Source: Bacillota bacterium
GTDB taxonomy: Bacteria > Bacillota > Limnochordia > Darwinibacteriales > Darwinibacteriaceae
Reading direction: 5' to 3'
Length of the DNA: 64,000 bases
Assembly: GCA_012838305.1 (NCBI GenBank)
Contig: DUPN01000092.1
Span: 5,315 to 69,314, forward strand
Positions 1 through 64,000 of this stretch are shown one piece after another. Below the pieces are notes generated by a model. That model saw nothing but the letters and a program-made list of their open reading frames with translations, did not search any database and was not told the DNA's origin. Both the position numbers and the translations under genes were made by a program. Numbering within the stretch: the first letter of the stretch is position 1; every line of letters starts with the position of its first letter.

Positions 1-777
1 GCCCACGAGAGGGACTTGGTCAAGTATTCCAATAACGATGGCCAGCAAGATCCAATAGCGCGATCCGATGAGAAAGAGCCCAAAGGCAGCGATTAAGGTG
101 GAGATCAGAAGCATGACAACCCGGCCCTTAATGTAACCAAACAAGTCTACGCTTACTGTCTCTCTGAACTTCGCCACCTGGTCCCGGGCCCGGGGGGGGA
201 CCAGCTGCATCAGTGCGTCGATGATCAGATCCTTGTCTCTGGCGATAAAAAACGTAGCAACCAAAGTGATGATGCTCACTAGGATGAAGGAGGGAAGACT
301 GGAGAATGTGGCTAAGACGCGATTTAGAAAATCCCTGGTGCCGTGCTCTAGGGTCACCAGAAATTCTTGTACGCTCGTTTGAATGTTTAGGCTCATCACA
401 TTGGGAAGGTTTTCGTTTAGAATCTCGAACTGGCCCAGAAGATCTGTGGTCAAATCGGAGATATTGGCCCGATACTGCGGCAGCAATGACGCTAGCTCTG
501 TTAATTCTCCAATAATCTGGCCAAGAATCATGAAAATCCCATAGGATGCCAATGCTCCTACCGCGATCAGGGTGGCAAAAACGGAAGGGCCTCTTGGAAC
601 ACGCACACGCCTCTCCAAAAAGGCGATCACCGGTTCTAGAACAACGGCAAAACTGACGCCCAGAACAAAGGGTATCAGCGCTGTCACGATTCGTCTAGAG
701 AAAAAGATCAGAACCACTGCAACAAAAAGGAACACAAGTAGTCGTTTGGGAGTAAGCAATTCTCGCAGAAAGCTCAC
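1..777 (-). CDS. AI-2E family transporter (sporulation integral membrane protein YtvI-like); C-terminus lies outside the window
   Basis: Reverse-strand ORF running off the left edge, absent from the ORF track for that reason. GTG start at 777 with GGAGGTG SD 5 nt upstream. Translation VSFLRELLTPKRLLVFLFVAVVLIFF...GLFLIGSRYWILLAIVIGILDQVPLVG is multi-TM with AI-2E/PerM-like C-terminal motif. Confidence 0.65.
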   Translation of the reverse strand, partial: MSFLRELLTPKRLLVFLFVAVVLIFFSRRIVTALIPFVLGVSFAVVLEPVIAFLERRVRVPRGPSVFATLIAVGALASYGIFMILGQIIGELTELASLLPQYRANISDLTTDLLGQFEILNENLPNVMSLNIQTSVQEFLVTLEHGTRDFLNRVLATFSSLPSFILVSIITLVATFFIARDKDLIIDALMQLVPPRARDQVAKFRETVSVDLFGYIKGRVVMLLISTLIAAFGLFLIGSRYWILLAIVIGILDQVPLVG

Positions 778-871
778 TGCTCCACCTCCTCTAGCCTACT
801 TCTTCAGTATATAACGTCCAAGGCTTGTTTTCAATAACTGTGTTTCCTGGGGAACGTAGGAAAGGGGAAAA

Positions 872-900
872 TTGACAGGAAATCCTTTTCTTAGTATAAT
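872..900 (+). promoter_or_regulatory. sigma-A-type promoter (TTGACA-17 bp-TATAAT) for the LysM/SleB-like hydrolase gene
   Basis: TTGACA at 872-877, exact 17-nt spacer, TATAAT at 895-900. The downstream ATG is at 935, preceded by AAAGAGG. Confidence 0.6.
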
Positions 901-934
901 CAAACAACCATCACTTGTAGAAAGAGGTTTCTCC

Positions 935-1684
935 ATGGTTGAGCAACCACACCCGAAGAAGGATCGATTGGCCACCCTGAGCTATTTGGCCGCGGCTGCC
1001 TTGTTGCTTCTCCAGATCTCGATGGTTGACGGTTTTTCTCAAGTCGACGACCAGCAGGGCGTACAGATGGCTGTGCTTCCTGGGCTGATTCCCGAGGTCG
1101 TTGCGGTAGCCTTGTCGGAGCACATGCCCCAAGTTCCTACCCGTCATCAATCTGTCACTGTCTACCAGGTGGAGCCAGGGGACAGCCTTCATTGGATCGC
1201 GGCCACCTACGGGATTTCCGTGGACGAGCTGAAGACTATGAATAATTTGGATTCCGACCTAATCCGGGTCGGTCAACGCCTTGTGGTCCCGTTGGATTTG
1301 GTGAAATACTATCCGGCCGGTGTTCAGTTGAGTGCACAGGAAGTAGAGTGGTTAGCTCAGATGATCCACGCCGAGGCGAGGGGCGAACCTTACCTAGGAC
1401 AGGTGGCGGTAGGTGCCGTGATCATCAATAGAATGCTGAGTTCGCAGTTTCCCAACACCCTCCGGGGAGTTCTGTTTCAAACTAATGCATTTCAGCCCAT
1501 TCAGAATGGGAGTTTCTTTCTAGCCCCAAGCCAAAGCGCACGACAAGCAGCTTTGGAAGCCCTAAACGGACATGATCCCACGGGAGGTGCACTGTTTTTC
1601 TTCAACCCGCGTCAATCCTCGGATCGTTTCATGCATAGCCGTCCGGCCAAAGTAACCATTGGCCGTCATCGTTTTACAACCTGA
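935..1684 (+). CDS. LysM domain-containing cell wall hydrolase (SleB/CwlJ-type spore cortex-lytic hydrolase domain)
   Basis: Track ORF 872..1684 begins inside the promoter. The in-frame ATG at 935 has SD AAAGAGG with 7-nt spacing. LysM motif (YQVEPGDSLHWIAATYGISVDELKTMNNL) followed by a hydrolase_2/SleB-like domain (AQMIHAEARGEPYLGQVAVGAVIINR...FQP). Confidence 0.8.
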   Translation: MVEQPHPKKDRLATLSYLAAAALLLLQISMVDGFSQVDDQQGVQMAVLPGLIPEVVAVALSEHMPQVPTRHQSVTVYQVEPGDSLHWIAATYGISVDELKTMNNLDSDLIRVGQRLVVPLDLVKYYPAGVQLSAQEVEWLAQMIHAEARGEPYLGQVAVGAVIINRMLSSQFPNTLRGVLFQTNAFQPIQNGSFFLAPSQSARQAALEALNGHDPTGGALFFFNPRQSSDRFMHSRPAKVTIGRHRFTT

Positions 1685-1694
1685 CAGAAGCGAA

Positions 1695-1720
1695 GAGGTG
1701 CCTTGCGGCACCTCGTTTTT
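1695..1720 (+). terminator. intrinsic terminator after the hydrolase gene
   Basis: GAGGTGCC-TTGC-GGCACCTC hairpin followed by GTTTTT. Confidence 0.7.
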
Positions 1721-1722
1721 CC

Positions 1723-2913
1723 TTAGGAGACTATACTTGCGGTATCTCTGGCAATGACAAGCTCTTCGTCGGTGGGAATCACAAAGACCCGAACCCTGGA
1801 GTCAGGCGTGGAGATTTCGATATCCTCACCGCGTTTTTTGTTTTGTTCCTCGTCCAGAGTGATTCCTAAATATGGAAGGTTGGCGACGAGGGCTGTACGC
1901 AACGAAGGTGTGTTCTCACCGATACCGGCTGTGAACACAATGGCGTCTACACCATTCATTGCCGCAATATAGGAGCCAATATACTTGCGGATCCGGTATT
2001 CATACATGTCAAAGGCTACTTTGCACAGTTTGTCGCCCTCGGCAATCCCCTTTTCGATATCTCGCATATCGCTCACGCCGGCCATACCATAGAGACCCGA
2101 GTGTTTGTTGAGCATGGAATCTATCTCATGCAGGTTCAGCTCTTCCTTCCTCATGATATAGAAGATGGCTCCGGGATCGATATCACCGCTGCGGGTGCCC
2201 ATCATCAAACCCTCAAGCGGGGTGAAACCCATCGATGTATCAATGGACTTGCCATCCGCAATCGCGGCGATGCTGGCGCCATTGCCCAAATGACAGGAAA
2301 TGATTTTCAAGTCTTCAATCTTCCTACCCATCAGTTCTGCCGCACGTTGCGAGACGTACTTGTGGCTGGTTCCGTGGAACCCATAGCGCCGGACCTTGTG
2401 GCGTTGGTAGACGCTGTAAGGAATGGCATACAAAAAACCATGGGGCGGAATGGTGGAATGGAAGGCGGTATCGAATACGGCCACTTGTGGAGTCTTGGGC
2501 ATGAGTTTCTCTGCAGCCCTTATGCCGATGACATTGGCCGGATTATGCAGGGGAGCCAGTTCGGCCAGGGAATCTAAGATCTCCTTGGTGCGGCCGTCAA
2601 TGAGCACTGAGTCGGAAAACGACTCGCCGCCGTGGACAACCCTGTGACCAACGGCGTCGATCTCCTGGGCGCTCTTGATGATCCCGTGTTCTGGGTGGGT
2701 TAGTAGATTTAGACTTTCCTGGATGGCCACCGTATGCTCCAAAATAGGCATGGTTCTGGTGACCTTCTCCTTGCCTGAGGATTGATGTGTGATGACGGCA
2801 TTTTCTTGGCCAACGCGCTCCACTCGTCCCTCTGCCAATACCTTTTCGCCTTCCATGGCATACAATTTGTATTTCACAGAAGAAGAACCGCAGTTGAGTA
2901 CAAAAATATTCAT
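1723..2913 (-). CDS. ackA: acetate kinase
   Basis: 396 aa with MNIFVLNCGSSSVKYKLY N-terminus and HLGNGASI motif, full-length ASKHA acetate kinase. SD AAGGAGG 7 nt upstream of the ATG at 2913. Confidence 0.95.
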   Translation of the reverse strand: MNIFVLNCGSSSVKYKLYAMEGEKVLAEGRVERVGQENAVITHQSSGKEKVTRTMPILEHTVAIQESLNLLTHPEHGIIKSAQEIDAVGHRVVHGGESFSDSVLIDGRTKEILDSLAELAPLHNPANVIGIRAAEKLMPKTPQVAVFDTAFHSTIPPHGFLYAIPYSVYQRHKVRRYGFHGTSHKYVSQRAAELMGRKIEDLKIISCHLGNGASIAAIADGKSIDTSMGFTPLEGLMMGTRSGDIDPGAIFYIMRKEELNLHEIDSMLNKHSGLYGMAGVSDMRDIEKGIAEGDKLCKVAFDMYEYRIRKYIGSYIAAMNGVDAIVFTAGIGENTPSLRTALVANLPYLGITLDEEQNKKRGEDIEISTPDSRVRVFVIPTDEELVIARDTASIVS

Positions 2914-2915
2914 GT

Positions 2916-3806
2916 CTAATCCTCCTTGTTGCCTTCGTCTTCAGTCAATACGCTGTCGTCTTCGGAGTAGGCAAGAAACCCTAGTCTGGTCTTAACCCCT
3001 AAGCGGCCTTCACGGACATAACGTCGAATCAGGGGGCAGGGAGCGTAGCGGGAGCCATAAGCCTTCTGCAGCTGCTCCATCCAGCTCAATACCAGATCTA
3101 AGCCTAGACGGTCGGCCATTTCCAGAGGGCCTTGTTTCATGCCCCAGCTTTCTTTGAGGATAAGCTCAGCATGGTGGGCTTCACAGATGCCCTCGTCAAT
3201 CATGCAAGCAGCCTCATTCACCATGACCAGTAAGGCCCGGGGATTGACGAGACCTCGGCTCTCTTGGATTTCTACCGCTTGTTTTCCGAGTCGGGTTGCG
3301 ATTTGTCTGGCAACGGCTACTGCATGTTCCGATGTTTGCTCGCCCCGCACAAGTTCAGCCACGGAGACATCGGGGACTGGGGGAATAAAGTGCAGGCCAA
3401 CCAGCATTTCGCTCCGTTTGATTTCCTTGGCGAGATCCGATATTCTCAATGTGGCGCTGGCTGAAATGAAAACCACCTCAGGGCGGCAGAACTGATCAGC
3501 GGTATGCAGCAGTTCCCGCTTAACCTGCATCTTGTCGAGGGTTGCCTCAATGAGCAAGTCCGCATTGCTGAGCTCCTTGAGATCCTGTGTATAATTAATT
3601 CGGCCTAGAATAAGTCGCTTTTCGGACTCTGTAATTCCCCATTTGGCCAGCCTGCGATGGAGGCTCCTTTCAATACGTAGGAGAGCATCTTGTCCCCCTG
3701 CTCCTTGCGAAAAAAGGACTACGTCATAGCCTTTACCGGCGGCGCATTCAGCGATCCCTCGTCCAAGCCGACCTGCGCCTAGAACTGCGATTCTACGAAT
3801 ATCCAT
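2916..3806 (-). CDS. hbd: 3-hydroxybutyryl-CoA dehydrogenase (3-hydroxyacyl-CoA dehydrogenase family)
   Basis: 296 aa with NAD-binding IAVLGAGRLGRGIA N-terminus and the 3HCDH C-terminal domain. Stop lies 2 nt from the ackA start (operon). SD AGGAGGT upstream. Confidence 0.85.
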   Translation of the reverse strand: MDIRRIAVLGAGRLGRGIAECAAGKGYDVVLFSQGAGGQDALLRIERSLHRRLAKWGITESEKRLILGRINYTQDLKELSNADLLIEATLDKMQVKRELLHTADQFCRPEVVFISASATLRISDLAKEIKRSEMLVGLHFIPPVPDVSVAELVRGEQTSEHAVAVARQIATRLGKQAVEIQESRGLVNPRALLVMVNEAACMIDEGICEAHHAELILKESWGMKQGPLEMADRLGLDLVLSWMEQLQKAYGSRYAPCPLIRRYVREGRLGVKTRLGFLAYSEDDSVLTEDEGNKED

Positions 3807-3916
3807 GCATCAATACCTCCTATGTTCACTCCTTCACATGATGGTAATTCTAATCTGCCTCAATGTTTCCTGCTTTTTCACCCGTTTTTGGTTGCTATTT
3901 GGCTTGGTTATGATAA

Positions 3917-5428
<1,512 letters not shown>

Positions 5429-5686
5429 GAACCGAGGGCTATGGCAAACCCCCCTTGAAGCGCGTACAAGTGATATAAAGGAGGCGATCACCATAGTCTA
5501 TTCGGATAATACCTTTTTTTGGAATGTGCTGCATGGCGAAGCATACCGCTATTGGTGGGAGATCATGACCCGCGTACCTGCCTATGGAGTATACCATACC
5601 GAAGGCTTTGCTGACATGATCGAGTATAGAAGATGATGCTAGTAGGGGCGCAGTTGCGCTCCTTTCATCGTAGATGGGGGGACACT

Positions 5687-6346
5687 ATGACCCGCAAAAA
5701 CGGAGTGTTTTGGGCCTTTTTCGTGTTGGGAGCCGTTCTCTTAACCAGCCTGGTCGCACGTCTGCTGCCCCAAACCGAGGGTGTCAGGATGGCTTTGCTC
5801 TTTTGGCAGCAGTCCCTGTTTATTCTGGGCGGCCTCTTTGGAGCGCGCCGAGGGGTGTTTCGATCTCCGAATCGCAAAGAGGCCACTTACGGAGTAGTGG
5901 GCGGATTAGGTCTCTATGTGGTCAACATTGTCTTGGGGGTACTCAGTGTCTGGATAGCCTTACGCTTCCTTGACCCCGACCTGGTCCAAAACCTGATCCT
6001 CAGGGAACGGGCGGGGGCCAATGTCCTCTTAACAAGTAATGAGCCCCTGATTGTCCTTGGCACCATGCTCCTTTTGACTGTGGGAGCACCTCTGGGCGAA
6101 GAGCTGTTCTTCAGGGGCTTGCTTGTGGATCTTTGGCGGGAGACACTTGGAGCACGAGCGGCGATACTCCTAGGGGCCGTTCTGTTTGCGTTTTTGCATT
6201 TCTATGTGTTACAGTTCATTCCTGTTCTTATCTCAGGAATCGTCTTGGGTATCCTCTTCGTGCGCTTTGAAAATGTCGTTGTTCCTATCTTCGCGCACTC
6301 TGTCGTGAACAGCCTGGTGCTGGTGATCTGGCTATGGGCGCTATAG
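5687..6346 (+). CDS. CPBP family intramembrane glutamic endopeptidase (CAAX protease-like)
   Basis: Multi-TM protein with EELFFRG, FAFLH and HSVVN motifs typical of Abi/CPBP. ATG at 5687 after a G-rich SD. Confidence 0.8.
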   Translation: MTRKNGVFWAFFVLGAVLLTSLVARLLPQTEGVRMALLFWQQSLFILGGLFGARRGVFRSPNRKEATYGVVGGLGLYVVNIVLGVLSVWIALRFLDPDLVQNLILRERAGANVLLTSNEPLIVLGTMLLLTVGAPLGEELFFRGLLVDLWRETLGARAAILLGAVLFAFLHFYVLQFIPVLISGIVLGILFVRFENVVVPIFAHSVVNSLVLVIWLWAL

Positions 6347-6661
6347 CTTCCAGAATTGATCGACGTCCACAACAAACACGGTGGCACCGCCGGCCTCGAT
6401 TTCTACGGGAACGCCGATTGCGGTTGGGAGTTCTGGCGTCATCTGAGGAATAATCTTTTTGCGCGGAGCACATGTAGATCGAATGACATTGATCACTGCG
6501 TCCACGTGGGTGTCTTGTATACCGATTAACAAAGTTGTATTTCCTTGGAGCAAAAAGCCGCCCGTACTGGCCAGCCTCGTGGCTTGAAATCCATTTTCGA
6601 TCAGGGCCTCCATCAGGAAAGCGACGTCATGATCTTCAACCACTGTGATCACTAGTTTCAA
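6341..6661 (-). CDS. darA: cyclic-di-AMP receptor DarA (PII-like, DUF970/YaaQ family)
   Basis: 106 aa MKLVITVVEDHD...ATRLASTGGFLLQGNTTLLIG...GGATVFVVDVDQF closely matches B. subtilis DarA/YaaQ. TTG start with GGGAGGA SD. Confidence 0.8.
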   Translation of the reverse strand: MKLVITVVEDHDVAFLMEALIENGFQATRLASTGGFLLQGNTTLLIGIQDTHVDAVINVIRSTCAPRKKIIPQMTPELPTAIGVPVEIEAGGATVFVVDVDQFWKL

Positions 6662-6691
6662 TGGTATTCCTCCCTTCCGTACAATGTATCT

Positions 6692-7705
6692 TTAGACATT
6701 TTCCTTCGGATTCCTTTCAGGCTTTGATGTTCGACGACACTTTTCAGCGATGCACTTCTCATAGATGACGCAGAGTGTCTCCGCCATGTTCTCGATCGAG
6801 TAGTGTTTGCTGGCGTGTTCCCTGCCAAATGTTCCCAATGCCTGCATTTTTTGGGGAACGGGTTTTTCCAGGTATTTGGCGGCTTCATCCTCCCTGAAGG
6901 CCCCTCGGCTACAACGGCCGCTAAAGTTGGTTTCCTCCAGCCAGTTCACGTTCTTCGGAGTCACCAACCCATCGGAATAGACCCCGAGGACCCAAGCGGG
7001 AGTGCCTGAGGCCATGGCTTCACGCACTGCACGGCCTGTACCTATCACTAGGTTTGTTGTTCGTAAGAGAGGCCACACTTCGTTGACCCAGCCGAGATGG
7101 TTGACTCCCTTGATTTGCCAGTTGCCCGCACTGCTAACATTCCAACCCCACTTCAATAGACTTTCAGACATTTTCTGGAAGTTTTTTTGTTTTTCGGGCG
7201 TGACTTGGGCCAAGAACAGGGCATCTTTGCGCCATGCTTGCTTCTGCCTATCGATGCGGGGTATTTGGACTCCATTTTCCACGACAAAAGTGGGAATAGG
7301 CAGGCTGAAGCGCTGCTTCATCTCGAGGCTGATGAAGATGACTGCATCTTGTTTAGCCAAGAGAGCATGGGCTTCAAACTCCAAGTAGTGTAGCGTAGTA
7401 ATAATCGGAACCTGGAGGAGTTCGCCTAGGGCGGTCATGGCCGCGATGGTGTGGGCCGAGTGGTTATGGATGATCTGAGGCTGCCACTTACTTACAAGCC
7501 TTAGAAGCCTGCGGGGATCGATGGTGGTAACATAGGGAATCCTTTTTCGGCGTAACCATCGCGAGAAGGCGGGATCGTGAAGATGGCTGATGACCAGGAG
7601 AACATCGTGTCCTTGACGGAGGAGTTCTACGCCCAGTGACGTAACATGGGTTGTTTGACCATTCTTGTAAAAACGAGTGGATAGGAGAATTCGCAAGGTC
7701 CCCAT
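6692..7705 (-). CDS. glycosyltransferase family 4 (GT-B) protein
   Basis: N-terminus MGTLRILLSTRFY... and a C-terminal GT1-type domain. Start is uncertain: ATG 7705 has an adjacent SD, and alternative TTG starts exist at 7696 and 7741. Confidence 0.7.
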   Translation of the reverse strand: MGTLRILLSTRFYKNGQTTHVTSLGVELLRQGHDVLLVISHLHDPAFSRWLRRKRIPYVTTIDPRRLLRLVSKWQPQIIHNHSAHTIAAMTALGELLQVPIITTLHYLEFEAHALLAKQDAVIFISLEMKQRFSLPIPTFVVENGVQIPRIDRQKQAWRKDALFLAQVTPEKQKNFQKMSESLLKWGWNVSSAGNWQIKGVNHLGWVNEVWPLLRTTNLVIGTGRAVREAMASGTPAWVLGVYSDGLVTPKNVNWLEETNFSGRCSRGAFREDEAAKYLEKPVPQKMQALGTFGREHASKHYSIENMAETLCVIYEKCIAEKCRRTSKPERNPKENV

Positions 7706-7771
7706 CCTTTCCGAGGTTGTCCTTTGTGCTGCCAAAGCCAAATCCAGCGAAGCGCTGGACTTGGTCTTTCC

Positions 7772-8350
7772 TTACCGATGCTCTCTTTGAGGCTGTGGCG
7801 GGAATGGAGGCCAAAACGCACCAGACTCAGCCAGCTCAAACCATTCTGCGCAGCCAATGGGAGACACCTGCTCACACTCTGGTGGCTCGGGTGCAAAGCG
7901 GCCCAGGACCTCCAACTGAACTAGGGCGATGGCTTTTATTACTAGGTAGATACCTACATCGCACTCAATGACGGTGCCTCCGTCAACAGCCCGACAAGAC
8001 AAGCAGCGGACCAGGGGTAGAATCACAACATTCATTCCTGGAATGGCACCCTCGAGACGGACGCCGCGACGACGGTATTGCGCGGTCTGTTGGATGAATT
8101 GACTCATTCCGTTGCTGTCATACTCCACATTCATTACGAAGTTGACAACGATGTCGATTTCGTCATTGCCCACAATGACACCTTCGGCCACAATATCGGT
8201 GATAGCACAATCAACAATATTGACCGCTAACGGGAAGGTGGGAGGAATGGGAATCCGGTAGGTGGGACAGTCAATAATGGAACACTCATTGTAGACCTTA
8301 TTGACATAAATAACCTCCCGTTGGAAATCGGGTTCATATTCACATTTCAT
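7772..8350 (-). CDS. hypothetical Cys-containing beta-rich protein (possible spore coat/exosporium-associated)
   Basis: 192 aa with a strong SD (AAGGAGGA, 6 nt) before the ATG at 8350. No signal peptide. Motifs CSIIDCPTY, VDCAITDIV and CLSCRAVDGGTVIEC. First gene of the operon with GT4 and darA. Confidence 0.5.
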   Translation of the reverse strand: MKCEYEPDFQREVIYVNKVYNECSIIDCPTYRIPIPPTFPLAVNIVDCAITDIVAEGVIVGNDEIDIVVNFVMNVEYDSNGMSQFIQQTAQYRRRGVRLEGAIPGMNVVILPLVRCLSCRAVDGGTVIECDVGIYLVIKAIALVQLEVLGRFAPEPPECEQVSPIGCAEWFELAESGAFWPPFPPQPQREHR

Positions 8351-8469
8351 GCTTAATCCTCCTTTCTCTTAATCATAGTATGCCGATCGTGCGGTGGGGT
8401 GCGTAGCCAACAGGAAAATGTCTGAATACCCTTCTGTTCGCATAACTTAGTTGTGAGGGAGGTGTGGCC

Positions 8470-9813
8470 TTGCGAATTAAGTTTAGGCATCCGAAATTCA
8501 GCCATGTTGAGCTGCGCGACGGTTCACTCGTGCTCCACTCTATGCAGGGGGAGGCTAGGGTGTTACAGGAGAATGTGGACGATGTCGCCGTGGCTGTGCA
8601 CAAGGAACTCGTGCGTATCGTGGGGTTTGTGGACAAAGCTTACGCCTGGCACTTCAGTGGTGAAGACGATCTGCAAGTCGAACGGATAGAATTTGGTCAG
8701 ACCTACGGAGGGGGCGGTCGCTTAATCCATGATGGACTGGGGAATAGTCACCTCTTCTATTTTGTCCAGCAGTCTCTGGGGCACGGTTCCCAGCTCAGGC
8801 ACCAAACCTTTAGCGAGAAGTGGTCGACGCCCCAGACAGTCTCCATCAACGTTTTCGGGGAGCCATCCAGCTTCAGCGCCAGCTGGTATACGGACCAATA
8901 TCTACACTTGGTATACTGCGGACACAAAGATCAGAATTTGCTGTATAGGGTATACAACCTGGAGCATCGGCTCTGGAGCGGCGCTGTGGTCTTTTCCGAG
9001 GAACGCTGCAGTTATCCCCAGTTCATTCCGGCCCCAGGGGGACTTTATCTTTTCTGGCAGGAGGATACTGCCAAGACTGTACTGAAGGTGCGCTACAAGA
9101 AACAACATTGGTCGCAGGAGGTTTTGGTATCCAGTGGGGAACGGCACGCTTCCAGTGTGGGTTACCGTTTGGCAGAGGACCGCTGGAGCGTACTGTGGGT
9201 TGAAGAAACCAAGTTCTATCAAGCGCCATTTGACGATTGGTCGAACCGCAACGAGGTGCAGCGAGGGGATTTCGACTATGCTTGGGTCGTTGAGGAGTCC
9301 CTGACGATTCCTGTCTATCAGTCCCAGGAGCCAGGGCCGGCGGTGGAGGAAAAAGCCCCAGAGGTACCCGAGCCTGGGGAGGAGGTGACAAGCGTTCCCG
9401 CCGCGGTAGGGACGGCCCCAGAGCGAAGTGAGAAGGAAGAAGAGGCTGCACAGAGGGAAAAGGCACAGAAAAAAAGGGAGAGTGAAGAAGCGAAGTTGCA
9501 GGCGGCCCTAATCGAGCAAGCCTTTCGCACTCTCCAGGAGTGGGAAAAAGTGAAGGAAGATCTAAAGCGCTGGCAAAGGGAGCTCAAACTCCCCGAACCT
9601 GTGGATCTGGTCCCTCTTATCGCTCGACTGGAAAGGTTAGAACGACGATGTTTGAATTTGCAGCAGAGTCAGGAGCAGACCAAGAAGCAAACAGAGGACA
9701 GCTTAGTCCAAATGGAACAGGCTCTAACGCGTTTGCGCGGGCAGCTTAGGGATTGGGAGGAGGAACGCAAAACAAAATACACACTCTGGGATAGGGTCCT
9801 GGGGCGAAGATAG
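8470..9813 (+). CDS. hypothetical protein: beta-rich repeat N-domain plus long E/K/Q-rich coiled-coil C-terminus
   Basis: 447 aa. Repeated hydrophobic-aromatic blade-like segments (LHLVYCG, LLYRVYN, LYLFWQE, WSVLWVE), then ~170 aa of coiled coil (EKEEEAAQREKAQKKRESEEAKLQ...). TTG 8470 preferred over track GTG 8464 on SD GAGGGAGG spacing. Confidence 0.55.
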   Translation: MRIKFRHPKFSHVELRDGSLVLHSMQGEARVLQENVDDVAVAVHKELVRIVGFVDKAYAWHFSGEDDLQVERIEFGQTYGGGGRLIHDGLGNSHLFYFVQQSLGHGSQLRHQTFSEKWSTPQTVSINVFGEPSSFSASWYTDQYLHLVYCGHKDQNLLYRVYNLEHRLWSGAVVFSEERCSYPQFIPAPGGLYLFWQEDTAKTVLKVRYKKQHWSQEVLVSSGERHASSVGYRLAEDRWSVLWVEETKFYQAPFDDWSNRNEVQRGDFDYAWVVEESLTIPVYQSQEPGPAVEEKAPEVPEPGEEVTSVPAAVGTAPERSEKEEEAAQREKAQKKRESEEAKLQAALIEQAFRTLQEWEKVKEDLKRWQRELKLPEPVDLVPLIARLERLERRCLNLQQSQEQTKKQTEDSLVQMEQALTRLRGQLRDWEEERKTKYTLWDRVLGRR

Positions 9814-9936
9814 GGCATATACTACGTCAATAGGGGGGGAGAGCTGGCAGTGGAAGTACTCGTAATTGGAAAAACCAATTCTATCCTGCATTCTTGCGGT
9901 GGATGACGGAAAAACATGCCTCTGGGAGAGGCTGTG

Positions 9937-10146
9937 ATGTACTTGAGATTTGCTGTTAGAAGGAGGTTTGGCTCTGAGGTTAAGGTTCGTTTTGCAGATA
10001 GCACAAGCAGCGAGGCCCTGACCAGCCCGTGGAAAGACGAGCGACCGCTTCCGTTGGTGATCATTGATGGGGACCTTTTCTCCAAGGGCACACTTGCAGC
10101 CAAGGCCATAGTTCAAGAACTGAACCGGAGACAGAAGAAGGGCTAG
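9937..10146 (+). CDS. hypothetical small protein (possible thioredoxin-fold-like, no Cys)
   Basis: 69 aa MYLRFAVRRRFGSEVKVRFADS...PLPLVIIDGDLFSKGTLAAKAIVQEL. ATG 9937 has GGGAGAGG SD at 6 nt; the track start 9916 lacks an SD. Weak call. Confidence 0.3.
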   Translation: MYLRFAVRRRFGSEVKVRFADSTSSEALTSPWKDERPLPLVIIDGDLFSKGTLAAKAIVQELNRRQKKG

Positions 10147-10239
10147 ACCAGGACAATCCCACAATTTGGATTCAAGCTGATTTTCAATTCCCTGTTATAA
10201 TAGGACGTAGCAAAACTATTATACTAGGAGGAAATCAGC

Positions 10240-10923
10240 TTGAAACGTTTGATTATACTTGTTCTCGCTTGTGTTCTATTGGTAGCGCCTTTAGCCGAGG
10301 CCAACTCCTGGGGATGGTGGACACCAGTCATGCCCAATGTTCAGTCCCCTGGCTGGAGCCAACCAAGCTGGCCCAATCCGAGTCCTACTCCCACACCGAA
10401 TCCTAATCCTAATCCAAATCCAAATCCTAATCCAAATCCGAACCCCAACCCTAATCCCAATCCGCAGCCCAATCCAGGGGCTCCCATCCTGCCGTCGCAG
10501 CCGAGTCATCCTGGAACCAAAGTGCCTCTGCCCAATCCATCGCTGAGCAGCGATGAGCAGAGCTTGATTAACCAAGTGAATCAAGAGCGGATCAAAAACG
10601 GCCAGAGGGCGCTGACGATTGACTATAGCCTCGTAGCCCTGGCCAAAAAGAAAAGCCATGATATGGCTGTGAACAATTATTTCTCCCATGTCTCTCCTAC
10701 CCTGGGAACCGTGTATACCATGCTGGATGCCGCGGGAATTAGCTATTCCCGGGCCGGAGAAAACATTGCCCGCACCGGCAGCGTCTCCAGGGCCCATCCC
10801 CTGTTTATGAACAGTGCGGGTCATCGGGCCAACATCCTACATTCCGGTTACACCCATATAGGTGTAGGAATCGTTAAACAAGGGACAAGCTATCATATTA
10901 CACAGATTTTCATCAAGAAATAG
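10240..10923 (+). CDS. secreted CAP domain protein (SCP/PR1-like, YkwD family) with (PN)n linker
   Basis: Signal peptide MKRLIILVLACVLLVAPLAEA, a Pro/Asn-rich linker, and a CAP domain (NQERIKNGQRAL...NYFSHVSPTLGT...ENIARTG...HRANILH...YTHIGVGI). TTG start with AGGAGG SD. Confidence 0.85.
   Translation: MKRLIILVLACVLLVAPLAEANSWGWWTPVMPNVQSPGWSQPSWPNPSPTPTPNPNPNPNPNPNPNPNPNPNPNPQPNPGAPILPSQPSHPGTKVPLPNPSLSSDEQSLINQVNQERIKNGQRALTIDYSLVALAKKKSHDMAVNNYFSHVSPTLGTVYTMLDAAGISYSRAGENIARTGSVSRAHPLFMNSAGHRANILHSGYTHIGVGIVKQGTSYHITQIFIKK
10396..10473 (+). repeat. 13 tandem hexanucleotide repeats (CCNAAY) encoding (Pro-Asn)n
   Basis: ccgaat cctaat cctaat ccaaat ccaaat cctaat ccaaat ccgaac cccaac cctaat cccaat ccgcag cccaat, inside the CAP-protein CDS. 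Confidence 0.9.
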
Positions 10924-10934
10924 GCAAGTCGACT

Positions 10935-10972
10935 CCCGTCGTGGCAAGTGCTTTCGGCGGGGGTTTTTCTTT
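10935..10972 (+). terminator. intrinsic terminator after the CAP-domain gene
   Basis: CCCGTCG...CGGCGGG stem (one G-U) followed by GGTTTTTCTTT. Confidence 0.55.
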
Positions 10973-11564
10973 AGAAGGCCACCAGAAAAAGAACCTGAAC
11001 AAGCCCGATGACCAGCCCGATTACGGCCCCGAAAATCTCGATATAGCGAAGCTCGTTCTTGGCGACCTTCAGCACGAGCTGCTCTAGGTGCAGAAGGTCA
11101 AAGGAGCTCAGCTTCGTTTCGACCAGACTGGCCAGCAGGCGGTTTTCTTTGAGTTCTTGACCCAAGTCCGCACTTAACTGGGCAAAGAGGCTCTCGATCT
11201 CCGATCCTACTGCCTCCTCCAGGTGATAGCGGATCTTGTCCTCCGCGTGTTCCATGATAAATCGGGGCACGAAACGATGGATTTTCTCGGTGAGGCTTTC
11301 GGTGATGAGAGCTGCGACCCGTCTCCGTGTTTCGGGTGTATTGACTGCTTCCAGGAGTTCATCGGTGGGAAGCAGATCATCGTTGAGCACTTCGCCAATA
11401 CTCTGTGCTATCTCCAGCCTGCGTTTGGGCAAGACCCCCAAAAACTCCCATCCCAGGATACGAATGGGTCGTCGCGGCCAAAAGAGCATACGGATGGCGA
11501 TGACATTCGTTCCCCAACCAATGACAGCTGCCACAATGGGCAGCGAGAAGATTTGCCAATCCAT
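10971..11564 (-). CDS. DUF445 family protein (YheB-like)
   Basis: 197 aa, N-terminal TM (IVAAVIGWGTNVIAIRMLFWP), charged helical middle, C-terminal TM. ATG at 11564. Confidence 0.65.
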   Translation of the reverse strand: MDWQIFSLPIVAAVIGWGTNVIAIRMLFWPRRPIRILGWEFLGVLPKRRLEIAQSIGEVLNDDLLPTDELLEAVNTPETRRRVAALITESLTEKIHRFVPRFIMEHAEDKIRYHLEEAVGSEIESLFAQLSADLGQELKENRLLASLVETKLSSFDLLHLEQLVLKVAKNELRYIEIFGAVIGLVIGLVQVLFLVAF

Positions 11565-11680
11565 ACATGACTCCCCTTAGATTCTTGAGATTCGGCTGTC
11601 CTAAGTATACCTGACTCTTCCTGAAAATCAACAGGATTTGGAGACGGAGAAACGAACCATAGGGTGGAGGGGGTGAAGGG

Positions 11681-12883
11681 TTGGTACTGTGGAAGTTCCT
11701 AACATTGCTCGCAGTAGGCCTGGCCCTTCTGTGGGAGACACGACCCGCATACGCTCTAGCCTATTTGAGTGTGCTCTTGTTCTTTGCCTTCCAAAGCGGG
11801 CAGAAACGATTGGCCGCCAAGATTGAGGTGGTGCGGCCTTTAGAAGAGCACTTCCTGTTTCCCGGCGATCAACGGGCCATAACCCTCCAGGTTATCAATC
11901 CGACCCTGTGGCCTTTTGCTTGGATTTCCCTTGCAGACCGGATTCCAAGAAATCTGATGACGGGTCAACATGCACAGAGGCCCGTCTTCTCCCTATCTCC
12001 CCGCGGGTCGCACGACGTCTCTTTTCAACTCACCGCCCATGACCGGGGTGTATACCGCCTGGGACCTCTGGACCTTTTTGTTGGCGACTTTTTCGGCATT
12101 CGAACCCAGAAGTATCAAGTTCAGAAGGGGCAGACAGTTGTAGTTTATCCCCGCATCCATGAACTGGGAGACTTGAACTTGCCGTCTCGGCTTACCTTCG
12201 GCAGTTTCCAAGCACTGCAGCGCATGAATCCAGACCCCACTCGTTTGGCTGGGTTAAGGCGATACCAAATGGGCGATCCCCTGCGTACGATCCATTGGCC
12301 TGCCACCGCACGAACCCAGAGTCTTCAAGTGAAGCAGTTTGACCACACCGTGACAGCAACCTGTGTCCTGTTCCTGAACCTATACTCAGAGGACTATTCC
12401 GTGGCGAGATTTTACGTGGACACGGAGACTGCGATCGCAGTAGCAGCTTCGTTGGCGAACCATGTTATTCGAAGGGGCGAGAGCTGCGGTTTAGTGTCCA
12501 ATGCCGTCTTGGCTCAGCATTTGCCAGGGGATATGGCCACATCCCAGGGGGAGGGAATCGTTCAGCTTCGAGCCCGTCAAGGCACAGGGCAGCTCACCCA
12601 GATTCTGACCATCTTAGCTGGAGTGAACACTCAAGATCAGAAGGACTTCCCCAGCCTCCTGACAGAATGCGGCCACCAGCTGGAGGGAGCTGCAGTCTTG
12701 CTCTGGGTGGTTCCCCGTGACACTCCGGACATTGTGGAGCATGCTTGGGGTTTTGCCAACCGCGGTCGCCAAGTACTGATCTTCGTGGTGGAGGAAGTTA
12801 GGCATCAGGAGTTATTGTGGAGACCTCCGGGCTCCTCCTTACAGGTTTTTGCTGTCGCAAAAGGAGGGACGCTGGGACTATGA
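11681..12883 (+). CDS. DUF58 domain-containing protein (MoxR-associated, vWA-like)
   Basis: 400 aa with two N-terminal TM helices then a DUF58-type domain (RRYQMGDPLRTIHWPATART). TTG start after GGTGGAGGGGG. Stop overlaps the next gene's start. Confidence 0.8.
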   Translation: MVLWKFLTLLAVGLALLWETRPAYALAYLSVLLFFAFQSGQKRLAAKIEVVRPLEEHFLFPGDQRAITLQVINPTLWPFAWISLADRIPRNLMTGQHAQRPVFSLSPRGSHDVSFQLTAHDRGVYRLGPLDLFVGDFFGIRTQKYQVQKGQTVVVYPRIHELGDLNLPSRLTFGSFQALQRMNPDPTRLAGLRRYQMGDPLRTIHWPATARTQSLQVKQFDHTVTATCVLFLNLYSEDYSVARFYVDTETAIAVAASLANHVIRRGESCGLVSNAVLAQHLPGDMATSQGEGIVQLRARQGTGQLTQILTILAGVNTQDQKDFPSLLTECGHQLEGAAVLLWVVPRDTPDIVEHAWGFANRGRQVLIFVVEEVRHQELLWRPPGSSLQVFAVAKGGTLGL

Positions 12884-14361
12884 AGATCAAAGGATTCCTT
12901 CCGGCTTGGGCCAGCCTCTTTAGCTTTTCCGTGGTTGCTTTAGGGGCCCAGTACCTAAGCTTACTATTCCCCACTTTGGCCGTTCCACTCTGGCTTTGGC
13001 CATTCCTATTGTTTAGCGCGCTGCAAAGTGCCTATTATGCTACGTATTACCTCAGCAAGCGCACTCCTTGGCTGCTTTGTTTAATCGAGTTAGCCCTGTG
13101 GATGGTACCCGTCTATTTTCTTTCGGGTCGCGTCATGCAAGTGTTTGTCTGGAACGCATTTGGGATCTTTGCCTGCTGGATCATGGCCAGGGGGTACGGC
13201 TCTCAATTTGTGTTCATGGAACGGGTAGCAGATTACTTGGGGGATCAAGGAGCTTCCACCGTCAGCTGGGAATATGAGTCCTTGTCCAGTAATGATTCTC
13301 TCCATGTACCCATGACGTATTTTTGGTGGCGTCTGTGGGGCTGCGCTTTCTTCCTAGCCATCCTGGCCATTGTGGTTCATAACAGAGATGTGCAGCTCGA
13401 TGCCCTAGTTACGTGGCGGCTTAGGGTCTTGGGATCGATGGCTGTAGCCAGTGGTTTGGCCTTACAGGCCGGAAGCTACCTCTTCCGCTTGCAGATTCTT
13501 TGGGGCTATGCCAAAGCGGATGTGAGCGCCAGTCTCAGGGGTGTGTGGATACGCAATCTGGGGATTGTTTTACTCCTCGGCGTCCTCCTTGTTAACCTGG
13601 CGCCTGTGGACTACTGGCCTTTGACCGCTGCTCGAATGGGTGAGATTATCCGCAGACTTGCCACAAGGGAATTCACGATCAGCCTCGAGCCTCTGGACAG
13701 CCCTGAAAGGCTCCCCTCCGCGGGGGGACCGCCGGCAATGGGTTTCCCGCAGCAAGCAGCGGGGCCTTGGGGCGTCCTTCTCGCCTTGCTCATCGCTTTG
13801 CTGGTGGGAGGCATGGCCCTTGTGATTCTGGTGGTCTTGGGTTTTGTGCTCGTGAATCTGATCGGTGGTGAACTGGAGAGATTGAAAGGTCTGCCGAGGC
13901 TCGCCGTACAAGTCTACGCAGGGCTTAGGGATGCACTGCGAACGCTGATGGGAAGCCTGCGTACTCTGGGGGCAGATCTGAAGTGGAAGGCCAGTTCAAA
14001 GAAGCAGACTGGATCGCAGGAGTTCTCCCCTAAGACAGGTTTTGCCCGCCGAAGTGCGCCCCTTCCCAAAGGGGTGCGGGCTATGTTTCGTCGTATAGCA
14101 AAGGTGTCGGCAAGGAAGGGTCTGGCGTTTCATCCCGCCCAGACTGCCTCCGAATTCGGGCAAGTCTTGCACAAGCATCTTCCTAGCGCTAAAAACAGCG
14201 TGGAGGGCTTCTTCTCTGGCTATCAGACTGTGCGTTACAGCAAACAGAGTCTGAGCGCAGCCGCCAAGGAACACCTCCTTCAGCTTGGAGAGGAAATTAT
14301 CAAGGAAATTGACGGATTGGAGAAGGGAGACAAGGGCAATGGCACAGACGTCCGTGAATAG
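12880..14361 (+). CDS. multi-pass membrane protein with C-terminal DUF4129-like domain (MoxR/DUF58 partner)
   Basis: ATG 12880 overlaps the DUF58 stop. About 8 TM segments, then a cytoplasmic domain (TASEFGQVL...YQTVRYSKQSL) resembling DUF4129. Stop overlaps the MoxR start. Confidence 0.6.
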   Translation: MKIKGFLPAWASLFSFSVVALGAQYLSLLFPTLAVPLWLWPFLLFSALQSAYYATYYLSKRTPWLLCLIELALWMVPVYFLSGRVMQVFVWNAFGIFACWIMARGYGSQFVFMERVADYLGDQGASTVSWEYESLSSNDSLHVPMTYFWWRLWGCAFFLAILAIVVHNRDVQLDALVTWRLRVLGSMAVASGLALQAGSYLFRLQILWGYAKADVSASLRGVWIRNLGIVLLLGVLLVNLAPVDYWPLTAARMGEIIRRLATREFTISLEPLDSPERLPSAGGPPAMGFPQQAAGPWGVLLALLIALLVGGMALVILVVLGFVLVNLIGGELERLKGLPRLAVQVYAGLRDALRTLMGSLRTLGADLKWKASSKKQTGSQEFSPKTGFARRSAPLPKGVRAMFRRIAKVSARKGLAFHPAQTASEFGQVLHKHLPSAKNSVEGFFSGYQTVRYSKQSLSAAAKEHLLQLGEEIIKEIDGLEKGDKGNGTDVRE

Positions 14362-15310
14362 AGTAGCAGAGTTTGGCTGGAAAATGAAAGAGAATATCGC
14401 CCAAGTCATGGTGGGCAAAGAAGCGGCGATAGAAATGCTTCTGGCAGCCCTCTTAAGTGACGGTCATGTCCTTTTGGAGGATGTTCCAGGGGTGGGAAAG
14501 ACGATGTTAGCCAGGGCCCTGGCGACATCCGTGGGAGGTCGTTTCAGTCGCATTCAATGTACACCAGATCTGCTTCCGTCCGATATTACCGGTCTTTCGG
14601 TTTTTGACCAGAAGCAGGGCGACTTCGTTTTCCGTCCAGGTCCAGTCATGGCCCAAATCGTGCTGGCCGATGAGATCAATCGGGCTACTCCGCGCACCCA
14701 ATCCAGCCTGTTGGAGGCCATGGGTGAGGGACAAGTGACGGTAGATGGACACACCTATCGTCTGAAACGCCCGTTTATGGTTGTGGCTACGCAAAATCCC
14801 GTGGAGTTCGAAGGCACTTTTCCTTTGCCAGAGGCGCAGCTGGATCGCTTCTTCCTCCTGCTCAAGCTGGGCTATCCCACTTTGGACGAGGAGAATCAGG
14901 TGCTCTTGCGTCTACAGGAACGACACCCCATTACGGATCTAGGGCCAGTGACCGATGTGAACCATGTAGCGGAATTACAGCATCTGGTGACGCAGGTCTA
15001 CGTGGAGGCGTCGGTGCGAGATTATGTCGTGCGCCTTGTTCGCAGTACCCGGACACAATCCCAGGTACAATTGGGAGCCTCACCCCGAGGCAGTTTGGCC
15101 CTCCTGCGAGCAGCCCAGGCCCTGGCCGCCTTAGGCAATCGAGACTATGTGACTCCTGATGATGTGAAACACATGGCCACTGCCGTTTTGGCTCACCGCT
15201 TGACTCTAAAGGCTGACAGCGTACTTAGGGGAGTGACAGCTGAAAGCGTGATAGCTGAACTCTTACACCAAGTAGAGGTGGGGGCTGAAGGACACCAAAC
15301 TCGATCTTAG
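14339..15310 (+). CDS. MoxR family AAA+ ATPase
   Basis: GHVLLEDVPGVGKT Walker A, DEINRA Walker B, second-region sensor motifs. ATG 14339 overlaps the upstream stop. Confidence 0.9.
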   Translation: MAQTSVNRVAEFGWKMKENIAQVMVGKEAAIEMLLAALLSDGHVLLEDVPGVGKTMLARALATSVGGRFSRIQCTPDLLPSDITGLSVFDQKQGDFVFRPGPVMAQIVLADEINRATPRTQSSLLEAMGEGQVTVDGHTYRLKRPFMVVATQNPVEFEGTFPLPEAQLDRFFLLLKLGYPTLDEENQVLLRLQERHPITDLGPVTDVNHVAELQHLVTQVYVEASVRDYVVRLVRSTRTQSQVQLGASPRGSLALLRAAQALAALGNRDYVTPDDVKHMATAVLAHRLTLKADSVLRGVTAESVIAELLHQVEVGAEGHQTRS

Positions 15311-15389
15311 ACCATCATGTATAAAAAACAGAAAAAACAGAATAAAGGTATGAAAATTCTATGCAGGTCTGGTTTTGCCACATGATTCG

Positions 15390-15398
15390 TGATACAAT
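15390..15398 (+). promoter_or_regulatory. possible extended -10 element (TGaTACAAT) upstream of the BadF-type gene
   Basis: TGATACAAT at 15390-15398, about 125 nt upstream of ATG 15524. No clear -35. Confidence 0.3.
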
Positions 15399-15523
15399 GT
15401 GGGTGATAGCATAATGAGGCACGGAAGGAGGGGGCCACGGTAGTCTACGCCTAGGTGCAAAAGAGACAGAATGTTAGCCATAGTTGAGTATAAGTCAAGT
15501 ATGACTACTTAAGGCAACTACAT

Positions 15524-16492
15524 ATGGATGGAAAGCTCTTTATCGGGATCGCAGACAATGATCGATTTGCTTCGGCTGTTGTGGGCGATGCTTGTGGTAA
15601 GATTATTGCCACCAGTGTAGGAGGCTCGGTAAACTATCACTATTGGGGGATTGAGCAGGCTCGAAAGAATCTACGAGATTTGATGACTCGAACCGTGGGG
15701 ACGGACTGGCGAAGGAGGCTGGCCGGGGCTTGTTTTACGTACAAGGCCGATTTTGCAGTTTCAAACTGGACAATGATCGACTTGGTCTCTGGACTCTTGG
15801 AGCTCAGCGACGTGACAGTGGAAGAGTTCGCCGCAAGCTCCATCATGGGTTTACACGGCAGCGGTGAACGACTGTTCTTGGTGGGTGGTCACTCTGGCTT
15901 AGCCATCTTTGAAGACGCCATGGGGAACACTAGGCAGATGAGGCAAGGGGCCCTTGTCTGGAGTCCTAGTCTTCGCTTGAATGCGAAACTTCATGATATG
16001 GGTGATCTCGGCCACCAGCAGGACGTGGAGAGTCTTTTGCATATGACCAAGCAAATCAGGCATGGAAGGTGCTTGGCTACGCTCACAAGTACCTTGGATG
16101 AGTGGGTGGATCAGGGAAGCACATTGGCCCTAGAAGTAGCCTATGATGTGGCCTTTGATCTAGTGCAAATGGTGACAAGCATGGCTGCCCATTTCTCCAG
16201 CGCCGACCCGGTTATTGGGCTCTACGGACAGGTCCTCCTGGGATCGCAGACAATTCGCGACCGAGTGGAGGATTTGATTGCTTTTCTATTTCCTCACTGC
16301 CAGGTGATGGAGGCACCCTTAGCTCCCGCCAAGGGCGCCTATCTTTCCTCCGTTCTGACAAGGAGATCGGGGTTTGAAGAAGAAGTGATCACCAACTTGT
16401 TTGCTTCAGACATCGATTTAGACACAGAAGGATGGTTACGTTATGGCACTGCTAACGCAAGCAATCGAAGCCACCATTACCCAGCGCTTTAG
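15524..16492 (+). CDS. BadF/BadG/BcrA/BcrD-type ATPase family protein (N-acetylglucosamine kinase-like fold) with degenerate phosphate-1 motif
   Basis: 322 aa with ASKHA-like fold signatures. The N-terminal motif is LFIGIADNDRFA instead of the GIDGGGTKT consensus. Confidence 0.55.
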   Translation: MDGKLFIGIADNDRFASAVVGDACGKIIATSVGGSVNYHYWGIEQARKNLRDLMTRTVGTDWRRRLAGACFTYKADFAVSNWTMIDLVSGLLELSDVTVEEFAASSIMGLHGSGERLFLVGGHSGLAIFEDAMGNTRQMRQGALVWSPSLRLNAKLHDMGDLGHQQDVESLLHMTKQIRHGRCLATLTSTLDEWVDQGSTLALEVAYDVAFDLVQMVTSMAAHFSSADPVIGLYGQVLLGSQTIRDRVEDLIAFLFPHCQVMEAPLAPAKGAYLSSVLTRRSGFEEEVITNLFASDIDLDTEGWLRYGTANASNRSHHYPAL

Positions 16493-17147
16493 ACTGCCCT
16501 ACTTCTTGTACTTACCCCCGGATTATCCAGGTGAGGCCTCGCAGAAGTGGCCTGTGGTCTTTTTTCTACATGGTGCCGGCGAGCGGGGAGCGGACTTAAG
16601 CCTGTTGCCACGACATGGGCTCATGGCCCAAGTGCAAAAGGGGCGCGAATTCCCTTTTCTTCTTGTCGCGCCGCAATGTCCGGTGGATTGTACCTGGGAT
16701 CGGATTCTGGATCAGCTGGACTGTCTGCTTGAGGAGATTGTTCGGGAGTATGACGTAGATGTAGAACGTATCTACGTAACGGGACTGAGCATGGGTGGTT
16801 ATGGCACATGGCATTGGGGCGCGCGTCATCCCAAGGCTTTTGCAGGTCTTGTACCCATTTGCGGCGGTACCATGCCGCTGCTGGGTTTCCCAGAGAAGAT
16901 TGCAGTACTTAAGGATGTTCCCGTATGGGTCTTTCACGGTGTCGATGATCAAGTCGTGCCGGTAGCGCGATCCGAAGAACTCGTTCATGTGCTTACCACC
17001 CTAGGGGCGCCTGTCCGTTTCACCAAGTATGGAGGAGTGGGACATAACGCCTGGGACAGAGCCTATGCCGAGCCCGAATTGATTCCCTGGCTTCTGGAGC
17101 TGAGGAATACCCAGTTCTGTTTAGAAAAGAGTGATCACTGTGAATGA
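16443..17147 (+). CDS. alpha/beta hydrolase (phospholipase/carboxylesterase family)
   Basis: [12 protein letters not shown], nucleophile elbow GLSMGG, and C-terminal [13 protein letters not shown] catalytic-triad pattern. Confidence 0.8.
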
Positions 17148-17874
17148 GAAGACTAGGGTTACCGTGTGGAATGAGTACATCCATGAGCTAGAGAATCACG
17201 CCATCGCAGCCATCTACCCCCGGGGAATTCATGGCGCTATTGCAGAGTTTCTGGGTCAGGAAGGGGATTTGGAGATTACTACTGCCACATTGCGCCAGGA
17301 AGAGCACGGGTTGACGGAGGATGTTCTGGCGCAAACAGATGTGCTGATCTGGTGGGGCCATCGTGCCCATGATGACGTGCAGGATGCCGTGGTAGACAGG
17401 GTCTATCGGAGGGTTTTGGCCGGCATGGGTCTGATTATCCTGCACTCAGCCCACTTTTCCAAGATTTTCAAGAAATTGATGGGAACCAGCTGTGGTCTGC
17501 GCTGGCGCGAAGTGGGTGAAAAAGAACGTGTCTGGGTGATTGAGCAGGGGCACCCTATTGCCCACGGATTAGGCCACTACTTTGAGATCCCGCAGACAGA
17601 AATGTATGGGGAGCGCTTTGACGTGCCAGCCCCTGACACTCTGGTCTTGATCAGCTGGTATCAGGGTGGAGAAGTCTTTCGAAGCGGGTGCTGCTACAAC
17701 CGTGGACGGGGTAAGATCTTCTACTTTGCACCTGGGCATGAAACATACCCCATCTATTACCAAAAAGAAGTGCAGCAAGTGATCAAGAACGCTGTGCGGT
17801 GGGCTCAGCCAACATTTAGTTTAGGAGAAGCCTTATCGGGCGGTGCTGTACCTCCTTTAGAGCCATTGGGTTAA
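17140..17874 (+). CDS. ThuA domain-containing protein (type-1 glutamine amidotransferase-like fold)
   Basis: 245 aa matching the ThuA family (VTVWNEY...DVLIWWGH...[11 protein letters not shown]). GTG 17140 chosen over track 17131 on SD AAAAGAG spacing. Confidence 0.7.
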
Positions 17875-18482
17875 GCGTAATGTTCGATCAGCTGAATGAT
17901 CAGGGGAACCACTACGGGAACCAGAGCTGACAGTACTGTTCCGGAGTAGAAGGCGACCAAGGTGGTCTGCGCATCGGTGCTTTGAGAGATGATGGGCAGT
18001 GTGACATCCATGGCTGTAGCTCCGCCCGGTGCTACAGCGGCCAGGCGACCTGCGGTCCTGGCAATTAGGGGAATCAGCAAAATGGCAAGGATTTCCCGAA
18101 AAACGTTGGCGAGAAGGGCTAAGGCGCCCAAGGTGACATCATAGGTCTGGGCAATGATCACCCCAGCGAGGGAATACCAGCCAAAACCGGCGCCTACCAG
18201 GGCGGCATCTCCCCAAGGGAGACAAATCATGAAACCCACGACCATGGCTCCGGCTAGAGAACCAAGGGCAATCAGCACTGGGACCACCAGGGATATCCGG
18301 GGCAGGTCCTTTATTTTTTTCCATAGATCCCGATCGTGGCCCAAGTTGAATCCAATGGTAAAAAGAAGCAGGGCCAGGGAGAGGTCGGTGATGGATCCCA
18401 TGACGCCGATGTAACCTTCCGGCAGCAAAAATAACCCTGCCAGGATGCCCAAGGCCAAGCTGGTCAAGATTCTTGCGGTCAA
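17871..18482 (-). CDS. lysine exporter LysO family protein (DUF340), large subunit
   Basis: Six-TM DUF340 protein. TTG start 18482 with SD AAGGAGG at 8 nt, adjacent to the small-subunit stop (18479-18481). Confidence 0.7.
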
Positions 18483-18751
18483 TTCTCCGGCCTCCTTATC
18501 CTGGCAGCGAGCCACACGAGGAAAACACTTCCCATGATAGTTCCGACGCTTAGGATCAGGGCCTTCAGTCCTAGACTGGGTAAGGCCGTCTTGAGGTCCG
18601 GGTGGGATCCAAGGGAAATCCCCATGGAAAAGAGCAGGAAAACTAGGGCCAGGTTACCTAGACCATTCACTCTCTTATTCCATTTCTTGGGCACTAGCTC
18701 CCAGCGTGCCGCCACAAACCCGAAAACCAAAGAGCCAACCAACAAAAACAC
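18479..18751 (-). CDS. LysO/DUF340 family small membrane subunit
   Basis: 90 aa, three TM segments, GTG start with SD GGGAGAGGGAG. Matches the small partner of split YbjE/LysO-type exporters. Confidence 0.65.
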   Translation of the reverse strand: MFLLVGSLVFGFVAARWELVPKKWNKRVNGLGNLALVFLLFSMGISLGSHPDLKTALPSLGLKALILSVGTIMGSVFLVWLAARIRRPEN

Positions 18752-18927
18752 TCAGATCTCCCTCTCCCTACAATCAATCAGTACAGGCAAGAGAGTTCGC
18801 CTTTTTTGCTCCGGTTCCTGTCTTGGTAAAAAAATCCCCTGCTGTTGTAGGTGAACCGCACGTTGGAGGGGAATATGACAACAGGGCCTACTGGCCGACA
18901 GGTTGGAGTGATGATCACGGGGAAAGG

Positions 18928-19656
18928 ATGTTGGTGATGAGACTGCGCGCGTTCCGTTTAGCCTTGGTACTGCTGCTATTTGTAGGTATCATGCTTCAGG
19001 CCGCTGAGGGAAATGCCTATTGGCAGAGGGTGATGGGGGGTTTTGTCAATCCTGTGGAGGTCTATGAGTATACCTACGAGTATCAGGGACCTGAACTTGA
19101 GCTCACGGCCAAAGTCCCGCAGTTGATTGGTGGTTTTGATCTTGTTTGGCAGGAAGCGTTCAATTTAGGCCTGCGCCAACGTTTGGAGGACTATGTGGCT
19201 GAAATGAAATCTGTCGCAGCTCAGGCTTGGGAATTATATGACGAGGAATACAGACCCTATCCTTATGAAGGAATTATGGACTTTGAGGTAAAACTGAACC
19301 AGGGAGGCCTTTTGAGTATTGCTATCGTCAACTATTCCTACACCGGCGGCGCACATGGTATGACCACCTATGACTACATCAATCTCGATCTGACCACAGG
19401 GAAGGCTATTGGTTTTTATGAGTTGTTTGATACCGATGCCGAACTGGAGAGGGTTATTGCGCTGATCAACGAGAGAATTGCAGAAGAAGAGTGGTTTTTC
19501 ATCGATTCCTTTACGTTTGATCATTTCCATGAGGAACAAGGCTTTTATCTGCAAGATGCCGAAGCAGTGGTCTGCTTTGGCCTCTATGAGCTGGCTCCTT
19601 ACGTTGCTGGAGTGCAGGAGTTCAAGATTACACCTCCTGAAGGGAGTCTTGATTAG
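18928..19656 (+). CDS. DUF3298/DUF4163 domain-containing protein (RsiV/PdaC-like extracytoplasmic domain)
   Basis: N-terminal signal/TM (MRLRAFRLALVLLLFVGIMLQAAEG), then DUF4163- and DUF3298-like regions (YSYTGGAHGMTTY). The track's N-terminal extension to 18706 overlaps the divergent gene and was rejected. ATG 18928 or 18937. Confidence 0.7.
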   Translation: MLVMRLRAFRLALVLLLFVGIMLQAAEGNAYWQRVMGGFVNPVEVYEYTYEYQGPELELTAKVPQLIGGFDLVWQEAFNLGLRQRLEDYVAEMKSVAAQAWELYDEEYRPYPYEGIMDFEVKLNQGGLLSIAIVNYSYTGGAHGMTTYDYINLDLTTGKAIGFYELFDTDAELERVIALINERIAEEEWFFIDSFTFDHFHEEQGFYLQDAEAVVCFGLYELAPYVAGVQEFKITPPEGSLD

Positions 19657-19691
19657 AAAAGCCTCAAACATATTATCCGAGGAGTGATGGG

Positions 19692-21494
19692 ATGAAACAG
19701 CTTCAAAGACGAGAGGAGATAGCTCCTGATCTGAAATGGCGCCTGGAGGATATTTACCCGAGCGATCAGGAGTGGGAACAGGATCTGGCCAAATTGAAGG
19801 CGAGCAAACAGAGTGTACTGGATGTAAGGGGTACCCTTACATCGGGTGAGAATTTGCTCCGGGCTTTGCAGATTCAAGACGAGATAGGCTTGCTGGCGGA
19901 CCGCGTGATCGCCTATTCGCATATGCGTAAGGACGAAGATAACACGAATTCTCGGTACCAAGCTCATGCGGCCCAAGCCATGGCTGTCGCGGTCGAGCTT
20001 AGCGCCGCACGCTCCTTTTTCCTCCCTGAAATCCTGGCCCTCGATCCGGATCAGGTCAAGGGATGGATTCAGGAGACCCCTGGTCTTCAGGTTTACGCGC
20101 ATTATCTAGAAAACATCCTGCGCCTGCAGCCCCATACCCTCCCTGCGGAGCAGGAAGAGCTTCTGGCAGCGGCTGGGGAAATGGCGCAAGCGCCTGGCAA
20201 CATCTTTCGGATGTTCAACAACGCTGATCTCAAGTTCCCAGAGGTAAAAAATGATCATGGCGAAGTGGTGGAGTTAACCCATGGGCGCTATGGCCAGCTC
20301 CTCGAATCGCAGCAGCGTGAGGTTCGCAAGGGAGCCTTTGACGCCCTCTATGCGACGTACGCCTCTTGGAAGAACACCTTAGGAGCCACGTTTGTGGCCT
20401 CTGCAAAAAAGGAGCTATATTTTGCACGGGCACGCAAATACCGATCGTCTCTCGAGGCGGCCCTGTACGAAGATAATGTGGCCCCTGAGGTATACACGAA
20501 CCTGGTCAGCTCCATTCATGATCATCTGCCTCTGCTGCATCGCTATGTACGTTTGCGCAAGAAGCTGTTGGGTTTGGAAGAACTGCATATGTACGACCTC
20601 TATGTGCCCATGGTTGCGGATCAGGATATGGAGATACCACGCCAAGAAGCAGTAGGTATGGTTCAAACAGGTCTACATCACCTCGGTGCACAGTACCTAA
20701 GCGATCTGGACAAGAGTTTTACCGATGGCTGGATTGACTGGTTGGAGAACCGGGGGAAGACAAGTGGTGCCTATTCCTGGGGGACTTACGGCGTGCACCC
20801 CTATGTGCTTCTTAACTACCAAGAAACTCTCAACGACGTATTTACCTTGGCCCACGAACTCGGTCATGCCATGCACACCTTCTATTCCGACAAGAACCAG
20901 GAGTTCGTGAACGCGGGCTACACCATTTTCGTGGCTGAAGTGGCATCGACGCTCAATGAAGCGCTGCTCATGGATGATTTGCTCCGGAAGACGAAAGATC
21001 CGAAAAAACGGGCCTACCTTCTCAACCACTTTTTAGAACAGTATAGGGGGACCGTTTTCCGGCAGACCATGTTTGCTGAGTTTGAGATGATCGTCCACGG
21101 CAAAATCGGTGAAGGCGAATCTCTCACCAGTGAGGTCCTGTCCGAAATCTACTACGATTTGAACAAGAAATACTACGGAGAAGATATTGTTGTGGACGAA
21201 GCGATAGCCATGGAGTGGGCCAGAATCCCCCATTTCTACCGCCCATTTTATGTCTACAAGTATGCGACAGGGTTTTCCGCAGCCATATCGCTGTCGCAGC
21301 AGATTCTGAAAGAGGGAGAGCCGGCGGTCCAACGATACCTGGAGTTCCTCGGTGGCGGTGGTTCGGACTATCCCATCAATCTCTTGCAGAAGGCTGGCGT
21401 GGATATGAGTAGACCCGAACCCATCGTCCAGGCCATGGGACTTTTCGACGAGCTCTTAGGAGAACTTGAACAATTAGCCGCTACTGAGCTCTAG
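19692..21494 (+). CDS. pepF: oligoendopeptidase F (M3B family)
   Basis: 600 aa with HELGHAMH zinc motif and M3B-type N- and C-terminal regions. SD GAGGAG. Confidence 0.9.
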   Translation: MKQLQRREEIAPDLKWRLEDIYPSDQEWEQDLAKLKASKQSVLDVRGTLTSGENLLRALQIQDEIGLLADRVIAYSHMRKDEDNTNSRYQAHAAQAMAVAVELSAARSFFLPEILALDPDQVKGWIQETPGLQVYAHYLENILRLQPHTLPAEQEELLAAAGEMAQAPGNIFRMFNNADLKFPEVKNDHGEVVELTHGRYGQLLESQQREVRKGAFDALYATYASWKNTLGATFVASAKKELYFARARKYRSSLEAALYEDNVAPEVYTNLVSSIHDHLPLLHRYVRLRKKLLGLEELHMYDLYVPMVADQDMEIPRQEAVGMVQTGLHHLGAQYLSDLDKSFTDGWIDWLENRGKTSGAYSWGTYGVHPYVLLNYQETLNDVFTLAHELGHAMHTFYSDKNQEFVNAGYTIFVAEVASTLNEALLMDDLLRKTKDPKKRAYLLNHFLEQYRGTVFRQTMFAEFEMIVHGKIGEGESLTSEVLSEIYYDLNKKYYGEDIVVDEAIAMEWARIPHFYRPFYVYKYATGFSAAISLSQQILKEGEPAVQRYLEFLGGGGSDYPINLLQKAGVDMSRPEPIVQAMGLFDELLGELEQLAATEL

Positions 21495-22090
21495 AAGACG
21501 ATTTTCAAACCCAGACATTGCAGGGAGCCATCGACGGAATGGCTGTAACTAACTTGCCGCTGTTTGCCGCCTTTGGACGTGTGATGGATCTCGTAGCGGA
21601 GCAGAGCGTTTTTTGCATAATGGAGATGGGCCCCTAGGGCCCATCGTTCATTTACCGCAAAGACGAGCGAACCCTCCAGGGCGAATGTCTGCTTCTGCCA
21701 GGATAAGGCGCAGTTAAGGGCGATGGGATCGGAGAGCATTTGGACGCCGCCCTGCAGTTGTACTTGCTGTGGCTTGAGCTGGTATTCCAGCCTGATGGTG
21801 CTGGAGACCACATCATCCCAAGGTACCGACCAGGCCAGCGCAAGGCGGGGATACTGCAGTGTTAGGTCCCCTGTTTCCTGGCCGGAAGTGTATTGTATTG
21901 GCAAGGACACAAACGTCTGCACATGCTCATGGGGCGCGAGTTCGATACTGAGCTGGCTGAAATACACTTGGGTATCAGTATAAGGCGAGTTCCAGACTTG
22001 ACCTTCCAGAATCCAGGCGCCCTCGCACATACTGATACCCAGTATCAGTAAAGACAGAGTAAGTGTGAAGACTTTCAAGTGGTGTCTCAT
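21491..22090 (-). CDS. secreted beta-barrel-like protein (OmpW/8-10-strand OMP-like, C-terminal ...KIVF)
   Basis: Signal peptide MRHHLKVFTLTLSLLILGISMCEGA, alternating amphipathic beta-strand pattern, C-terminal aromatic residue F. Strong SD AAGGAGGG. Lies 12 nt downstream of the C39-like gene. Confidence 0.5.
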   Translation of the reverse strand: MRHHLKVFTLTLSLLILGISMCEGAWILEGQVWNSPYTDTQVYFSQLSIELAPHEHVQTFVSLPIQYTSGQETGDLTLQYPRLALAWSVPWDDVVSSTIRLEYQLKPQQVQLQGGVQMLSDPIALNCALSWQKQTFALEGSLVFAVNERWALGAHLHYAKNALLRYEIHHTSKGGKQRQVSYSHSVDGSLQCLGLKIVF

Positions 22091-22101
22091 GGGATCCCTC
22101 C

Positions 22102-22650
22102 TTAGAATTCAGCCACAGACTGCCTCAAGAGTCTGAGGCGGTTTGCTACTGAAGCTAGAATTTTCTCCACCGTTGAAAGAGCGTTTAGCTCCGGGAAATA
22201 AAGTATGTAGCCGCTAAAGTCTTCTAGGAAGGTATCTGGAGGTACTGCTCGCACCCCTGAGGCCGGATCTGCCACAACCAGCAGCTCTTCAATCAAACCT
22301 AGTAGGACCACGTAATGCCCTTGCTCCAAGTTCCGGTGGGCGAGGATGGGACGGTTGGGGAAGTAGGTGAAGAAATGGAGGAGCTGCTCCCAGTCGAGAT
22401 TGTACCCCACTACGGACCAGCCTCGCCCTTCTAGATATCGGCCCAGACCAGCCAGGGATATGCTGCCATCTCCCTCGGGGGCTGTGAGCCTTGGTTCCAC
22501 CTCTTGTCCGGCTAAGGTCAAGAGGGTGGCCGCAGCAGCCGCTCCACAGTCCCAGGGCGTTCTTTGACTGATCAGGCCGTGATACTTAGTGGTCTCATAA
22601 GGCTGAAGACCGGTCATCAAATGGAAGAATAGGACTAACCAGATACGCAT
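22102..22650 (-). CDS. peptidase C39-like domain protein (standalone, secreted/membrane-anchored)
   Basis: Hydrophobic N-terminus MRIWLVLFFHLMTG. Catalytic Cys context QRTPWDCGAAAAATLL and His context EQGHYVVLLG typical of the C39 bacteriocin-processing peptidase domain, with no ABC transporter fusion. ATG 22650 chosen over track 22722. Confidence 0.6.
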   Translation of the reverse strand: MRIWLVLFFHLMTGLQPYETTKYHGLISQRTPWDCGAAAAATLLTLAGQEVEPRLTAPEGDGSISLAGLGRYLEGRGWSVVGYNLDWEQLLHFFTYFPNRPILAHRNLEQGHYVVLLGLIEELLVVADPASGVRAVPPDTFLEDFSGYILYFPELNALSTVEKILASVANRLRLLRQSVAEF

Positions 22651-22913
22651 CAACTCCTTTCCTTCAGTGTAGAACGAACGCATTAAGTTGTCAATAGAAT
22701 TCAGAAAAGAAAGCAATATCAATGAAAATTTTAGAATGTATCAGATAGAATCTGTGAGGGAGGAGACTGCACAAACGTTGCGAATTACCCAATAATGGAA
22801 GAACAAACAAAGTGTGAAGGCAGGCTTCTGAAGTCGGTTATGCCTATGCGTGCAAGGGGGTGCTGAATAGGGAGTTTTCCTTAGTACAGCTGAAGCCTAA
22901 GGAGGAGATCGCT

Positions 22914-23765
22914 TTGAATCAACGGGCCAATACCCTGTTACACATTGAAAGTATCTATCCCACTCTCACACCGGCTGAACGCCGGGTAGCCGATGAGGTA
23001 GTGCGCAATCCCCACCATGTGGTGCACTGGTCCATTACCGAACTGGCCAAACGGGCAGGGGTAAGTGATGCCACAGTGGTCAAGTTCTGCAAACGCTTGG
23101 GCTACAAGGGTTTCCAGGAGTTCAAGATTCTATTAGCCCAGGACGTGGCGGTTAGGCCGTTCCTTGCGCAAGGAGAAGTAGAGCCTGGCAATGATGTTCG
23201 CACCATTAAGGAAAAGATCTTCCAAGCCAATATTACCGCCCTGCAAAATACAGTTCAGGTGCTGGATGACGAAGCCCTTGAGGCCGCCGTGGAGGCCTTG
23301 GTCAAGGCGAGAGAGATTCACTTTTACGGTCTGGGGCCTTCGGGCATAGCAGCCCTCGATGCGGAACAGAAGTTTTCTCGGATCGGGCGGAGGGCCAGCG
23401 CCGTTGTGGACACGCATATGCAAATTACCCGTGCCGTGATGCTCCAACCTGGGGATGTCGTCATCGGTATATCTGCTTCGGGGGACACGAGCGAGATCGC
23501 GGCCGCTCTCAGGGCGGCCAGACAAAGCGGTGCGTTGGCGATTGCCTTAACCAATCACTCTTGGTCACGGGTGGCGAAGGAGGCGGATCTAGTCTTGTTG
23601 ACTTACACTCCATGGAATCGCTTTACCAAGGGGCTTATAGCCTCGCGCATTTCCCAGTTTACGACTATCGACGCTTTGTCTATGGCCGTAGCGTCCTTTG
23701 ATGTCAGCCGTTCCCAAGAAGTGCTGGAAAAAACGACCGAGATTCTTGCCCGGCGTATTACATAA
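22914..23765 (+). CDS. MurR/RpiR family transcriptional regulator (HTH + SIS domain)
   Basis: N-terminal HTH_6 (LTPAERRVADEVVRNPHHVVHWSITELAKRAGVSDATVVKFCKRLGYKGFQEFK) and a C-terminal SIS domain. TTG 22914 with AGGAGG SD; track GTG 22860 has no spacing. Confidence 0.85.
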   Translation: MNQRANTLLHIESIYPTLTPAERRVADEVVRNPHHVVHWSITELAKRAGVSDATVVKFCKRLGYKGFQEFKILLAQDVAVRPFLAQGEVEPGNDVRTIKEKIFQANITALQNTVQVLDDEALEAAVEALVKAREIHFYGLGPSGIAALDAEQKFSRIGRRASAVVDTHMQITRAVMLQPGDVVIGISASGDTSEIAAALRAARQSGALAIALTNHSWSRVAKEADLVLLTYTPWNRFTKGLIASRISQFTTIDALSMAVASFDVSRSQEVLEKTTEILARRIT

Positions 23766-23797
23766 AGAAGGCGAACTGACAACAAAGGAGTAGACGC

Positions 23798-26194
23798 ATG
23801 CGATACGGATACTTTGATAATGCACAGAGGGAGTATGTCATTAAGCGTCCTGATACTCCTGTTTCATGGACAAACTACTTAGGTGTCAAAGACTTCTGCA
23901 CAGTAATCTCCCAGAACGCAGGGGGCTACTCATTTTATAAGACGCCCCAGCATGGGCGGATCACTCGTTTTCGGCCTAACGCGATTCCTTTGGATCGTCC
24001 TGGCCATTATCTCTACCTGCGAGATGATCAATCAGGTCAGTATTGGTCCGTCTCTTGGCAGCCCGTCGGTATACCCTTGGATCAAGCTGCCTATCGGTGT
24101 AGGCATGGCCTTTCGTATTCTGTGTTTTCCTGTGCCCACCAAGGCCTGAAGGCAGAGCAAACTCTGTTTGTCCCTGTCGATGATGATGTCGAGCTGTGGA
24201 ATGTGAAGATTCGCAACGATTCCGATGCCACTCGCTGCCTCAGCGTTTTTTCCTATGTGGAGTTTTCGTTTCATCACATTGATATTGACAACCAGAACTT
24301 CCAGATGAGTCTCTATGCCAGTGGCTGCGATTACCAAGACGGTGTTGTGGAATACGATTTTTTTTATGAGCCTTGGACCTTTCACTACTTCACCGGTAAT
24401 TTCGAGCCCGACAGCTATGACACTTTGCGAGATCAATTCATAGGCCCCTATCGCACCGAGACGAATCCAAGGGCCGTGGAGGCCGGTCAGTGCTCCAATC
24501 AGAGTGAACTAGGGGGCAATCACTGTGCTGCCCTCCACAAGAGGATATCTCTAGCCCCCGGAGAAGAAAAGCGGCTAATCTATATGTTGGGGGTAGGCGA
24601 TAGGGCGGCGGGGCAAAGAATGAGGGAGAAATATGCCGAGCCCAGTAGAGTTGACGAGGCTTTCCAAAAACTGAGGGAGTATTGGCAGACCAAACTGGAT
24701 GTGTTTCAATGTCGGACTCCCCACCCAGGGCTAGACACCATGGTTAACACCTGGACGCTCTACCAGGCGGAGACCTGTGTGGTCTGGTCTCGGTTTGCTT
24801 CCTTCATCGAAGTAGGAGGCCGTACGGGTTTGGGGTATCGTGACACGGCTCAGGACATTATGAGCGTGCCCCACACAAATCCGGCGAAGGTACGCCAGCG
24901 CATTGGTGAGCTTTTGAGGGCGCAGGTACAGGCAGGATATGGACTCCACCTCTTTGAACCCGAACTTTTTGACCCTAATCGACCTGCTCCTCGCAAGTTC
25001 AAGTCGCCCACTGTCGTGCCGGAACCATCGAAGAGCAGCTTAATCCATGGTTTGGAGGACACTTGCTCTGACGATCATCTATGGCTTGTTCCGGCCATCT
25101 GCCAGTATGTCAAAGAAACAGGTGAGCTGGACTTTTTCCAGGAGGTGTATCCCTTTGCCAACGGTGATCAGGGCACAGTGTATGAGCACCTCCGGCGGGC
25201 GCTGGATTTTTCTGCGGAGCAGGTTGGGAAAACAGGGGTATGCAAGGGCTTGCGAGCGGATTGGAATGACTGTCTCAACTTGGGGGGCGGCGAAAGCGCC
25301 ATGGTGTCCTTCCTGCATTTCTGGGCGCTCCAGGCTTTCATTGAAGCTGCTTTGCATCTGGGGCACTTGGATGATGCGGAGCACTATGCCGCCGTGGCTG
25401 AAAGGGTACGCCAAACGTGTGAAGAACACCTTTGGGACGGAAAGTGGTACTTGCGCGGCTTTACGTCCAAAGGGGACAAAATCGGCAGCCAGGAAAATGC
25501 AGAGGGCCAAGTACATCTGGAGTCTAACTCCTTAGCGGTTCTCTCCGGAGCGGCCTCACGGGAGCGGGGTTTTTCCTGCATGGATGCGGTCAACCGTTAT
25601 CTGTATTCTGATAGAGGTATCCACTTGGTCTGGCCCGCCTATACCCAGCCCGACGATGAGGTGGGCTTTGTGACCAGAGTCTATCCGGGAATCAAGGAGA
25701 ACGGGGCTATCTTCAGCCATCCCAATCCGTGGGCCGTGATCGCCGAATGCCGGTTGGGCCGGGGTGGACGAGCGATGAAATTCTACGATGCCCTGCTGCC
25801 GTACAATCAGAACGACCAGATCGAGATACGTCAAGCAGAACCGTATTCGTATTGCCAGTTCATTATCGGTCGGGACCACAGTGCATATGGCCGGGCTCGG
25901 CATCCCTGGCTAACTGGCAGCGCGGGCTGGGCTTATACCGCGGCTACGCAATGGATTTTAGGCATTCGGCTCGCCTTCGACGGTCTGATCATTGATCCAT
26001 GTATACCAGCAGACTGGCCTGGGTTTGAGGTGACTCGAGAGTGGCGAGGAGCGGTCTACAACATTACCGTCAGAAATCCCCATGGCGTAGAGAAGGGTAT
26101 TAGGACGATGACACTAAACGGTGAACCGATAGAAGGCAGCATCCCGCAGCAGAGACCGGGGACGTCCCATACCATTATTGTCACCATGGGCTAA
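23798..26194 (+). CDS. glycoside hydrolase family 94 phosphorylase (cellobiose/chitobiose phosphorylase-like)
   Basis: 798 aa with N-terminus MRYGYFDNAQREYVIKRPDTPVSWTNYLG...ISQNAGGYSFY characteristic of GH94. SD AAAGGAG. Confidence 0.85.
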   Translation: MRYGYFDNAQREYVIKRPDTPVSWTNYLGVKDFCTVISQNAGGYSFYKTPQHGRITRFRPNAIPLDRPGHYLYLRDDQSGQYWSVSWQPVGIPLDQAAYRCRHGLSYSVFSCAHQGLKAEQTLFVPVDDDVELWNVKIRNDSDATRCLSVFSYVEFSFHHIDIDNQNFQMSLYASGCDYQDGVVEYDFFYEPWTFHYFTGNFEPDSYDTLRDQFIGPYRTETNPRAVEAGQCSNQSELGGNHCAALHKRISLAPGEEKRLIYMLGVGDRAAGQRMREKYAEPSRVDEAFQKLREYWQTKLDVFQCRTPHPGLDTMVNTWTLYQAETCVVWSRFASFIEVGGRTGLGYRDTAQDIMSVPHTNPAKVRQRIGELLRAQVQAGYGLHLFEPELFDPNRPAPRKFKSPTVVPEPSKSSLIHGLEDTCSDDHLWLVPAICQYVKETGELDFFQEVYPFANGDQGTVYEHLRRALDFSAEQVGKTGVCKGLRADWNDCLNLGGGESAMVSFLHFWALQAFIEAALHLGHLDDAEHYAAVAERVRQTCEEHLWDGKWYLRGFTSKGDKIGSQENAEGQVHLESNSLAVLSGAASRERGFSCMDAVNRYLYSDRGIHLVWPAYTQPDDEVGFVTRVYPGIKENGAIFSHPNPWAVIAECRLGRGGRAMKFYDALLPYNQNDQIEIRQAEPYSYCQFIIGRDHSAYGRARHPWLTGSAGWAYTAATQWILGIRLAFDGLIIDPCIPADWPGFEVTREWRGAVYNITVRNPHGVEKGIRTMTLNGEPIEGSIPQQRPGTSHTIIVTMG

Positions 26195-26198
26195 ATGA

Positions 26199-27037
26199 CT
26201 AGACGACTTGGGGAATAGAGGCTCTTATACCGATGGCATCAAGGGTTTGGCGTACCTGCCGCTCATCGAAGGCCAGGCGCCCAGCCTTCCAACAGGGCAA
26301 GGTGGGTACATCCTGCGCGATGGTGGCTAGGTACTTATACAGAAGGGCTTCTTCTTCTCTTTCAGCCATGTTTTGCCCGGCCTTGCCTGGCAAAAGGTGT
26401 GCATGTTCGATCACGCCTTCCAGAGAACCATAGGCTGCCAACCAACGCTTGGCGGTTTTTGGTCCCACTAAAGGGATCCCAGGAATGTTGTCGCTGGCAT
26501 CTCCCATTAAGGCCTTTAGGTCAGGTACAAGTTGAGGGGACACCCCCATCTCATGCTGGACCAAATCTGGAGTGAAGACTTTGTTGGCTCTGCTATTGGG
26601 TGCAATCACGGTTACATTCTCCGACACAAGCTGCAGAGCATCATGGTCGGTGGTCACAATATAGCAGTGGGTGCCGCCAGGTGCATGCTTGGAAATGGTG
26701 CCGATGATGTCGTCGGCCTCGTATCCCGCGAGTTTGACCAAAGGGGCGCCTAAGCTGTGAATCACTTCCTCTATCAGGGATATCTGGCTACGCAGTTCCT
26801 CTGGCATAGGAGGTCGTTGGGCCTTATACTCGGGGAAGAGCTGATGACGGAAGGTGGGGCTCGGATGATCCGATGCCACGAACAAGAAGTCCGGTCGAAA
26901 TTGATCCATCAATCCGGTCATTGTATTGTAGAAACCAAGGACGGCATTGATGTTCTGACCGTCTTGCCGCTTAATCGTTATTGGTAATCCATAGAAAGCG
27001 CGGTATACTAGAGAAAAACAGTCCAAGATCAGGCAGG
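26199..27037 (-). CDS. 5'-3' exonuclease (Pol I N-terminal domain-like, flap endonuclease)
   Basis: LILDCFSLVYRAFYGLP N-terminus, ...ASDNIPGIPLVGPKTA helix-hairpin-helix region. TTG start 27037 with SD AAGGAG at 8 nt. The track's 38-aa N-terminal extension was rejected. Confidence 0.85.
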
Positions 27038-27126
27038 TTCTAGGCAAGTGAATGACTCCTTTGGATAGCACTTCCCATCTAGTATAGCACATTTTTTGTG
27101 AACAGACTGTGAGAGGAGGATGAATA

Positions 27127-27528
27127 ATGCACACGGCGGTGGAGAAAGCCCTTCAACTGAAACATATCGCGGTGGTGGGACTAAGCAAGGATCCGGCCAA
27201 GGCCGCGCACAGCGTACCCCGCTATCTTCAGCACCACGGCTACAAGATCTATCCCGTAAATCCCTATGGTGGAGAGGAGCTCCTGGGGGAAAAGGTCTAT
27301 GACACAACGAGTGCGATCGAAGGTCCCGTGGATTTGGTAGTGGTGTTCAGGCCTTCCAAAGACGTTCCACCAGTGGTGGAAGATGCCCTCAAGCGCCAGG
27401 ACTTGCAGGGTATTTGGCTTCAGGAGGGTATCACAAGTCCCGAGGCTGAAAAATGGGCCCAGGAAAGAGGCCTAGTCTTCGTGCAAGACAAGTGCATGTT
27501 TAAGGAACACAGGAGATATATGCGGTAG
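27127..27528 (+). CDS. CoA-binding protein (YccU/YneT family)
   Basis: 133 aa, KHIAVVGLSKDPAKAAHSV...YKIYPVNP Rossmann-like CoA-binding motif. SD GAGAGGAGGA. Confidence 0.85.
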   Translation: MHTAVEKALQLKHIAVVGLSKDPAKAAHSVPRYLQHHGYKIYPVNPYGGEELLGEKVYDTTSAIEGPVDLVVVFRPSKDVPPVVEDALKRQDLQGIWLQEGITSPEAEKWAQERGLVFVQDKCMFKEHRRYMR

Positions 27529-27538
27529 GAGTGATGGC

Positions 27539-28717
27539 GTGGACTGGAAAGCACAGATTAGTGCAGCGATCGATGCAAAGCGAGCCCTGCTCGAAGAAAT
27601 AGCTCTGAGTATAGGCCAACATCCGGAGCTAGGTTTTCATGAGGTACACGCCTCTAGACTGCTGGCTGGAACATTGGAAAAAGAAGGGTTCCAGATCAAG
27701 CGGGGCATCGCCGGACTGGAAACAGCCTTTTCTGGCAGTTATGGTCGAGGTCGCCCCAATATTGCTCTGCTCTGCGAGTATGATGCCTTGCCGGAACTGG
27801 GTCATGCTTGCGGCCATAATCTCATTTCCGCAGCCAGTCTTGGCGCAGCTCTAGGCTTGGCCCCTTTCCTTGATCGTCTAGACGGCAGGGTGACTGTCTT
27901 GGGAACTCCTGCTGAAGAAACCGGGAGCGGCAAAGTGATTCTGGTAAAGGACGGCTTCTTCCAAGATGTGGACGCAGCTATGATGTTTCATCCTTCTGCG
28001 CGGAATTTGCTCATGGCCACCAGCAATGCACTTGATGCCTATGAGTTTGAGTTCAGCGGTAAGGCCGCCCATGCCGCCGACTCCCCTGAAGAGGGAATCA
28101 ACGCTTTGGACGGCGTGATCGCTCTTTTTGTGGGAATTAACGCCCTGCGGGAGCATTTGCCTGAAGGCGTACGTATACATGGTATTATCTCCGAAGGGGG
28201 AACAGCTCCCAACATTGTCCCTGATCGGGCAGTGGCCCGATTTTATATCCGCGCTCCCCGGCGTACCCAGCTCGATTGGGTCACCGCCAAAGTGCTCAAG
28301 GTGGCGGAGGGAGCAGCACTGATGACTGGCTCCAAGGTGGCTTGGCATGCGTTTGAACTGGGTACCGACAACATGATGCCCAGCGATTCTCTGTCCCTAG
28401 CCTTCGGGAGTAATCTGCAAAGGCTTGGGGTCACAGATATTGAAGAGTTCTGTGAAGGACGGGGTTCCTCTGACATGGGCAATGTGTCCAGGGTTGTCCC
28501 AGCCATTCACCCGTATTTAAGTATAGGTGATGGGCTGATCGCTCATACTGCGGAATTTGCCCAGGCTAGCCAGGGCCCGCAAGGCTTGCAGGTAGCTGTT
28601 CTAGCTGCAAAAGCCTTGGCCCACACTGCTGTTGATCTCCTTACCGATCCAAGTATCCTTGAGGCAGCCCGCAGGGAACATAGGAGACTTCTGAGCAAGG
28701 AGTCTGGTACCCTATGA
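27539..28717 (+). CDS. M20 family amidohydrolase/peptidase (M20D, AbgB/HipO-like)
   Basis: 392 aa with metal-binding HACGHN and typical M20D dimerisation-domain layout. GTG start with SD AGGAGTG. Confidence 0.85.
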   Translation: MDWKAQISAAIDAKRALLEEIALSIGQHPELGFHEVHASRLLAGTLEKEGFQIKRGIAGLETAFSGSYGRGRPNIALLCEYDALPELGHACGHNLISAASLGAALGLAPFLDRLDGRVTVLGTPAEETGSGKVILVKDGFFQDVDAAMMFHPSARNLLMATSNALDAYEFEFSGKAAHAADSPEEGINALDGVIALFVGINALREHLPEGVRIHGIISEGGTAPNIVPDRAVARFYIRAPRRTQLDWVTAKVLKVAEGAALMTGSKVAWHAFELGTDNMMPSDSLSLAFGSNLQRLGVTDIEEFCEGRGSSDMGNVSRVVPAIHPYLSIGDGLIAHTAEFAQASQGPQGLQVAVLAAKALAHTAVDLLTDPSILEAARREHRRLLSKESGTL

Positions 28718-30207
28718 ATCAACTTCGCCTTGCCCTAGCCCTGTTCTTTGTGATTCTCCTGCTAGCTGCTTCAGCAGGGGCCAATACCATTGGCATTGCC
28801 GGCGGTTGTGATCAGCCTTTGCCTTTGCCCGCTGATAAAATCTTGCGTATTTCCCCAACTTGGGTGGAGTTTGAGTACCACGGTTTTTTGCCCATTGGCG
28901 CTGATGTGGAAGTGTATCAGCACTGGGAGGACCAGGCCCTAAAAGTCCCCCTCGGAGCTGTGAAGGTGGGGTTTGAAGAAGTTGTGGCCACCATTCTCCA
29001 GGGAGAAGTGGTACGCTTTGATGTCTATGATCCCTTGTATATCCGCACGATGCGGGTGGCCATTAGTACTGCGCAGTTTCAGACCATCGAACACAAGACA
29101 TTGGTTTTTTCTCCTACTTCCAAATTGTACGTGGAAGAAACGGGTACGGGGCGCGGATTTCAGACGCCAGCCGATCATGAGGTTGCAGTTTCGGTGCGGG
29201 ATGGTAGGCTCTATGCGGTCGATGGAGAGGGACATGAATGGGAATTCGGTCAACGATTGTACGTCTGGGCCGATCCAGAAGGACTTATTCAGATCAATTC
29301 TTTCCAGCGGGGGGGAGGAACGCCGTTCTATCCTCGTTATCGAGGACGTTTCGAGCTCACTGTGGGAGATGGAGAGTATTTCTTGGCGATTAACGAGGTG
29401 AGCCTAGAAGAATATCTTTATCAGGTGGTCCCAAGCGAGATGCCCATTAGCTGGCCCTTGGAGGCACTGAAGGCTCAGGCAGTGGCTGCCCGCACATATG
29501 CTGTAGCCCAGGCTGTTTACTCCCGCCAAGGACACTTGGGGTTTCATGTCGCCGACAGCACCGACTCTCAAGTGTATAACAATTATCCCGAAGCCCACTC
29601 CACCACGGAGGCCATTGATCAAACGGCGGGGCAGATCTTAGTTCAATCGGACGGTACCATCGGTTCCACCTATTTTTATTCTACCTCTCCTGGAACCGCT
29701 GTCCTGGACCCAGCCGCCTGGAAGGATAGGACAGGCCTGGCCCTGGAAGGAAACTCACCCTGGTTTCGCTGGAAATGCGCGTTTACAGTTCAAGAGCTGG
29801 AAGGGCTGTTCCGGCTCGATGGGGTTTCGGACTTGTACGTTGAAGCAAGGGATGGGATCGGTAGGGTCACCAGCCTGGCTGTGGAGGGCCGAGGAGGGAC
29901 GCAGGTCATCCAGGGCGAGCTCAATATTCGCCGTGCCCTAAGGCCCGCAAGTCTGGAGAGGGTTGGTGACCAAATCGGTCCCCAATCCCTGTTACCCAGC
30001 GCCCTTTTCTTTCTCGAACTCGAGAGGGATCAGGGAGGCGGACTTCAAAGGGTAACCGTCTATGGCGGCGGCAGCGGCCATAATTTGGGAATGAGTCAGT
30101 GGGGCGCCAAGGGTATGGCGGAGAAAGGACATGATTTTTTGGACATTTTGAGTAAATACTATCCGGAAGCACATTTGATCACCCATTCTGAGCAGCTGAG
30201 GTATTGA
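28714..30207 (+). CDS. SpoIID/LytB domain-containing protein
   Basis: Signal peptide, then a C-terminal SpoIID/LytB domain (EEYLYQVVPSEMPISWPLEALKAQAVAARTYAV...). ATG overlaps the upstream stop (ATGA). Confidence 0.8.
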   Translation: MNQLRLALALFFVILLLAASAGANTIGIAGGCDQPLPLPADKILRISPTWVEFEYHGFLPIGADVEVYQHWEDQALKVPLGAVKVGFEEVVATILQGEVVRFDVYDPLYIRTMRVAISTAQFQTIEHKTLVFSPTSKLYVEETGTGRGFQTPADHEVAVSVRDGRLYAVDGEGHEWEFGQRLYVWADPEGLIQINSFQRGGGTPFYPRYRGRFELTVGDGEYFLAINEVSLEEYLYQVVPSEMPISWPLEALKAQAVAARTYAVAQAVYSRQGHLGFHVADSTDSQVYNNYPEAHSTTEAIDQTAGQILVQSDGTIGSTYFYSTSPGTAVLDPAAWKDRTGLALEGNSPWFRWKCAFTVQELEGLFRLDGVSDLYVEARDGIGRVTSLAVEGRGGTQVIQGELNIRRALRPASLERVGDQIGPQSLLPSALFFLELERDQGGGLQRVTVYGGGSGHNLGMSQWGAKGMAEKGHDFLDILSKYYPEAHLITHSEQLRY

Positions 30208-30211
30208 GAAC

Positions 30212-31231
30212 ATGGAGAAACCAGAGAAGTTCGCATGGCGAATCCCCTGGAGGGGAATCGCCATCACCTTTATTGTGAGTATATTTGCCCTGGTCATCGT
30301 TTTCTGGAAAATGGCAAATCCCGCCCAGGTTCTGCAGGAACTGCGGGAATACCCAGTGGGCCATTTTTTTGGGGCGCTGTTTTTTGTGCTCGCCGCTTGG
30401 GTGGTAGATGGCCAACGGATCGGTATGCTCACTAGGGCTGTGGGCCACCATATTCCTTGGTGGCAGTCGGCCCTCACATTGGGAGCAGCCAATTTCTTGA
30501 CCTTGGTCACACCCTTTGCAGGCGGCGGGGGGGCCCTGATTGTGTATTACCTTTATAGGCGGGGCTTAAAGAGTTCGACTGGGACCGCCATCGTGATCGC
30601 CGGGGGATTGGCTGGGCAATTGAGCCTAGCGACACTGGGCTTTGTGATGTTCTCAACCGTGAGCAATGTTCCGCCTGATTTGGCTCAATATATCAGCGGG
30701 CTGCGCCTCGGGGCCTTGATTTATAGCGGGGTTCTGATTGCACTTTTGGTGCTGATCGTGCGCAGCGAGAGGTTTTTCGGGTGGCTGTTCCGCAAACGAG
30801 GCGATTCACGCCCAGCCCTCTGGGTTCAGGAATTCCGTACCACAATCCAGCTGCTCCTGGGGGAAACGGGGTACTATTTGGCCTGCTTGGCCGTGGCGTT
30901 TTGCTACTATGTTGTCTATTTCTCAGGAAGCTATGTACTGCTCTCGGGATTTGGCGTGTTCCATCCTTGGCTTCGCTACGCTGTAGCCGTCATGTTCGGG
31001 GTGGCTCCAGTGTTTTCTCCGATCCCAGGGGGAGCCGGCGTGTCAGAGGGAATCGCTTGGCTTGTCTTAGATGGTGTACTCGCTCCCGACGTACTTGGGA
31101 CATTCATTGTTCTCTGGAGAACGGTGGTCTTTTATATCCCCATTTTATTAGGAAGCACCATTTTTGCCATCATGGCAATGAAGTGGACTGCGAAGGTAAT
31201 ATTGCCCGAGGAAACGGATCATACTAAGTAG
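30212..31231 (+). CDS. UPF0104 / lysylphosphatidylglycerol-synthase-TM-like flippase-type membrane protein
   Basis: 339 aa, 8-9 TM helices with GGxG-rich loops and PGGAGVSE motif. Begins 5 nt after the SpoIID stop. Confidence 0.7.
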   Translation: MEKPEKFAWRIPWRGIAITFIVSIFALVIVFWKMANPAQVLQELREYPVGHFFGALFFVLAAWVVDGQRIGMLTRAVGHHIPWWQSALTLGAANFLTLVTPFAGGGGALIVYYLYRRGLKSSTGTAIVIAGGLAGQLSLATLGFVMFSTVSNVPPDLAQYISGLRLGALIYSGVLIALLVLIVRSERFFGWLFRKRGDSRPALWVQEFRTTIQLLLGETGYYLACLAVAFCYYVVYFSGSYVLLSGFGVFHPWLRYAVAVMFGVAPVFSPIPGGAGVSEGIAWLVLDGVLAPDVLGTFIVLWRTVVFYIPILLGSTIFAIMAMKWTAKVILPEETDHTK

Positions 31232-31258
31232 TAAGAGGGCAAGCGAAGGGGGATATAG

Positions 31259-31678
31259 ATGAGTTATAGGGAACAATTACGACAAGCTCGAGATATTTTG
31301 CAGGGAGAGATTCAGGAGCTGCACCGCAGTCTGGTTAGTAAGGAAATGGACCTGCGCAAGCTGGACGGTTTGCTGAAGGAAACGGGAAGTCGGAGGGGGG
31401 CGGGGCCCTCACTGACCAGCCAAATCGTGGAAGCTCTTTACGTCTTGGCCCAGGACAGCCCGGACGGAGTTCCTGCCCGGGCTGTAGTAAAGGAGTTTGC
31501 GCAAGCCAGGGACGATGTGAACGAATCCACTATTCGGTCCACCTTGTACCAGGTCACGCGGAAACTCCGACCTACGGAAATCTGCGTAGGCGATGGTGTA
31601 GAACAGGTACGAGTGGTGAAAAACGGGCCCTTGTATGATGTGGAGTTAGTGACCAAACAAGAGGCGGAGCTCCTCTAG
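31259..31678 (+). CDS. hypothetical protein (N-terminal coiled coil, C-terminal winged-helix-like)
   Basis: 139 aa, SD GAAGGGGGAT. No recognisable family. Its 3' end overlaps the convergent helicase gene by about 30 nt. Confidence 0.45.
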   Translation: MSYREQLRQARDILQGEIQELHRSLVSKEMDLRKLDGLLKETGSRRGAGPSLTSQIVEALYVLAQDSPDGVPARAVVKEFAQARDDVNESTIRSTLYQVTRKLRPTEICVGDGVEQVRVVKNGPLYDVELVTKQEAELL

Positions 31679-33598
31679 ATCTCGGGTAAAACGGGCGGGC
31701 GGTAAGGAAGCCAGGAAGCCCTCACCATACCTGGAGGAAAGAATCCGTTCATCGAGGATGATCACTCCTCCAATGTCATTCTTGGTGCGGATCAGCCGCC
31801 CGAAGCCCTGTTTGAGGCGGAGGATGGCTTGGGGAACACTGTATTCGAGAAAGGGATTTCCCCCAGAATCCTCGATGGCCAGGAGCCGGGCACGGGTAAC
31901 CGGGCGATCGGGTGAAGTAAAGGGTAGGCGGGTAATGACCACCGCACGCAGGGCTTCACCGGGTAGGTCGATGCCTTCCCAGAAGCTATTGGTGCCAAAA
32001 AGTAAGGACCGAGGCTGGTCTTGGAAACTCTGAATGAGTCCCAGACGCGGTCCATCGCCTTGTTTGAAAAGAGTGTAACCCACTTCATCGAGCTTGGGAT
32101 AGATGGCATCGGCTACTTCGTCCATGAGGCTGTAGCTTGTGAAAAGGGCCAACACCCCGCCGCGGGTGTACGCTAGGGTGCGCAAAATTAGATAGGCCAC
32201 ATAATGGGGGTAGCGCGGATGATTAGGATTCTTGGCCTCCCTCGGTACGCAGAGGATCGCTTGTTTGTCGTAGGCAAAGGGAGAACCCAGGATCAATCCC
32301 GAGGCCTCCTTCAGCCCTAGCTGGCTCTGGATGTAGTCGAACGATTGGTTGGTGCTCAGTGTGGCCGAGGTGAGGATAACGGACGGCGTTTTTTCGAAAA
32401 ACGTTTCTTCCAAGAGTCGACCAACATGGATGGGAGCTGCTATTAAAGTCGGCTCCCCGTTTTGCGTTTCGGCCCAATAGGTATAGCTGGCATCGTTACC
32501 CAGCAAGATGAGCTCAAGGGTGGAAAGAAGCCTTTCTGTAAATGACGCGAATTGTTCAAGCAGACCAGAGATCTCGCCCTCTTCCTCGATGTTGCACTCC
32601 TTTAAGACGTCCTGAATGTCTTTGAGGTGTTTTGCCAGGCTGGTTTGGGTGAAATGGGGTCGGTTCTGTTCCGTCAGCGGAACGGTGAAACTGGTAATCA
32701 GAGGCTCCATTTGGGCAAAGTATTGACCGGCCTCTTTGATCAGTTCATCCAGAATCAGGTTGAGGTCCTGGATGATGTATTCGGGTACAATATCACGCAG
32801 AGCGGCCTGCAACTGGGTTCCCGTGCGGTAATAGGTCAAGAATCCTTCTCGCTTGAGCTCGTGACTGTAGGTGTTCGTTGCCACGTCCTCGAGGTTATGG
32901 GCTTCATCGATGACCACGCCGTCAAAGGCCGGAAGAACGCGACCTTCCGCCCGAGCGTCTGCCAGAAGCATGGCTTGGTTGGTGATGATCAGGTGTGCTT
33001 GGCTCAGTCGATGACGCAAACTCCAATAAAAGCACCGACTGAAATGAGAACAGAGCTCTTCAGGACAACTCTCCTTTTCGCAGCGGATCTCAGACCATAG
33101 CTCCCAGGGGATGGGCTGGGGCGCTTCACTGTAATCGCCTGTTTGCGTTTCTTGGATCCACAGGCGCAGAGACTCCAGGTTGTCAATCAAGCCCAGCTGA
33201 CCGCCTCGACCTTGGATCAGCTCCTGCCAGCGGCGGAGGCAGAGGTAGTTGCTGCGTCCCTTAAACACTTCTGCCTTGAACTCATAGGGCAGGACCTCCC
33301 TCAGGAAGGGAATATCCTTTTGGAAGAGCTGTTCTTGGAGGGTGATGGTATGGGTGGCCACAACCGCTATTTTGCTCTCTTCCACTGTATAGTGAATTAA
33401 TGGCAGCAAGTAAGCCAGGCTCTTTCCCACGCCGGTCCCTGCTTCTATCACTGCATGGGCCTGGCCAATCAGGGCCTGGTAGACGTGGTTGGACATCTCG
33501 ATCTGTTCTGGACGGTACTCATAGTTGGCGAGAGTCTCGGCTAAGAGCCCCTCCGAGCCCAGGAGTCTTTCGGCGTCAAACCTCAAATCGGTCACCAC
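31646..33598 (-). CDS. dinG: ATP-dependent DNA helicase, DinG/Rad3-like (DEAH box)
   Basis: 650 aa with GTGVGKS Walker A, VVIDEAHNLE DEAH box, and C-terminal helicase motifs V-VI (VIILDERI...). No exonuclease domain. Confidence 0.85.
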   Translation of the reverse strand: MVTDLRFDAERLLGSEGLLAETLANYEYRPEQIEMSNHVYQALIGQAHAVIEAGTGVGKSLAYLLPLIHYTVEESKIAVVATHTITLQEQLFQKDIPFLREVLPYEFKAEVFKGRSNYLCLRRWQELIQGRGGQLGLIDNLESLRLWIQETQTGDYSEAPQPIPWELWSEIRCEKESCPEELCSHFSRCFYWSLRHRLSQAHLIITNQAMLLADARAEGRVLPAFDGVVIDEAHNLEDVATNTYSHELKREGFLTYYRTGTQLQAALRDIVPEYIIQDLNLILDELIKEAGQYFAQMEPLITSFTVPLTEQNRPHFTQTSLAKHLKDIQDVLKECNIEEEGEISGLLEQFASFTERLLSTLELILLGNDASYTYWAETQNGEPTLIAAPIHVGRLLEETFFEKTPSVILTSATLSTNQSFDYIQSQLGLKEASGLILGSPFAYDKQAILCVPREAKNPNHPRYPHYVAYLILRTLAYTRGGVLALFTSYSLMDEVADAIYPKLDEVGYTLFKQGDGPRLGLIQSFQDQPRSLLFGTNSFWEGIDLPGEALRAVVITRLPFTSPDRPVTRARLLAIEDSGGNPFLEYSVPQAILRLKQGFGRLIRTKNDIGGVIILDERILSSRYGEGFLASLPPARFTRDLEELRLLFGH

Positions 33599-33681
33599 CT
33601 TGCTATAATCCTAACATGGGCAAGGAGAAAGTCCCCCTGCCGGTGAATAAACTAAGAAAGTCATAGAAGGGACGGAGCGCT

Positions 33682-34533
33682 ATGAAAGTTGCCATTAGTA
33701 TGCGGAGTGTACAAGAGCCGCTCCTTCGGGGAGATATGCGTATCACTGACTTCATCAAATACGCCGCCAGTCTGGCCGTCGAAGGCGTGGAACTCGATGA
33801 CGCTTATCTAAGCGGGGCGGGCGTAGACAACGGGGAGATCCAGGGGATACTTAAGGAGACAGGACTCCAAGTATCCTGTTATGATATTTGTCACCAGATG
33901 GAGCCGCTTCAGGGGAAAGCACGGGAAGAGGAGCTGGAGAGAATCCAGGCTGAGCTGCTTGTGGCCAAGTCCCTCGGTGTCCGTTATGTGAAGGCCGTGG
34001 GCGGAGCCTTTGATTCTGGTGTGACTGCCCGCCAGGTGGAGGACCTCATCGGACAGCTTGTGGAAATGGTACTTCCTGCCCTGCAAGGCACCAATTTGAC
34101 CCTTGTGATTGAAAATCCGGCCAGTGTCAATTTTGACAGTAGGCATCTGGCCCAACTGCTTGCAGAAATTGACAATCCCCAAGTCAAGGCGGGCTTTAAT
34201 ATGGCCAATGCCTTCGTAGCCGGTGAGGACCCCGAAGCCGCGCTCGAACGTCTTAAGGATCAGATCGTCCATGTTCGAGCCGTTGATGTGCGCTGGGCTG
34301 ATTGTGACGAAGAGCCCCAGAGCGGCAGTTATGTCGGCTGTGTGGTGGGTCTGGGTCTGGTTCCACTGGAAAGGCTCTTCAAAGTACTGCGTACGCAAGA
34401 ATATGAGGGCTGGATTTCCCTGGAATTTACTGGTTTAGAGGATGCCTATTTCGGCACCGAAGCCAGCCTAAAGAATCTGCGCCAGTGTCTAGTCGCCCTC
34501 CAGTCCGAGGTTTTTCATCCCAGCGAATCTTGA
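33682..34533 (+). CDS. sugar phosphate isomerase/epimerase (xylose isomerase-like TIM barrel)
   Basis: 283 aa AP_endonuc_2-type TIM barrel with conserved E/H/D metal ligands. Confidence 0.75.
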   Translation: MKVAISMRSVQEPLLRGDMRITDFIKYAASLAVEGVELDDAYLSGAGVDNGEIQGILKETGLQVSCYDICHQMEPLQGKAREEELERIQAELLVAKSLGVRYVKAVGGAFDSGVTARQVEDLIGQLVEMVLPALQGTNLTLVIENPASVNFDSRHLAQLLAEIDNPQVKAGFNMANAFVAGEDPEAALERLKDQIVHVRAVDVRWADCDEEPQSGSYVGCVVGLGLVPLERLFKVLRTQEYEGWISLEFTGLEDAYFGTEASLKNLRQCLVALQSEVFHPSES

Positions 34534-35315
34534 TTTAGGATCTTGGCGATCTCCCCTAGGTTGTCCAGGATCACGTCCGGTTGGACATCGGAGGCGGCTA
34601 GGTCGTCGGACTTTGTTTCACCGCTGAGCACTAGAATACTGGTAATACCAGCTGCTTTGCCCATGGCAATATCGGTATAGAGGCGATCTCCCACCATGGC
34701 CACTTTGCCCGGATCCTCGAGACCATACTTGGCCCGCAAGGCTTCGATCATCTCTGGGTAGGGTTTTCCGATGATTTTCGGTTCCACTCCCGTGGATGCT
34801 GTAATTAGGGCGATCATGGCCCCACAGTCAGGAATAGGTCCCTCGGGAGTGGGGCAGTTGAAGTCGGGATGGGTGGCGATAAACGGGATCCCCTGGCGGA
34901 TGAAAGAACAGGCAGATCGCAGCTTTTCATAGGTGAGGGTAAGGTCGAAACCCAGGACGACAGTTTCTGGGTCTTCTTCTGTAAGAATGAACCCTGCTTG
35001 GCGAAACTCCTCCTCCAGAGACGGTGTGCCCACTAGGTAGATTTTTCTGGGGTAGTCATACTTTTTAAGATAGAAAATCGTGGCTTGACCGGCTGTAAAC
35101 ACCTGATCAGCAGTGATGGAGACACCCATTTTGCGGATCTTCTCTACATAATAGTCTCCCTTCCGAGAGGAGTTATTGGTAACGAAAATGAAACGTTTAC
35201 CCAGTCGTTCGCAGGTAGCGACAAAAGGCAGTGACCAGGGGTAGAGGTGATCTCCCAGGTAGAATGTTCCGTCCAAGTCTAACAAAAACGTATCAATATT
35301 GCGCAGCTTATCCAT
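34515..35315 (-). CDS. HAD-IIA family hydrolase (NagD/YutF-like)
   Basis: FLLDLDGTFY motif I, FVTNNSS motif II, GDRLYTDI motif IV. ATG 35315 with SD GGAGGG at 5 nt. The track's 92-aa N-terminal extension was rejected. Confidence 0.85.
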   Translation of the reverse strand: MDKLRNIDTFLLDLDGTFYLGDHLYPWSLPFVATCERLGKRFIFVTNNSSRKGDYYVEKIRKMGVSITADQVFTAGQATIFYLKKYDYPRKIYLVGTPSLEEEFRQAGFILTEEDPETVVLGFDLTLTYEKLRSACSFIRQGIPFIATHPDFNCPTPEGPIPDCGAMIALITASTGVEPKIIGKPYPEMIEALRAKYGLEDPGKVAMVGDRLYTDIAMGKAAGITSILVLSGETKSDDLAASDVQPDVILDNLGEIAKILNQDSLG

Positions 35316-35651
35316 GATGTCCCTCCAAGATTTGTGGTGCTCTGTCCAGAACTCCCTGGACTCTGTATAGAGACATTGTTCGCCATCTGCCTGGAATTTA
35401 CCTCTCAAAGTGGGGAAACGCTTTCGGGAAAAGGTGGAAGTGACCTGGAAAAGCCGCGGCCACAGGGCGCCGGAACGCCATAGAGGCGGCACCGAATTTG
35501 ACCCAAATACTGGGCGAGGCGCGCCCTGGGCACCTGGGGGTGAAACCGCTGTAGAGTGTATGGAGAAGGGGTTTCGTGGAGTCTGGTTCATGCCTGTTCC
35601 TTTTGACAGGGCTAACGGAGTGTGCTATATTTGGTTTTAGGGGGAATAGGC

Positions 35652-36839
35652 ATGGATGTCATACTTAAACTGGCTATTATTGCCCTAGCCGGGTGCCTCG
35701 CGGGCAAACTGGCCAAGAAAATCAAGCTATCCAATATCTTTGGTTTTCTGCTTGTGGGTCTGGTTCTAGGCCCTTCCTGCTTCAACCTTATTTCCCATCA
35801 GGATCTGGCCTCCTTGTCCATCATTGGCGAAATCGCTTTGTCCATCTTGTTTTTCAAGATCGGCAGCGAGTTTGTTGTGCGCGATATGCGTAAGTTGGGA
35901 CGATCCTTTGCCATTATTACCTTGGCTGAAGTGGCCGGGGCAGTTCTCGTTGTCTTTTCCGTCCTGTACTTTGGGCTCCGGCAAGAGCTAGTCTTTAGTC
36001 TGATCATGGCCTCCATGGCGGCCGTCACTACTCCCACCGCCACGATCATGGTGATGCGTCAGTTTCGATCCGATGGTCCCGTGACCCGGACACTGATTCC
36101 TGTGGCCGCCTTAGATGGTGTGCTGGGAGTATTCGTCTTTGGTGTGATCGTATCGATTGCGCGCCAGCTTTCTCCGGGAGCGGACTTGGCTTCCTGGCCT
36201 GTGGTGGCTGGATTTGTGTTGGAGGTTCTGGGCAGTATGGCTCTGGGTGCCGTTTTGGGACTGCTGCTGACAATGATCGGTAAGAGCGCTGGAGACAGCG
36301 ACGAGCTTTTGGTGATGACCGTGGCCATGATTCTTGCTTCTGCGGGTATGGCGAGAGCTTTGTCCTTATCACCGCTCTTGGCCAATCTGGTCATGGGCAC
36401 AGTCCTTGTGAACCTGACACAGAACTCCAATCGTGTCTTTTTCGGTCTGCATCAGTTTACACCGCCCATCTATCTGCTCTTTTTTACCCTAGCGGGAGCC
36501 GGTGTCGAGGCTGGAGTGTTTTTGAGCATAGCTGCTTTGGGTCTGGCGTATATGCTGGCCAGGGCCGCCGGTAAGCTCTTGGGGGCCTGGTTGGGGTCGA
36601 AGGGTGCTGCGGCGGAACCCACCGTGCAAAAATATCTGGGTGTGGCTTTGCTGCCCCAAGGCGGATTGTCGGTGGCGCTAGCGGTCTTGGTGCATTACCA
36701 TCTTCCTGTGATCAGTCCCGCCGTGCTGGCCATTGCCGTCTGCAGCGTTCTGGTCTACGAAGTCACCGGTCCCCTCATTGCCAAGACAGCTATTCGCAAG
36801 GCCGGCGAGATTCGTGGAATGGCGTCTACAATCAGCTAG
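35652..36839 (+). CDS. cation:proton antiporter (CPA2/Kef-type Na+/H+ or K+/H+ exchanger)
   Basis: About 12 TM segments with Na_H_Exchanger-family motifs. ATG 35652 after GGGGGAA. Confidence 0.85.
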   Translation: MDVILKLAIIALAGCLAGKLAKKIKLSNIFGFLLVGLVLGPSCFNLISHQDLASLSIIGEIALSILFFKIGSEFVVRDMRKLGRSFAIITLAEVAGAVLVVFSVLYFGLRQELVFSLIMASMAAVTTPTATIMVMRQFRSDGPVTRTLIPVAALDGVLGVFVFGVIVSIARQLSPGADLASWPVVAGFVLEVLGSMALGAVLGLLLTMIGKSAGDSDELLVMTVAMILASAGMARALSLSPLLANLVMGTVLVNLTQNSNRVFFGLHQFTPPIYLLFFTLAGAGVEAGVFLSIAALGLAYMLARAAGKLLGAWLGSKGAAAEPTVQKYLGVALLPQGGLSVALAVLVHYHLPVISPAVLAIAVCSVLVYEVTGPLIAKTAIRKAGEIRGMASTIS

Positions 36840-36861
36840 TCCATCAAAGGAGGACGATAGT

Positions 36862-37212
36862 ATGTATGCTTTGTTTCTAGTGCTGAATGAAACGGATTAT
36901 CTCGATGAAATTCTGGCTCGGTTTGTGGATGTGGGCGTGCAGGGGGCCACCATTTTGGACAGTCAAGGTATGGCCAGCGCCCTAGTGCGGAGCGGAGGGA
37001 GGGACTTCCCTCTTTTTGGTTCTCTGAAAGCATTTATGGAGGGAGCTAGACCGTATAACAAAACGATCTTCACCGTCTTGGATAATGAGCAGCTAGTGGA
37101 GCGGACGGTCAGCGCCGTTCAGGATGTGCTAGGAGAAGTCGATCACCCCAGTGTTGGTTTCATGTTTTCTGTCCCCATCGGCCAGGTCTATCCTCTAGGT
37201 CAAAGCAGATGA
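36862..37212 (+). CDS. PII-like (GlnB/DarA-fold) small regulatory protein coupled to the antiporter
   Basis: 116 aa MYALFLVLNETDYLDEILARFVDVGVQGATILDSQGM... has the beta-alpha-beta pattern of PII-like proteins and resembles the DarA gene at 6341. SD AAAGGAGGA at 7 nt. Starts 22 nt after the antiporter stop. Confidence 0.5.
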   Translation: MYALFLVLNETDYLDEILARFVDVGVQGATILDSQGMASALVRSGGRDFPLFGSLKAFMEGARPYNKTIFTVLDNEQLVERTVSAVQDVLGEVDHPSVGFMFSVPIGQVYPLGQSR

Positions 37213-37222
37213 CTGCATAGAT

Positions 37223-37248
37223 ATCCCCACTCCAGTGGGGATTTTTCG
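37223..37248 (+). terminator. intrinsic terminator after the antiporter/PII-like pair
   Basis: ATCCCCAC-TCCA-GTGGGGAT hairpin followed by TTTTCGTT. Confidence 0.7.
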
Positions 37249-37394
37249 TTCTCGGTCTGTCATAGAATCAGATATGAGGGATACCAAAGGGGGAGGCATG
37301 GCCCAAGGCGAAGGAATCCTGCCAAAAAAGGTGAATCAAATCTAGTATGGGCTTCAGAGACTGTAGCCGTCATTGTCTGAAAGGAGGCGTTTCC

Positions 37395-38084
37395 ATGAAG
37401 TGTTCTTGCGCACAGCATAGAGAATCCAGCTGTATTCCCTTGGTTCCCATTTTTCACAACCTAACTCCCGATGAGACTGGCGAAGTGGCGCAAATCACTC
37501 GCCAGGTTACAGTGGCGAAAGGTGAAGAGATCTATGCCATGGACGATCAGGTGGATAGTCTCTTTGTGATTCATACCGGTAGAGTGAAGATCTACCGTTT
37601 GAGTGATACAGGCAAAGAACAGGTGATTCGAGTGCTTCGACCGGGCGATTTTTTTGGGGAGCTGGCCTTGTTTAGCCATTCACCTGTGAGTGACTTTGCC
37701 GAAGCGCTGGAAGAGAGCAATATGTGCGTAATTGACAGTACGGCTCTTAAGGAACTTGTGGCGAAATACCCTAGTATTGCCATGAAGATCCTCGAAGAGC
37801 TGAGCCAGCGCCTGGAAAGGATGGAACAGCTCGTGGAGGATATCAGTTTACATTCGGTAGACAGGCGTCTGGCTAAGGTGCTGCTGGATCTGAGTGTTGA
37901 AAGAGCGGAGATTGAGCTGGAAACGAGCAAGGGCGACTTGGCCTCGCAAATCGGCACGACCCGTGAAACCTTAAGCCGCAAGCTAACATCATTTCAGGAT
38001 ATGGGTCTGATTGATCAAATTGGACAGCGCCGGATCGTGATCAAAGATCGCCAGGGTTTGGAGGGAGTTCGAGAAGGTGGATAA
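37395..38084 (+). CDS. Crp/Fnr family transcriptional regulator with N-terminal Cys cluster (FNR-like)
   Basis: cNMP-binding domain plus C-terminal HTH (GDLASQIGTTRETLSRKL). N-terminus is MKCSCAQHRESSC (Cys3/Cys5/Cys13). SD AAAGGAGG. Confidence 0.85.
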   Translation: MKCSCAQHRESSCIPLVPIFHNLTPDETGEVAQITRQVTVAKGEEIYAMDDQVDSLFVIHTGRVKIYRLSDTGKEQVIRVLRPGDFFGELALFSHSPVSDFAEALEESNMCVIDSTALKELVAKYPSIAMKILEELSQRLERMEQLVEDISLHSVDRRLAKVLLDLSVERAEIELETSKGDLASQIGTTRETLSRKLTSFQDMGLIDQIGQRRIVIKDRQGLEGVREGG

Positions 38085-38889
38085 GAAGGAGAGTTTTTGG
38101 TATCGGCTGGGCAGTGGTTTTGTGATTGGCTTGGGACTCGTAATTCCGGGAGTGAGCGGAGGGGTCTTAGCCATGGTTGTAGGCCTCTATGAGCCCATTA
38201 TTGCAGCGGTAGCAAATCCCCTTGCCAATGTGCGGGACAATATCAAGCTCTTGCTCCCGGTGGGCATTGGCTCCGCCATCTGCCTGCTTTTTTTGGCCAG
38301 GATCTTAGAATACCTCTTTGCCCAGCATGCTCTGGTCACCTTGTACTTCTTTTTCGGCTTAGTGATAGCCTCGCTGCCTTCGATGATCAAGATGGTCAAC
38401 AGCAAAGGGTTTCGCCTCTCTTTTTTGGTCAGTCTCTGTGCTGGCTTCGCTGGTTTGCTCTTGATCACCAGCGTGCCTTGGCAAGCTGGAGGAGAGGCCT
38501 CCACTTTAGGCTTTTTGCGCTCCATTTGGCTGGGCAGTATCGTAGGGGTGGGTTTGGTGATTCCGGGTCTGAGCGCTTCGTTTCTGTTGATTGCCTTTGG
38601 ATTTTACGAACAGCTTCTAGGCGCAGTGGTGCACCTGGACTTGGGAGTCTTGATTCCCGTGGCTTTGGGACTTGTGCCCGCCATTGTGCTGGTGTCCAAG
38701 GTAATGAACTGGCTTTTCCAATGGAAACACAGGCATGTATCGTATGTGATCATAGGTTTGATGTTGGGATCACTGTGGGTGGCGTTTCCGGGCTGGCCCC
38801 GTACGAGTTGGGAGCTTCTGCTCTGCGCAGGATTATTCGGCTTGGGGGTCGGTATTGCTTCTTTGTTTTTGCGGGAACAAGCGACCTAA
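38077..38889 (+). CDS. DUF368 family membrane protein (polyprenyl-phosphate transporter PopT-like)
   Basis: Two internal repeats each carrying the VIPGVSGG / VIPGLSAS motif of DUF368. GTG start overlaps the Crp/Fnr stop by 8 nt. Confidence 0.8.
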   Translation: MDKKESFWYRLGSGFVIGLGLVIPGVSGGVLAMVVGLYEPIIAAVANPLANVRDNIKLLLPVGIGSAICLLFLARILEYLFAQHALVTLYFFFGLVIASLPSMIKMVNSKGFRLSFLVSLCAGFAGLLLITSVPWQAGGEASTLGFLRSIWLGSIVGVGLVIPGLSASFLLIAFGFYEQLLGAVVHLDLGVLIPVALGLVPAIVLVSKVMNWLFQWKHRHVSYVIIGLMLGSLWVAFPGWPRTSWELLLCAGLFGLGVGIASLFLREQAT

Positions 38890-38905
38890 TTCTGGTAAGG
38901 GGGTC

Positions 38906-39580
38906 ATGAAAATGTGGTCAAGCGATGATTTTTTCAGCCTGGAAGGTTGTCCCTGCCCGGAGGCGTTGGCTAAGGTTCAATACCCTTGGGAATTGTTGGC
39001 CAAGATCGAGGATCTCATGTGGGAGCTGATCGTGAAGAACCCCGGGAAATACAGGCAGATCACCCCGGGGGTCTGGGTCGGTGCGGGAACAAAAGTGGCC
39101 GATACTGCCACTTTCTTGGGACCGGCTGTTTTTGGAGAGAACTGCGAAATCAGACCCAATGCGCTGATCAGGGGTAATGTATTGGCTGGCAACAGGGTGC
39201 TCTTGGGGAATGCCAGTGAAGTGAAGCAAGCCATTTTGTTCGACCGGGTGCAACTGCCCCACTTCAATTATGTGGGCGACTCCATCTTGGGCTGTGGAGC
39301 GCACTTGGGTGCAGGGGCCATCTTGTCCAATGTTAAGTCCATCAAGGGAACCATCCGCGTTAGTCTGGGTCAAGAGCTGATCGAGACGGGATTGCGCAAG
39401 TTTGGCGCGATCCTAGGGGACCAAGTGGAGGTGGGCTGCAATTCAGTGCTGAATCCAGGCACTTTAGTCGGTGCACATGCATTGATCTACCCTCTGAGCT
39501 CTGTCCGGGGGACCATTCCCCCCAGGATGATCTACAAGGGGAAGAACGATCTAGTCCCCTATCAGCAGGACCTGAAGTAG
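38906..39580 (+). CDS. left-handed beta-helix (hexapeptide-repeat) protein, sugar-nucleotidyl/acyltransferase C-terminal-domain-like
   Basis: Repeated [LIV]G-x-x-x-x hexapeptide pattern (VGAGTKV, IRGNVLAGNRVLLGNASEV, LGCGAHLGAGAILSNV...). Start is 38906 or 38912. Confidence 0.55.
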   Translation: MKMWSSDDFFSLEGCPCPEALAKVQYPWELLAKIEDLMWELIVKNPGKYRQITPGVWVGAGTKVADTATFLGPAVFGENCEIRPNALIRGNVLAGNRVLLGNASEVKQAILFDRVQLPHFNYVGDSILGCGAHLGAGAILSNVKSIKGTIRVSLGQELIETGLRKFGAILGDQVEVGCNSVLNPGTLVGAHALIYPLSSVRGTIPPRMIYKGKNDLVPYQQDLK

Positions 39581-40723
39581 GTCGAGAAATCGACTGCGCT
39601 GGCTGGGATCGGCGAAAAAAACCTGGGCGGTGCCTGCGCTTCCGCCGCCTTTGCCCCCGAGGGACTGGGCGTGTTCCTTGACTAACTGTCCCAGGTCAAG
39701 CCCTGTCTTCAGATTGTGCGCCAAGAGGAGACGCTCGCCAAGATCCATCACCACAACGGCGTTTGTTAAGGCTAAAATCGAACGGGCCAGCATTTGTCCC
39801 TCTTCGATGCTAGCACCGGGTACGTTCAGGAAAAAAGGACTGCGGCCCTGGGCTACAATTTCGCCGGCCCGAAAATTCATGAGCTCCCCCCGGAGCCTGT
39901 GTAGTTGTTGTTCTAGCTCCCGTTTCTGTTCTAGCTCTAGAGCTAGGCGTGCAGACAACTCTGTTTCGGGAACAGATAGTTGGGATCCTAGATCCTGGCA
40001 GATTTGGTGTTTTCGTCCATAGTCACGCAGGGCTCTGTTTCCACAGAGGAAGTACACTCGGGTCATGCCCTTGTATTTTTCCACTTTGACTAACTTGACC
40101 AGGCCAATTTGGGCAGTGCTCGCTACATGTGTACCCGAACAGGGGGAGTAATCCAGTCCCTCAATCTCCACAATGCGCAGATCACCTGCACGATTGGGTA
40201 TCTTCCGGAGAGGAACTTTTTTGTACTCTTCAGGACGCAGGGTGTAGGTCAAGACGGGCCGACTAGAGAAAATCAGCTCGTTAACTCGGGCTTCCACTTT
40301 GCGATGCACTTCTGCGGAGAGTACGGGCGTGGAAATATCGATGCTGCAGTACTCCTCACCCAGATGAAAACTCTCGGTGCGATACCCCAAGGTATCGTGG
40401 AAAACAGAAGAGAGAAGATGCTGTCCGCTATGCTGCTGCATATGATCGAGGCGGCGCGGCCAATCGAGGACGCAGAAGGCAGAATCTCCCTGTAAGGCCT
40501 GCTCCAGGCGGTGGAGGATGACCCCGTCCTTTTCGAATACATCAAGGAGGGCAACTCCGTTGATAGTCCCGAGATCATGAGGTTGACCCCCTCCAGTGGG
40601 GTAGAAAATGGTCTCTTCCAGAACCACCAGGTGTTGGTCATCTTCGTTGTGGTGAGAGAGGATCTTTGTATCCAGTTCTTGCAGCCAGGGATGGGTGTAA
40701 TACAGTTTGCAGATGAAGACCAC
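39551..40723 (-). CDS. alaX: alanyl-tRNA editing protein AlaX-L type (tRNA synthetase SAD + DHHA1-like domains)
   Basis: N-terminal LYYTHPW...ETIFYPTGGGQPHD, HxxxH-type zinc motif (HSGQHLLSSVFH), CxxxH. GTG start. Overlaps the convergent gene by 30 nt. Confidence 0.75.
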   Translation of the reverse strand: MVFICKLYYTHPWLQELDTKILSHHNEDDQHLVVLEETIFYPTGGGQPHDLGTINGVALLDVFEKDGVILHRLEQALQGDSAFCVLDWPRRLDHMQQHSGQHLLSSVFHDTLGYRTESFHLGEEYCSIDISTPVLSAEVHRKVEARVNELIFSSRPVLTYTLRPEEYKKVPLRKIPNRAGDLRIVEIEGLDYSPCSGTHVASTAQIGLVKLVKVEKYKGMTRVYFLCGNRALRDYGRKHQICQDLGSQLSVPETELSARLALELEQKRELEQQLHRLRGELMNFRAGEIVAQGRSPFFLNVPGASIEEGQMLARSILALTNAVVVMDLGERLLLAHNLKTGLDLGQLVKEHAQSLGGKGGGSAGTAQVFFADPSQRSRFLDLLQVLLIGD

Positions 40724-40731
40724 TTCCTCTC

Positions 40732-41598
40732 TTAGTGCACTGTTTCGGCGGTAAAGGGTCGTTTGAAGAGTCCGAGTTTTGTAAAGGTGAAGGGGGCGCC
40801 GAGGCTAGCCCACAGTCCGATAAACCCATAGCGTACTACATAATCGATTCCAGGCGGCAACCAGCTCACTAAGGGTTTGAGAGCAATGCGCAGCAAGAAA
40901 AGGACAATCAGCCCCAAGGCCATCTTCAAGATGTTTTGCAGTGGCGAGGCTTCCTCATGGAAGCCAACATAGCGGAGTTCTAATGGATAGCCGCAAAGTG
41001 CTCCCAGGAGAAAGCCCACTGTCATGGGCCCGTCGCCTGTAGGATGGAGAAGATAGAGGACGAGGGCGGCTAAAAAGGAGACGAGCATCCAGCTGCCAAG
41101 GGGAACGTCCTCCAATTCCACTTTGGACAAGTAAAAGTAGGCCAGGAGTAGAAGCACTCCAATCAGCACTCCGCCAAGGATATCCGCGGGCCAATGGACT
41201 CCCAGATAGATGCGGGACATGCTCACCAGCAGGACCATCAAAACAGCACCGGCCCAGGCCAGAGGTTTGTTCAGCCTGAGGGCCAGAAAACCCCAAAACG
41301 CCGTGCTTCCCTGGGCGTGCCCGCTAGGGAAGGCATAGCCCTCTTGCTCCACCAGGCGAAGTTCTCTCGCTGGACGCTCCGTGGCAAAGAGGTGTTTGAC
41401 CCCCGAGTTAACATAGGCTGAGAAGATAAAGAAGACGGCAAAACGAAAACCGAAATGCTTGTCGATAAGCCAATACACCACCGGAATGGCGAACATGTAA
41501 AACTCCAGGGAACCTAGGTTTGTAACGGCTGTAAAAAAGGCGGTCAAGGCAGGGTTGGCGAATTCCTGTGCCCATAGAATAGGGGTCAGACCACTCAT
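40732..41598 (-). CDS. PAP2 family phosphatase (membrane)
   Basis: KxxxxxxRP (FATERPAR), PSGH and SRxxxxxHxxxD (SMSRIYLGVHWPADILGG) motifs. ATG 41598 fits SD AAGGAG better than the track's 41607. Confidence 0.85.
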   Translation of the reverse strand: MSGLTPILWAQEFANPALTAFFTAVTNLGSLEFYMFAIPVVYWLIDKHFGFRFAVFFIFSAYVNSGVKHLFATERPARELRLVEQEGYAFPSGHAQGSTAFWGFLALRLNKPLAWAGAVLMVLLVSMSRIYLGVHWPADILGGVLIGVLLLLAYFYLSKVELEDVPLGSWMLVSFLAALVLYLLHPTGDGPMTVGFLLGALCGYPLELRYVGFHEEASPLQNILKMALGLIVLFLLRIALKPLVSWLPPGIDYVVRYGFIGLWASLGAPFTFTKLGLFKRPFTAETVH

Positions 41599-41725
41599 CC
41601 TGAACATCTCCTTGTAAATGATTTGTGATCAATATTCTAAGTCTCTGCTAGTAGTCCTTCCCCAGGCTCTGCAAAGGAGGATTTTTCTTGGCGGAAGGTG
41701 AACCAGTAGAGGGGGTGAGTGCGCT

Positions 41726-42358
41726 ATGAAGATCAAGGAGCCGGTAAATGCCCTGACACACTTCGCTATGTTTCTTGCTGGCATAGTTGGCTTGGTACTC
41801 CTGGTGTGGAAGGGGTGGGGAACGGTCCCGGGGGTTCTTGTGGCTTTGGTTTTCGGTCTCAGTATCATTCTGCTGTATGGGGCGAGTACCTTGTACCATT
41901 GGGTTCGGACTACGTCCAAGAAGGAACTACTACTGCGAAAACTGGACCACATCTCCATCTATGTCCTAATTGCAGGTACCTACACACCCGTTCTGTACTA
42001 TGGCTTAGAGGGTAGGTGGAGGTGGGCTTTACTGCTTACCATTTGGGGCTTGGCACTTATTGGAGCCATCCTCAAAATCTGGCTGGTTCGTTTACCGCGT
42101 GCAATCACCGCAGGGTTTTACTTGGGTCTGGGCTGGATGGCTGTGATTCCCCTCAAGCAGCTTGTAGAGACTCTACCACGATCAGCCATCATCCTGTTGC
42201 TCGCCGGAGGGCTCGCCTATACCCTTGGTGCCGTAATCTATGCCACGAAGATTTTCAACTTCGTTCCCAAACGCTTTGGATTCCATGAGGTTTTCCACAT
42301 CTTCGTGGGTCTGGGCACAATTCTGCATTTTTTGATGGTCTTCCTTTTTGTCCTGTAG
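41726..42358 (+). CDS. hemolysin III family protein (PAQR/channel protein)
   Basis: 210 aa, 7 TM, N-terminal NALTHFAMFLAGIV and HxxxH motif (HEVFHIFV). Confidence 0.9.
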   Translation: MKIKEPVNALTHFAMFLAGIVGLVLLVWKGWGTVPGVLVALVFGLSIILLYGASTLYHWVRTTSKKELLLRKLDHISIYVLIAGTYTPVLYYGLEGRWRWALLLTIWGLALIGAILKIWLVRLPRAITAGFYLGLGWMAVIPLKQLVETLPRSAIILLLAGGLAYTLGAVIYATKIFNFVPKRFGFHEVFHIFVGLGTILHFLMVFLFVL

Positions 42359-42401
42359 GCGGGGAAAGTGGGATGCCCACAGTAGAGCGGAGAGTTGTTA
42401 G

Positions 42402-43556
42402 ATGACAAAGAACAAAGAGATAGTCTTGGTTTTGCTGATTACCTTTCTATACCACACCATGAACCAAATGTTCGTACCCACCCTGCCCCTTTACATCAGC
42501 GATCGAGGTGGGGGAGAAGTGGTGGTGGGAGGGATAGTGGGTCTCTTGTCGGTTGGAGCGATTGTGGCTAAAGCCTATCTGGGAAAAACCGCCACTCGTC
42601 GCTCCAACCTTTTTGTGCTTAGGATCGGTTTGGTCACCGCTACCTTGGTCCTGTTTTTGTACCAACCCTTTTTCGGCTTCGCATTCTTAGCTTTGGTACG
42701 CCTGCTGCAAAGTCTCGGGCTCGGGGGGTTTGTGGTGGGAGCCCAGGGAATGCTTTCTGACCACACGGAGCGCCAGAATCGCGGTTTTTTCTTCGGCATC
42801 TTTGCGGCCATGATCGGCCTGGGTATGATGGCTGGTCCGTTGCTAGGGAGTTTCTTGGCCGAGAACCTTGGCTATCCCATGCTCTTTCGGGGGGCAACCT
42901 TAGTGGTTGGTTTGGCCGCTGCTTTGAGCTTTATGATCAAAGAGAAAGCCAATATGAGCGGACCTGGGATGGGCCGTAAGTACCAACCCCATTCCCCTTG
43001 GAAGAACAGGGAGCTCCTGGTATTGAGCGGAAGTATGCTGGTGAGCGCCGCTGTTGTCGGAGCAACCTCCTCCATGCTTACACTTCACGCCAGGGCCGTG
43101 GGGATTGCCAGCCCCAGTTTGTTCTTCAGTCTACTTGCCCTAGCATATACCTTAAGCGGTGCCGCTTGCGGACATTTATCCGACCGCTTCGGACGCCATG
43201 CCCTGATCATTCCAGGCTTTGGTCTTTTGATCCTAGGGCTATTACTTCTCGCTGGATTGAACGGGATGACCCTTCTTATTCTCGCCGCGGTTCTCGTGGG
43301 AGTGGGCTTTGGTTGCGTGAACACAGTACTGATGGCCATGGTGCCGGGGGTAAGTGTTAACGAGGTGGATACCGCCAATGATCTGGCCTTCTTCAGCAAT
43401 GCCTTCGATCTGGGAATTGTTGTGGGCTCCATGGGCCTCTCCTGGCTGGCGGCCAAGTCCTATGGTCTGTTTTGGCTTGCGGTGGCGGTTCTCAACGTCT
43501 TTGGGTTACTGTTATACGTAAGGTGCAATCCTAAGCAGCGAAGTGCGAGGGCCTAG
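42402..43556 (+). CDS. MFS transporter
   Basis: 384 aa, 12 TM, MFS signature GxLxDRxGRR-like loop (LSDRFGRH). Confidence 0.85.
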   Translation: MTKNKEIVLVLLITFLYHTMNQMFVPTLPLYISDRGGGEVVVGGIVGLLSVGAIVAKAYLGKTATRRSNLFVLRIGLVTATLVLFLYQPFFGFAFLALVRLLQSLGLGGFVVGAQGMLSDHTERQNRGFFFGIFAAMIGLGMMAGPLLGSFLAENLGYPMLFRGATLVVGLAAALSFMIKEKANMSGPGMGRKYQPHSPWKNRELLVLSGSMLVSAAVVGATSSMLTLHARAVGIASPSLFFSLLALAYTLSGAACGHLSDRFGRHALIIPGFGLLILGLLLLAGLNGMTLLILAAVLVGVGFGCVNTVLMAMVPGVSVNEVDTANDLAFFSNAFDLGIVVGSMGLSWLAAKSYGLFWLAVAVLNVFGLLLYVRCNPKQRSARA

Positions 43557-43578
43557 GTATGACCTGAGCCCTTGTTCT

Positions 43579-44835
43579 TTAGTTACTGTCTAGTTCCTGA
43601 ATGTAGAGATTGGCTTCTTGCACCGCATTGCGGAAGATTGGTTCAGGATTGACGTTGCCATACAGGGCTTCTTCTGCGGCCACACCAAGAATGCGGGAGA
43701 TGTCCGCGTAACTCACTGTGTTGGGCCGAGCCCTAGAGTACTCAAACTGATCAAGAACCACCTGCATGTACGGCTCACGCTGGAGGTATTGCTGGTAGGC
43801 GTGGGAGTCTCTCACCGAGAGCCTCAGGGGAATATAGCCCGTGGCTATGCTCCACTTGAGATTGTTCTCTTCGTTCGACATCCACTCCACAAATTGCCAG
43901 GCCGCTTTCTCCTTGGCTGGAGTTGTCTTGAATATGGCCAGACTGCTGCCACCGACGCCGGTGACAGTATGTTTATAGCTTGGAATCGCTGCCACTCCCA
44001 AGTCGAAGTCTACTCTGTCTTTCGTTGCTGCAATGGATGACGTGCTAGAATACTGCATGGCAATGCGTCCGGTCTCAAACCCCTCTGCGGGAGGAGAAAG
44101 GGATAGAACTTTGTGTTTGTGGGCCAGATCGATCCAGAACTGCGCTGTTTCGATGGCGGCCTGGCTGTGGAAGACAGCCTCTGTGTAGTCCTCACTGTAC
44201 AACTCGCCTCCTGCTTGCCACAGGAAGGTAATAAAGGCATACATGGATCCTAGGTTAGCTCGGGTAGTGAAGTTCAGGCCCCATTCATCAGTTCGCCCAT
44301 CTCCGTCCAGATCTCGGGTTAGGGCATGGGCGTATTCCACGAGCTCATCCCATGAGGTTGGGGGTTGCTCCGGGTCCAAACCAACCTCCCGGAACTTGTC
44401 CTTATTGTATAGAAGGATCTGGTTACTTAAGGAAAAAGGAACGGTCCAAGCTTCGCCACGTACGGTGACTGTGTCCCGGGACACTTGGCTGAAGTCCTGT
44501 AAATACTCCTCGGGGTTGACAAAGTGGCCCAGGGGCAAAAGGGCACCGGTGGCCACCATTAGGGGAGGCCAGAATTGATCCACCAAGGCGACATCAGGCG
44601 GGACGTTCCCGGCCACGGCCGCCAGCAGTTTGTCCCTGGTGCCAAACTGGTTTCCCGTATAAAGCACCTCCACCTGGATCTGGGGATGCTGGGCATTGAA
44701 CTCTGCCACCATTTCCTCATGAATTCTGGCGTTGTCCCCGCCGAGGTAATGCCAGTACGTGATGGTTGTGACATTGGCGTGGCTTGGTGCGGAAACAAGG
44801 ATCAAAATGGCAATAAACAGAATGACCTTTTTCAA
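43579..44835 (-). CDS. ABC transporter substrate-binding protein (extracellular solute-binding family 1), orphan
   Basis: SBP_bac_1-type sequence with N-terminal signal peptide. TTG 44835 with SD GAGGAG at 8 nt. The track start 44853 includes the SD. No adjacent permease or ATPase genes. Confidence 0.8.
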   Translation of the reverse strand: MKKVILFIAILILVSAPSHANVTTITYWHYLGGDNARIHEEMVAEFNAQHPQIQVEVLYTGNQFGTRDKLLAAVAGNVPPDVALVDQFWPPLMVATGALLPLGHFVNPEEYLQDFSQVSRDTVTVRGEAWTVPFSLSNQILLYNKDKFREVGLDPEQPPTSWDELVEYAHALTRDLDGDGRTDEWGLNFTTRANLGSMYAFITFLWQAGGELYSEDYTEAVFHSQAAIETAQFWIDLAHKHKVLSLSPPAEGFETGRIAMQYSSTSSIAATKDRVDFDLGVAAIPSYKHTVTGVGGSSLAIFKTTPAKEKAAWQFVEWMSNEENNLKWSIATGYIPLRLSVRDSHAYQQYLQREPYMQVVLDQFEYSRARPNTVSYADISRILGVAAEEALYGNVNPEPIFRNAVQEANLYIQELDSN

Positions 44836-45073
44836 CAGAATGACTCCTCTCAAATTGAACTTGGAGACTGAACAGAAAAAAGAGCAAGCTGAAATTCTTC
44901 AGGTTGCTCTTGACTTGCACGGCAAAGACTCGGATGCCGCCTACTCTTCTCTCATCCAGACTATACTGTCGGTTTTGGAGTTTCACCAAATCAGCCATCG
45001 TTTTGATCGCTCGCGGACTGTAACCGCCGGTGGGGAATTGCACCCCGCCCCGAAGAAGTTTCTATGCGCTTTT
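44836..45073 (-). ncRNA. candidate riboswitch-like 5' leader (cobalamin-riboswitch-like motifs; class not established)
   Basis: On the minus strand, after the promoter. Internally duplicated module GGGG-TGCAATT-CCCC-A-CCGG-CGGTTACAGTCCG followed by TTTGG-TGAAACT-CCAAA-A-CCGA-CAGTATAGTCTGG. GGTGCAATTCC and GGTGAAACTCC resemble the cobalamin GGTGAAAATCC element, and AGTCAAGAGCAACCTG resembles the B12 box (AGYCMGGAGACCTGCC) and overlaps the attenuator stem. Confidence 0.35.
44872..44910 (-). terminator. leader attenuator (intrinsic terminator) upstream of the solute-binding-protein start
   Basis: Minus strand: AGAGCAA-C-CTGAA-GAAT-TTCAG-C-TTGCTCT hairpin followed by TTTTTTCTG. Sits between the aptamer-like region and the SD. 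Confidence 0.6.
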
Positions 45074-45080
45074 CGGATTA

Positions 45081-45109
45081 ATTATAGCGCAGACCAAAAG
45101 GACAGTCAA
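45081..45109 (-). promoter_or_regulatory. sigma-A-type promoter (TTGACT-17-TATAAT) driving the riboswitch-like leader and SBP gene
   Basis: Minus strand TTGACT (45109-45104), 17-nt spacer, TATAAT (45086-45081). Confidence 0.6.
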
Positions 45110-45242
45110 GGACGACTGCTCTGCGTTTCCTGGGGTACTGGGCGGGAAGAGGCGGTTATGGCTGCCTCCCTTGCAGCGACCTCTAGGAGTAAGGCGGCGC
45201 CTCACGCAATCTTGAGAGACGCCTAGAAGGTCCCTAGGATGG

Positions 45243-45266
45243 AAAAAGGCCCCCGCAAGGGAGGCC
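45243..45266 (-). terminator. intrinsic terminator of the ABC exporter operon
   Basis: Minus strand GGCCTCCC-TTGC-GGGGGCC followed by TTTTTCC, starting at the TAG stop of the exporter gene. Confidence 0.75.
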
Positions 45267-47041
45267 TAGCCCTCTAGAAACTGGTTGGTATACAGGCGGT
45301 AATAGTATCCCTTGGCAGCCATCAATTGGCTATGGCTGCCCTTTTCTTCGACCTTTCCGCCACGAATGACGAGAATACGATCGGCAGAACGTACCGTGGA
45401 CAAGCGGTGGGCGATGATGAAGCTGGTTCGCCCCTTCAAGACCGTCTGAATGGCGTCTTGAATGAGCATTTCTGTTTCGGTATCGATGGATGAGGTGGCC
45501 TCATCCAGCACGAAAATGCTGGGATTAGCCAAAATCGCCCGGGCAAAGGAGATCAGCTGTTTCTGGCCCGTGGATAGCAGGCCGCCTCCTTCGCCCACCT
45601 CCGTATCGTAACCCTTAGGCAATTTCGTGATGAACTCGTGGGCGTTCACCATCTTGGCCGCCTCTTCCACCTCCGCGTCGGATGCCTGTAGTCTCCCATA
45701 ACGGATATTCTCTCTGATGCTTCCAGAGAAGAGATGAGGACTCTGCAGGACATAGCCCAAGTGGCTCTGCAGCCAGGAGAGGGGCCTCTCCCGGTAATCC
45801 ACACCATCGATGAGTACCCGTCCTTTAGTGGGTTCGTAGAAGCGGCAGGCAAGGTTGACAATAGTGCTCTTGCCAGAGCCCGTTTCGCCCACTAAGGCTA
45901 CGGTCTGCCCCGGTTCAACCTTCAGGTTAAAATCCGTGAGGACCGGCTCTTGAGGATTATAGGCGAAGGAGACGTTTTCGAATTCAATGGCACCTACAAG
46001 AGGTGGGCAGTTCCGGCCAAGTCCAGGTTGATCCTTTATCTCGGGTTCTGTGTTCAGCAAGCCCATGACCCTTTCGGCAGAGGCATGGGCCATCTGCAGC
46101 TCCGCAAAGATCCTGGCGATTTCCCTCACTGGTTCAAAGAACTGCACCGTATAGGAGACAAAGGCCACAAAGACCCCGTAGGAGATGGTTCCTGCCACGA
46201 CTCCATCACCCCCAACCCACAAAGTGAGACTGGTTCCAATGCTTCCCAACACAAGGACGATGGGTAGAAACAGCGCAGAAAAGGTGGCCGCTCGAATACT
46301 CGAGGCTCTCAGCCCCGAGGTGAGAGTCTGGAATTCCTCCAAATTCCGATCTTCTCTGCTCAGAATTTTGGTGGTTGTAGCCCCTATGATCCCTTCGTTG
46401 AAAGAACCCGTAATCTTGGAGTTGACGCGGCGCACATCCCGGTAGGATCGTAAGATCCTGCGCTGAAAATAGACGCTGGCTACCGCCAGGATGGGTAGGA
46501 TGCAGACTGTCAAAAGGGCCAATCGCCAGTTCATGCTAAACATTACAATGGAATAGAACAACATGGCCACGCCGCCCCACAAAAGATCGACTAGGCCCCA
46601 GCCCACAACGTCGCCTAGACGGTTCACATCACTGGTGAGCCGGGCCAATAGCCATCCTACCGCTCTTTTGTCATAGAACGAAAAGGACAGCTCATGGAGG
46701 TGCTCGAAGCCCGCCTGACGGATTGCGTAAGTGAGCGAGGTTTCTACCTTGCCCGCCATGTTAATAAAGAGGTAGACACTGGCACTTTGGTACAGCACCA
46801 AGAGCAGGAACGCCCCGGCGAACCAAATGAGCCCGTCGGTGTTTTGGGGAACCACAAAGCGGTCGACTGCAATTTTTGTCATGTAGGGAAAGAGGGCATC
46901 CCCTGCGGCCAGGGCCACTGACCCCAACATAGCGAAGAGAATGTAGCGCCTGTAGGGCTTTGCCAATTGCAGGATTTGCCGCCATAGTCTAACATCAATC
47001 TTCTCTTCGTGAATTTCTTCTTGCATCATTACCTGTTGCAT
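45266..47041 (-). CDS. ABC transporter ATP-binding protein/permease (type I exporter half-transporter, heterodimer partner B)
   Basis: 591 aa, 6 TM + NBD with Walker A GETGSGKST, signature LSTGQKQL, Walker B ILVLDEATS. SD AAGGTGA. Confidence 0.9.
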   Translation of the reverse strand: MQQVMMQEEIHEEKIDVRLWRQILQLAKPYRRYILFAMLGSVALAAGDALFPYMTKIAVDRFVVPQNTDGLIWFAGAFLLLVLYQSASVYLFINMAGKVETSLTYAIRQAGFEHLHELSFSFYDKRAVGWLLARLTSDVNRLGDVVGWGLVDLLWGGVAMLFYSIVMFSMNWRLALLTVCILPILAVASVYFQRRILRSYRDVRRVNSKITGSFNEGIIGATTTKILSREDRNLEEFQTLTSGLRASSIRAATFSALFLPIVLVLGSIGTSLTLWVGGDGVVAGTISYGVFVAFVSYTVQFFEPVREIARIFAELQMAHASAERVMGLLNTEPEIKDQPGLGRNCPPLVGAIEFENVSFAYNPQEPVLTDFNLKVEPGQTVALVGETGSGKSTIVNLACRFYEPTKGRVLIDGVDYRERPLSWLQSHLGYVLQSPHLFSGSIRENIRYGRLQASDAEVEEAAKMVNAHEFITKLPKGYDTEVGEGGGLLSTGQKQLISFARAILANPSIFVLDEATSSIDTETEMLIQDAIQTVLKGRTSFIIAHRLSTVRSADRILVIRGGKVEEKGSHSQLMAAKGYYYRLYTNQFLEG

Positions 47042-47053
47042 AGGATCACCTTT

Positions 47054-48829
47054 TTAAGCCTTAGCTTCGGCTTCAAGCGTATTTTGGATATCCCAAATGG
47101 TGCGATACTGCCCAGGGGCAGCCATCAGTTCCTGATGGGTGCCGCGTTGCACGATTCTGCCGTGGTCCAGCACCAAGATCAGATCCGCCCTGGCCAGGCT
47201 GGTTACTCGATGGGAGATCAGGAATGTGGTGGCCTTGCGGCCTCGTTTTTCTAGAGCATTGCGAATGGCTAGGTCCGTTTCAGTATCGACTGCACTTAAG
47301 GAATCGTCGAAAATCAAGATTGGACTGTGGGTGATGAGCGCTCTGGCGATGGCGATTCTCTGACGCTGTCCGCCAGAAACCGAGACTCCACGTTCACCCA
47401 CAAGGGTTTCATAACCCTGATCAAAGCCTTGGATCACGTCATGGATTGCTGCTTCTTTGCAGATGGCATAGAGCTCTTCGTCCGGCACGTCGCCACTGGC
47501 CAAGGTGACATTTTCCCGAATCGTCTTGGCAAACAAAAATGGTTCTTGTGGAACGACAGCTACATGCTGGCGAATCCACCTCTTGTCGATGGTGTTGAGC
47601 TCCACTCCATCCACCTTGATGGAGCCTGATGCATATTCGTAGAGACGGGCCAAAAGGTGGACCAAGGAACTCTTGCCTGAACCCGTGTGTCCTAAAAGGG
47701 CGATAGTCTGCCCTGCTTCCGCCGTGAAACTCAGGTTTTCTAGGACCAACTGGTCAGGCTCATAGCCAAAAGAGACGTTTTCAAATACGATGTTCCCCTC
47801 AATCGGGGGCCGCAAGAAGTTTTCCTGCAGCTTTTCTCTGGGTTGGTTAAAAACCTCCTGGAGCCGCTCTGCGGCGACCAAGGCTTTCCCCGTGTCCGTG
47901 AGGATACGACCGAGTTGGCGGACAGGCCAAACCAGCATCCCAACATACGTGCCAAAGAGCACCATGGTACCGATGGTGATCTCCCCTCGGGCTGTGAAAT
48001 AGGCGCCGAAAACGAAGACGGAACCGATTTGAAGAAAGGCGATCAGATCACTGGCAGACCAGTAACAAGCCAAAAGCCAGATCAGATGGTGGACTTTGTC
48101 GCGGTTCCTCTGATTTTTTGCGTCAAAGCGGTCAATCTCGTAGCTCTGATTAGCGAAGGCCCGCACTACCCGAATTCCGCTAAGGTTCTCCTGGAGCACC
48201 GTGGTGAGTTCTGCCTCCGCTTCGTCCGCTTCCCGAAAGGCCTTTTTTACCTTGAGGAAAAAGACGACAGCGAAGACGAAAATGACAGGTATGGCCATCA
48301 TGGACAGCAGTGTCATGCGTAAATCTGACCGAAACATAATCGTCGTAATGAAAATCACCATGGAGAGTGAACTGCCCACTTCCACCAGCTGTGCACCGAG
48401 GAATCTGCGAATCGTGTCCACATCGGAGGTGCATCGTTGCATAAGATCCCCAGTATCAACCTCTTTGTGATACTTGTAAGGGAGGTGTTGGATGTGGTCA
48501 TAGATCCGGTCGCGGATGTTCTTAGCAATATTTTCGCTGGCTTGGGCTGCAAGTCTGCCCCTGAGAAACATAAAAATTCCCCGGAATGTAGTGATGACAA
48601 TCAACACAATCCCGGGGATCCAGAACGCTTGACCTATGTTCTCCACAAAGGTGCGTATCAATAGCGGCGCTGCGAGCGGCTCGCTTCCAATAACCGAGTC
48701 GATGGTAATACGAATCACCAAAGGTCCGGCCACGGCCGTCAAGCTAGCTAGCCCCACTGAGAGGAGGGCCCCAAGATATAACAGTCGATTATGTGCCATA
48801 TAATGCCACAAGATGCGTACGGATTTCAT
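47054..48829 (-). CDS. ABC transporter ATP-binding protein/permease (type I exporter half-transporter, heterodimer partner A)
   Basis: 591 aa, 6 TM + NBD with Walker A GHTGSGKSS, signature VSGGQRQR, Walker B ILIFDDSLS. SD AAAGGAGG at 8 nt. Lies 12 nt upstream of its partner. Confidence 0.9.
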   Translation of the reverse strand: MKSVRILWHYMAHNRLLYLGALLSVGLASLTAVAGPLVIRITIDSVIGSEPLAAPLLIRTFVENIGQAFWIPGIVLIVITTFRGIFMFLRGRLAAQASENIAKNIRDRIYDHIQHLPYKYHKEVDTGDLMQRCTSDVDTIRRFLGAQLVEVGSSLSMVIFITTIMFRSDLRMTLLSMMAIPVIFVFAVVFFLKVKKAFREADEAEAELTTVLQENLSGIRVVRAFANQSYEIDRFDAKNQRNRDKVHHLIWLLACYWSASDLIAFLQIGSVFVFGAYFTARGEITIGTMVLFGTYVGMLVWPVRQLGRILTDTGKALVAAERLQEVFNQPREKLQENFLRPPIEGNIVFENVSFGYEPDQLVLENLSFTAEAGQTIALLGHTGSGKSSLVHLLARLYEYASGSIKVDGVELNTIDKRWIRQHVAVVPQEPFLFAKTIRENVTLASGDVPDEELYAICKEAAIHDVIQGFDQGYETLVGERGVSVSGGQRQRIAIARALITHSPILIFDDSLSAVDTETDLAIRNALEKRGRKATTFLISHRVTSLARADLILVLDHGRIVQRGTHQELMAAPGQYRTIWDIQNTLEAEAKA

Positions 48830-48940
48830 ACTAAGATGCCTCCTTTCATCAATTCAGAATGTGCACTTTTTCACTATAGCACCATTTTTTCCTTTCGGCA
48901 AGAGCCCTTTTGATTAGGAAATATTCTTTCCAAAGTTTGG

Positions 48941-48969
48941 TTGCATCGTCTCTCTTAGATTGATACAAT
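48941..48969 (+). promoter_or_regulatory. sigma-A-type promoter (TTGCAT-17-TACAAT) for the SPFH/RHH pair
   Basis: TTGCAT 48941-48946, 17-nt spacer, TACAAT 48964-48969. ATG 49006 with GGAGGA SD. Confidence 0.55.
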
Positions 48970-49005
48970 AATGATATCAAAAACATATCAGTGGAGGAAT
49001 CGTGT

Positions 49006-50025
49006 ATGAAGGAAAAGACGCTAGCTGCAAGACCTGGCATGCCCATGTTGGTCCTCTTTATTTTGCTCTATCTGGCGATGATCGCCTTGATTGTGCTAGG
49101 AGGCAACCTTCTCAGTTCTGACCGGAACATTGGCGCCTTGCCGCTGGTGTTTGGCATTATTGGGGTCTTTGTCGGAATCATTCCCTTTTTCGGATTTCGG
49201 ATTATCAAGCCCCAGGAGGCCTTGGTTCTGACCTTGTTTGGGAACTACACAGGAACGCTGAGGGAACCCGGATTCTTTTTTGTACATCCCTTTTCGTCGG
49301 CTGTAAATCCCGCAGCAAAGACTCGTCTAGGGCAGAGTTCCGATGTGGATCAGAGTGCGGCATCGAAAGTGATCGTGACCGCTCAGGGTGGGGGTCAGGT
49401 TTCTATACCCAGCAAGAAGATCTCTCTGAAGATCATGACTCTCAACAATGCCAAACAAAAAGTGAACGACGCCTTGGGTAATCCAGTGGAAATCGGTATT
49501 GCTGTGATGTGGAGGGTAGTCGATACAGCCCAGGCAGTCTTCAATGTGGATAACTACAAGGAATACCTTTCTCTCCAGTGCGACAGTGCGCTCCGGGACA
49601 TTGTCCGCATCTATCCCTATGATGTGGCTCCGGGAATCGACACTACCGGGGACGGTTTGCCCGATGAGGGCAGTCTACGAGGCTCCAGCGCCGTCGTTGC
49701 TGAGCGCATCCGGCAAGAAATTCAGAAGAAAGTGAAAGACGCTGGTTTGGAGATTCTAGACGCCCGCATTACCTATCTTGCGTATGCGCCAGAAATCGCA
49801 GCGGTTATGCTGCAAAGACAACAGGCCAGTGCCATCATTGATGCTAGAGCCATGATTGTTGACGGCGCTGTGGGCATGGTGCACATGGCCCTTGACAGGC
49901 TGATGGAAAATGACGTCGTGCAACTCGATGAAGAACGCAAAGCGGCCATGGTGTCGAATCTGCTTGTCATACTATGTGGCAATCGGGATGCACAGCCCAT
50001 TGTGAATAGTGGAAGTCTGTATTAG
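49006..50025 (+). CDS. SPFH domain / band 7 family membrane protein (stomatin/prohibitin-like)
   Basis: N-terminal TM pair, SPFH core ([16 protein letters not shown]...), coiled-coil C-terminus. ATG 49006 chosen over track 48991. Confidence 0.8.
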
Positions 50026-50027
50026 AG

Positions 50028-50213
50028 ATGTCTAAGAAGCAAGTTCCGCTCCGTCTTTCCGTGAGACTTTATGAGGAGATCGCCGCTTGGGCCCAAGACG
50101 AGTTTCGATCCGTTAATGGGCAAATCGAGTTTCTGCTCACGGAGTGTGTTCGGCAGCGGAGAAAACGCAGTACTGATGCTGTGGAAAGAACGGATCATTC
50201 AGGTAAGGAATAA
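50028..50213 (+). CDS. Arc/MetJ-type ribbon-helix-helix DNA-binding protein
   Basis: 61 aa MSKKQVPLRLSVRLYEEIAAWAQDEFRSVNGQIEFLLTECV matches the RHH pattern (beta-strand LRL, then two helices with RS-N-E). Starts 2 nt after the SPFH stop. Confidence 0.6.
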   Translation: MSKKQVPLRLSVRLYEEIAAWAQDEFRSVNGQIEFLLTECVRQRRKRSTDAVERTDHSGKE

Positions 50214-50373
50214 GCAAGCCACTGCAAGGTCGCCTCTTGGCGGCCTTCTTTGCCAACGACCCTAGGCTCCATTGTCTGGCCACGAAATCTTTACCGTCGT
50301 GTGAAGGGGAATACCCCCATTTCCTCGTATTATCTAGGTAAAGGCCAAGGAAACATGGGGAAGGGGAGTTCGT

Positions 50374-51756
50374 ATGACATCCTATCAACCAGAACCCTAC
50401 AAGATTAAGATGGTGGAACCCATCACGCTTTTGCCCAGGGAAGAAAGGCAGAAGTGTATAGCTAAAGCGGGATACAACCCCTTTTTGTTGCGTAGTGATC
50501 AAATTTACATTGACCTGCTTACAGACAGTGGTACAGGGGCCATGAGCGACAGGCAGTGGGCGGGACTGATGTTAGGTGATGAATCGTATGCGGGCAGTCG
50601 CAATTTTTATCATCTAGAAGAGACAGTCCAAGACCTGACAGGCTACGAATATGTCATTCCCACACACCAGGGGAGGGGTGCTGAGCAGATTCTGTTCCCC
50701 CTATTGGTTCAGGCCAAGGGCCAATACGTTCTAGGAAACATGCACTTCGATACAACCAAGGCCCATATTGAGTTGGCCGGGGCTAAGGCTGTCAACTTCA
50801 TTATGGAAGAAGCTTTGGATACGTCCAAAGAGCATCCTTTTAAGGGTAACTTTGATCTGCAGGCCATGGAACGGTTTATCCAGGAGAAAGGCCGAGGCGC
50901 CATTGCAGCCATTGTGATCACTGTAACCTGTAACAGTGTGGGCGGTCAGCCCATTTCTATGGCGAATATCAAGGCGGCCTCTGCCATTGCCCACAAGTAC
51001 GGAATTCCAGTCGTCATCGATAGCGCCCGTTTTGCAGAGAATGCTTATTTCATCAAACAGCGGGAAATGGGTTATGCTGAAAAGAGCATTCCAGAGATTG
51101 TCCGGGAGCAGTTCTCCTACGGTGACGTATTTACCATGAGCGCGAAAAAAGACGGCTTAGTGAATATTGGAGGAGTCTTGGCTATTCGGAACGACAAAGA
51201 ACTCTTCCAGCGTTGTCAGTCGATGGTAGTCCCCTTAGAAGGCTTTCCCACCTACGGGGGACTGGCCGGTCGGGATATGGAGGCCTTGGCTATTGGCCTG
51301 AAGGAAGTGGTACAGGAAGACTATCTAACCCAGCGTATCTCGCAGGTACATCTCTTAGGTACACTCTTGCAGGATGCAGGTGTTCCCGTGCAGTCGCCCA
51401 TCGGCGGCCATGCCGTCTTTGTAGATGTGGGTAGGATCTTACCTGAGATGCCTAAGACCCAGTACCCGGCCCATGCCTTTGCCGTAGCCCTGTATGTGGA
51501 AAGCGGTATTCGTGCAGTGGAGATCGGCTCCCTTCTCTATGGGCGCGATCCCGAGACCGGGGAGGATGGCCTGTCTGATCTGGAGCTTTTGCGCTTGACC
51601 ATTCCTAGAAGAGTCTATACAGACAATCATATGCGTTATATCGCAGATTCCATCGCCCGGGTTCATGAGAAAAGAGAGGCAATCAAAGGCATGGCGTTTG
51701 AATATGAACCGCCGATCCTGCGCCATTTCACAGCCCGTTTTCGTCTGGTGGAATAA
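50374..51756 (+). CDS. beta-eliminating lyase: tyrosine phenol-lyase/tryptophanase family (PLP-dependent)
   Basis: 460 aa. N-terminus YKIKMVEP...[31 protein letters not shown]-lysine region [27 protein letters not shown]-terminal LRHFTARF. Several regions are closer to TPL than to TnaA. SD AAGGGGAG. Confidence 0.9.
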
Positions 51757-51849
51757 GCGTTTCCTTGGCAGCAGGCTGTAATCTGTAAAGGGTTGCCAAA
51801 CAGCCTCTGACGACAGCACAATAAGGCAGATTGGACGAGGAGGTAGTTC

Positions 51850-53631
51850 ATGACGAAGCTAGACCAAAGATGGGATCTTGAGACCATCTTTCCTGAAGGG
51901 AGTTCCTCCCCCCAGCTGCACCAGCAGCTGGACAGGGTGAGGGCGGAAATCGCCGGGTTAAGACAGAAGGTGAAGGTACTTACCCCGGATCTACCGGTGG
52001 ATGAGTTCCGGGCGCTAATCCAAGACATGCAGGATCTGCAGGCAAATCTAGGACAGTGCAGAGCGTTTATCAGCTGCTTGACGGCACAAGATGTACGGGA
52101 CAGTCAAGCGCGGGTGCTGCAGGGCGATTTCGGACAAATCAGCGCATCATTGGCCGGAGTGTTCACCGCCATCGATCACATTTTTGTGGAGATCCCTGAG
52201 GAAAGATGGCAAGCGTTTCTGGATGATGATGGGCTTCAGGAACTACGTTTTTCCCTCAATGAGAGGCGTAATGTGGCTAGGACAAAGATGCCACCAGAGT
52301 TGGAGTCTCTTGTAACGGATTTAGAGGTCGATGGCTATCACGCCTGGTCCCATTTGTACTATACTATCGTTGGCGAAATGTCCATCGAAATGCAGCGGGA
52401 TGGAGAAATACAGACATTGTCCATGGGCCAAGCGGCCAACCTTCTATCGGACCCTGATCCCAAGGTGCGGCATGAGGTTTTCTGCAAGTATGAGGACGCC
52501 TGGACCAAGAATGAAGAGCTTTTTGCTAGTACCTTGAATCATCTAGCCGGTTTTCGCATTAACCTCTACCGCAATCGCAATTGGGATGATGTGCTCTATG
52601 AGCCCCTGCAGCGAAATCGCATGGAGCGAGCCACGCTCGAGGCCATGTGGGCGGCGGTAAACGGCGGGAAACCCTATCTAGCTCAGTATTTGCAGAGAAA
52701 AGCCGAACTCTTGGGCCTGGATCAGATCGCTTGGTATGACCTAGGGGCCCCCGTGGGCGAAGCGGGAGGGGAGATCCCCTTTGCAGATGCAAAAACCTTT
52801 GTGGTGGACCAGCTTCGCAAATTCAGCCCAGCCATGGCCGACTTTACGCTGCATGCTTTGGAAAAACGCTGGGTTGAGGCGGAAAATAGAGGAGGAAAGC
52901 GTCCTGGCGCATTTTGTACCTCGTTTCCCCTCAGCGGCGAGTCTAGGGTCTTTATGACCTATTCCGGCACGATTAGCAGCCTAGGCACCTTGGCCCATGA
53001 GCTCGGACACGCCTACCATGGTCATCTGCTGAAGGATGCTCCCATCTTTTTGCGCCGGTATGCCATGAATGTAGCCGAAACCGCTTCCACCTTCAGTGAA
53101 CTGCTCGTCGTGGACGGGGCGATCAGGGCCGCGGCCAGTCCTGGCGAGAGACTCGGCATTTTGGACGATAAGATTGGGCGTAGTGTCGCCTTCTTCATGG
53201 ACATCCATTCTCGCTTTTTGTTCGAAACGCGCTTTTATGAAGCAAGGAAGAGAGGCATGGTCAGCGCAGCGCAGCTAAACGAGCTAATGACCCAGGCACA
53301 AAGGGATGCTTTCCTAGGAAGCCTGAAGGAGTACCATCCCCATTTCTGGGCGTCGAAGCTGCACTTCTACTCGACTGGAATGCCTTTTTACAACTTCCCC
53401 TATACCTTTGGATACCTCTTTAGTGCGGGGGTGTATGCCAAGGCTAAGGAAGTAGGTCCCAGCTTCGCCCAGAGTTATGCAGAGCTTTTGAGGGACACGG
53501 CGAAAATGTCCGTGGAAGGCCTGGCGCAAAAGCACTTGGGTGTGGATCTGACTAAGACTGCATTTTGGGAAGCCGCAGTCAGATTGGCCACCGATGATGT
53601 TGAGGAGTTCTTACAGCTAACACAAGAATAA
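51850..53631 (+). CDS. M3B family oligoendopeptidase (second PepF-like paralog)
   Basis: 593 aa with HELGHAYH zinc motif. SD GAGGAGG. Confidence 0.9.
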   Translation: MTKLDQRWDLETIFPEGSSSPQLHQQLDRVRAEIAGLRQKVKVLTPDLPVDEFRALIQDMQDLQANLGQCRAFISCLTAQDVRDSQARVLQGDFGQISASLAGVFTAIDHIFVEIPEERWQAFLDDDGLQELRFSLNERRNVARTKMPPELESLVTDLEVDGYHAWSHLYYTIVGEMSIEMQRDGEIQTLSMGQAANLLSDPDPKVRHEVFCKYEDAWTKNEELFASTLNHLAGFRINLYRNRNWDDVLYEPLQRNRMERATLEAMWAAVNGGKPYLAQYLQRKAELLGLDQIAWYDLGAPVGEAGGEIPFADAKTFVVDQLRKFSPAMADFTLHALEKRWVEAENRGGKRPGAFCTSFPLSGESRVFMTYSGTISSLGTLAHELGHAYHGHLLKDAPIFLRRYAMNVAETASTFSELLVVDGAIRAAASPGERLGILDDKIGRSVAFFMDIHSRFLFETRFYEARKRGMVSAAQLNELMTQAQRDAFLGSLKEYHPHFWASKLHFYSTGMPFYNFPYTFGYLFSAGVYAKAKEVGPSFAQSYAELLRDTAKMSVEGLAQKHLGVDLTKTAFWEAAVRLATDDVEEFLQLTQE

Positions 53632-53690
53632 AATGAGGGCTGCGGCCCTTGTTTTATATACCCCTGCATATTAGGGAGGGAGGAGATGCT

Positions 53691-55067
53691 GTGAGCAGTC
53701 CCGTAGAGGTTAGGCCTCGGGTCAAGCGCTTTGGATTGGTTGGAAATCCTTTGGCGCATAGCCTCTCGCCTTTGATCCATGAGCGCATTATGGAGGCCGT
53801 GGGCTTGAAGGGGTCTTACGAACTTTTTGATCTAGCACCGAACGAACTACCGAGGGAGCTGCCTAGGCTTTTGGCGAGCCTGGATGGGTTCAATTGCACC
53901 ATACCCCACAAACAAGCTGTCATCCCTTACCTTAAAGATTTAGCCCCTTCGGCTAAGCTCTATGGTGCCGTCAACACCGTGTGTCAAAGCTGGGGGTACA
54001 ACACCGACGGGGTCGGTTTCGCCTCCTGCGGCGTGCCCCTGCAAGGACAGCGGGTGTGCGTTTTTGGGGCAGGGGGGGTTGCCCGGGTCTTGGCTATGGA
54101 GGCAGCGAGAGCCGGTGCCACCAGTATTGCAGTCCAGGCCAGAAATGCGGAGCAAGCTACGGGCCTGGTGGACGCTGTTAGAAAGCAGGGGTATGGGCAG
54201 ATCCACGCTCTGGCAGAGGGTGCAGACTCAACTTGCGATGTCATTTTGAATGGAACGCCGGTGGGTATGTGGCCCAATCTTGCCGGAACTCCTGTGTCAA
54301 ACCGACAGATTGAGGGGGCCAAAGCGGTCTTTGATACGATTTATAATCCCAGCGCCACTGGCCTTGTGCTCCGGGCAAAATCCAGAGGTCTTTGGGCCAT
54401 GGGCGGCCTGCAAATGCTGTTTGAGCAGGCGCTGGCGGCCCAGCGAATCTGGAACCCCGAGGTGGACTGGGAAAATTTCACGGATGGACTTAGGGGGGCA
54501 GGCCGGGGTTTAGCTCTGGAGGTGCTGCGTCGCAGCCCCTTCAAACTTGTACTCACCGGATTTATGGGCAGCGGCAAGACCCAGGTGGGCCAGGCTCTGG
54601 CCCAGAGATTAGGATCAGCACTGAACAAGTCTGCTCCATCCTTTGTGGATTTGGATCACAGGGTTGTGATCCGGGCAGGTCAAAGCATTCCGGAAATCTT
54701 CCGTTCCCAAGGGGAAGCAGCCTTTCGCAGTCTGGAAAGGGATCTGTTCGCAGAGGAACTGCAAAGGCCAGGTGCTGCCATCGTAGCTACCGGTGGCGGT
54801 ACCTTGATCCAAGAAGGCCTGGCGGAGATGGTGCGCAGGAGCGGAGGCTTCATCGTGTATCTGGATGTTTCCCTAGAGGAGGCGCTGCGGCGCATAGGTC
54901 GCGACGACCAGAGACCTCTGCTACAAAGGGGACCGGAGGAGATTCGAGTGTTGTATGATCTTCGCAAACCTTTGTATGAGGAAGCGGCAGATTTGCGTGT
55001 CGTTGCTGACGGCAAAGTTTCAGACATCGTGGAGATGATTATGACTGCTTTTCGTTGGAATGGATAG
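53691..55067 (+). CDS. aroE: bifunctional shikimate dehydrogenase / shikimate kinase (AroE-AroK fusion)
   Basis: N-terminal AroE (FGLVGNPLAHSLSP...NCTIPHKQ...GAVNTV; NAD site GAGGVAR), then AroK with Walker A GFMGSGKTQVG. GTG 53691 after GGGAGGGAGGAG. Track start 53649 rejected. Confidence 0.85.
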   Translation: MSSPVEVRPRVKRFGLVGNPLAHSLSPLIHERIMEAVGLKGSYELFDLAPNELPRELPRLLASLDGFNCTIPHKQAVIPYLKDLAPSAKLYGAVNTVCQSWGYNTDGVGFASCGVPLQGQRVCVFGAGGVARVLAMEAARAGATSIAVQARNAEQATGLVDAVRKQGYGQIHALAEGADSTCDVILNGTPVGMWPNLAGTPVSNRQIEGAKAVFDTIYNPSATGLVLRAKSRGLWAMGGLQMLFEQALAAQRIWNPEVDWENFTDGLRGAGRGLALEVLRRSPFKLVLTGFMGSGKTQVGQALAQRLGSALNKSAPSFVDLDHRVVIRAGQSIPEIFRSQGEAAFRSLERDLFAEELQRPGAAIVATGGGTLIQEGLAEMVRRSGGFIVYLDVSLEEALRRIGRDDQRPLLQRGPEEIRVLYDLRKPLYEEAADLRVVADGKVSDIVEMIMTAFRWNG

Positions 55068-55079
55068 GAGGCGGTGTCC

Positions 55080-56234
55080 GTGGCATCGAGCTGGGGTCAG
55101 CAAGTAACGATAAGTCTATTCGGAGAGTCCCATGGACCGGCCATAGGGGTTGTGATCGATGGTCTGCCAGCTGGTGAGATCCTGGATCTAGAAGCGATTC
55201 GTGGGTTTATGGCTCGGCGTGCACCTGGGCGCAGCCCATGGTCCACGGCACGGCAGGAAGAGGATACCCCCCAGATCCTGTCCGGAGTGTATCAGGGGAA
55301 GACGACAGGTACACCCCTGGCCATAACCATGGGAAACTTGGATGCCCGCCCCCAAGACTATCAGCGGCTGTCTTTTCTGCCACGACCGAGCCATGCGGAT
55401 TACACTGGAATGGTTCGTTTTGGCGGGGCCGCGGATCCCCGGGGTGGGGGTCACTTTTCGGGTCGATTGACAGCTTCTTTGGGTGCGGCGGGAGCTGTCT
55501 GCAAACAGATTTTGGAGCGAAGGGATATTCAGGTTTTTGCCCGCGTTGCTGAAATCGGGGGAATAGCGGACGGACCTTTGGACACGGTAGAGCCTGACCC
55601 AAAGGTGCTGCGAGCTTTGGCCGACAAAGAACTCCCCGTACTTGATCAAGCTGCAGGGGCTAAAATGGTGGCGCTGGTAGAGAAGGTGAGGGAGGAAGGG
55701 GACTCTGTGGGCGGTGTTGTGCAGTGTCTGGTCTTAGGGCTCCCCGCTGGCCTGGGAGATCCGATCTTCGGTGGGGTGGAGTCCCGCCTGGCATCCTTGC
55801 TTTACGGCATTCCAGCGGTGAAGGCCCTGTCCTTTGGGGATGGCTACGCCGCTTGTCGGCGCAGAGGGTCGCAGAACAATGATCCATTTTGTGTTGACCC
55901 GCAAGGTCGGCTTGGGACTCTAACCAATCATGAAGGAGGGATCAACGGAGGAATTACCAATGGTATGCCCCTCGTTCTTCAGATAGGCATCAAGCCAACT
56001 CCCTCCATCGCGCGTGCGCAGCAGACGGTGAATATCCAAACGATGCAGGAGGAAACCCTTAGCATTCGAGGGCGCCATGACCCTTGTATTGTACCTCGTG
56101 CGGCCGTTGCAGTGGAAGGGGCCGTCGCTATTTGCATCTTGGACCTTTTGTTGGTGTCCCGTGGGGTGCAAGGATTGGGGGGAGCGGACGATGGGACGAC
56201 TGGAAGACATCCGGCGGGAACTAGCCGCCATTGA
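55080..56234 (+). CDS. aroC: chorismate synthase
   Basis: FGESHGPAIGVVIDGLPAG and later conserved AroC motifs. GTG 55080 with SD ATAGGAGG at 8 nt. Confidence 0.9.
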   Translation: MASSWGQQVTISLFGESHGPAIGVVIDGLPAGEILDLEAIRGFMARRAPGRSPWSTARQEEDTPQILSGVYQGKTTGTPLAITMGNLDARPQDYQRLSFLPRPSHADYTGMVRFGGAADPRGGGHFSGRLTASLGAAGAVCKQILERRDIQVFARVAEIGGIADGPLDTVEPDPKVLRALADKELPVLDQAAGAKMVALVEKVREEGDSVGGVVQCLVLGLPAGLGDPIFGGVESRLASLLYGIPAVKALSFGDGYAACRRRGSQNNDPFCVDPQGRLGTLTNHEGGINGGITNGMPLVLQIGIKPTPSIARAQQTVNIQTMQEETLSIRGRHDPCIVPRAAVAVEGAVAICILDLLLVSRGVQGLGGADDGTTGRHPAGTSRH

Positions 56235-57015
56235 CCAGGCCTTGGTGGAGAATTTCCTGCGACGTATGCATATCGTGGACCAAGTGGCGGATTACAAGGA
56301 GAGTACAAAGGGCAAAGTCCACCTCCCTGAGCAGGAACGCAGGGTGATAGAACGGGGGCAAAGCCAGCTGCCTCCAGAACTCCAGTCCTATGGCAGGGTC
56401 TTCTTGGAGACCCTGATCCGCCTTTCCAGGGAAAGGCAATATGAACGTCTGATCGAAAAGGATGACACTTGGCAGCTGGGAAAGGCACTCCGGGAAGCGG
56501 ACAGCCAGCAAGGTCAGGTGGGAAAAGTGGTCATCTCCGGCGAACTGACGGAGGCCTCTGCCTGTGCAGCAAGGGGCCTGTATCCCGGTGCTGCCCTGGC
56601 TCAGGCAGGGAGCCTCGATGACGCCTGCCGTCAGGTTGTGAACGGTTTGGCCGATCGGGCCGTCTTGCCCCTGCAGGAAGAGGTCTGTTTTCTCCTGGAA
56701 AAGCATGCCCTGTTCATTCAGTCTTGCTCCAAAACGTCTGGCGGTCCCGTTGTTGCTGTGGGTAGAGAACTCATTCTCCCCATCGGCCAGGGCGTTGTGA
56801 GCCTTTTGATTCACACGGCCCGAGGGAAGGAGTTTCCCTTGGTGCTGCAGGTTTTGAACGACCTCAACTTACGGGTAGTACAAATCCAATTTCTGCCCGG
56901 CTTTTGTTATTGCCTAGACTTCTTGGCCTCACCGGATAGTCCAGTGATCCTCAGGGCCCTGTACCAAGTGGCGCAGGAGACGGTTGGCCTGTGCCTTCTG
57001 GGTTGGTATGTCTAG
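56191..57015 (+). CDS. chorismate mutase (AroQ-type) fused to a degenerate prephenate-dehydratase-like region and an ACT-like domain
   Basis: ATG 56191 overlaps the aroC 3' end; the track's upstream extension was rejected. CM domain MGRLEDIRRELAAIDQALVENFLRRMHIV. Next segment aligns to the PDT N-subdomain but lacks its catalytic motifs. C-terminus is ACT-like (VVSLLIHTARGKEFPLVLQVLNDLNLRVVQIQFLP). Confidence 0.6.
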   Translation: MGRLEDIRRELAAIDQALVENFLRRMHIVDQVADYKESTKGKVHLPEQERRVIERGQSQLPPELQSYGRVFLETLIRLSRERQYERLIEKDDTWQLGKALREADSQQGQVGKVVISGELTEASACAARGLYPGAALAQAGSLDDACRQVVNGLADRAVLPLQEEVCFLLEKHALFIQSCSKTSGGPVVAVGRELILPIGQGVVSLLIHTARGKEFPLVLQVLNDLNLRVVQIQFLPGFCYCLDFLASPDSPVILRALYQVAQETVGLCLLGWYV

Positions 57016-57701
57016 CCTTCGCTCAGGATCAGCCGGGCCAACTCCAGAGGTTCAACTGGGATGCCATGCTTAAAGACCCGCATGTTGCCGCCGGAGATTT
57101 CATCGATCAGGGCGATATGTTGGTCTGGACCGATCCGGCCGAACTCGAATTTGATATCATAGAGATCTAGAGCTCTTTTCTGTAATTCGTTCTTGATGAT
57201 GGAGCCGACTTCCCGGGTAAGATCAAGGAGGATCCGGTATTCGTCTTTGGAGAGGATGCCCAGCATAACAAGGGCATCTTCGCTGATGGGAGGGTCATGT
57301 CTAGCATCATCCTTGAGCGTGATCTCCACAAAGGCATCGAGTGGAGCACCCTGCTCTATATACTTGCCGTAACGTCGGTGAAAGCTCCCTACAGCGCGGT
57401 AGCGGCAGATCACTTCCAAACCTTCACCAAACACCTTTGCGGGCTCCACGGTCATCGTCTTTTTCTCGAGGTCAGCGGAAATAAAGTGGGTGGGCACTCC
57501 CTTTTTATGGAGCAACTCAAAGAAATACTTGGTTAAGCGCAGAGCTGCTTCACCAGCTCCTTCCATGGCTAGTCCCACCTGATTGGCACCTGGATCGAAA
57601 ACCCCGTCTTCTCCCGTTACATCATCCTTAAACGTAAGCAGATAACGGCCGTCTTTTAGTACATGAAGGTCCTTCGTCTTGCCCTTAAATACAAGTTTCA
57701 T
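57012..57701 (-). CDS. purC: phosphoribosylaminoimidazole-succinocarboxamide synthase (SAICAR synthetase) family, standalone paralog
   Basis: 229 aa MKLVFKGKTKDLHVL... with PurC-type ATP-grasp-like motifs. SD AAAGGAG at 9 nt. No flanking pur genes. Confidence 0.75.
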   Translation of the reverse strand: MKLVFKGKTKDLHVLKDGRYLLTFKDDVTGEDGVFDPGANQVGLAMEGAGEAALRLTKYFFELLHKKGVPTHFISADLEKKTMTVEPAKVFGEGLEVICRYRAVGSFHRRYGKYIEQGAPLDAFVEITLKDDARHDPPISEDALVMLGILSKDEYRILLDLTREVGSIIKNELQKRALDLYDIKFEFGRIGPDQHIALIDEISGGNMRVFKHGIPVEPLELARLILSEG

Positions 57702-57992
57702 GGATTTGAACTCCTTTCGGTCCCATTTTATCTAAGTGGCTGGTCCGGATCAATAGTCTTTACCCTGGATCGCATTGAACAAAAAAATTCGAAACAGCTT
57801 TCTGTGAAAAGCGGAAGGCGAATTAGGCACAAGTCCCGGATTCGTGAACTGCTGGGGTTTGGGTAGCCAAAACAGCATAGGACCTTGTTTTGGACCAAGT
57901 CGGGTGCGAAAGGCGAAGAAGGAATTGGGATTCGAAACATGAAGTAAAGGAATAGAAAAGAAAGAGGAAAGAAACAGAGGGAGTGTTCCAAC

Positions 57993-59060
57993 GTGAAGAT
58001 TTCTGTGGTGAAGACTACGACGCCAAGAGTCAAACCGGATCAGAACAATCTAGGCTTCGGAAGGTTTTTCACAGATCATATGTTCATCATGGACTATGCA
58101 GAAGATTTGGGATGGCACGATGCTCGCATTATACCCTATGGGCCGTTTCCCATGGATCCCGCTTGCGCAGTGATGCATTACGGTCAAGCTGTTTTTGAAG
58201 GGATGAAGGCTTACAGAAGTCCTGAGGGCAAAATCCTGCTCTTCCGCCCGGAGCAAAACATGGCTCGACTGAATCGCAGCAACCAGCGCATGTCCATCCC
58301 CCAGTTCGATGAGGACTTTGCCCTGCAGGCCATTACACAACTGGTCGCTTTGGATCGGGATTGGATTCCCGAAGCACCTGGTACAGCCCTGTACCTTAGG
58401 CCGTTCGTTTTTGCCACCGATTCGGTCTTAGGCGTTCGAGCGTCTTCGACCTATAGGTTCATGGTAATTTTGTCTCCTGTGGGACCTTATTACCAAGAAG
58501 GCCTTAATCCAGTGAGCATTTGGGTGGAACCCCATTATATTCGGGCTGTGCGTGGAGGCACAGGCTATGCAAAAGCTGCCGGCAATTACGCAGGCAGTCT
58601 CCTGGCCCAGAAAAACGCACAGGCGAAGGGCTATTCCCAGGTGCTCTGGCTTGATGGTTTAGAACGCAAGTATGTGGAAGAAGTGGGCGCCATGAATGTA
58701 TTCTTTAATATTGGCGGCGTACTGATCACTCCTGATTTGGGAGACAGTATTCTTCCCGGCATTACCAGGGACTCGGTGCTGACCCTGTTGCGATCCTGGG
58801 ATATCCCCACCGAGGAGCGGGATCTGGAGGTGGCAGAGATTTTCCGGGCCCACGCCGAAGGGCGGCTGGTAGAGGCGTTTGGCTGCGGCACGGCAGCGGT
58901 GATCAGCCCCATAGGCCGATTGGGCTGGAAGGATCAGGCCATCGAGATTGGCGGAGGGAAAATTGGTGCCATCAGTCAGAGGCTCTATGACACTGTAACA
59001 GGAATCCAAACGGGCCGGCTGGAGGATCCCTTCGGCTGGGTCTTGGAACTCGACAACTAG
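57993..59060 (+). CDS. ilvE: branched-chain amino acid aminotransferase
   Basis: 355 aa class-IV aminotransferase (GFGRFFTDHMF...EGMKAYR...PLP-lysine GNYAGSL region). GTG start with GAGGGAG SD. Confidence 0.9.
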   Translation: MKISVVKTTTPRVKPDQNNLGFGRFFTDHMFIMDYAEDLGWHDARIIPYGPFPMDPACAVMHYGQAVFEGMKAYRSPEGKILLFRPEQNMARLNRSNQRMSIPQFDEDFALQAITQLVALDRDWIPEAPGTALYLRPFVFATDSVLGVRASSTYRFMVILSPVGPYYQEGLNPVSIWVEPHYIRAVRGGTGYAKAAGNYAGSLLAQKNAQAKGYSQVLWLDGLERKYVEEVGAMNVFFNIGGVLITPDLGDSILPGITRDSVLTLLRSWDIPTEERDLEVAEIFRAHAEGRLVEAFGCGTAAVISPIGRLGWKDQAIEIGGGKIGAISQRLYDTVTGIQTGRLEDPFGWVLELDN

Positions 59061-59090
59061 GATTCGAGTTTTGATGCCATAGAGAAAAGT

Positions 59091-59121
59091 CCCGCTGGAC
59101 GGCGTTTCAGCGGGTTTTTTT
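59091..59121 (+). terminator. intrinsic terminator after ilvE
   Basis: CCCGCTG-(10 nt loop)-CAGCGGG followed by TTTTTTT. Confidence 0.8.
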
Positions 59122-59134
59122 GTGAATCGGGCAG

Positions 59135-59569
59135 CTAGAAGAGGATCATAAGGATCCAAAGGAGTAGTAGTAGGGGAGCGGCGCCGAGGAAGATGGGGAA
59201 GAGCAAGCGCAGAAAGGCCCATCCCAATTTAAAGAACAGCACGACGGGAATAAAGGCTAGGGAGAGGATGAAAATCGGACCTAGCAAACCCAACATAATC
59301 AAGCCGGCAATCAATACGATCAAAATGATGGGTATGGCGACTAAGGTCTTGATCAGCGGTGAATCGCCATCTATTTCGTAGATCACTTCACCACGATCAT
59401 TGACTGTGCGTTTTGGTTTCGAGTTCGCTTGGTAGAGAGCGACTAGTCCCAGGGCAATCAGGACGAGGGGCCAAAAGATATGGGAACTGCGCAGAATTCC
59501 GAGATTGCCGAATAGAAAGTAACCTCCGAAGAGAATCAAAGCTAAGGCACCAAGATGTTTGGGTTCCAT
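59135..59569 (-). CDS. hypothetical small membrane protein (LiaF/PspC-like TM region)
   Basis: 144 aa, four hydrophobic helices with a short charged middle segment. ATG 59569. Confidence 0.5.
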   Translation of the reverse strand: MEPKHLGALALILFGGYFLFGNLGILRSSHIFWPLVLIALGLVALYQANSKPKRTVNDRGEVIYEIDGDSPLIKTLVAIPIILIVLIAGLIMLGLLGPIFILSLAFIPVVLFFKLGWAFLRLLFPIFLGAAPLLLLLWILMILF

Positions 59570-59709
59570 GGCTTGAACCTCCTTTTTTTCTTTAGTATAG
59601 CAAGATAGGAAGCATGGGGCAATTCGCCTCGGGTCTGTTTATTGTTCCGCCTCAAGGCTGAACTGAACAGAAATCTCTGAAGTTAGGCGTACCGAAGGGA
59701 GAGCTGGGT

Positions 59710-60780
59710 TTGGACGAACTAAGAAGTATTGTCCGTGCACATCGTAAACGATATCCCCTCTTAGAGCCAGTGGACTTGGCGAAATTGATCTATCAGAATG
59801 AATTTGGCAATGGTCACTTCATCCAGGATGAGGCGGCAAGTCTAGCCCGTTTGAAGCAAGAAGTAAGTCAGCTGCGTTCCAGCGGTTCCCAGCTCTTTGA
59901 GCCTATTGGCAACGGCCTTGATCGCCTTCATCTAGGGGCGTTAGGTGATACACTGCCCCTAGAGACGGTGCATCGATTCTTTGTTGTCACAGCCGCCGTA
60001 CCGCGCGGCAGCGTCAGGGGTTTTGAGCAGAAACTAGAAGTCTTAAGGGAGCTATGTCCCGACGATTCGCTAGACTCCTTCCTCGCAGGATATCAGCAGG
60101 CTGGGTATCCACTCATCAGCCATAGCACCCGTTATAAGGAAGAATATGCCCCGAGTTATAGGGTAGTGCGTAGTGATTTCGCTTTGTATTATCCAATTTT
60201 CAAAGCGGTGGAAGAGCTGCTGCGCCAGACCGAACGGATCACGGTGGCAATTGATGGGCCAAGCGGTTCGGGGAAAAGCTCCTTAGGTCAACGCCTGCAC
60301 GATGTTTACGGCTGTCCTGTGATCGCCATGGATCACTTTTTCCTCCGACCCGAGCAGCGCACAGAAAAACGTCTCGAAGCGCCCGGAGGTAATATTGACC
60401 ATGAGCGCTTTCAAGCCGAAGTGTTGGAAAAGCTAAGAGGTGGCCGTCCCTTTAGCTATCGGGTCTATGACTGCCAGAGAGATGAGCTGACCAGAACTCA
60501 CACTATCAGCCCCCATCAGCTCACCGTCGTGGAAGGCTGTTACAGCCACCATCCTGCCTTCGTCGGTGACCATGACCTAAGAGTTTTTTTGAAGGTGAGC
60601 CCCAATTTGCAGCGCAGCCGGCTTTTACAGCGCAATGGCCCCGCCATGTTAAAACGGTTTTTGCAGGAGTGGATTCCCCTGGAAGAGCGCTATTTTGCAG
60701 CGTTTGACATTCCGGGGCACAGCCAGATCGTCCTTGATACTGGTGCTAACGGATGGGACGGCCCAAAGGGGGTCTCCTAA
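59710..60780 (+). CDS. P-loop nucleoside/nucleotide kinase family protein (uridine-kinase-like C-terminal domain) with uncharacterised N-terminal domain
   Basis: C-terminal half has Walker A AIDGPSGSGKSS and a uridine/pantothenate-kinase-like fold. The N-terminal ~170 aa has no recognisable family. TTG start with AAGGGAGAG SD. Confidence 0.5.
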   Translation: MDELRSIVRAHRKRYPLLEPVDLAKLIYQNEFGNGHFIQDEAASLARLKQEVSQLRSSGSQLFEPIGNGLDRLHLGALGDTLPLETVHRFFVVTAAVPRGSVRGFEQKLEVLRELCPDDSLDSFLAGYQQAGYPLISHSTRYKEEYAPSYRVVRSDFALYYPIFKAVEELLRQTERITVAIDGPSGSGKSSLGQRLHDVYGCPVIAMDHFFLRPEQRTEKRLEAPGGNIDHERFQAEVLEKLRGGRPFSYRVYDCQRDELTRTHTISPHQLTVVEGCYSHHPAFVGDHDLRVFLKVSPNLQRSRLLQRNGPAMLKRFLQEWIPLEERYFAAFDIPGHSQIVLDTGANGWDGPKGVS

Positions 60781-61356
60781 TCAGAAGACCTTCTCGATCA
60801 GGTCTTTCCTGGAACGCTTGGGAACATAATGGACGCCGCGGTCGTCTCTCCAATAGCGAATATCATCATCGCTCTTGGCTGTAGTCAGTCGAATCTCTTC
60901 ACCAGGAGCACCTAAGGCCACTACAAGCTGAATTTCTAGATGTTCCGCAATGGCGAGGGCTTCACGCAGCCGCGGACGATCGATGGAACCCAAAAGACAA
61001 GCGCCAAAACCCAGCTCACGAGCGCCCAGGAGAATACTTTGGGCCGCGAGACCAATGTCAATTCCTGGACCCTTGGACTTGGCGGGATCGCTCAGGATAA
61101 TGATGTATGCGGTGGGTCGTTCGTCGGGATCCGGGCCAGGCCAATCCTTGAGATAACCGGCCCAGGACAGATGAGAAAACACTTGCGGCAGGACCTCCGG
61201 GTCCCTAACCAAAATGTATTTGAGCGGTTGTCTGTTGGAGGCCGATGGGGCCAACCTGGCTAAGTCAATTAGGCTCTCCAATTGATCCATGCTGGGTGCC
61301 GGGTCTTGCTCAAATCTACGGTAGCTGCGGGTTTCTTTCATCCATTCAATGAACAT
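60781..61356 (-). CDS. nitroreductase family protein
   Basis: 191 aa, SYRRF...SASNRQP FMN-binding motif. SD AAGGAGG at 6 nt. Confidence 0.85.
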   Translation of the reverse strand: MFIEWMKETRSYRRFEQDPAPSMDQLESLIDLARLAPSASNRQPLKYILVRDPEVLPQVFSHLSWAGYLKDWPGPDPDERPTAYIIILSDPAKSKGPGIDIGLAAQSILLGARELGFGACLLGSIDRPRLREALAIAEHLEIQLVVALGAPGEEIRLTTAKSDDDIRYWRDDRGVHYVPKRSRKDLIEKVF

Positions 61357-61556
61357 AAGGTACCTCCTTTGTACTTGGGACTGATGGTGTCAGTTCCAGA
61401 GAACTGTTATGCTTACTTTCTTGAAAGGCAGAGTTTTCCCTTGTGCCGAGAAGAAGCAAATCTTGTAGCAGGAAAAATCAGAAAAGCAAAGAATACTCTA
61501 TTTACTACGCACGAAAGGGGGGATGATGCATCGAAATCAATCACAGGTGGAAATCC

Positions 61557-62225
61557 TTGGTAGACTTGGCGCGACAAGCAGGTTTTGCCGAACTGTACGG
61601 TTTAGTGGAGGAGCTGCACTTCAGGCGGCAAAACCAGAGATGCTGCTTAAAAGACTATGGACTCCAGGCCCAGTTGAAAACCCTCATTCATCTCATTCAC
61701 AGGTATGGCGATCGCCAGGTGCGAGAGGGCAAACCGGACCAACGGATTTTGTCAGACCTAAAGAAGGCTAGCACCCACCTCAATCAAATTGAGCCCCGTG
61801 GTTTGCTCAAGAGGGTGCCCTCTACCCTGCATGTCTCGTGGCCTGAACTATTGACTGCCTTTGGCCTTGTTGTGGGCGAACAGCGTCTCTGGTCGTCTCT
61901 GGGATCTAGACTCAGGCCTTTGGAAAACTATCTGCAAATGCAGCGGTTCCTGTACTTTTTGTTTACTCGCCGCCTACTTCGGAGCCCTGAAGAGCAGAGG
62001 TACAAGCATGTCCTAGAAGAATGGGAACTCGATCAGCTTGGACAGGACCGTCGTGGTCTTAGCGACTGGACCAAGCGTGTACCGCTGCTTCCTCTGCAGT
62101 CGCAGAAGCTGCTCCTCTCTCCGGAGTTACTGTATGACGATTTGCTTGTGAAATACATAGAACTGGCATTGTTCTCGGAAAACCTGCAAACAACAGGACA
62201 TCTGTATGTAGCGGAGCAGCGTTAA
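61557..62225 (+). CDS. hypothetical protein
   Basis: 222 aa ORF with TTG start, no detectable domain, helical and Arg/Leu-rich. Start is uncertain. Confidence 0.4.
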   Translation: MVDLARQAGFAELYGLVEELHFRRQNQRCCLKDYGLQAQLKTLIHLIHRYGDRQVREGKPDQRILSDLKKASTHLNQIEPRGLLKRVPSTLHVSWPELLTAFGLVVGEQRLWSSLGSRLRPLENYLQMQRFLYFLFTRRLLRSPEEQRYKHVLEEWELDQLGQDRRGLSDWTKRVPLLPLQSQKLLLSPELLYDDLLVKYIELALFSENLQTTGHLYVAEQR

Positions 62226-62242
62226 ATTTTGCCCGTAATTAT

Positions 62243-62271
62243 TTGACAAATCTGACGTAGTGATATACAAT
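62243..62271 (+). promoter_or_regulatory. sigma-A-type promoter (TTGACA-17-TACAAT) for the structured leader of the cysteine-desulfidase-family gene
   Basis: TTGACA 62243-62248, 17-nt spacer, TACAAT 62266-62271. Confidence 0.6.
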
Positions 62272-62464
62272 TCGCTTAAAGAGCTCCCGCAAGTTTATGT
62301 GGGGGGGAGGGAAAATGTTGTGGTGAGGTGCCTAGGCAAGGGGGCCCCTAGGTGAGGGAAGAAGCCTTGGTTCAAGCGGAGATAGGTCAACATAGCAGAA
62401 CCTGGCACAAAAAACAAGGATAGACCCCATCGTGTGCAAGGTTCGAAGTAGAGAAAGGCAAACA

Positions 62465-62499
62465 GAGGAGCTTAAGGGAACGGAGCTCCTTTGTTTTTT
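62465..62499 (+). terminator. leader attenuator (intrinsic terminator) within a ~315-nt 5' UTR
   Basis: GAGGAGCT-(11 nt)-AGCTCCTT hairpin followed by TGTTTTTT. About 95 nt upstream of ATG 62593, after a G-rich ~190-nt leader. Confidence 0.6.
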
Positions 62500-62592
62500 A
62501 TGCCTGTAGCCTGGTTTGCGGCAGGAGGTCGAAAAGGGGAGGAGTATAGTAGAATTATAGGAGCATCAACCCTAAACGCCACGAGGTGACGT

Positions 62593-63870
62593 ATGCGTAT
62601 TGAGGTGTCAAAGTATGAGAATTATATCGCTATCTTGCGGGAGGAACTGGTGCCCGCTGTAGGCTGCACCGAGCCGGCGTGTCTTGCCTTGGCCGGAGCT
62701 AAGCTTCGTCAGGTCCTCGGCGAGGTCCCGCAGACGATCACAGTCAAGCTGAGCGGAAACTTAATTAAGAATACTAAGTCCGTAACGATTCCCCATTCTA
62801 GAGGTCTGAAAGGAATTGCAGCCGCGATCTGGCTGGGGATAACGGGTGGAGATCCAGACCTAGGACTCGCTGTGCTCAGTTCCGTCACCGATGGGGATAT
62901 ACGGAATACGGAGATGCTCATGGAAGACGCTGCCCGGTGCAGCGTTGAGCTTTTGGACAGTGGGGCCAAACTGCATCTCGTCCTAGCAGGCACGGGGAGC
63001 CAGAGCCATGCTTTGGTTGAGATTGTAGATACGCATACAAACTTCGTGCGGATCGAAAAGGACGGCCAAGTGCTCTTGGGTCAAGTGACCGGCGCCGATG
63101 AACGGCGCCTAAAGGCGGATCGTTCGCTGCTTAATGTCGATGACATTTTATCCTTCGCTGACTCTGTTCACATCGAGGATGTGGAGCCCATTCTTAGGCC
63201 CCAAATAGAGTACAACACGGCTATTGCGGAGCAAGGGCTGGCGGGGGACTATGGCAGTAATGTGGGCCGGACCCTTATAGAGCATTTCGGAGATGCTGTG
63301 GGCAACGTGGCTCGTGCCTTAGCGGCCGCGGCCTCCGATGCTCGCATGGATGGTTGCCAACTGCCCGTTGTAATCAACTCTGGAAGTGGGAACCAAGGTA
63401 TTGCGGCCTCGATCCCTGTCATTGTCTACGCCCAGCATCACCACTTGCCCGAGGAGAAGCTGCTTCGAGCCCTCTGCGTGAGCAATCTGGTTGCCATCCA
63501 CCAGAAGACTGGCATGGACAGCCTTTCCGCCTATTGCGGAGCGGTGAGCGCGGCCTGCGGTTCCGGCGCGGGCATTGCCTATTTGCTGGGTGGCGATTAT
63601 GAGCAGGTCTCTAGCACCATTACCAATGCCCTGGCGAATGTGGCGGGCATTTTGTGTGACGGGGCCAAGGCATCTTGCGCTGCCAAAATCGCCTCAGCTG
63701 TGGACGCGGCTATTGTGGCACTCACCATGGCTCTTGATGCGTCTAGGTTTGCCGATGGTGATGGCATTGTCAAGGCTGATGTGGAAGAGACCATTGATGT
63801 AGTGCGCAAGATTGCGTCGGAAGGTATGCGTGAGACGGACGTCACAGTGATTCGTCATATGATGAAGTAA
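62593..63870 (+). CDS. L-cysteine desulfidase family protein (UPF0597/YhaM, serine dehydratase-like)
   Basis: 425 aa with VGCTEPACLALAGA N-terminal Cys motif and C-terminal CGSGAG...CDGAKASCAAK region typical of the CdsB/YhaM family. SD GAGGTGA. Confidence 0.8.
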   Translation: MRIEVSKYENYIAILREELVPAVGCTEPACLALAGAKLRQVLGEVPQTITVKLSGNLIKNTKSVTIPHSRGLKGIAAAIWLGITGGDPDLGLAVLSSVTDGDIRNTEMLMEDAARCSVELLDSGAKLHLVLAGTGSQSHALVEIVDTHTNFVRIEKDGQVLLGQVTGADERRLKADRSLLNVDDILSFADSVHIEDVEPILRPQIEYNTAIAEQGLAGDYGSNVGRTLIEHFGDAVGNVARALAAAASDARMDGCQLPVVINSGSGNQGIAASIPVIVYAQHHHLPEEKLLRALCVSNLVAIHQKTGMDSLSAYCGAVSAACGSGAGIAYLLGGDYEQVSSTITNALANVAGILCDGAKASCAAKIASAVDAAIVALTMALDASRFADGDGIVKADVEETIDVVRKIASEGMRETDVTVIRHMMK

Positions 63871-64000
63871 GGGAGACCAGGAAGGATTGGGACGCGAATG
63901 TGTCGAAGGGGGCTATGATGGTTTCAAACGGTTTGCAGTGCTCGTGAACTTTTGAACCAAGATTCTTTGATGATTTAATTGCGCTATGCAACTAAAACAT

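Follow-up and report, generated by a model that had tools for sequence, protein, structure and literature searches.

Which role could a standalone C39 cysteine peptidase gene have when its only partner gene encodes a beta-barrel protein, and when every other gene nearby would suit an ordinary sporulating Firmicute? We addressed this question for two adjoining genes on the minus strand of a 64-kb stretch of DNA (64,000 nt, hereafter the window), by analyzing gene structure, family membership, predicted folds and conservation in related genomes. We consider it very likely that the pair consists of a C39 peptidase and a 12-stranded outer-membrane barrel encoded in one operon; what the two proteins do together can be stated only with much less confidence.

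Gene structure and the two proteins

The C39 ORF (182 aa) and the barrel ORF (21491–22090, 199 aa) are arranged as follows, listed in the direction of their transcription.

22666–22694, minus strand: candidate sigma-70-like promoter of the two-gene operon (TTGACA-17-TACACT, 10/12 matches), called by consensus match alone
22654–22662, minus strand: Shine-Dalgarno (SD) site GGAAAGGAG of the C39 gene, read from the sequence
22102–22650, minus strand: standalone C39 cysteine peptidase gene, 182 aa (Pfam PF03412, PDB profile, AF2, Foldseek)
22546–22548 and 22315–22317, minus strand: codons of the C39 catalytic residues Cys35 and His112
C39 protein, residues 1–14: hydrophobic segment, putative short signal peptide or anchor
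C39 protein, residues 15–25: linker modeled at low confidence
C39 protein, residues 29–151: C39 core
C39 protein, residues 159–181: extra C-terminal amphipathic helix; the protein ends in Phe
22096–22103, minus strand: SD site AAGGAGGG of the barrel gene, overlapping the TAA stop of the C39 gene
22019–22090, minus strand: barrel signal peptide, residues 1–24, MRHHLKVFTLTLSLLILGISMCEG, followed by AW (n-region, h-region and cleavage-site features)
21491–22018, minus strand: mature 12-stranded transmembrane beta-barrel as predicted, ~175 aa, plus the stop codon
21625–21655, plus strand: GC-rich hairpin and U-rich tract, 131 nt downstream of the stop of the convergent pepF gene

A TTG at 22722 would open a longer C39 ORF (206 aa), but translation almost certainly begins at the ATG at 22650 (182 aa, MRIWLV...), because the GGAAAGGAG SD site precedes it, the promoter-like site sits within the longer ORF, and homologues begin similarly. 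The promoter candidate, the one promoter-like site upstream of the two-gene unit, lies directly 5' of the SD site and the ATG. In the C39 homologues, the start codon is found 1–3 residues ahead of IWLxLFF, and an in-frame 'K-E' (AAGGAG) stands at the equivalent place just 5' of it. The gap from the C39 stop to the barrel start is 11 nt, not 12 nt as initially given, and the overlap of the barrel SD site with the C39 stop codon suggests that the two genes are translationally coupled. In every related locus this distance stays between −4 and +30 nt. Judged from conservation, both genes are genuine rather than chance ORFs, since homologues at 27–92% identity occur in 13 species-level genomes and hundreds of metagenome contigs.

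According to profile searches and structure prediction, the upstream protein has a papain-like C39 fold with an intact Gln/Cys/His/Asp active site. Pfam PF03412, which nearly all lineage homologues carry, matched residues 27–152 at 47.6 bits (cut-off 22, E=1.9e-12), and a PDB-sequence profile search returned LahT150 (E=1.8e-11), ComA and PCAT1 with the catalytic residues in register. In the profile alignment, Q29, C35, H112 and D128 fall on Q11, C17, H96 and D112 of ComA, the Cys/His dyad being retained as the Cys35/C17 and His112/H96 pairs. Gln29, Cys35 and His112 are invariant among 24 C39 sequences; Asp128 is conserved to at least 90%, four members having Asn instead. The AF2 model (pLDDT 83.7) matched ComA-PEP, LahT150 and PCAT1 in Foldseek with a probability of 1.00 and E ~1e-6. 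The original prediction of a C39-only protein that has a hydrophobic N-terminus and keeps its Cys and His was thus borne out, and the motifs cited for it, QRTPWDCGAAAAATLL and EQGHYVVLLG, are both present. Foldseek also matched CdiA-CT and a papain-like toxin/immunity pair; a toxin reading was rejected because there is no immunity-like partner, the gene is conserved and present as a single chromosomal copy, and the matches reflect the common papain fold.

The C39 domains of PCAT/AMS exporters (ComA, PCAT1, LahT) share with this protein the Pfam family, the fold, the Gln/Cys/His/Asp constellation and its spacing. In contrast to them, the window protein is standalone, has a hydrophobic N-terminus and an extra C-terminal helix, and comes with neither a transporter domain nor an adjoining ABC gene. 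Membership among PCAT/AMS exporters was rejected on this ground: the 182-aa protein ends after the C39 core and one helix, and the gene downstream of it encodes the beta-barrel.

The 199-aa protein is predicted to be a closed 12-stranded transmembrane beta-barrel and not a soluble sandwich. This prediction draws on the AF2 model (pLDDT 86), on a Foldseek search in which FapF structures took ranks 1–13, and on the strand-face pattern, one face being hydrophobic with aromatic girdles and the opposite one polar. As originally proposed, the protein carries a classical signal peptide (positive n-region, 13-residue h-region, small residues at −3 and −1), which AF2 places as a helix outside the barrel, and the mature barrel opens directly with beta-strand 1 (residues 23–34). 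Across the barrel family the signal peptide varies in sequence, and the AxA-type site followed by the invariant Trp26 is conserved. A lipoprotein reading was rejected, because several members have Ala, Ser or Arg in place of Cys22 and a lipobox is missing. The loops are very short on both faces, and the polar lumen is lined by Gln, His, Glu and Arg. The C-terminal LGLKIVF noted earlier was found as described; it contains a beta-signal-like motif, G194-L-K-I-V-F199, and G-[LF]-K-x-x-[FL] ends 23 of 24 family members. Together, the signal peptide, the amphipathic strands with aromatic girdles and the C-terminal beta-signal are the generic traits of a bacterial outer-membrane barrel. The narrower assignment to 8-stranded OmpW/OmpA-like barrels fails, the protein having neither eight strands nor the signatures of those families.

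No known family claimed the barrel. Searches with 24 members against Pfam gave only noise (DUF6850, E=0.023; Porin_3, E=0.013 in 5/24 members), NCBIfam gave no match at E≤1 and PDB sequence profiles gave none. The family is also very small, with 19 representatives among 1.84 billion proteins. KdgM and NanC, monomeric 12-stranded porins, are sugar-acid channels and are encoded with catabolic genes rather than with a peptidase. The window barrel shows no sequence similarity to them (no significant Pfam match for any of the 24 members and no PDB sequence match), and its extracellular loops are even shorter. The 199-aa protein founds a new family, very small in membership, of 12-stranded outer-membrane barrels close to the minimal size.

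Host lineage and conservation of the pair

The lineage is the class Limnochordia, order DTU010 ('Ca. Darwinibacteriales', MBA03), as assigned from relatives: L020 is UBA3914 (GTDB: DTU010 sp002391385, class Limnochordia), and L021 is recorded as 'Limnochordia bacterium'. Limnochordia have been reported to be diderm, based on TEM of isolates and on outer-membrane marker genes in 46/46 UBA genomes analysed. From the taxonomy of the relatives and this literature, we infer that the host, an uncultured organism, is diderm, and an outer-membrane barrel is thus expected. The original prediction had called such a barrel unexpected in a sporulating Firmicute unless the lineage were diderm, a proviso that fits the Limnochordia literature. 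A monoderm host, in which the 199-aa protein would be a secreted soluble or lipid-binding beta-barrel, is extremely improbable. It would agree with the annotated window genes, all of which fit an ordinary sporulating Firmicute (SleB-like, SpoIID), and with the lack of outer-membrane markers (BamA, OmpM, LPS genes) within the 64 kb; furthermore, strand-face alternation alone cannot say which face is outward.

Very few outer-membrane proteins of diderm Firmicutes have been characterised, the literature that we retrieved covering OmpM and the Mla system in Veillonella and, for Limnochordia, mainly genome analysis and a few recent isolates; the barrel family belongs to a bacterial group that ranks among the most abundant in anaerobic digesters.

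In 12 of the 13 species genomes, even where barrel identity falls to 27%, the C39 gene immediately precedes the barrel gene on the same strand. In the thirteenth, the pair was deleted as a unit, a single ~1.07-kb deletion in UBA5493 (L025) having removed both genes. This co-conservation upholds the earlier description of a compact two-gene unit. In the window, the pair is flanked by an RpiR-like regulator gene and by pepF. The gene upstream of the pair differs between loci, and pepF is convergent with the barrel gene and overlaps its stop in 16/16 loci. Because the whole neighborhood is syntenic, with pepF adjoining throughout, adjacency is weaker evidence of coupling between peptidase and barrel than it appears.

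In another reading, the barrel is a small diffusion channel of the KdgM/NanC/COG4313 type, for oligosaccharides or hydrophobic compounds, while the C39 protein has an unrelated envelope role and the pair is kept by operon inheritance alone. We regard it as rather unlikely. Besides the absence of a sequence match between the barrel and KdgM or any other porin family, the pair persists in L005, L011, L023 and L024, where the RpiR/GH94 genes are not upstream, and the constant short spacing, the SD-stop overlap and the joint loss in L025 favor a functional unit.

The constant presence of pepF could be taken as a functional link. Here the channel would admit oligopeptides, the C39 protein would trim them in the periplasm, and cytoplasmic PepF would complete their degradation. 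However, C39 peptidases are specific leader peptidases and not general nutritional proteases, pepF lies on the opposite strand with its own probable terminator, and universal synteny accounts for its adjacency. Peptide scavenging is therefore very improbable, even though DTU010 organisms have been described as versatile sugar and amino-acid fermenters with highly expressed peptide transporters (PMC10608942).

Kinship to Fap and Fil and possible function

Outside the lineage, profile comparison places the nearest relatives of the C39 protein among exported FapD/FilB-like peptidases that are clustered with FapF-like barrels. The C39 family profile scored ~118–134 bits on standalone proteobacterial C39 peptidases of ~225 aa with clear Sec signals and only 31–47 bits on PCAT, ComA and LahT domains. 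These proteobacterial peptidases match FapD (E=2.6e-39) and FilB, and their gene clusters also hold FapF/FilC-like barrels (E=5e-40 to 3e-48). The pairing is thus less unprecedented than had been implied: a standalone exported C39 peptidase with a 12-stranded barrel is known in Fap (FapD/FapF) and annotated in Fil (FilB/FilC).

The kinship stops short of family identity. On the window C39 protein, the FapD equivalog model NF058616 gave 23.9 bits against a cut-off of 330 with only residues 20–47 aligned, and the FilB model gave 17.3 bits against a cut-off of 475 (E=0.0023, residues 15–174); the proteobacterial relatives, at 135–142 bits, are likewise under the FapD cut-off. The window barrel shares the 12-stranded outer-membrane fold with FapF but differs from it in several respects: First, at ~175 aa it has no N-terminal periplasmic coiled coil, linker or plug helix. 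Second, no sequence-level relationship was found (no match to FapF NF058560 or any other NCBIfam model at E≤1, hhalign against three FapF-like outer-membrane proteins at a probability of 5%, and no PDB profile match). Third, the FapD-type operon contains amyloid subunit genes with fapF, whereas here there are no fapA/B/C/E-like genes and the sole partner gene is the barrel. At last, the targeting segment of the window C39 protein is atypically short compared with FapD, and the Fap host is a proteobacterium (Pseudomonas) while the window host is a Firmicute. The Fil system of Acinetobacter (NF050078/NF050079) similarly pairs a standalone C39 peptidase, named 'putative pilus system C39 family peptidase' in NCBIfam, with a FapF-type barrel, and the FilC model matches FapF-like barrels too. 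In the window, there is no FilA-like pilin gene and the barrel has no FilC match. The roles of FilB and FilC stand at annotation level, and our literature search turned up no experimental study of them.

In Fap, FapD is periplasmic, and secretion through FapF is abolished in the FapD C38A mutant (PMC5557850). By analogy, we tentatively favor a minimal Fap-like module, in which a peptidase in the periplasm and a channel in the outer membrane would act on a substrate whose gene lies elsewhere. The barrel protein would be exported by Sec, lose its 24-residue signal peptide and be steered into the outer membrane by its G-L-K-I-V-F motif, there to form a minimal, almost loop-free barrel of 12 strands and ~175 residues with a polar lumen. 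The C39 peptidase, of the double-glycine type and catalytically competent as judged by sequence, would be sent to the periplasmic side by its short hydrophobic N-terminus. It may then cut a leader or pro-segment off an unfolded Sec-exported substrate, as in FapD/FapF (for FilB/FilC, by annotation only), and the barrel may pass the processed substrate or peptide across the outer membrane. The periplasmic location, the coupling of the two proteins, and the existence and nature of the substrate are all presumed in this scheme. A motif scan of the short ORFs of the 64-kb window found no double-glycine leader, and neither such an ORF nor a Gln/Asn/Gly-rich secreted protein was found beside the pair or elsewhere in the window. 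Intergenic ORFs of 21–39 aa are unconvincing as substrates, and the unannotated proteins at 8464–9813, 7772–8350, 15524–16492 and 61557–62225 have no signal peptide and no repeat character.

The N-terminus of the peptidase is the most delicate part of this scheme. Its hydrophobic stretch of ~13 residues has a small residue at −1 before LQPY and little or no positive n-region. Since the stretch is short, and since most homologues lack a positive n-region and conserve the segment unusually well for a signal peptide, export of the C39 protein is only putative. The peptidase could instead be a split-off PCAT domain, tethered by its N-terminal helix at the cytoplasmic face and trimming double-glycine leaders for an unlinked ABC exporter, with the barrel as exit duct in the outer membrane. 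In its favor, C39 domains classically reside in the cytoplasm, the window protein scores about as well with the NCBIfam PCAT models as with the FapD model, and the window encodes two ABC exporters of 591 aa, both lacking a C39 domain, at 45266–48829. Nevertheless, this arrangement is decidedly unlikely: ~13 hydrophobic residues are too few for a transmembrane helix, the closest out-of-lineage relatives are Sec-exported standalone peptidases and not PCAT domains, and the ABC genes lie 23 kb away and are of the ordinary exporter type, with no double-glycine peptide gene found.

Alternatively, the barrel could have the peptidase as its own cargo or partner, as in a split autotransporter or a plug supplied in trans, helix 159–181 or the N-terminal helix docking in the barrel and anchoring or displaying the C39 domain at the outer membrane. 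In type Va autotransporters (NalP, BrkA, Hbp, AIDA-I, EstA), passenger and barrel form one polypeptide, whereas here there are two genes, of which the first encodes the protease with an N-terminal targeting segment of its own, and the barrel has no PF03797 match. A trans autotransporter with a 12-stranded barrel has no precedent, the C-terminal helix may owe its high pLDDT simply to packing on the C39 core, and the conservation of barrel residues N147–H155 is confounded by an embedded pepF terminator (see below). We consider the cargo reading quite improbable.

Compared with the Fap-like module, a bolder proposal is that the pair forms a self-sufficient two-gene secretion or display device of diderm Firmicutes, either as a stripped-down Fap/Fil core working on unlinked substrates or as a 'trans-autotransporter' that holds the C-terminal helix of the peptidase in the plug-less barrel and displays the protease on the surface. 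It is unlikely; if true, it would represent a new minimal secretion architecture and the first outer-membrane pore dedicated to protein translocation to be described in Limnochordia. Under the Fap-like reading, the pairing with an exported-type C39 peptidase would carry the Fap/Fil theme, a leader peptidase acting outside the cytoplasm beside a 12-stranded channel, past the Proteobacteria and down to two genes. Should the pair act as a unit, it would offer a simple model for the cooperation of a C39 peptidase with a barrel, which is unsettled even for FapD/FapF, the target of FapD being still unknown (PMC5557850).

The hairpin within the barrel gene

The plus-strand hairpin at 21625–21655 (delta-G −27.9 kcal/mol, z = −6.0) sits in barrel codons N147–H155 (NERWALGAH), which are among the most conserved codons of the barrel gene. 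It probably serves as the intrinsic terminator of pepF, and hence is an element of the neighboring gene that nevertheless constrains the barrel gene. The Ala codons in the stem are GCC in 15/15 loci, whereas all four Ala codons occur at the invariant Ala145, and the hairpin is kept in the deletion remnant of L025. The embedded terminator would thus be a clear case in which protein-level and RNA-level constraints act on one coding motif.

The C39-barrel operon and its conservation

The pair of neighboring minus-strand genes in the original prediction, one for a C39 peptidase and the other for a barrel protein, was confirmed, its interpretation was borne out in part, and the features of the region were located as follows.

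Features of the C39-barrel operon and its convergent neighbor
22694-22666, minus strand: promoter-like site TTGACA-17-TACACT, within an alternative, longer TTG-started ORF
22654-22662, minus strand: SD site of the C39 gene, GGAAAGGAG, read from the sequence
22650 (ATG) to 22102-22104 (TAA), minus strand: C39 gene, 182 aa, with the preferred start
22096-22103, minus strand: SD site of the barrel gene, AAGGAGGG, overlapping the C39 stop codon
22090 to 21491, minus strand: barrel gene, 199 aa, starting 11 nt past the C39 stop codon
21625-21645 (with a U-rich tract to 21655), pepF sense: terminator-like GC-rich hairpin, 131 nt past the pepF stop
19692-21494, convergent to the barrel gene: pepF (oligoendopeptidase F)

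In all C39 homologues, the conserved IWLxLFF at the N-terminus is preceded by only one to three residues. Since the SD site of the barrel gene overlaps the C39 stop codon, the two genes very probably share a transcript and are coupled in translation, judging from their sequence. At the other end, the TAG stop of the barrel gene and that of the convergent pepF overlap in the palindrome CTAG.

The proposed co-conservation of the pair held when relatives were compared. In every metagenome locus examined and in 12 of 13 species loci, the barrel gene is immediately preceded on its own strand by the C39 gene, with a spacing of -4 to +30 nt, and this arrangement is kept down to 27% barrel identity. 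The upstream neighbor differs among loci, being an RpiR regulator with a GH94 phosphorylase, a 5'-3' exonuclease, or a GKRP-type SIS protein. In UBA5493 (L025:7779-8230), one deletion of ~1.07 kb eliminated C39 entirely, together with the 5' two-thirds of the barrel gene; the region is free of Ns, and a frameshifted 3' remnant of the barrel gene (~180 nt) begins just before the hairpin. This single event indicates that the module is not essential and that its two genes went together. On the other side, the adjacent gene is a convergent pepF in 16 of 16 loci and the whole region is syntenic in the lineage, so the adjacency of C39 and barrel is weaker evidence for coupling than it appears. With PepF so constant a neighbor, yet convergent to the pair, we also considered a peptide-scavenging unit formed by the pair together with PepF, and regard it as highly improbable.

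Two further observations concern pepF itself. The window holds two oligoendopeptidase F (Peptidase_M3) paralogues, at 19692-21494 (600 aa) and 51850-53631 (593 aa). In relatives (L008:8531-10681 and L016:10420-12693), a gene of 716-757 aa, whose product is an FtsA/PilM-like ATPase fused to ThiS/TGS/Ub-Mut7C-like domains, stands between pepF and a PdaC/DUF3298 gene; it is absent from the window (19657-19691) and identical contigs, which leaves pepF right next to the PdaC-like gene there.

The barrel protein and the hairpin within its gene

The N-terminus of the barrel protein is a typical Sec signal peptide, with a positive n-region, a 13-residue h-region and an AxA-type site followed by the invariant Trp26, and its sequence is variable within the family. 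The AF2 model (pLDDT 86, pTM 0.74) is an up-and-down meander with 12 predicted strands; DSSP assigns 13 segments, one of which belongs to a strand kinked at Pro81. The predicted fold is thus a closed barrel, and the soluble sandwich that would have refuted the original prediction was not obtained; the label 'OmpW/OmpA-like' given to it was wrong because the barrel has 12 strands. Across 24 family members, the strands have a hydrophobic face with Trp/Tyr at the ends and an opposite face that is polar or small and rich in Gln/Glu/His/Ser/Gly/Arg, the pattern of a membrane barrel whose lumen is filled with water. In 23 of the 24, the protein ends in G-[LF]-K-x-x-[FL], presumably an OMP beta-signal. 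According to the model, the mature protein (~175 residues) is close to the minimum size for 12 strands; its loops are very short at either face, and it lacks a plug. In the Foldseek search with this model, ranks 1-13 were all FapF chains (E=1.6e-8, TM 0.64-0.71) and KdgM ranked behind them. A KdgM-like solute porin, with which the peptidase would have no connection, is an unlikely reading.

The barrel constitutes a new family: it has no sequence match in Pfam, NCBIfam or the PDB, NCBI annotates the protein as hypothetical, and only 19 members emerged when 1.84 billion representative proteins were searched exhaustively by HMM. It diverges much faster than its C39 partner and the flanking genes. 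Between the window and UBA3914 (L020:7405-8594), which have a common gene order, amino-acid identity is 39% for the barrel, 68% for C39 and 65-77% for the flanking genes. The divergence is concentrated in the N-terminal two-thirds of the barrel, and residues 119-199 are conserved.

The conserved part includes the hairpin, which covers the codons of the most conserved motif of the barrel, N147-E-R-W-A-L-G-A-H155 (NERWALGAH). Read in the pepF sense, it folds with -27.9 kcal/mol (z=-6.0), and the U-rich tract comes after it. Its stem is maintained in the DNA of all 15 distinct loci, synonymous sites included: Ala151 and Ala154 in the stem are GCC in 15 of 15, but all four Ala codons occur at Ala145, an invariant residue five codons away, and the Leu codon of the loop varies freely. 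The hairpin also lies in the barrel remnant that survived the deletion in UBA5493. It is probably the intrinsic terminator of pepF, lodged in the coding sequence of a convergent gene; in that case, part of what looks like the strongest 'protein' conservation in the barrel is a constraint at the RNA level.

The C39 peptidase and its relatives

The C39 protein matches Pfam PF03412 with 47.6 bits (cut-off 22), and among solved structures a profile of 23 family members found LahT150 (6mpz, E=1.8e-11), the ComA peptidase domain and PCAT1. Gln29, Cys35, His112 and Asp128 are in register with Gln11, Cys17, His96 and Asp112 of ComA; the first three are invariant across the family, and Asn replaces Asp128 in four members. 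The AF2 model (pLDDT 83.7) likewise matched the ComA, LahT150 and PCAT1 peptidase domains in Foldseek.

Two additions to the C39 core were found. First, hydrophobic residues 2-14 at the N-terminus are followed by a low-confidence linker. It may be a signal peptide, although a very short one, and the residue at -1, ahead of LQPY, is small. Because this segment is short, mostly without a positive n-region and unusually conserved, export of the protein is no more than likely. The same features would suit a peptidase on the cytoplasmic face, for which the barrel would be the outer-membrane exit; considering the exported relatives described below, we find this quite unlikely. Second, a conserved amphipathic helix spans residues 159-181 and the protein terminates at Phe182. 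Through this extra helix the peptidase might serve as a plug or in a trans-autotransporter arrangement with the barrel, whose model contains no plug of its own; such an arrangement is very unlikely.

The best matches of the family profile outside the lineage (118-134 bits) were standalone C39 peptidases of ~225 aa from Burkholderiales genera and other Proteobacteria, named here as in the source records; the PCAT, ComA and LahT domains reached only 31-47 bits against the same profile. These proteobacterial peptidases have clear Sec signal peptides, align over their full length to the window protein, and have in common with it the motif [YF]-x-G-x(3)-Q-x(3)-[WF]-x-C-G and a C-terminal tail ending in Phe.

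We analyzed four of their loci (L029-L032), which represent three distinct clusters (L029:5059-9606, L031:3027-8193 and L032:3518-8337), two of them on metagenome contigs. The clusters encode Gly/Asn/Ala-rich secreted repeat proteins of 370-492 aa, small secreted proteins with a common Q/N-rich C-terminal motif '...VIQN(T/S)GANVLIQ...', and a Sec-exported C39 peptidase ending in GPGDF. Each locus also encodes an OMP of 430-467 aa whose N-terminal coiled coil is followed by a C-terminal barrel, and a sigma-54 activator is present in two of the three clusters (L031, L032). Under NCBIfam models, the peptidase resembles FapD (E=2.6e-39) and FilB, and the OMP resembles FapF over its full length (E=5e-40 to 3e-48) and also FilC. 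These scores are significant, yet all are far below the equivalog cut-offs, so these Fap/Fil-like clusters may be an undescribed sister system. They make an exported standalone C39 peptidase beside a FapF-type barrel a recurring arrangement, and the window peptidase falls in that standalone branch. The pairing, originally presented as a module with no assigned function, has precedents in Fap and, at annotation level, in Fil.

A possible Fap-like role and the host envelope

We are highly confident of the anatomy, namely a C39 peptidase and a 12-stranded outer-membrane barrel encoded in one operon. Functional coupling of the two as a minimal Fap-like module is the reading with the best support, but a tentative one, drawn by analogy. 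In Fap, secretion through FapF depends on the catalytic Cys of FapD, a periplasmic protein (PMC5557850). By comparison, the window barrel would be inserted in the outer membrane and the C39 peptidase would act on the periplasmic side, cleaving a substrate encoded elsewhere; the substrate or its product would then cross the outer membrane via the barrel. No substrate gene was found adjoining the pair or elsewhere in the window, and the window barrel has no sequence-profile relationship with the FapF-like OMPs of the proteobacterial loci (hhalign probability 5%).

Both exact sequences recur in metagenomes, on contigs numbering in the hundreds (220 blocks of the collection index the barrel by itself), and a contig of 2.9 Mb labelled 'Bacillota bacterium' has them as well; NCBI lists the barrel as HHT91196.1, MDI9421973.1 and MGI6626129.1. 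The family is carried by 13 species-representative genomes. UBA3914 is DTU010 sp002391385 of the class Limnochordia in GTDB (PMC10608942), and another relative (L021) is named 'Limnochordia bacterium'. The order DTU010 corresponds to MBA03 or 'Ca. Darwinibacteriales', one of the dominant groups in anaerobic digesters (PMC12663870). Limnochordia have been reported among three diderm Firmicute clades. The original prediction called an outer-membrane barrel unexpected here unless the lineage is diderm, and that clause fits both the taxonomy of the relatives and the literature on Limnochordia. The window also carries sporulation-associated genes, a SleB-like Hydrolase_2 plus LysM protein and SpoIID (872-1684 and 28714-30207). 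Their presence in a lineage from a class reported as diderm fits Limnochordia being spore formers with an outer membrane, and an outer-membrane barrel alongside SpoIID/SleB-like genes is thus expected and not paradoxical. No BamA, OmpM or LPS genes lie within the 64-kb window. A monoderm host with a soluble barrel is exceedingly improbable.

Elsewhere in the window, the plus-strand ORF 8464-9813 (449 aa) has no Pfam match. Low complexity is absent from its first ~300 residues; the C-terminal third is rich in Glu/Lys/Gln, highly charged and resembles a coiled coil. The exact protein with the given start was found on only one short contig, so its GTG start may be wrong.

Follow-up and report, generated by a model that had tools for sequence, protein, structure and literature searches.

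A predicted FMN-responsive OFF switch on the solute-binding protein of a split ABC importer, a candidate flavin-uptake component in Limnochordia

Linkage to an FMN riboswitch has been the main route to the discovery of riboflavin transporters in bacteria. Such linkage has correctly predicted them on repeated occasions (RibU, RibM, RibN, ImpX, RibXY and RibZ), and in Deinococci it marks a monocistronic FMN-controlled ribY gene, coding for a solute-binding protein (SBP) whose permease is presumed to lie elsewhere (PMC4418817). RibXY was recruited from a transporter family that carries other substrates (PMC4418817), and its binding protein RibY, a demonstrated flavin binder, falls in COG0715 (NMT1/sulfonate-nitrate-taurine type). 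In spirochaetes, the ABC importer RfuABCD binds riboflavin by means of a periplasmic protein. The binding component, RfuA, is a member of yet another SBP family (BMP/PnrA type). In Spirochaeta smaragdinae the FMN riboswitch is placed over a whole rfuABCD-type operon, and the survey that describes it calls RfuABCD only related to the ABC transporter family (PMC4418817). At the RNA level, the FMN aptamer adopts a "butterfly-like" fold with near-symmetrical wings and a pseudo-two-fold axis (PMC7573352). The leader of ribD in Bacillus subtilis (RF00050), which works by transcription termination, shows the six-helix junction with conserved junction sequences and pseudo-symmetric P2/P3 and P5/P6 halves, and its intrinsic terminator has a pyrimidine-rich 3′ arm that can rival the 5′ strand of P1 for the 3′ strand of the same helix.

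The window (the whole 64-kb stretch of DNA analysed here) contains a leader with all these elements in front of an SBP gene on the minus strand. As an RNA it presents no difference with respect to FMN riboswitches such as that of ribD, and only the regulated gene is unusual. As in RibXY, the switch is placed over the SBP of an ABC importer, and as in the Deinococci this SBP stands alone, detached from the rest of the system and not within a complete operon of the rfuABCD type. The protein itself is of the SBP_bac_1/SBP_bac_8 type (COG1653, UgpB/CUT1 type) and falls outside the RibY family COG0715 (its Pfam matches are to SBP_bac_8 and SBP_bac_1 only, and its structural neighbours are of the CUT1/UgpB type); RfuA is set apart from it by description. 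The probable partner permeases are of the MalFG/UgpAE type, unlike those of RibXY, and flavin is, for this SBP, a candidate ligand only.

When the whole window was compared with Rfam 15, RF00050 (FMN) was the sole family above gathering within the 64 kb, with 115.4 bits versus a gathering score of 66.2 (E 3e-26 over the window, far beyond chance). The match runs end to end (model positions 1–138 of 138), and the cmscan alignment shows all six helices, P1 to P6, formed and the upper-case consensus stretches matched. On this alignment the leader element is an ordinary member of the common, well-known FMN riboswitch family, with nothing new as RNA. The earlier note had proposed a riboswitch with an aptamer and a terminator platform behind its own promoter, and this part is sustained by the RF00050 match above gathering and by the conserved terminator described below. 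The Rfam scan that it proposed as a check therefore leaves the riboswitch in place and moves its class, given in the note as cobalamin-like or as a different or new ligand class, to FMN. The two parallel hairpin/A-CCGR modules on which that class had been based read exactly as transcribed on the minus strand. The first (GGGG-TGCAATT-CCCC-A-CCGG-CGGTTACAGTCCG) corresponds to P2 plus P3 of the Rfam FMN consensus structure and the second (TTTGG-TGAAACT-CCAAA-A-CCGA-CAGTATAGTCTGG) to P5 plus P6, and the modules look duplicated because the FMN aptamer has a pseudo-two-fold symmetry within it (PMC7573352). Thus, the duplication does not point to a new ligand, and this candidate was discarded.

The resemblance to cobalamin elements finds a similar explanation. 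In the FMN aptamer, the GGTG(C/A)AA(T/C)TCC elements make up the conserved hairpins P2 and P5, and AGTCAAGAGCAACCTG, which had been likened to the B12 box, is nothing more than the terminator's 5′ arm. What speaks for a cobalamin class is visual likeness (GGTGAAA-type hairpins, and AGTCAAGAGCAACCTG versus the B12 box), together with the coincidental fact that the TIM barrel of the ancestral operon, which lies outside the window, has CbiR as its best NCBIfam match (65 bits versus a cutoff of 105). Against it, a permissive scan of the 601 nt between positions 44700 and 45300 gave no match to the cobalamin, AdoCbl-variant or ydaO models at E<=10, besides FMN only chance-level matches appeared, and no cobalamin family reached gathering anywhere in the 64-kb window, while FMN is matched over the whole model. 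The cobalamin, AdoCbl-variant and ydaO classes were ruled out on these grounds, and a cobalamin-class or new-ligand-class riboswitch signalled by the internal duplication has practically no probability left.

The features of the locus are collected in Table 1. The stop codon of the ABC-exporter gene is at 45266, and the interval between this gene and the SBP gene holds, on the minus strand, the exporter terminator, the promoter, the leader, the hairpin followed by U6 and the RBS. The consensus promoter, the upstream terminator and the leader of about 240 nt running up to the TTG start codon were all found where the earlier note had described them, and so was the terminator hairpin with its U6. 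The TTGAC and TATAAT motifs are identical in the five orthologous leaders that were compared (see below), a GGAGGAG-type RBS motif is kept in all of them, and fold prediction places the linker hairpin at the same position with a differing sequence in each.

Table 1. Position of the features at the SBP locus, in window coordinates
Feature	Coordinates	Strand	Description
Intrinsic terminator of the upstream ABC-exporter gene pair	45247..45267	-	8-bp stem with 6 GC pairs, then T-run; 5′ boundary of the unit
Sigma-70-type promoter TTGACT-17-TATAAT	45081..45109	-	11/12 consensus matches
FMN riboswitch aptamer (RFN element), helices P1 to P6	44940..45061	-	RF00050 match
Linker hairpin (GCGGCA...UGCCGU) in the P1-to-terminator interval	44919..44940	-	Predicted in 5/5 leaders
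Expression-platform intrinsic terminator, 14-position stem with one mismatch, loop GAAU, U6	44876..44911	-	
RBS GAGAGGAG	44844..44851	-	8 nt 5′ of the start codon
SBP gene, 418 aa, TTG start at 44835	43579..44835	-	SBP_bac_8 and SBP_bac_1
Convergent MFS transporter gene	42402..43556	+	MFS_1; ends the transcription unit; context, membership in the switch only putative

The terminator of the expression platform (AAGAGCAACCUGAA-GAAU-UUCAGCUUGCUCUU, 44911..44880, with the U-run extending to 44876) contains 13 pairs and one C.C mismatch (-13.8 kcal/mol), and because of this mismatch it was overlooked by a simple terminator scan. Its core (GAGCAACCUG...CAGGUUGCUC) and a run of U5-6 are kept in the five leaders, with predicted energies from -13.8 to -20.0 kcal/mol, one compensatory change from G-C to A-U and several wobble-preserving changes, and the hairpin is always placed 28-50 nt 3′ of P1. 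By analogy with characterised FMN riboswitches, this conserved downstream terminator implies an FMN-dependent transcription-termination OFF switch. In such a scheme the sigma-70 promoter would start the leader, and abundant FMN would bind the six-helix aptamer and hold the purine-rich 3′ strand of P1 (GAGAAGAG) on its 5′ strand (CUUCUUC). With P1 locked, the hairpin and its U6 would form and transcription would halt ahead of the SBP gene. At low FMN the 3′ strand of P1 would be free to pair with the terminator's pyrimidine-rich 3′ arm (CUUGCUCUUUU), and the SBP would be made. The anti-terminator pairing is a thermodynamic prediction. When the window leader, or its 3′ part by itself, is folded to minimum free energy, the strand GAGAGAAGAGUAG on the 3′ side of P1 pairs with the 3′ arm and U-run of the terminator (CUUGCUCUUUUUUCU); the terminator is present in the centroid fold of the window leader and, in the five leaders, it is still predicted with the P1 3′ strand sequestered. 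No clean helix of this kind, conserved across all five leaders, was obtained by the same type of prediction.

The stop codons of the SBP and MFS genes are 14-22 nt apart in the five loci and no terminator was found between them in any of these, so transcription of the SBP gene probably continues into the MFS gene. This observation could be taken to mean that the riboswitch regulates another target, for example through antisense read-through into the convergent MFS gene, or even that it is a dead relic. Such control of the MFS gene would add to that of the SBP gene and not replace it. For a relic, decay would be expected, but the SBP reading frame is intact in at least 15 clusters, the aptamer core is near-invariant, and promoter, terminator and RBS are kept over a range of 74-99% SBP identity in which the spacers have diverged. 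Both possibilities are consequently given very little weight, and an OFF switch acting on the SBP gene is the reading followed here.

The SBP carries a Sec signal peptide (MKKVILFIAILILVSAPSHA) with no lipobox cysteine, and its only Pfam matches are SBP_bac_1 and SBP_bac_8 (E about 1e-40), as in family-1, UgpB-like periplasmic proteins. The best curated match is UgpB (NCBIfam NF008211), with 99.1 bits versus an equivalog cutoff of 411, and the resemblance is thus one of fold only. An AF2 model (pLDDT 91.9) was compared with solved structures by Foldseek, complemented with sequence matches to the PDB. The nearest ones are of the CUT1/UgpB type, share 19-28% identity and bind cyclic tetrasaccharide and oligosaccharides, glycerophosphodiesters, maltose, dinucleotides and others, with no flavins among them. 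Given this low identity and the very different ligands, homology gives no ligand inference. Close structural neighbours are the UgpB-like SBPs of Mycobacterium and Thermus (4mfi, 6r1b, 6x84 and 7c0f; 22-24% identity); the Thermus homolog binds dinucleotides, which indicates that the fold can hold aromatic heterocycles with ribose-phosphate. Since the convergent MFS gene lies 22 nt past the SBP stop codon in the window, the SBP gene is monocistronic. Neither a CUT1-type permease nor a cognate ATPase or catabolic partner was detected in the 64-kb window (tblastn; Pfam), and Pfam matches over the part from 27 to 64 kb correspond to housekeeping genes only. The description of the protein as an orphan family-1 SBP with no permease partner in this stretch was therefore accurate.

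Locus contexts were gathered from genome and metagenome collections (an SBP-profile scan gave at least 8 orthologous loci) and from exact-protein look-ups. The orthologous group spans 42-99% identity, in MAGs of Limnochordia and others labelled "Firmicutes bacterium", and beyond it only generic SBPs are found (<=35%). Orphan-type loci are those of the window, L161 (84% identity), L001 (78%), L163 (76%) and L165 (74%). An FMN aptamer lies directly 5′ of the SBP gene in all five (74-99% SBP identity), with RF00050 scores of 117-122 bits in the four loci other than the window. These four share a synteny formed by an exporter pair or GntR, a small cupin gene, a gap of about 300 nt, the SBP gene, the convergent MFS gene, HlyIII and PAP2; the window lacks the small cupin gene and otherwise has the same arrangement, and the convergence of the SBP and MFS genes is kept in each of the four. 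The linkage between riboswitch and SBP is conserved among the orphan-type loci. By contrast, none of the 13 operon-type loci (L002-L005, L081-L083, L167-L171 and L175; 40-72% SBP identity) has an FMN riboswitch, 12 of them being informative in this respect and L004 being cut at the 5′ end of the SBP gene.

Alignment of the five leaders showed that the promoter hexamers, aptamer, terminator and RBS are kept and that the spacers have diverged. When the Rfam structure plus the terminator is superimposed on them, 93.7% of the cells pair, as compared with 38-57% in slid registers, and pairing is complete (100%) in P2, P5 and P6 and in P3 including its outer pairs. Two compensatory pairs were seen, one each in P4 and the terminator, and a score as high as the observed one was obtained in 18 of 500 shuffles. 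This weak covariation is explained by the closeness of the sequences, the riboswitch-bearing sample consisting of five distinct, closely related loci. Homologous leaders had also been named as a check on the element: the modules and the structure are indeed kept in them, and covariation adds little.

The operon-type loci with enough flanking sequence indicate where this SBP probably comes from. They contain a permease-permease-SBP-AP_endonuc_2 (TIM barrel) operon, usually in the neighbourhood of a class II aldolase of the ketose-bisphosphate type or DeoC, a Zn-dependent dehydrogenase (ADH) and SorC and/or RpiR regulators. Neighbour-joining placed the FMN-linked SBPs (the window protein and P0001-P0015) in a single clade, nested within the operon-type SBPs and sister to P0016-P0028. 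A search with the second permease of the operon yielded a set of permeases of 269-271 aa with 70-78% identity, and in the three clusters inspected (L173/L174, L176/L177 and L178/L179) the cognate SBP gene is absent. In L176/L177 the two permease genes are followed, after a gap of 13 nt, by an intact TIM-barrel gene, and in L178/L179 the TIM-barrel gene is likewise intact with the SBP gene cleanly missing between it and the permeases. In L173/L174 only an N-terminal remnant of 85 aa of the TIM barrel follows the permeases (53% identical to the N-terminus of the intact gene). The ADH, aldolase and regulator genes that flank most operon-type loci are found at none of these three. An SBP of 419 aa encoded 4 kb downstream of the L178 permeases was considered as a relocated cognate and ruled out, its identity being 26%. 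No FMN riboswitch was found on the SBP-less permease operon.

The permeases of the SBP-less operons form one clade, whose position in the tree mirrors that of the FMN-linked SBP clade, and they are intact in many clusters (P0127, P0130-P0133, P0135-P0139 and P0143), P0135 being present on 98 contigs. Both halves of the importer are demonstrably present in one MAG, DDZ66, in which DDZ66_00515 and DDZ66_10020, both partial proteins, match at 100% identity the permease P0136 of the SBP-less operons and the SBP P0007 of the FMN clade, respectively, and accession numbering suggests two further MAGs with both halves (NLL47336/NLL47731 and NMB21449/NMB20733). As an arrangement of loci, the ABC importer operon is split. 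The simplest history would be one single event, in which the ancestral permease-permease-SBP-TIM-barrel operon lost its SBP gene once to a new site, where it came under the FMN riboswitch, and the permeases stayed behind. A permease pair that is intact and conserved but lacks its own SBP must be supplied with one in trans, and the co-diverging orphan SBP is therefore its obvious, most likely partner. The SBP would then dock on the permeases left elsewhere in the same genomes, and FMN status would set the capture of substrate by the importer.

An SBP that has left transport altogether would give a different picture. It could be a periplasmic protein for flavin binding, storage or shuttling, or a sensor docking on a chemoreceptor or kinase, in which case the permease pair would use another SBP or be in the process of being lost. 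The monocistronic gene, with a linked permease in none of the five loci, would fit such a role, and so would the decaying TIM-barrel gene of one lineage and the unrelated family-1 SBP close to the L178 permeases. However, the SBP-less permeases are intact, conserved and co-diverging with the orphan SBP clade, as working partners would be, and the SBP gene has neither a sensor nor a chemoreceptor gene linked to it, which makes a role outside transport rather improbable.

As to the substrate of the ancestral importer, the TIM barrel, ADH, SBP and permease all have their NCBIfam equivalog matches below cutoff. The best curated match of the permease is of the UgpA type (131 bits versus a cutoff of 335), and that of the TIM barrel, equally sub-threshold, is CbiR, a cobamide-remodelling enzyme of phosphodiesterase-like character. 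A sugar, a polyol-phosphate or a phosphodiester would be candidate substrates. UgpBAEC thus provides the best curated-family matches for both SBP (UgpB) and permease (UgpA), far below the equivalog cutoffs in the two cases, and differs in that no pho-type regulation is seen here and in that the linked enzyme is the AP_endonuc_2 TIM barrel and not UgpQ. The substitutions that distinguish the FMN-clade SBPs are few and conservative (D52H, M132V, V198M, N214S and V379L; 5-9 clade-specific ones in all), and 7 changes are fixed on the stem of this clade versus 3 on that of its sister. No burst on the stem branch, as a signature of neofunctionalisation, was observed in the SBP, which counts against a re-tooled pocket. 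Judged from these substitutions, the binding pocket may be unchanged from that of ancestors placed in sugar or polyol(-phosphate) catabolic loci.

The reading that we favour, taken whole, is that of an FMN-riboswitch OFF switch on the split-off SBP of an importer, with FMN-repressed uptake of riboflavin, FMN or a ribityl compound, and its probability can be put at roughly 0.55. By analogy with the described systems, a flavin is the most likely candidate ligand of the SBP. The role in flavin uptake is favoured because of the precedents of FMN linkage, the ribY gene of Deinococci and the unlinking of the ADH/aldolase/regulator module. Several observations stand against this role: the clade-specific changes of the SBP are few and conservative, the SBP-less permease operon is not under FMN control and, to our knowledge, the family of this SBP has no flavin-binding relative. 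In addition, two of the three SBP-less operons still have an intact TIM-barrel gene, an indication that the pathway of the ancestral substrate has not been wholly abandoned.

These same facts would suit an SBP that has kept an ancestral ligand other than a flavin (a polyol, polyol-phosphate, ketose or phosphodiester) under the same RNA switch, so that its uptake is tied to flavin status, for example in order to supply a precursor of riboflavin synthesis such as a pentitol or a ribulose-phosphate source. Almost no clade-specific changes would be expected to separate such a protein from its relatives, the intact TIM-barrel gene beside the permeases in L176 and L178 would retain a use, and the ketose-bisphosphate aldolase, Zn-ADH and SorC or RpiR regulators of the ancestral loci would be in keeping with a ligand of this kind; the 2015 survey also contains genes linked to FMN riboswitches whose relation to flavins is not evident, among them a carbohydrate kinase and a PLP synthase (PMC4418817). 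On the other hand, a vitamin-cofactor sensor placed over a carbon-source binding protein has no characterised precedent, and riboflavin was the cargo of all transporters that were predicted from an FMN riboswitch and have so far been tested (PMC4418817). Moreover, the catabolic ADH, aldolase and regulators are unlinked from the FMN-clade permeases, and the TIM-barrel gene has decayed in L173/L174. A non-flavin ligand is, in balance, unlikely, although a good deal less so than a role outside transport.

Flavin uptake through an almost unchanged protein would mean that this CUT1/UgpB-type SBP is an unrecognised flavin receptor, and that an importer of sugars or polyol-phosphates was turned into a vitamin importer mainly by regulatory rewiring, its SBP gene being cut out of the operon and brought under the FMN riboswitch. 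This stronger proposal is tentative and falls somewhat short of an even chance. Chemically, FMN is a 1-substituted ribitol-5-phosphate. A pocket for polyol-phosphates might, speculatively, accept FMN or riboflavin with little change, an idea that derives from this chemistry, the Ugp-like SBP and permease, the CbiR-like TIM barrel and the dinucleotide-binding homolog of Thermus.

The FMN-linked transporters of the 2015 survey include no family-1 SBP (PMC4418817), and in a literature search no paper was found in which an FMN riboswitch is connected with Limnochordia or sugar ABC transporters. A family-1 (UgpB/CUT1-type) SBP is thus an apparently unreported member of the FMN-riboswitch regulon. 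The value of the finding resides in the regulated gene and not in the RNA, the orphan SBP being a candidate component of flavin uptake. The diderm Firmicutes of the Limnochordia are little studied and are plentiful in anaerobic digesters. If the SBP binds no flavin, the locus would be a rare case of an FMN riboswitch placed over non-flavin metabolism. If it does bind flavin, it would represent another riboflavin/FMN uptake system, in these diderm Firmicutes, and a clean natural case of an importer repurposed by the splitting of its operon, with the specificity subunit alone brought under a metabolite sensor.

Relatives of the window locus in which an FMN riboswitch precedes an orphan family-1 solute-binding protein (SBP) gene (L161, L163, L165 and L001) all carry a Cupin_2 gene (116–126 aa) between the upstream genes and the riboswitch leader. 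This gene is absent from the window, where only about 155 nt separate the stop codon of the ABC-exporter gene from the promoter, and a small deletion therefore occurred in the window lineage. At the other end of the SBP gene, its stop and that of the convergent MFS transporter gene lie 14–22 nt apart in the window and in the four relatives, and neither an intrinsic terminator nor an inverted repeat was detectable between the two genes at these five loci. FMN-regulated transcription of the SBP gene probably reads through into the MFS gene in antisense, and transcriptional interference between the two is therefore possible. Elsewhere in the window, a shikimate/chorismate gene cluster, with chorismate synthase and a chorismate mutase domain among its members, includes a single 472-aa ORF that joins a shikimate dehydrogenase N-terminal domain to a shikimate kinase domain.

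Coordinates of the features compared in the window and at related loci
Feature	Locus	Positions
Cupin_2 gene	L161	4370-4723
Cupin_2 gene	L163	4354-4704
Cupin_2 gene	L165	4344-4694
Cupin_2 gene	L001	5286-5666
Region compared for Cupin_2	window	45110-45265
SBP/MFS intergenic region	window	43557-43578
c-di-GMP-I-GGC variant riboswitch (RF03167)	L176	4355-4432
c-di-GMP-I-GGC variant riboswitch (RF03167)	L178	4351-4428
Operon TIM-barrel gene	L167	7321-8115
Operon TIM-barrel gene	L176	6824-7618
85-aa TIM-barrel remnant	L173	7870-8127
85-aa TIM-barrel remnant	L174	7376-7633
Separate AP_endonuc_2 gene	window	33682-34533
Shikimate dehydrogenase/kinase ORF	window	53649-55067
Chorismate synthase	window	55074-56234
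Chorismate mutase domain	window	56077-57015

Two of the loci with an SBP-less permease pair, the proposed partner of the orphan SBP, contain an RF03167 element (L176 and L178) that scores 64–68 bits, above the gathering score (59). The element is flanked by a CsgG/curlin-repeat gene cluster on one side and on the other by a 164–166-aa ORF, which directly precedes the permease pair; the permease operon may therefore lie downstream of a different riboswitch-controlled unit.

In intact operons a full AP_endonuc_2 TIM-barrel gene follows the SBP gene. At L173 and L174 the SBP-less permease pair is followed instead by an 85-aa ORF, an N-terminal remnant of that gene (53% identity over 49 aa), which shows directly that the operon has decayed in one lineage. 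The top NCBIfam match of the complete protein (L167 and L176) is CbiR, a cobamide-remodelling phosphodiesterase, at 62–65 bits, below the cutoff of 105, with sugar epimerases ranking behind it. The window also holds a separate AP_endonuc_2 (xylose-isomerase-like TIM-barrel) gene adjoining a HAD hydrolase gene, with no tblastn match to the operon protein at 1e-3. The operon protein may be a phosphodiesterase and not a sugar isomerase, an identity that would suit an SBP and a permease that are both Ugp-like.
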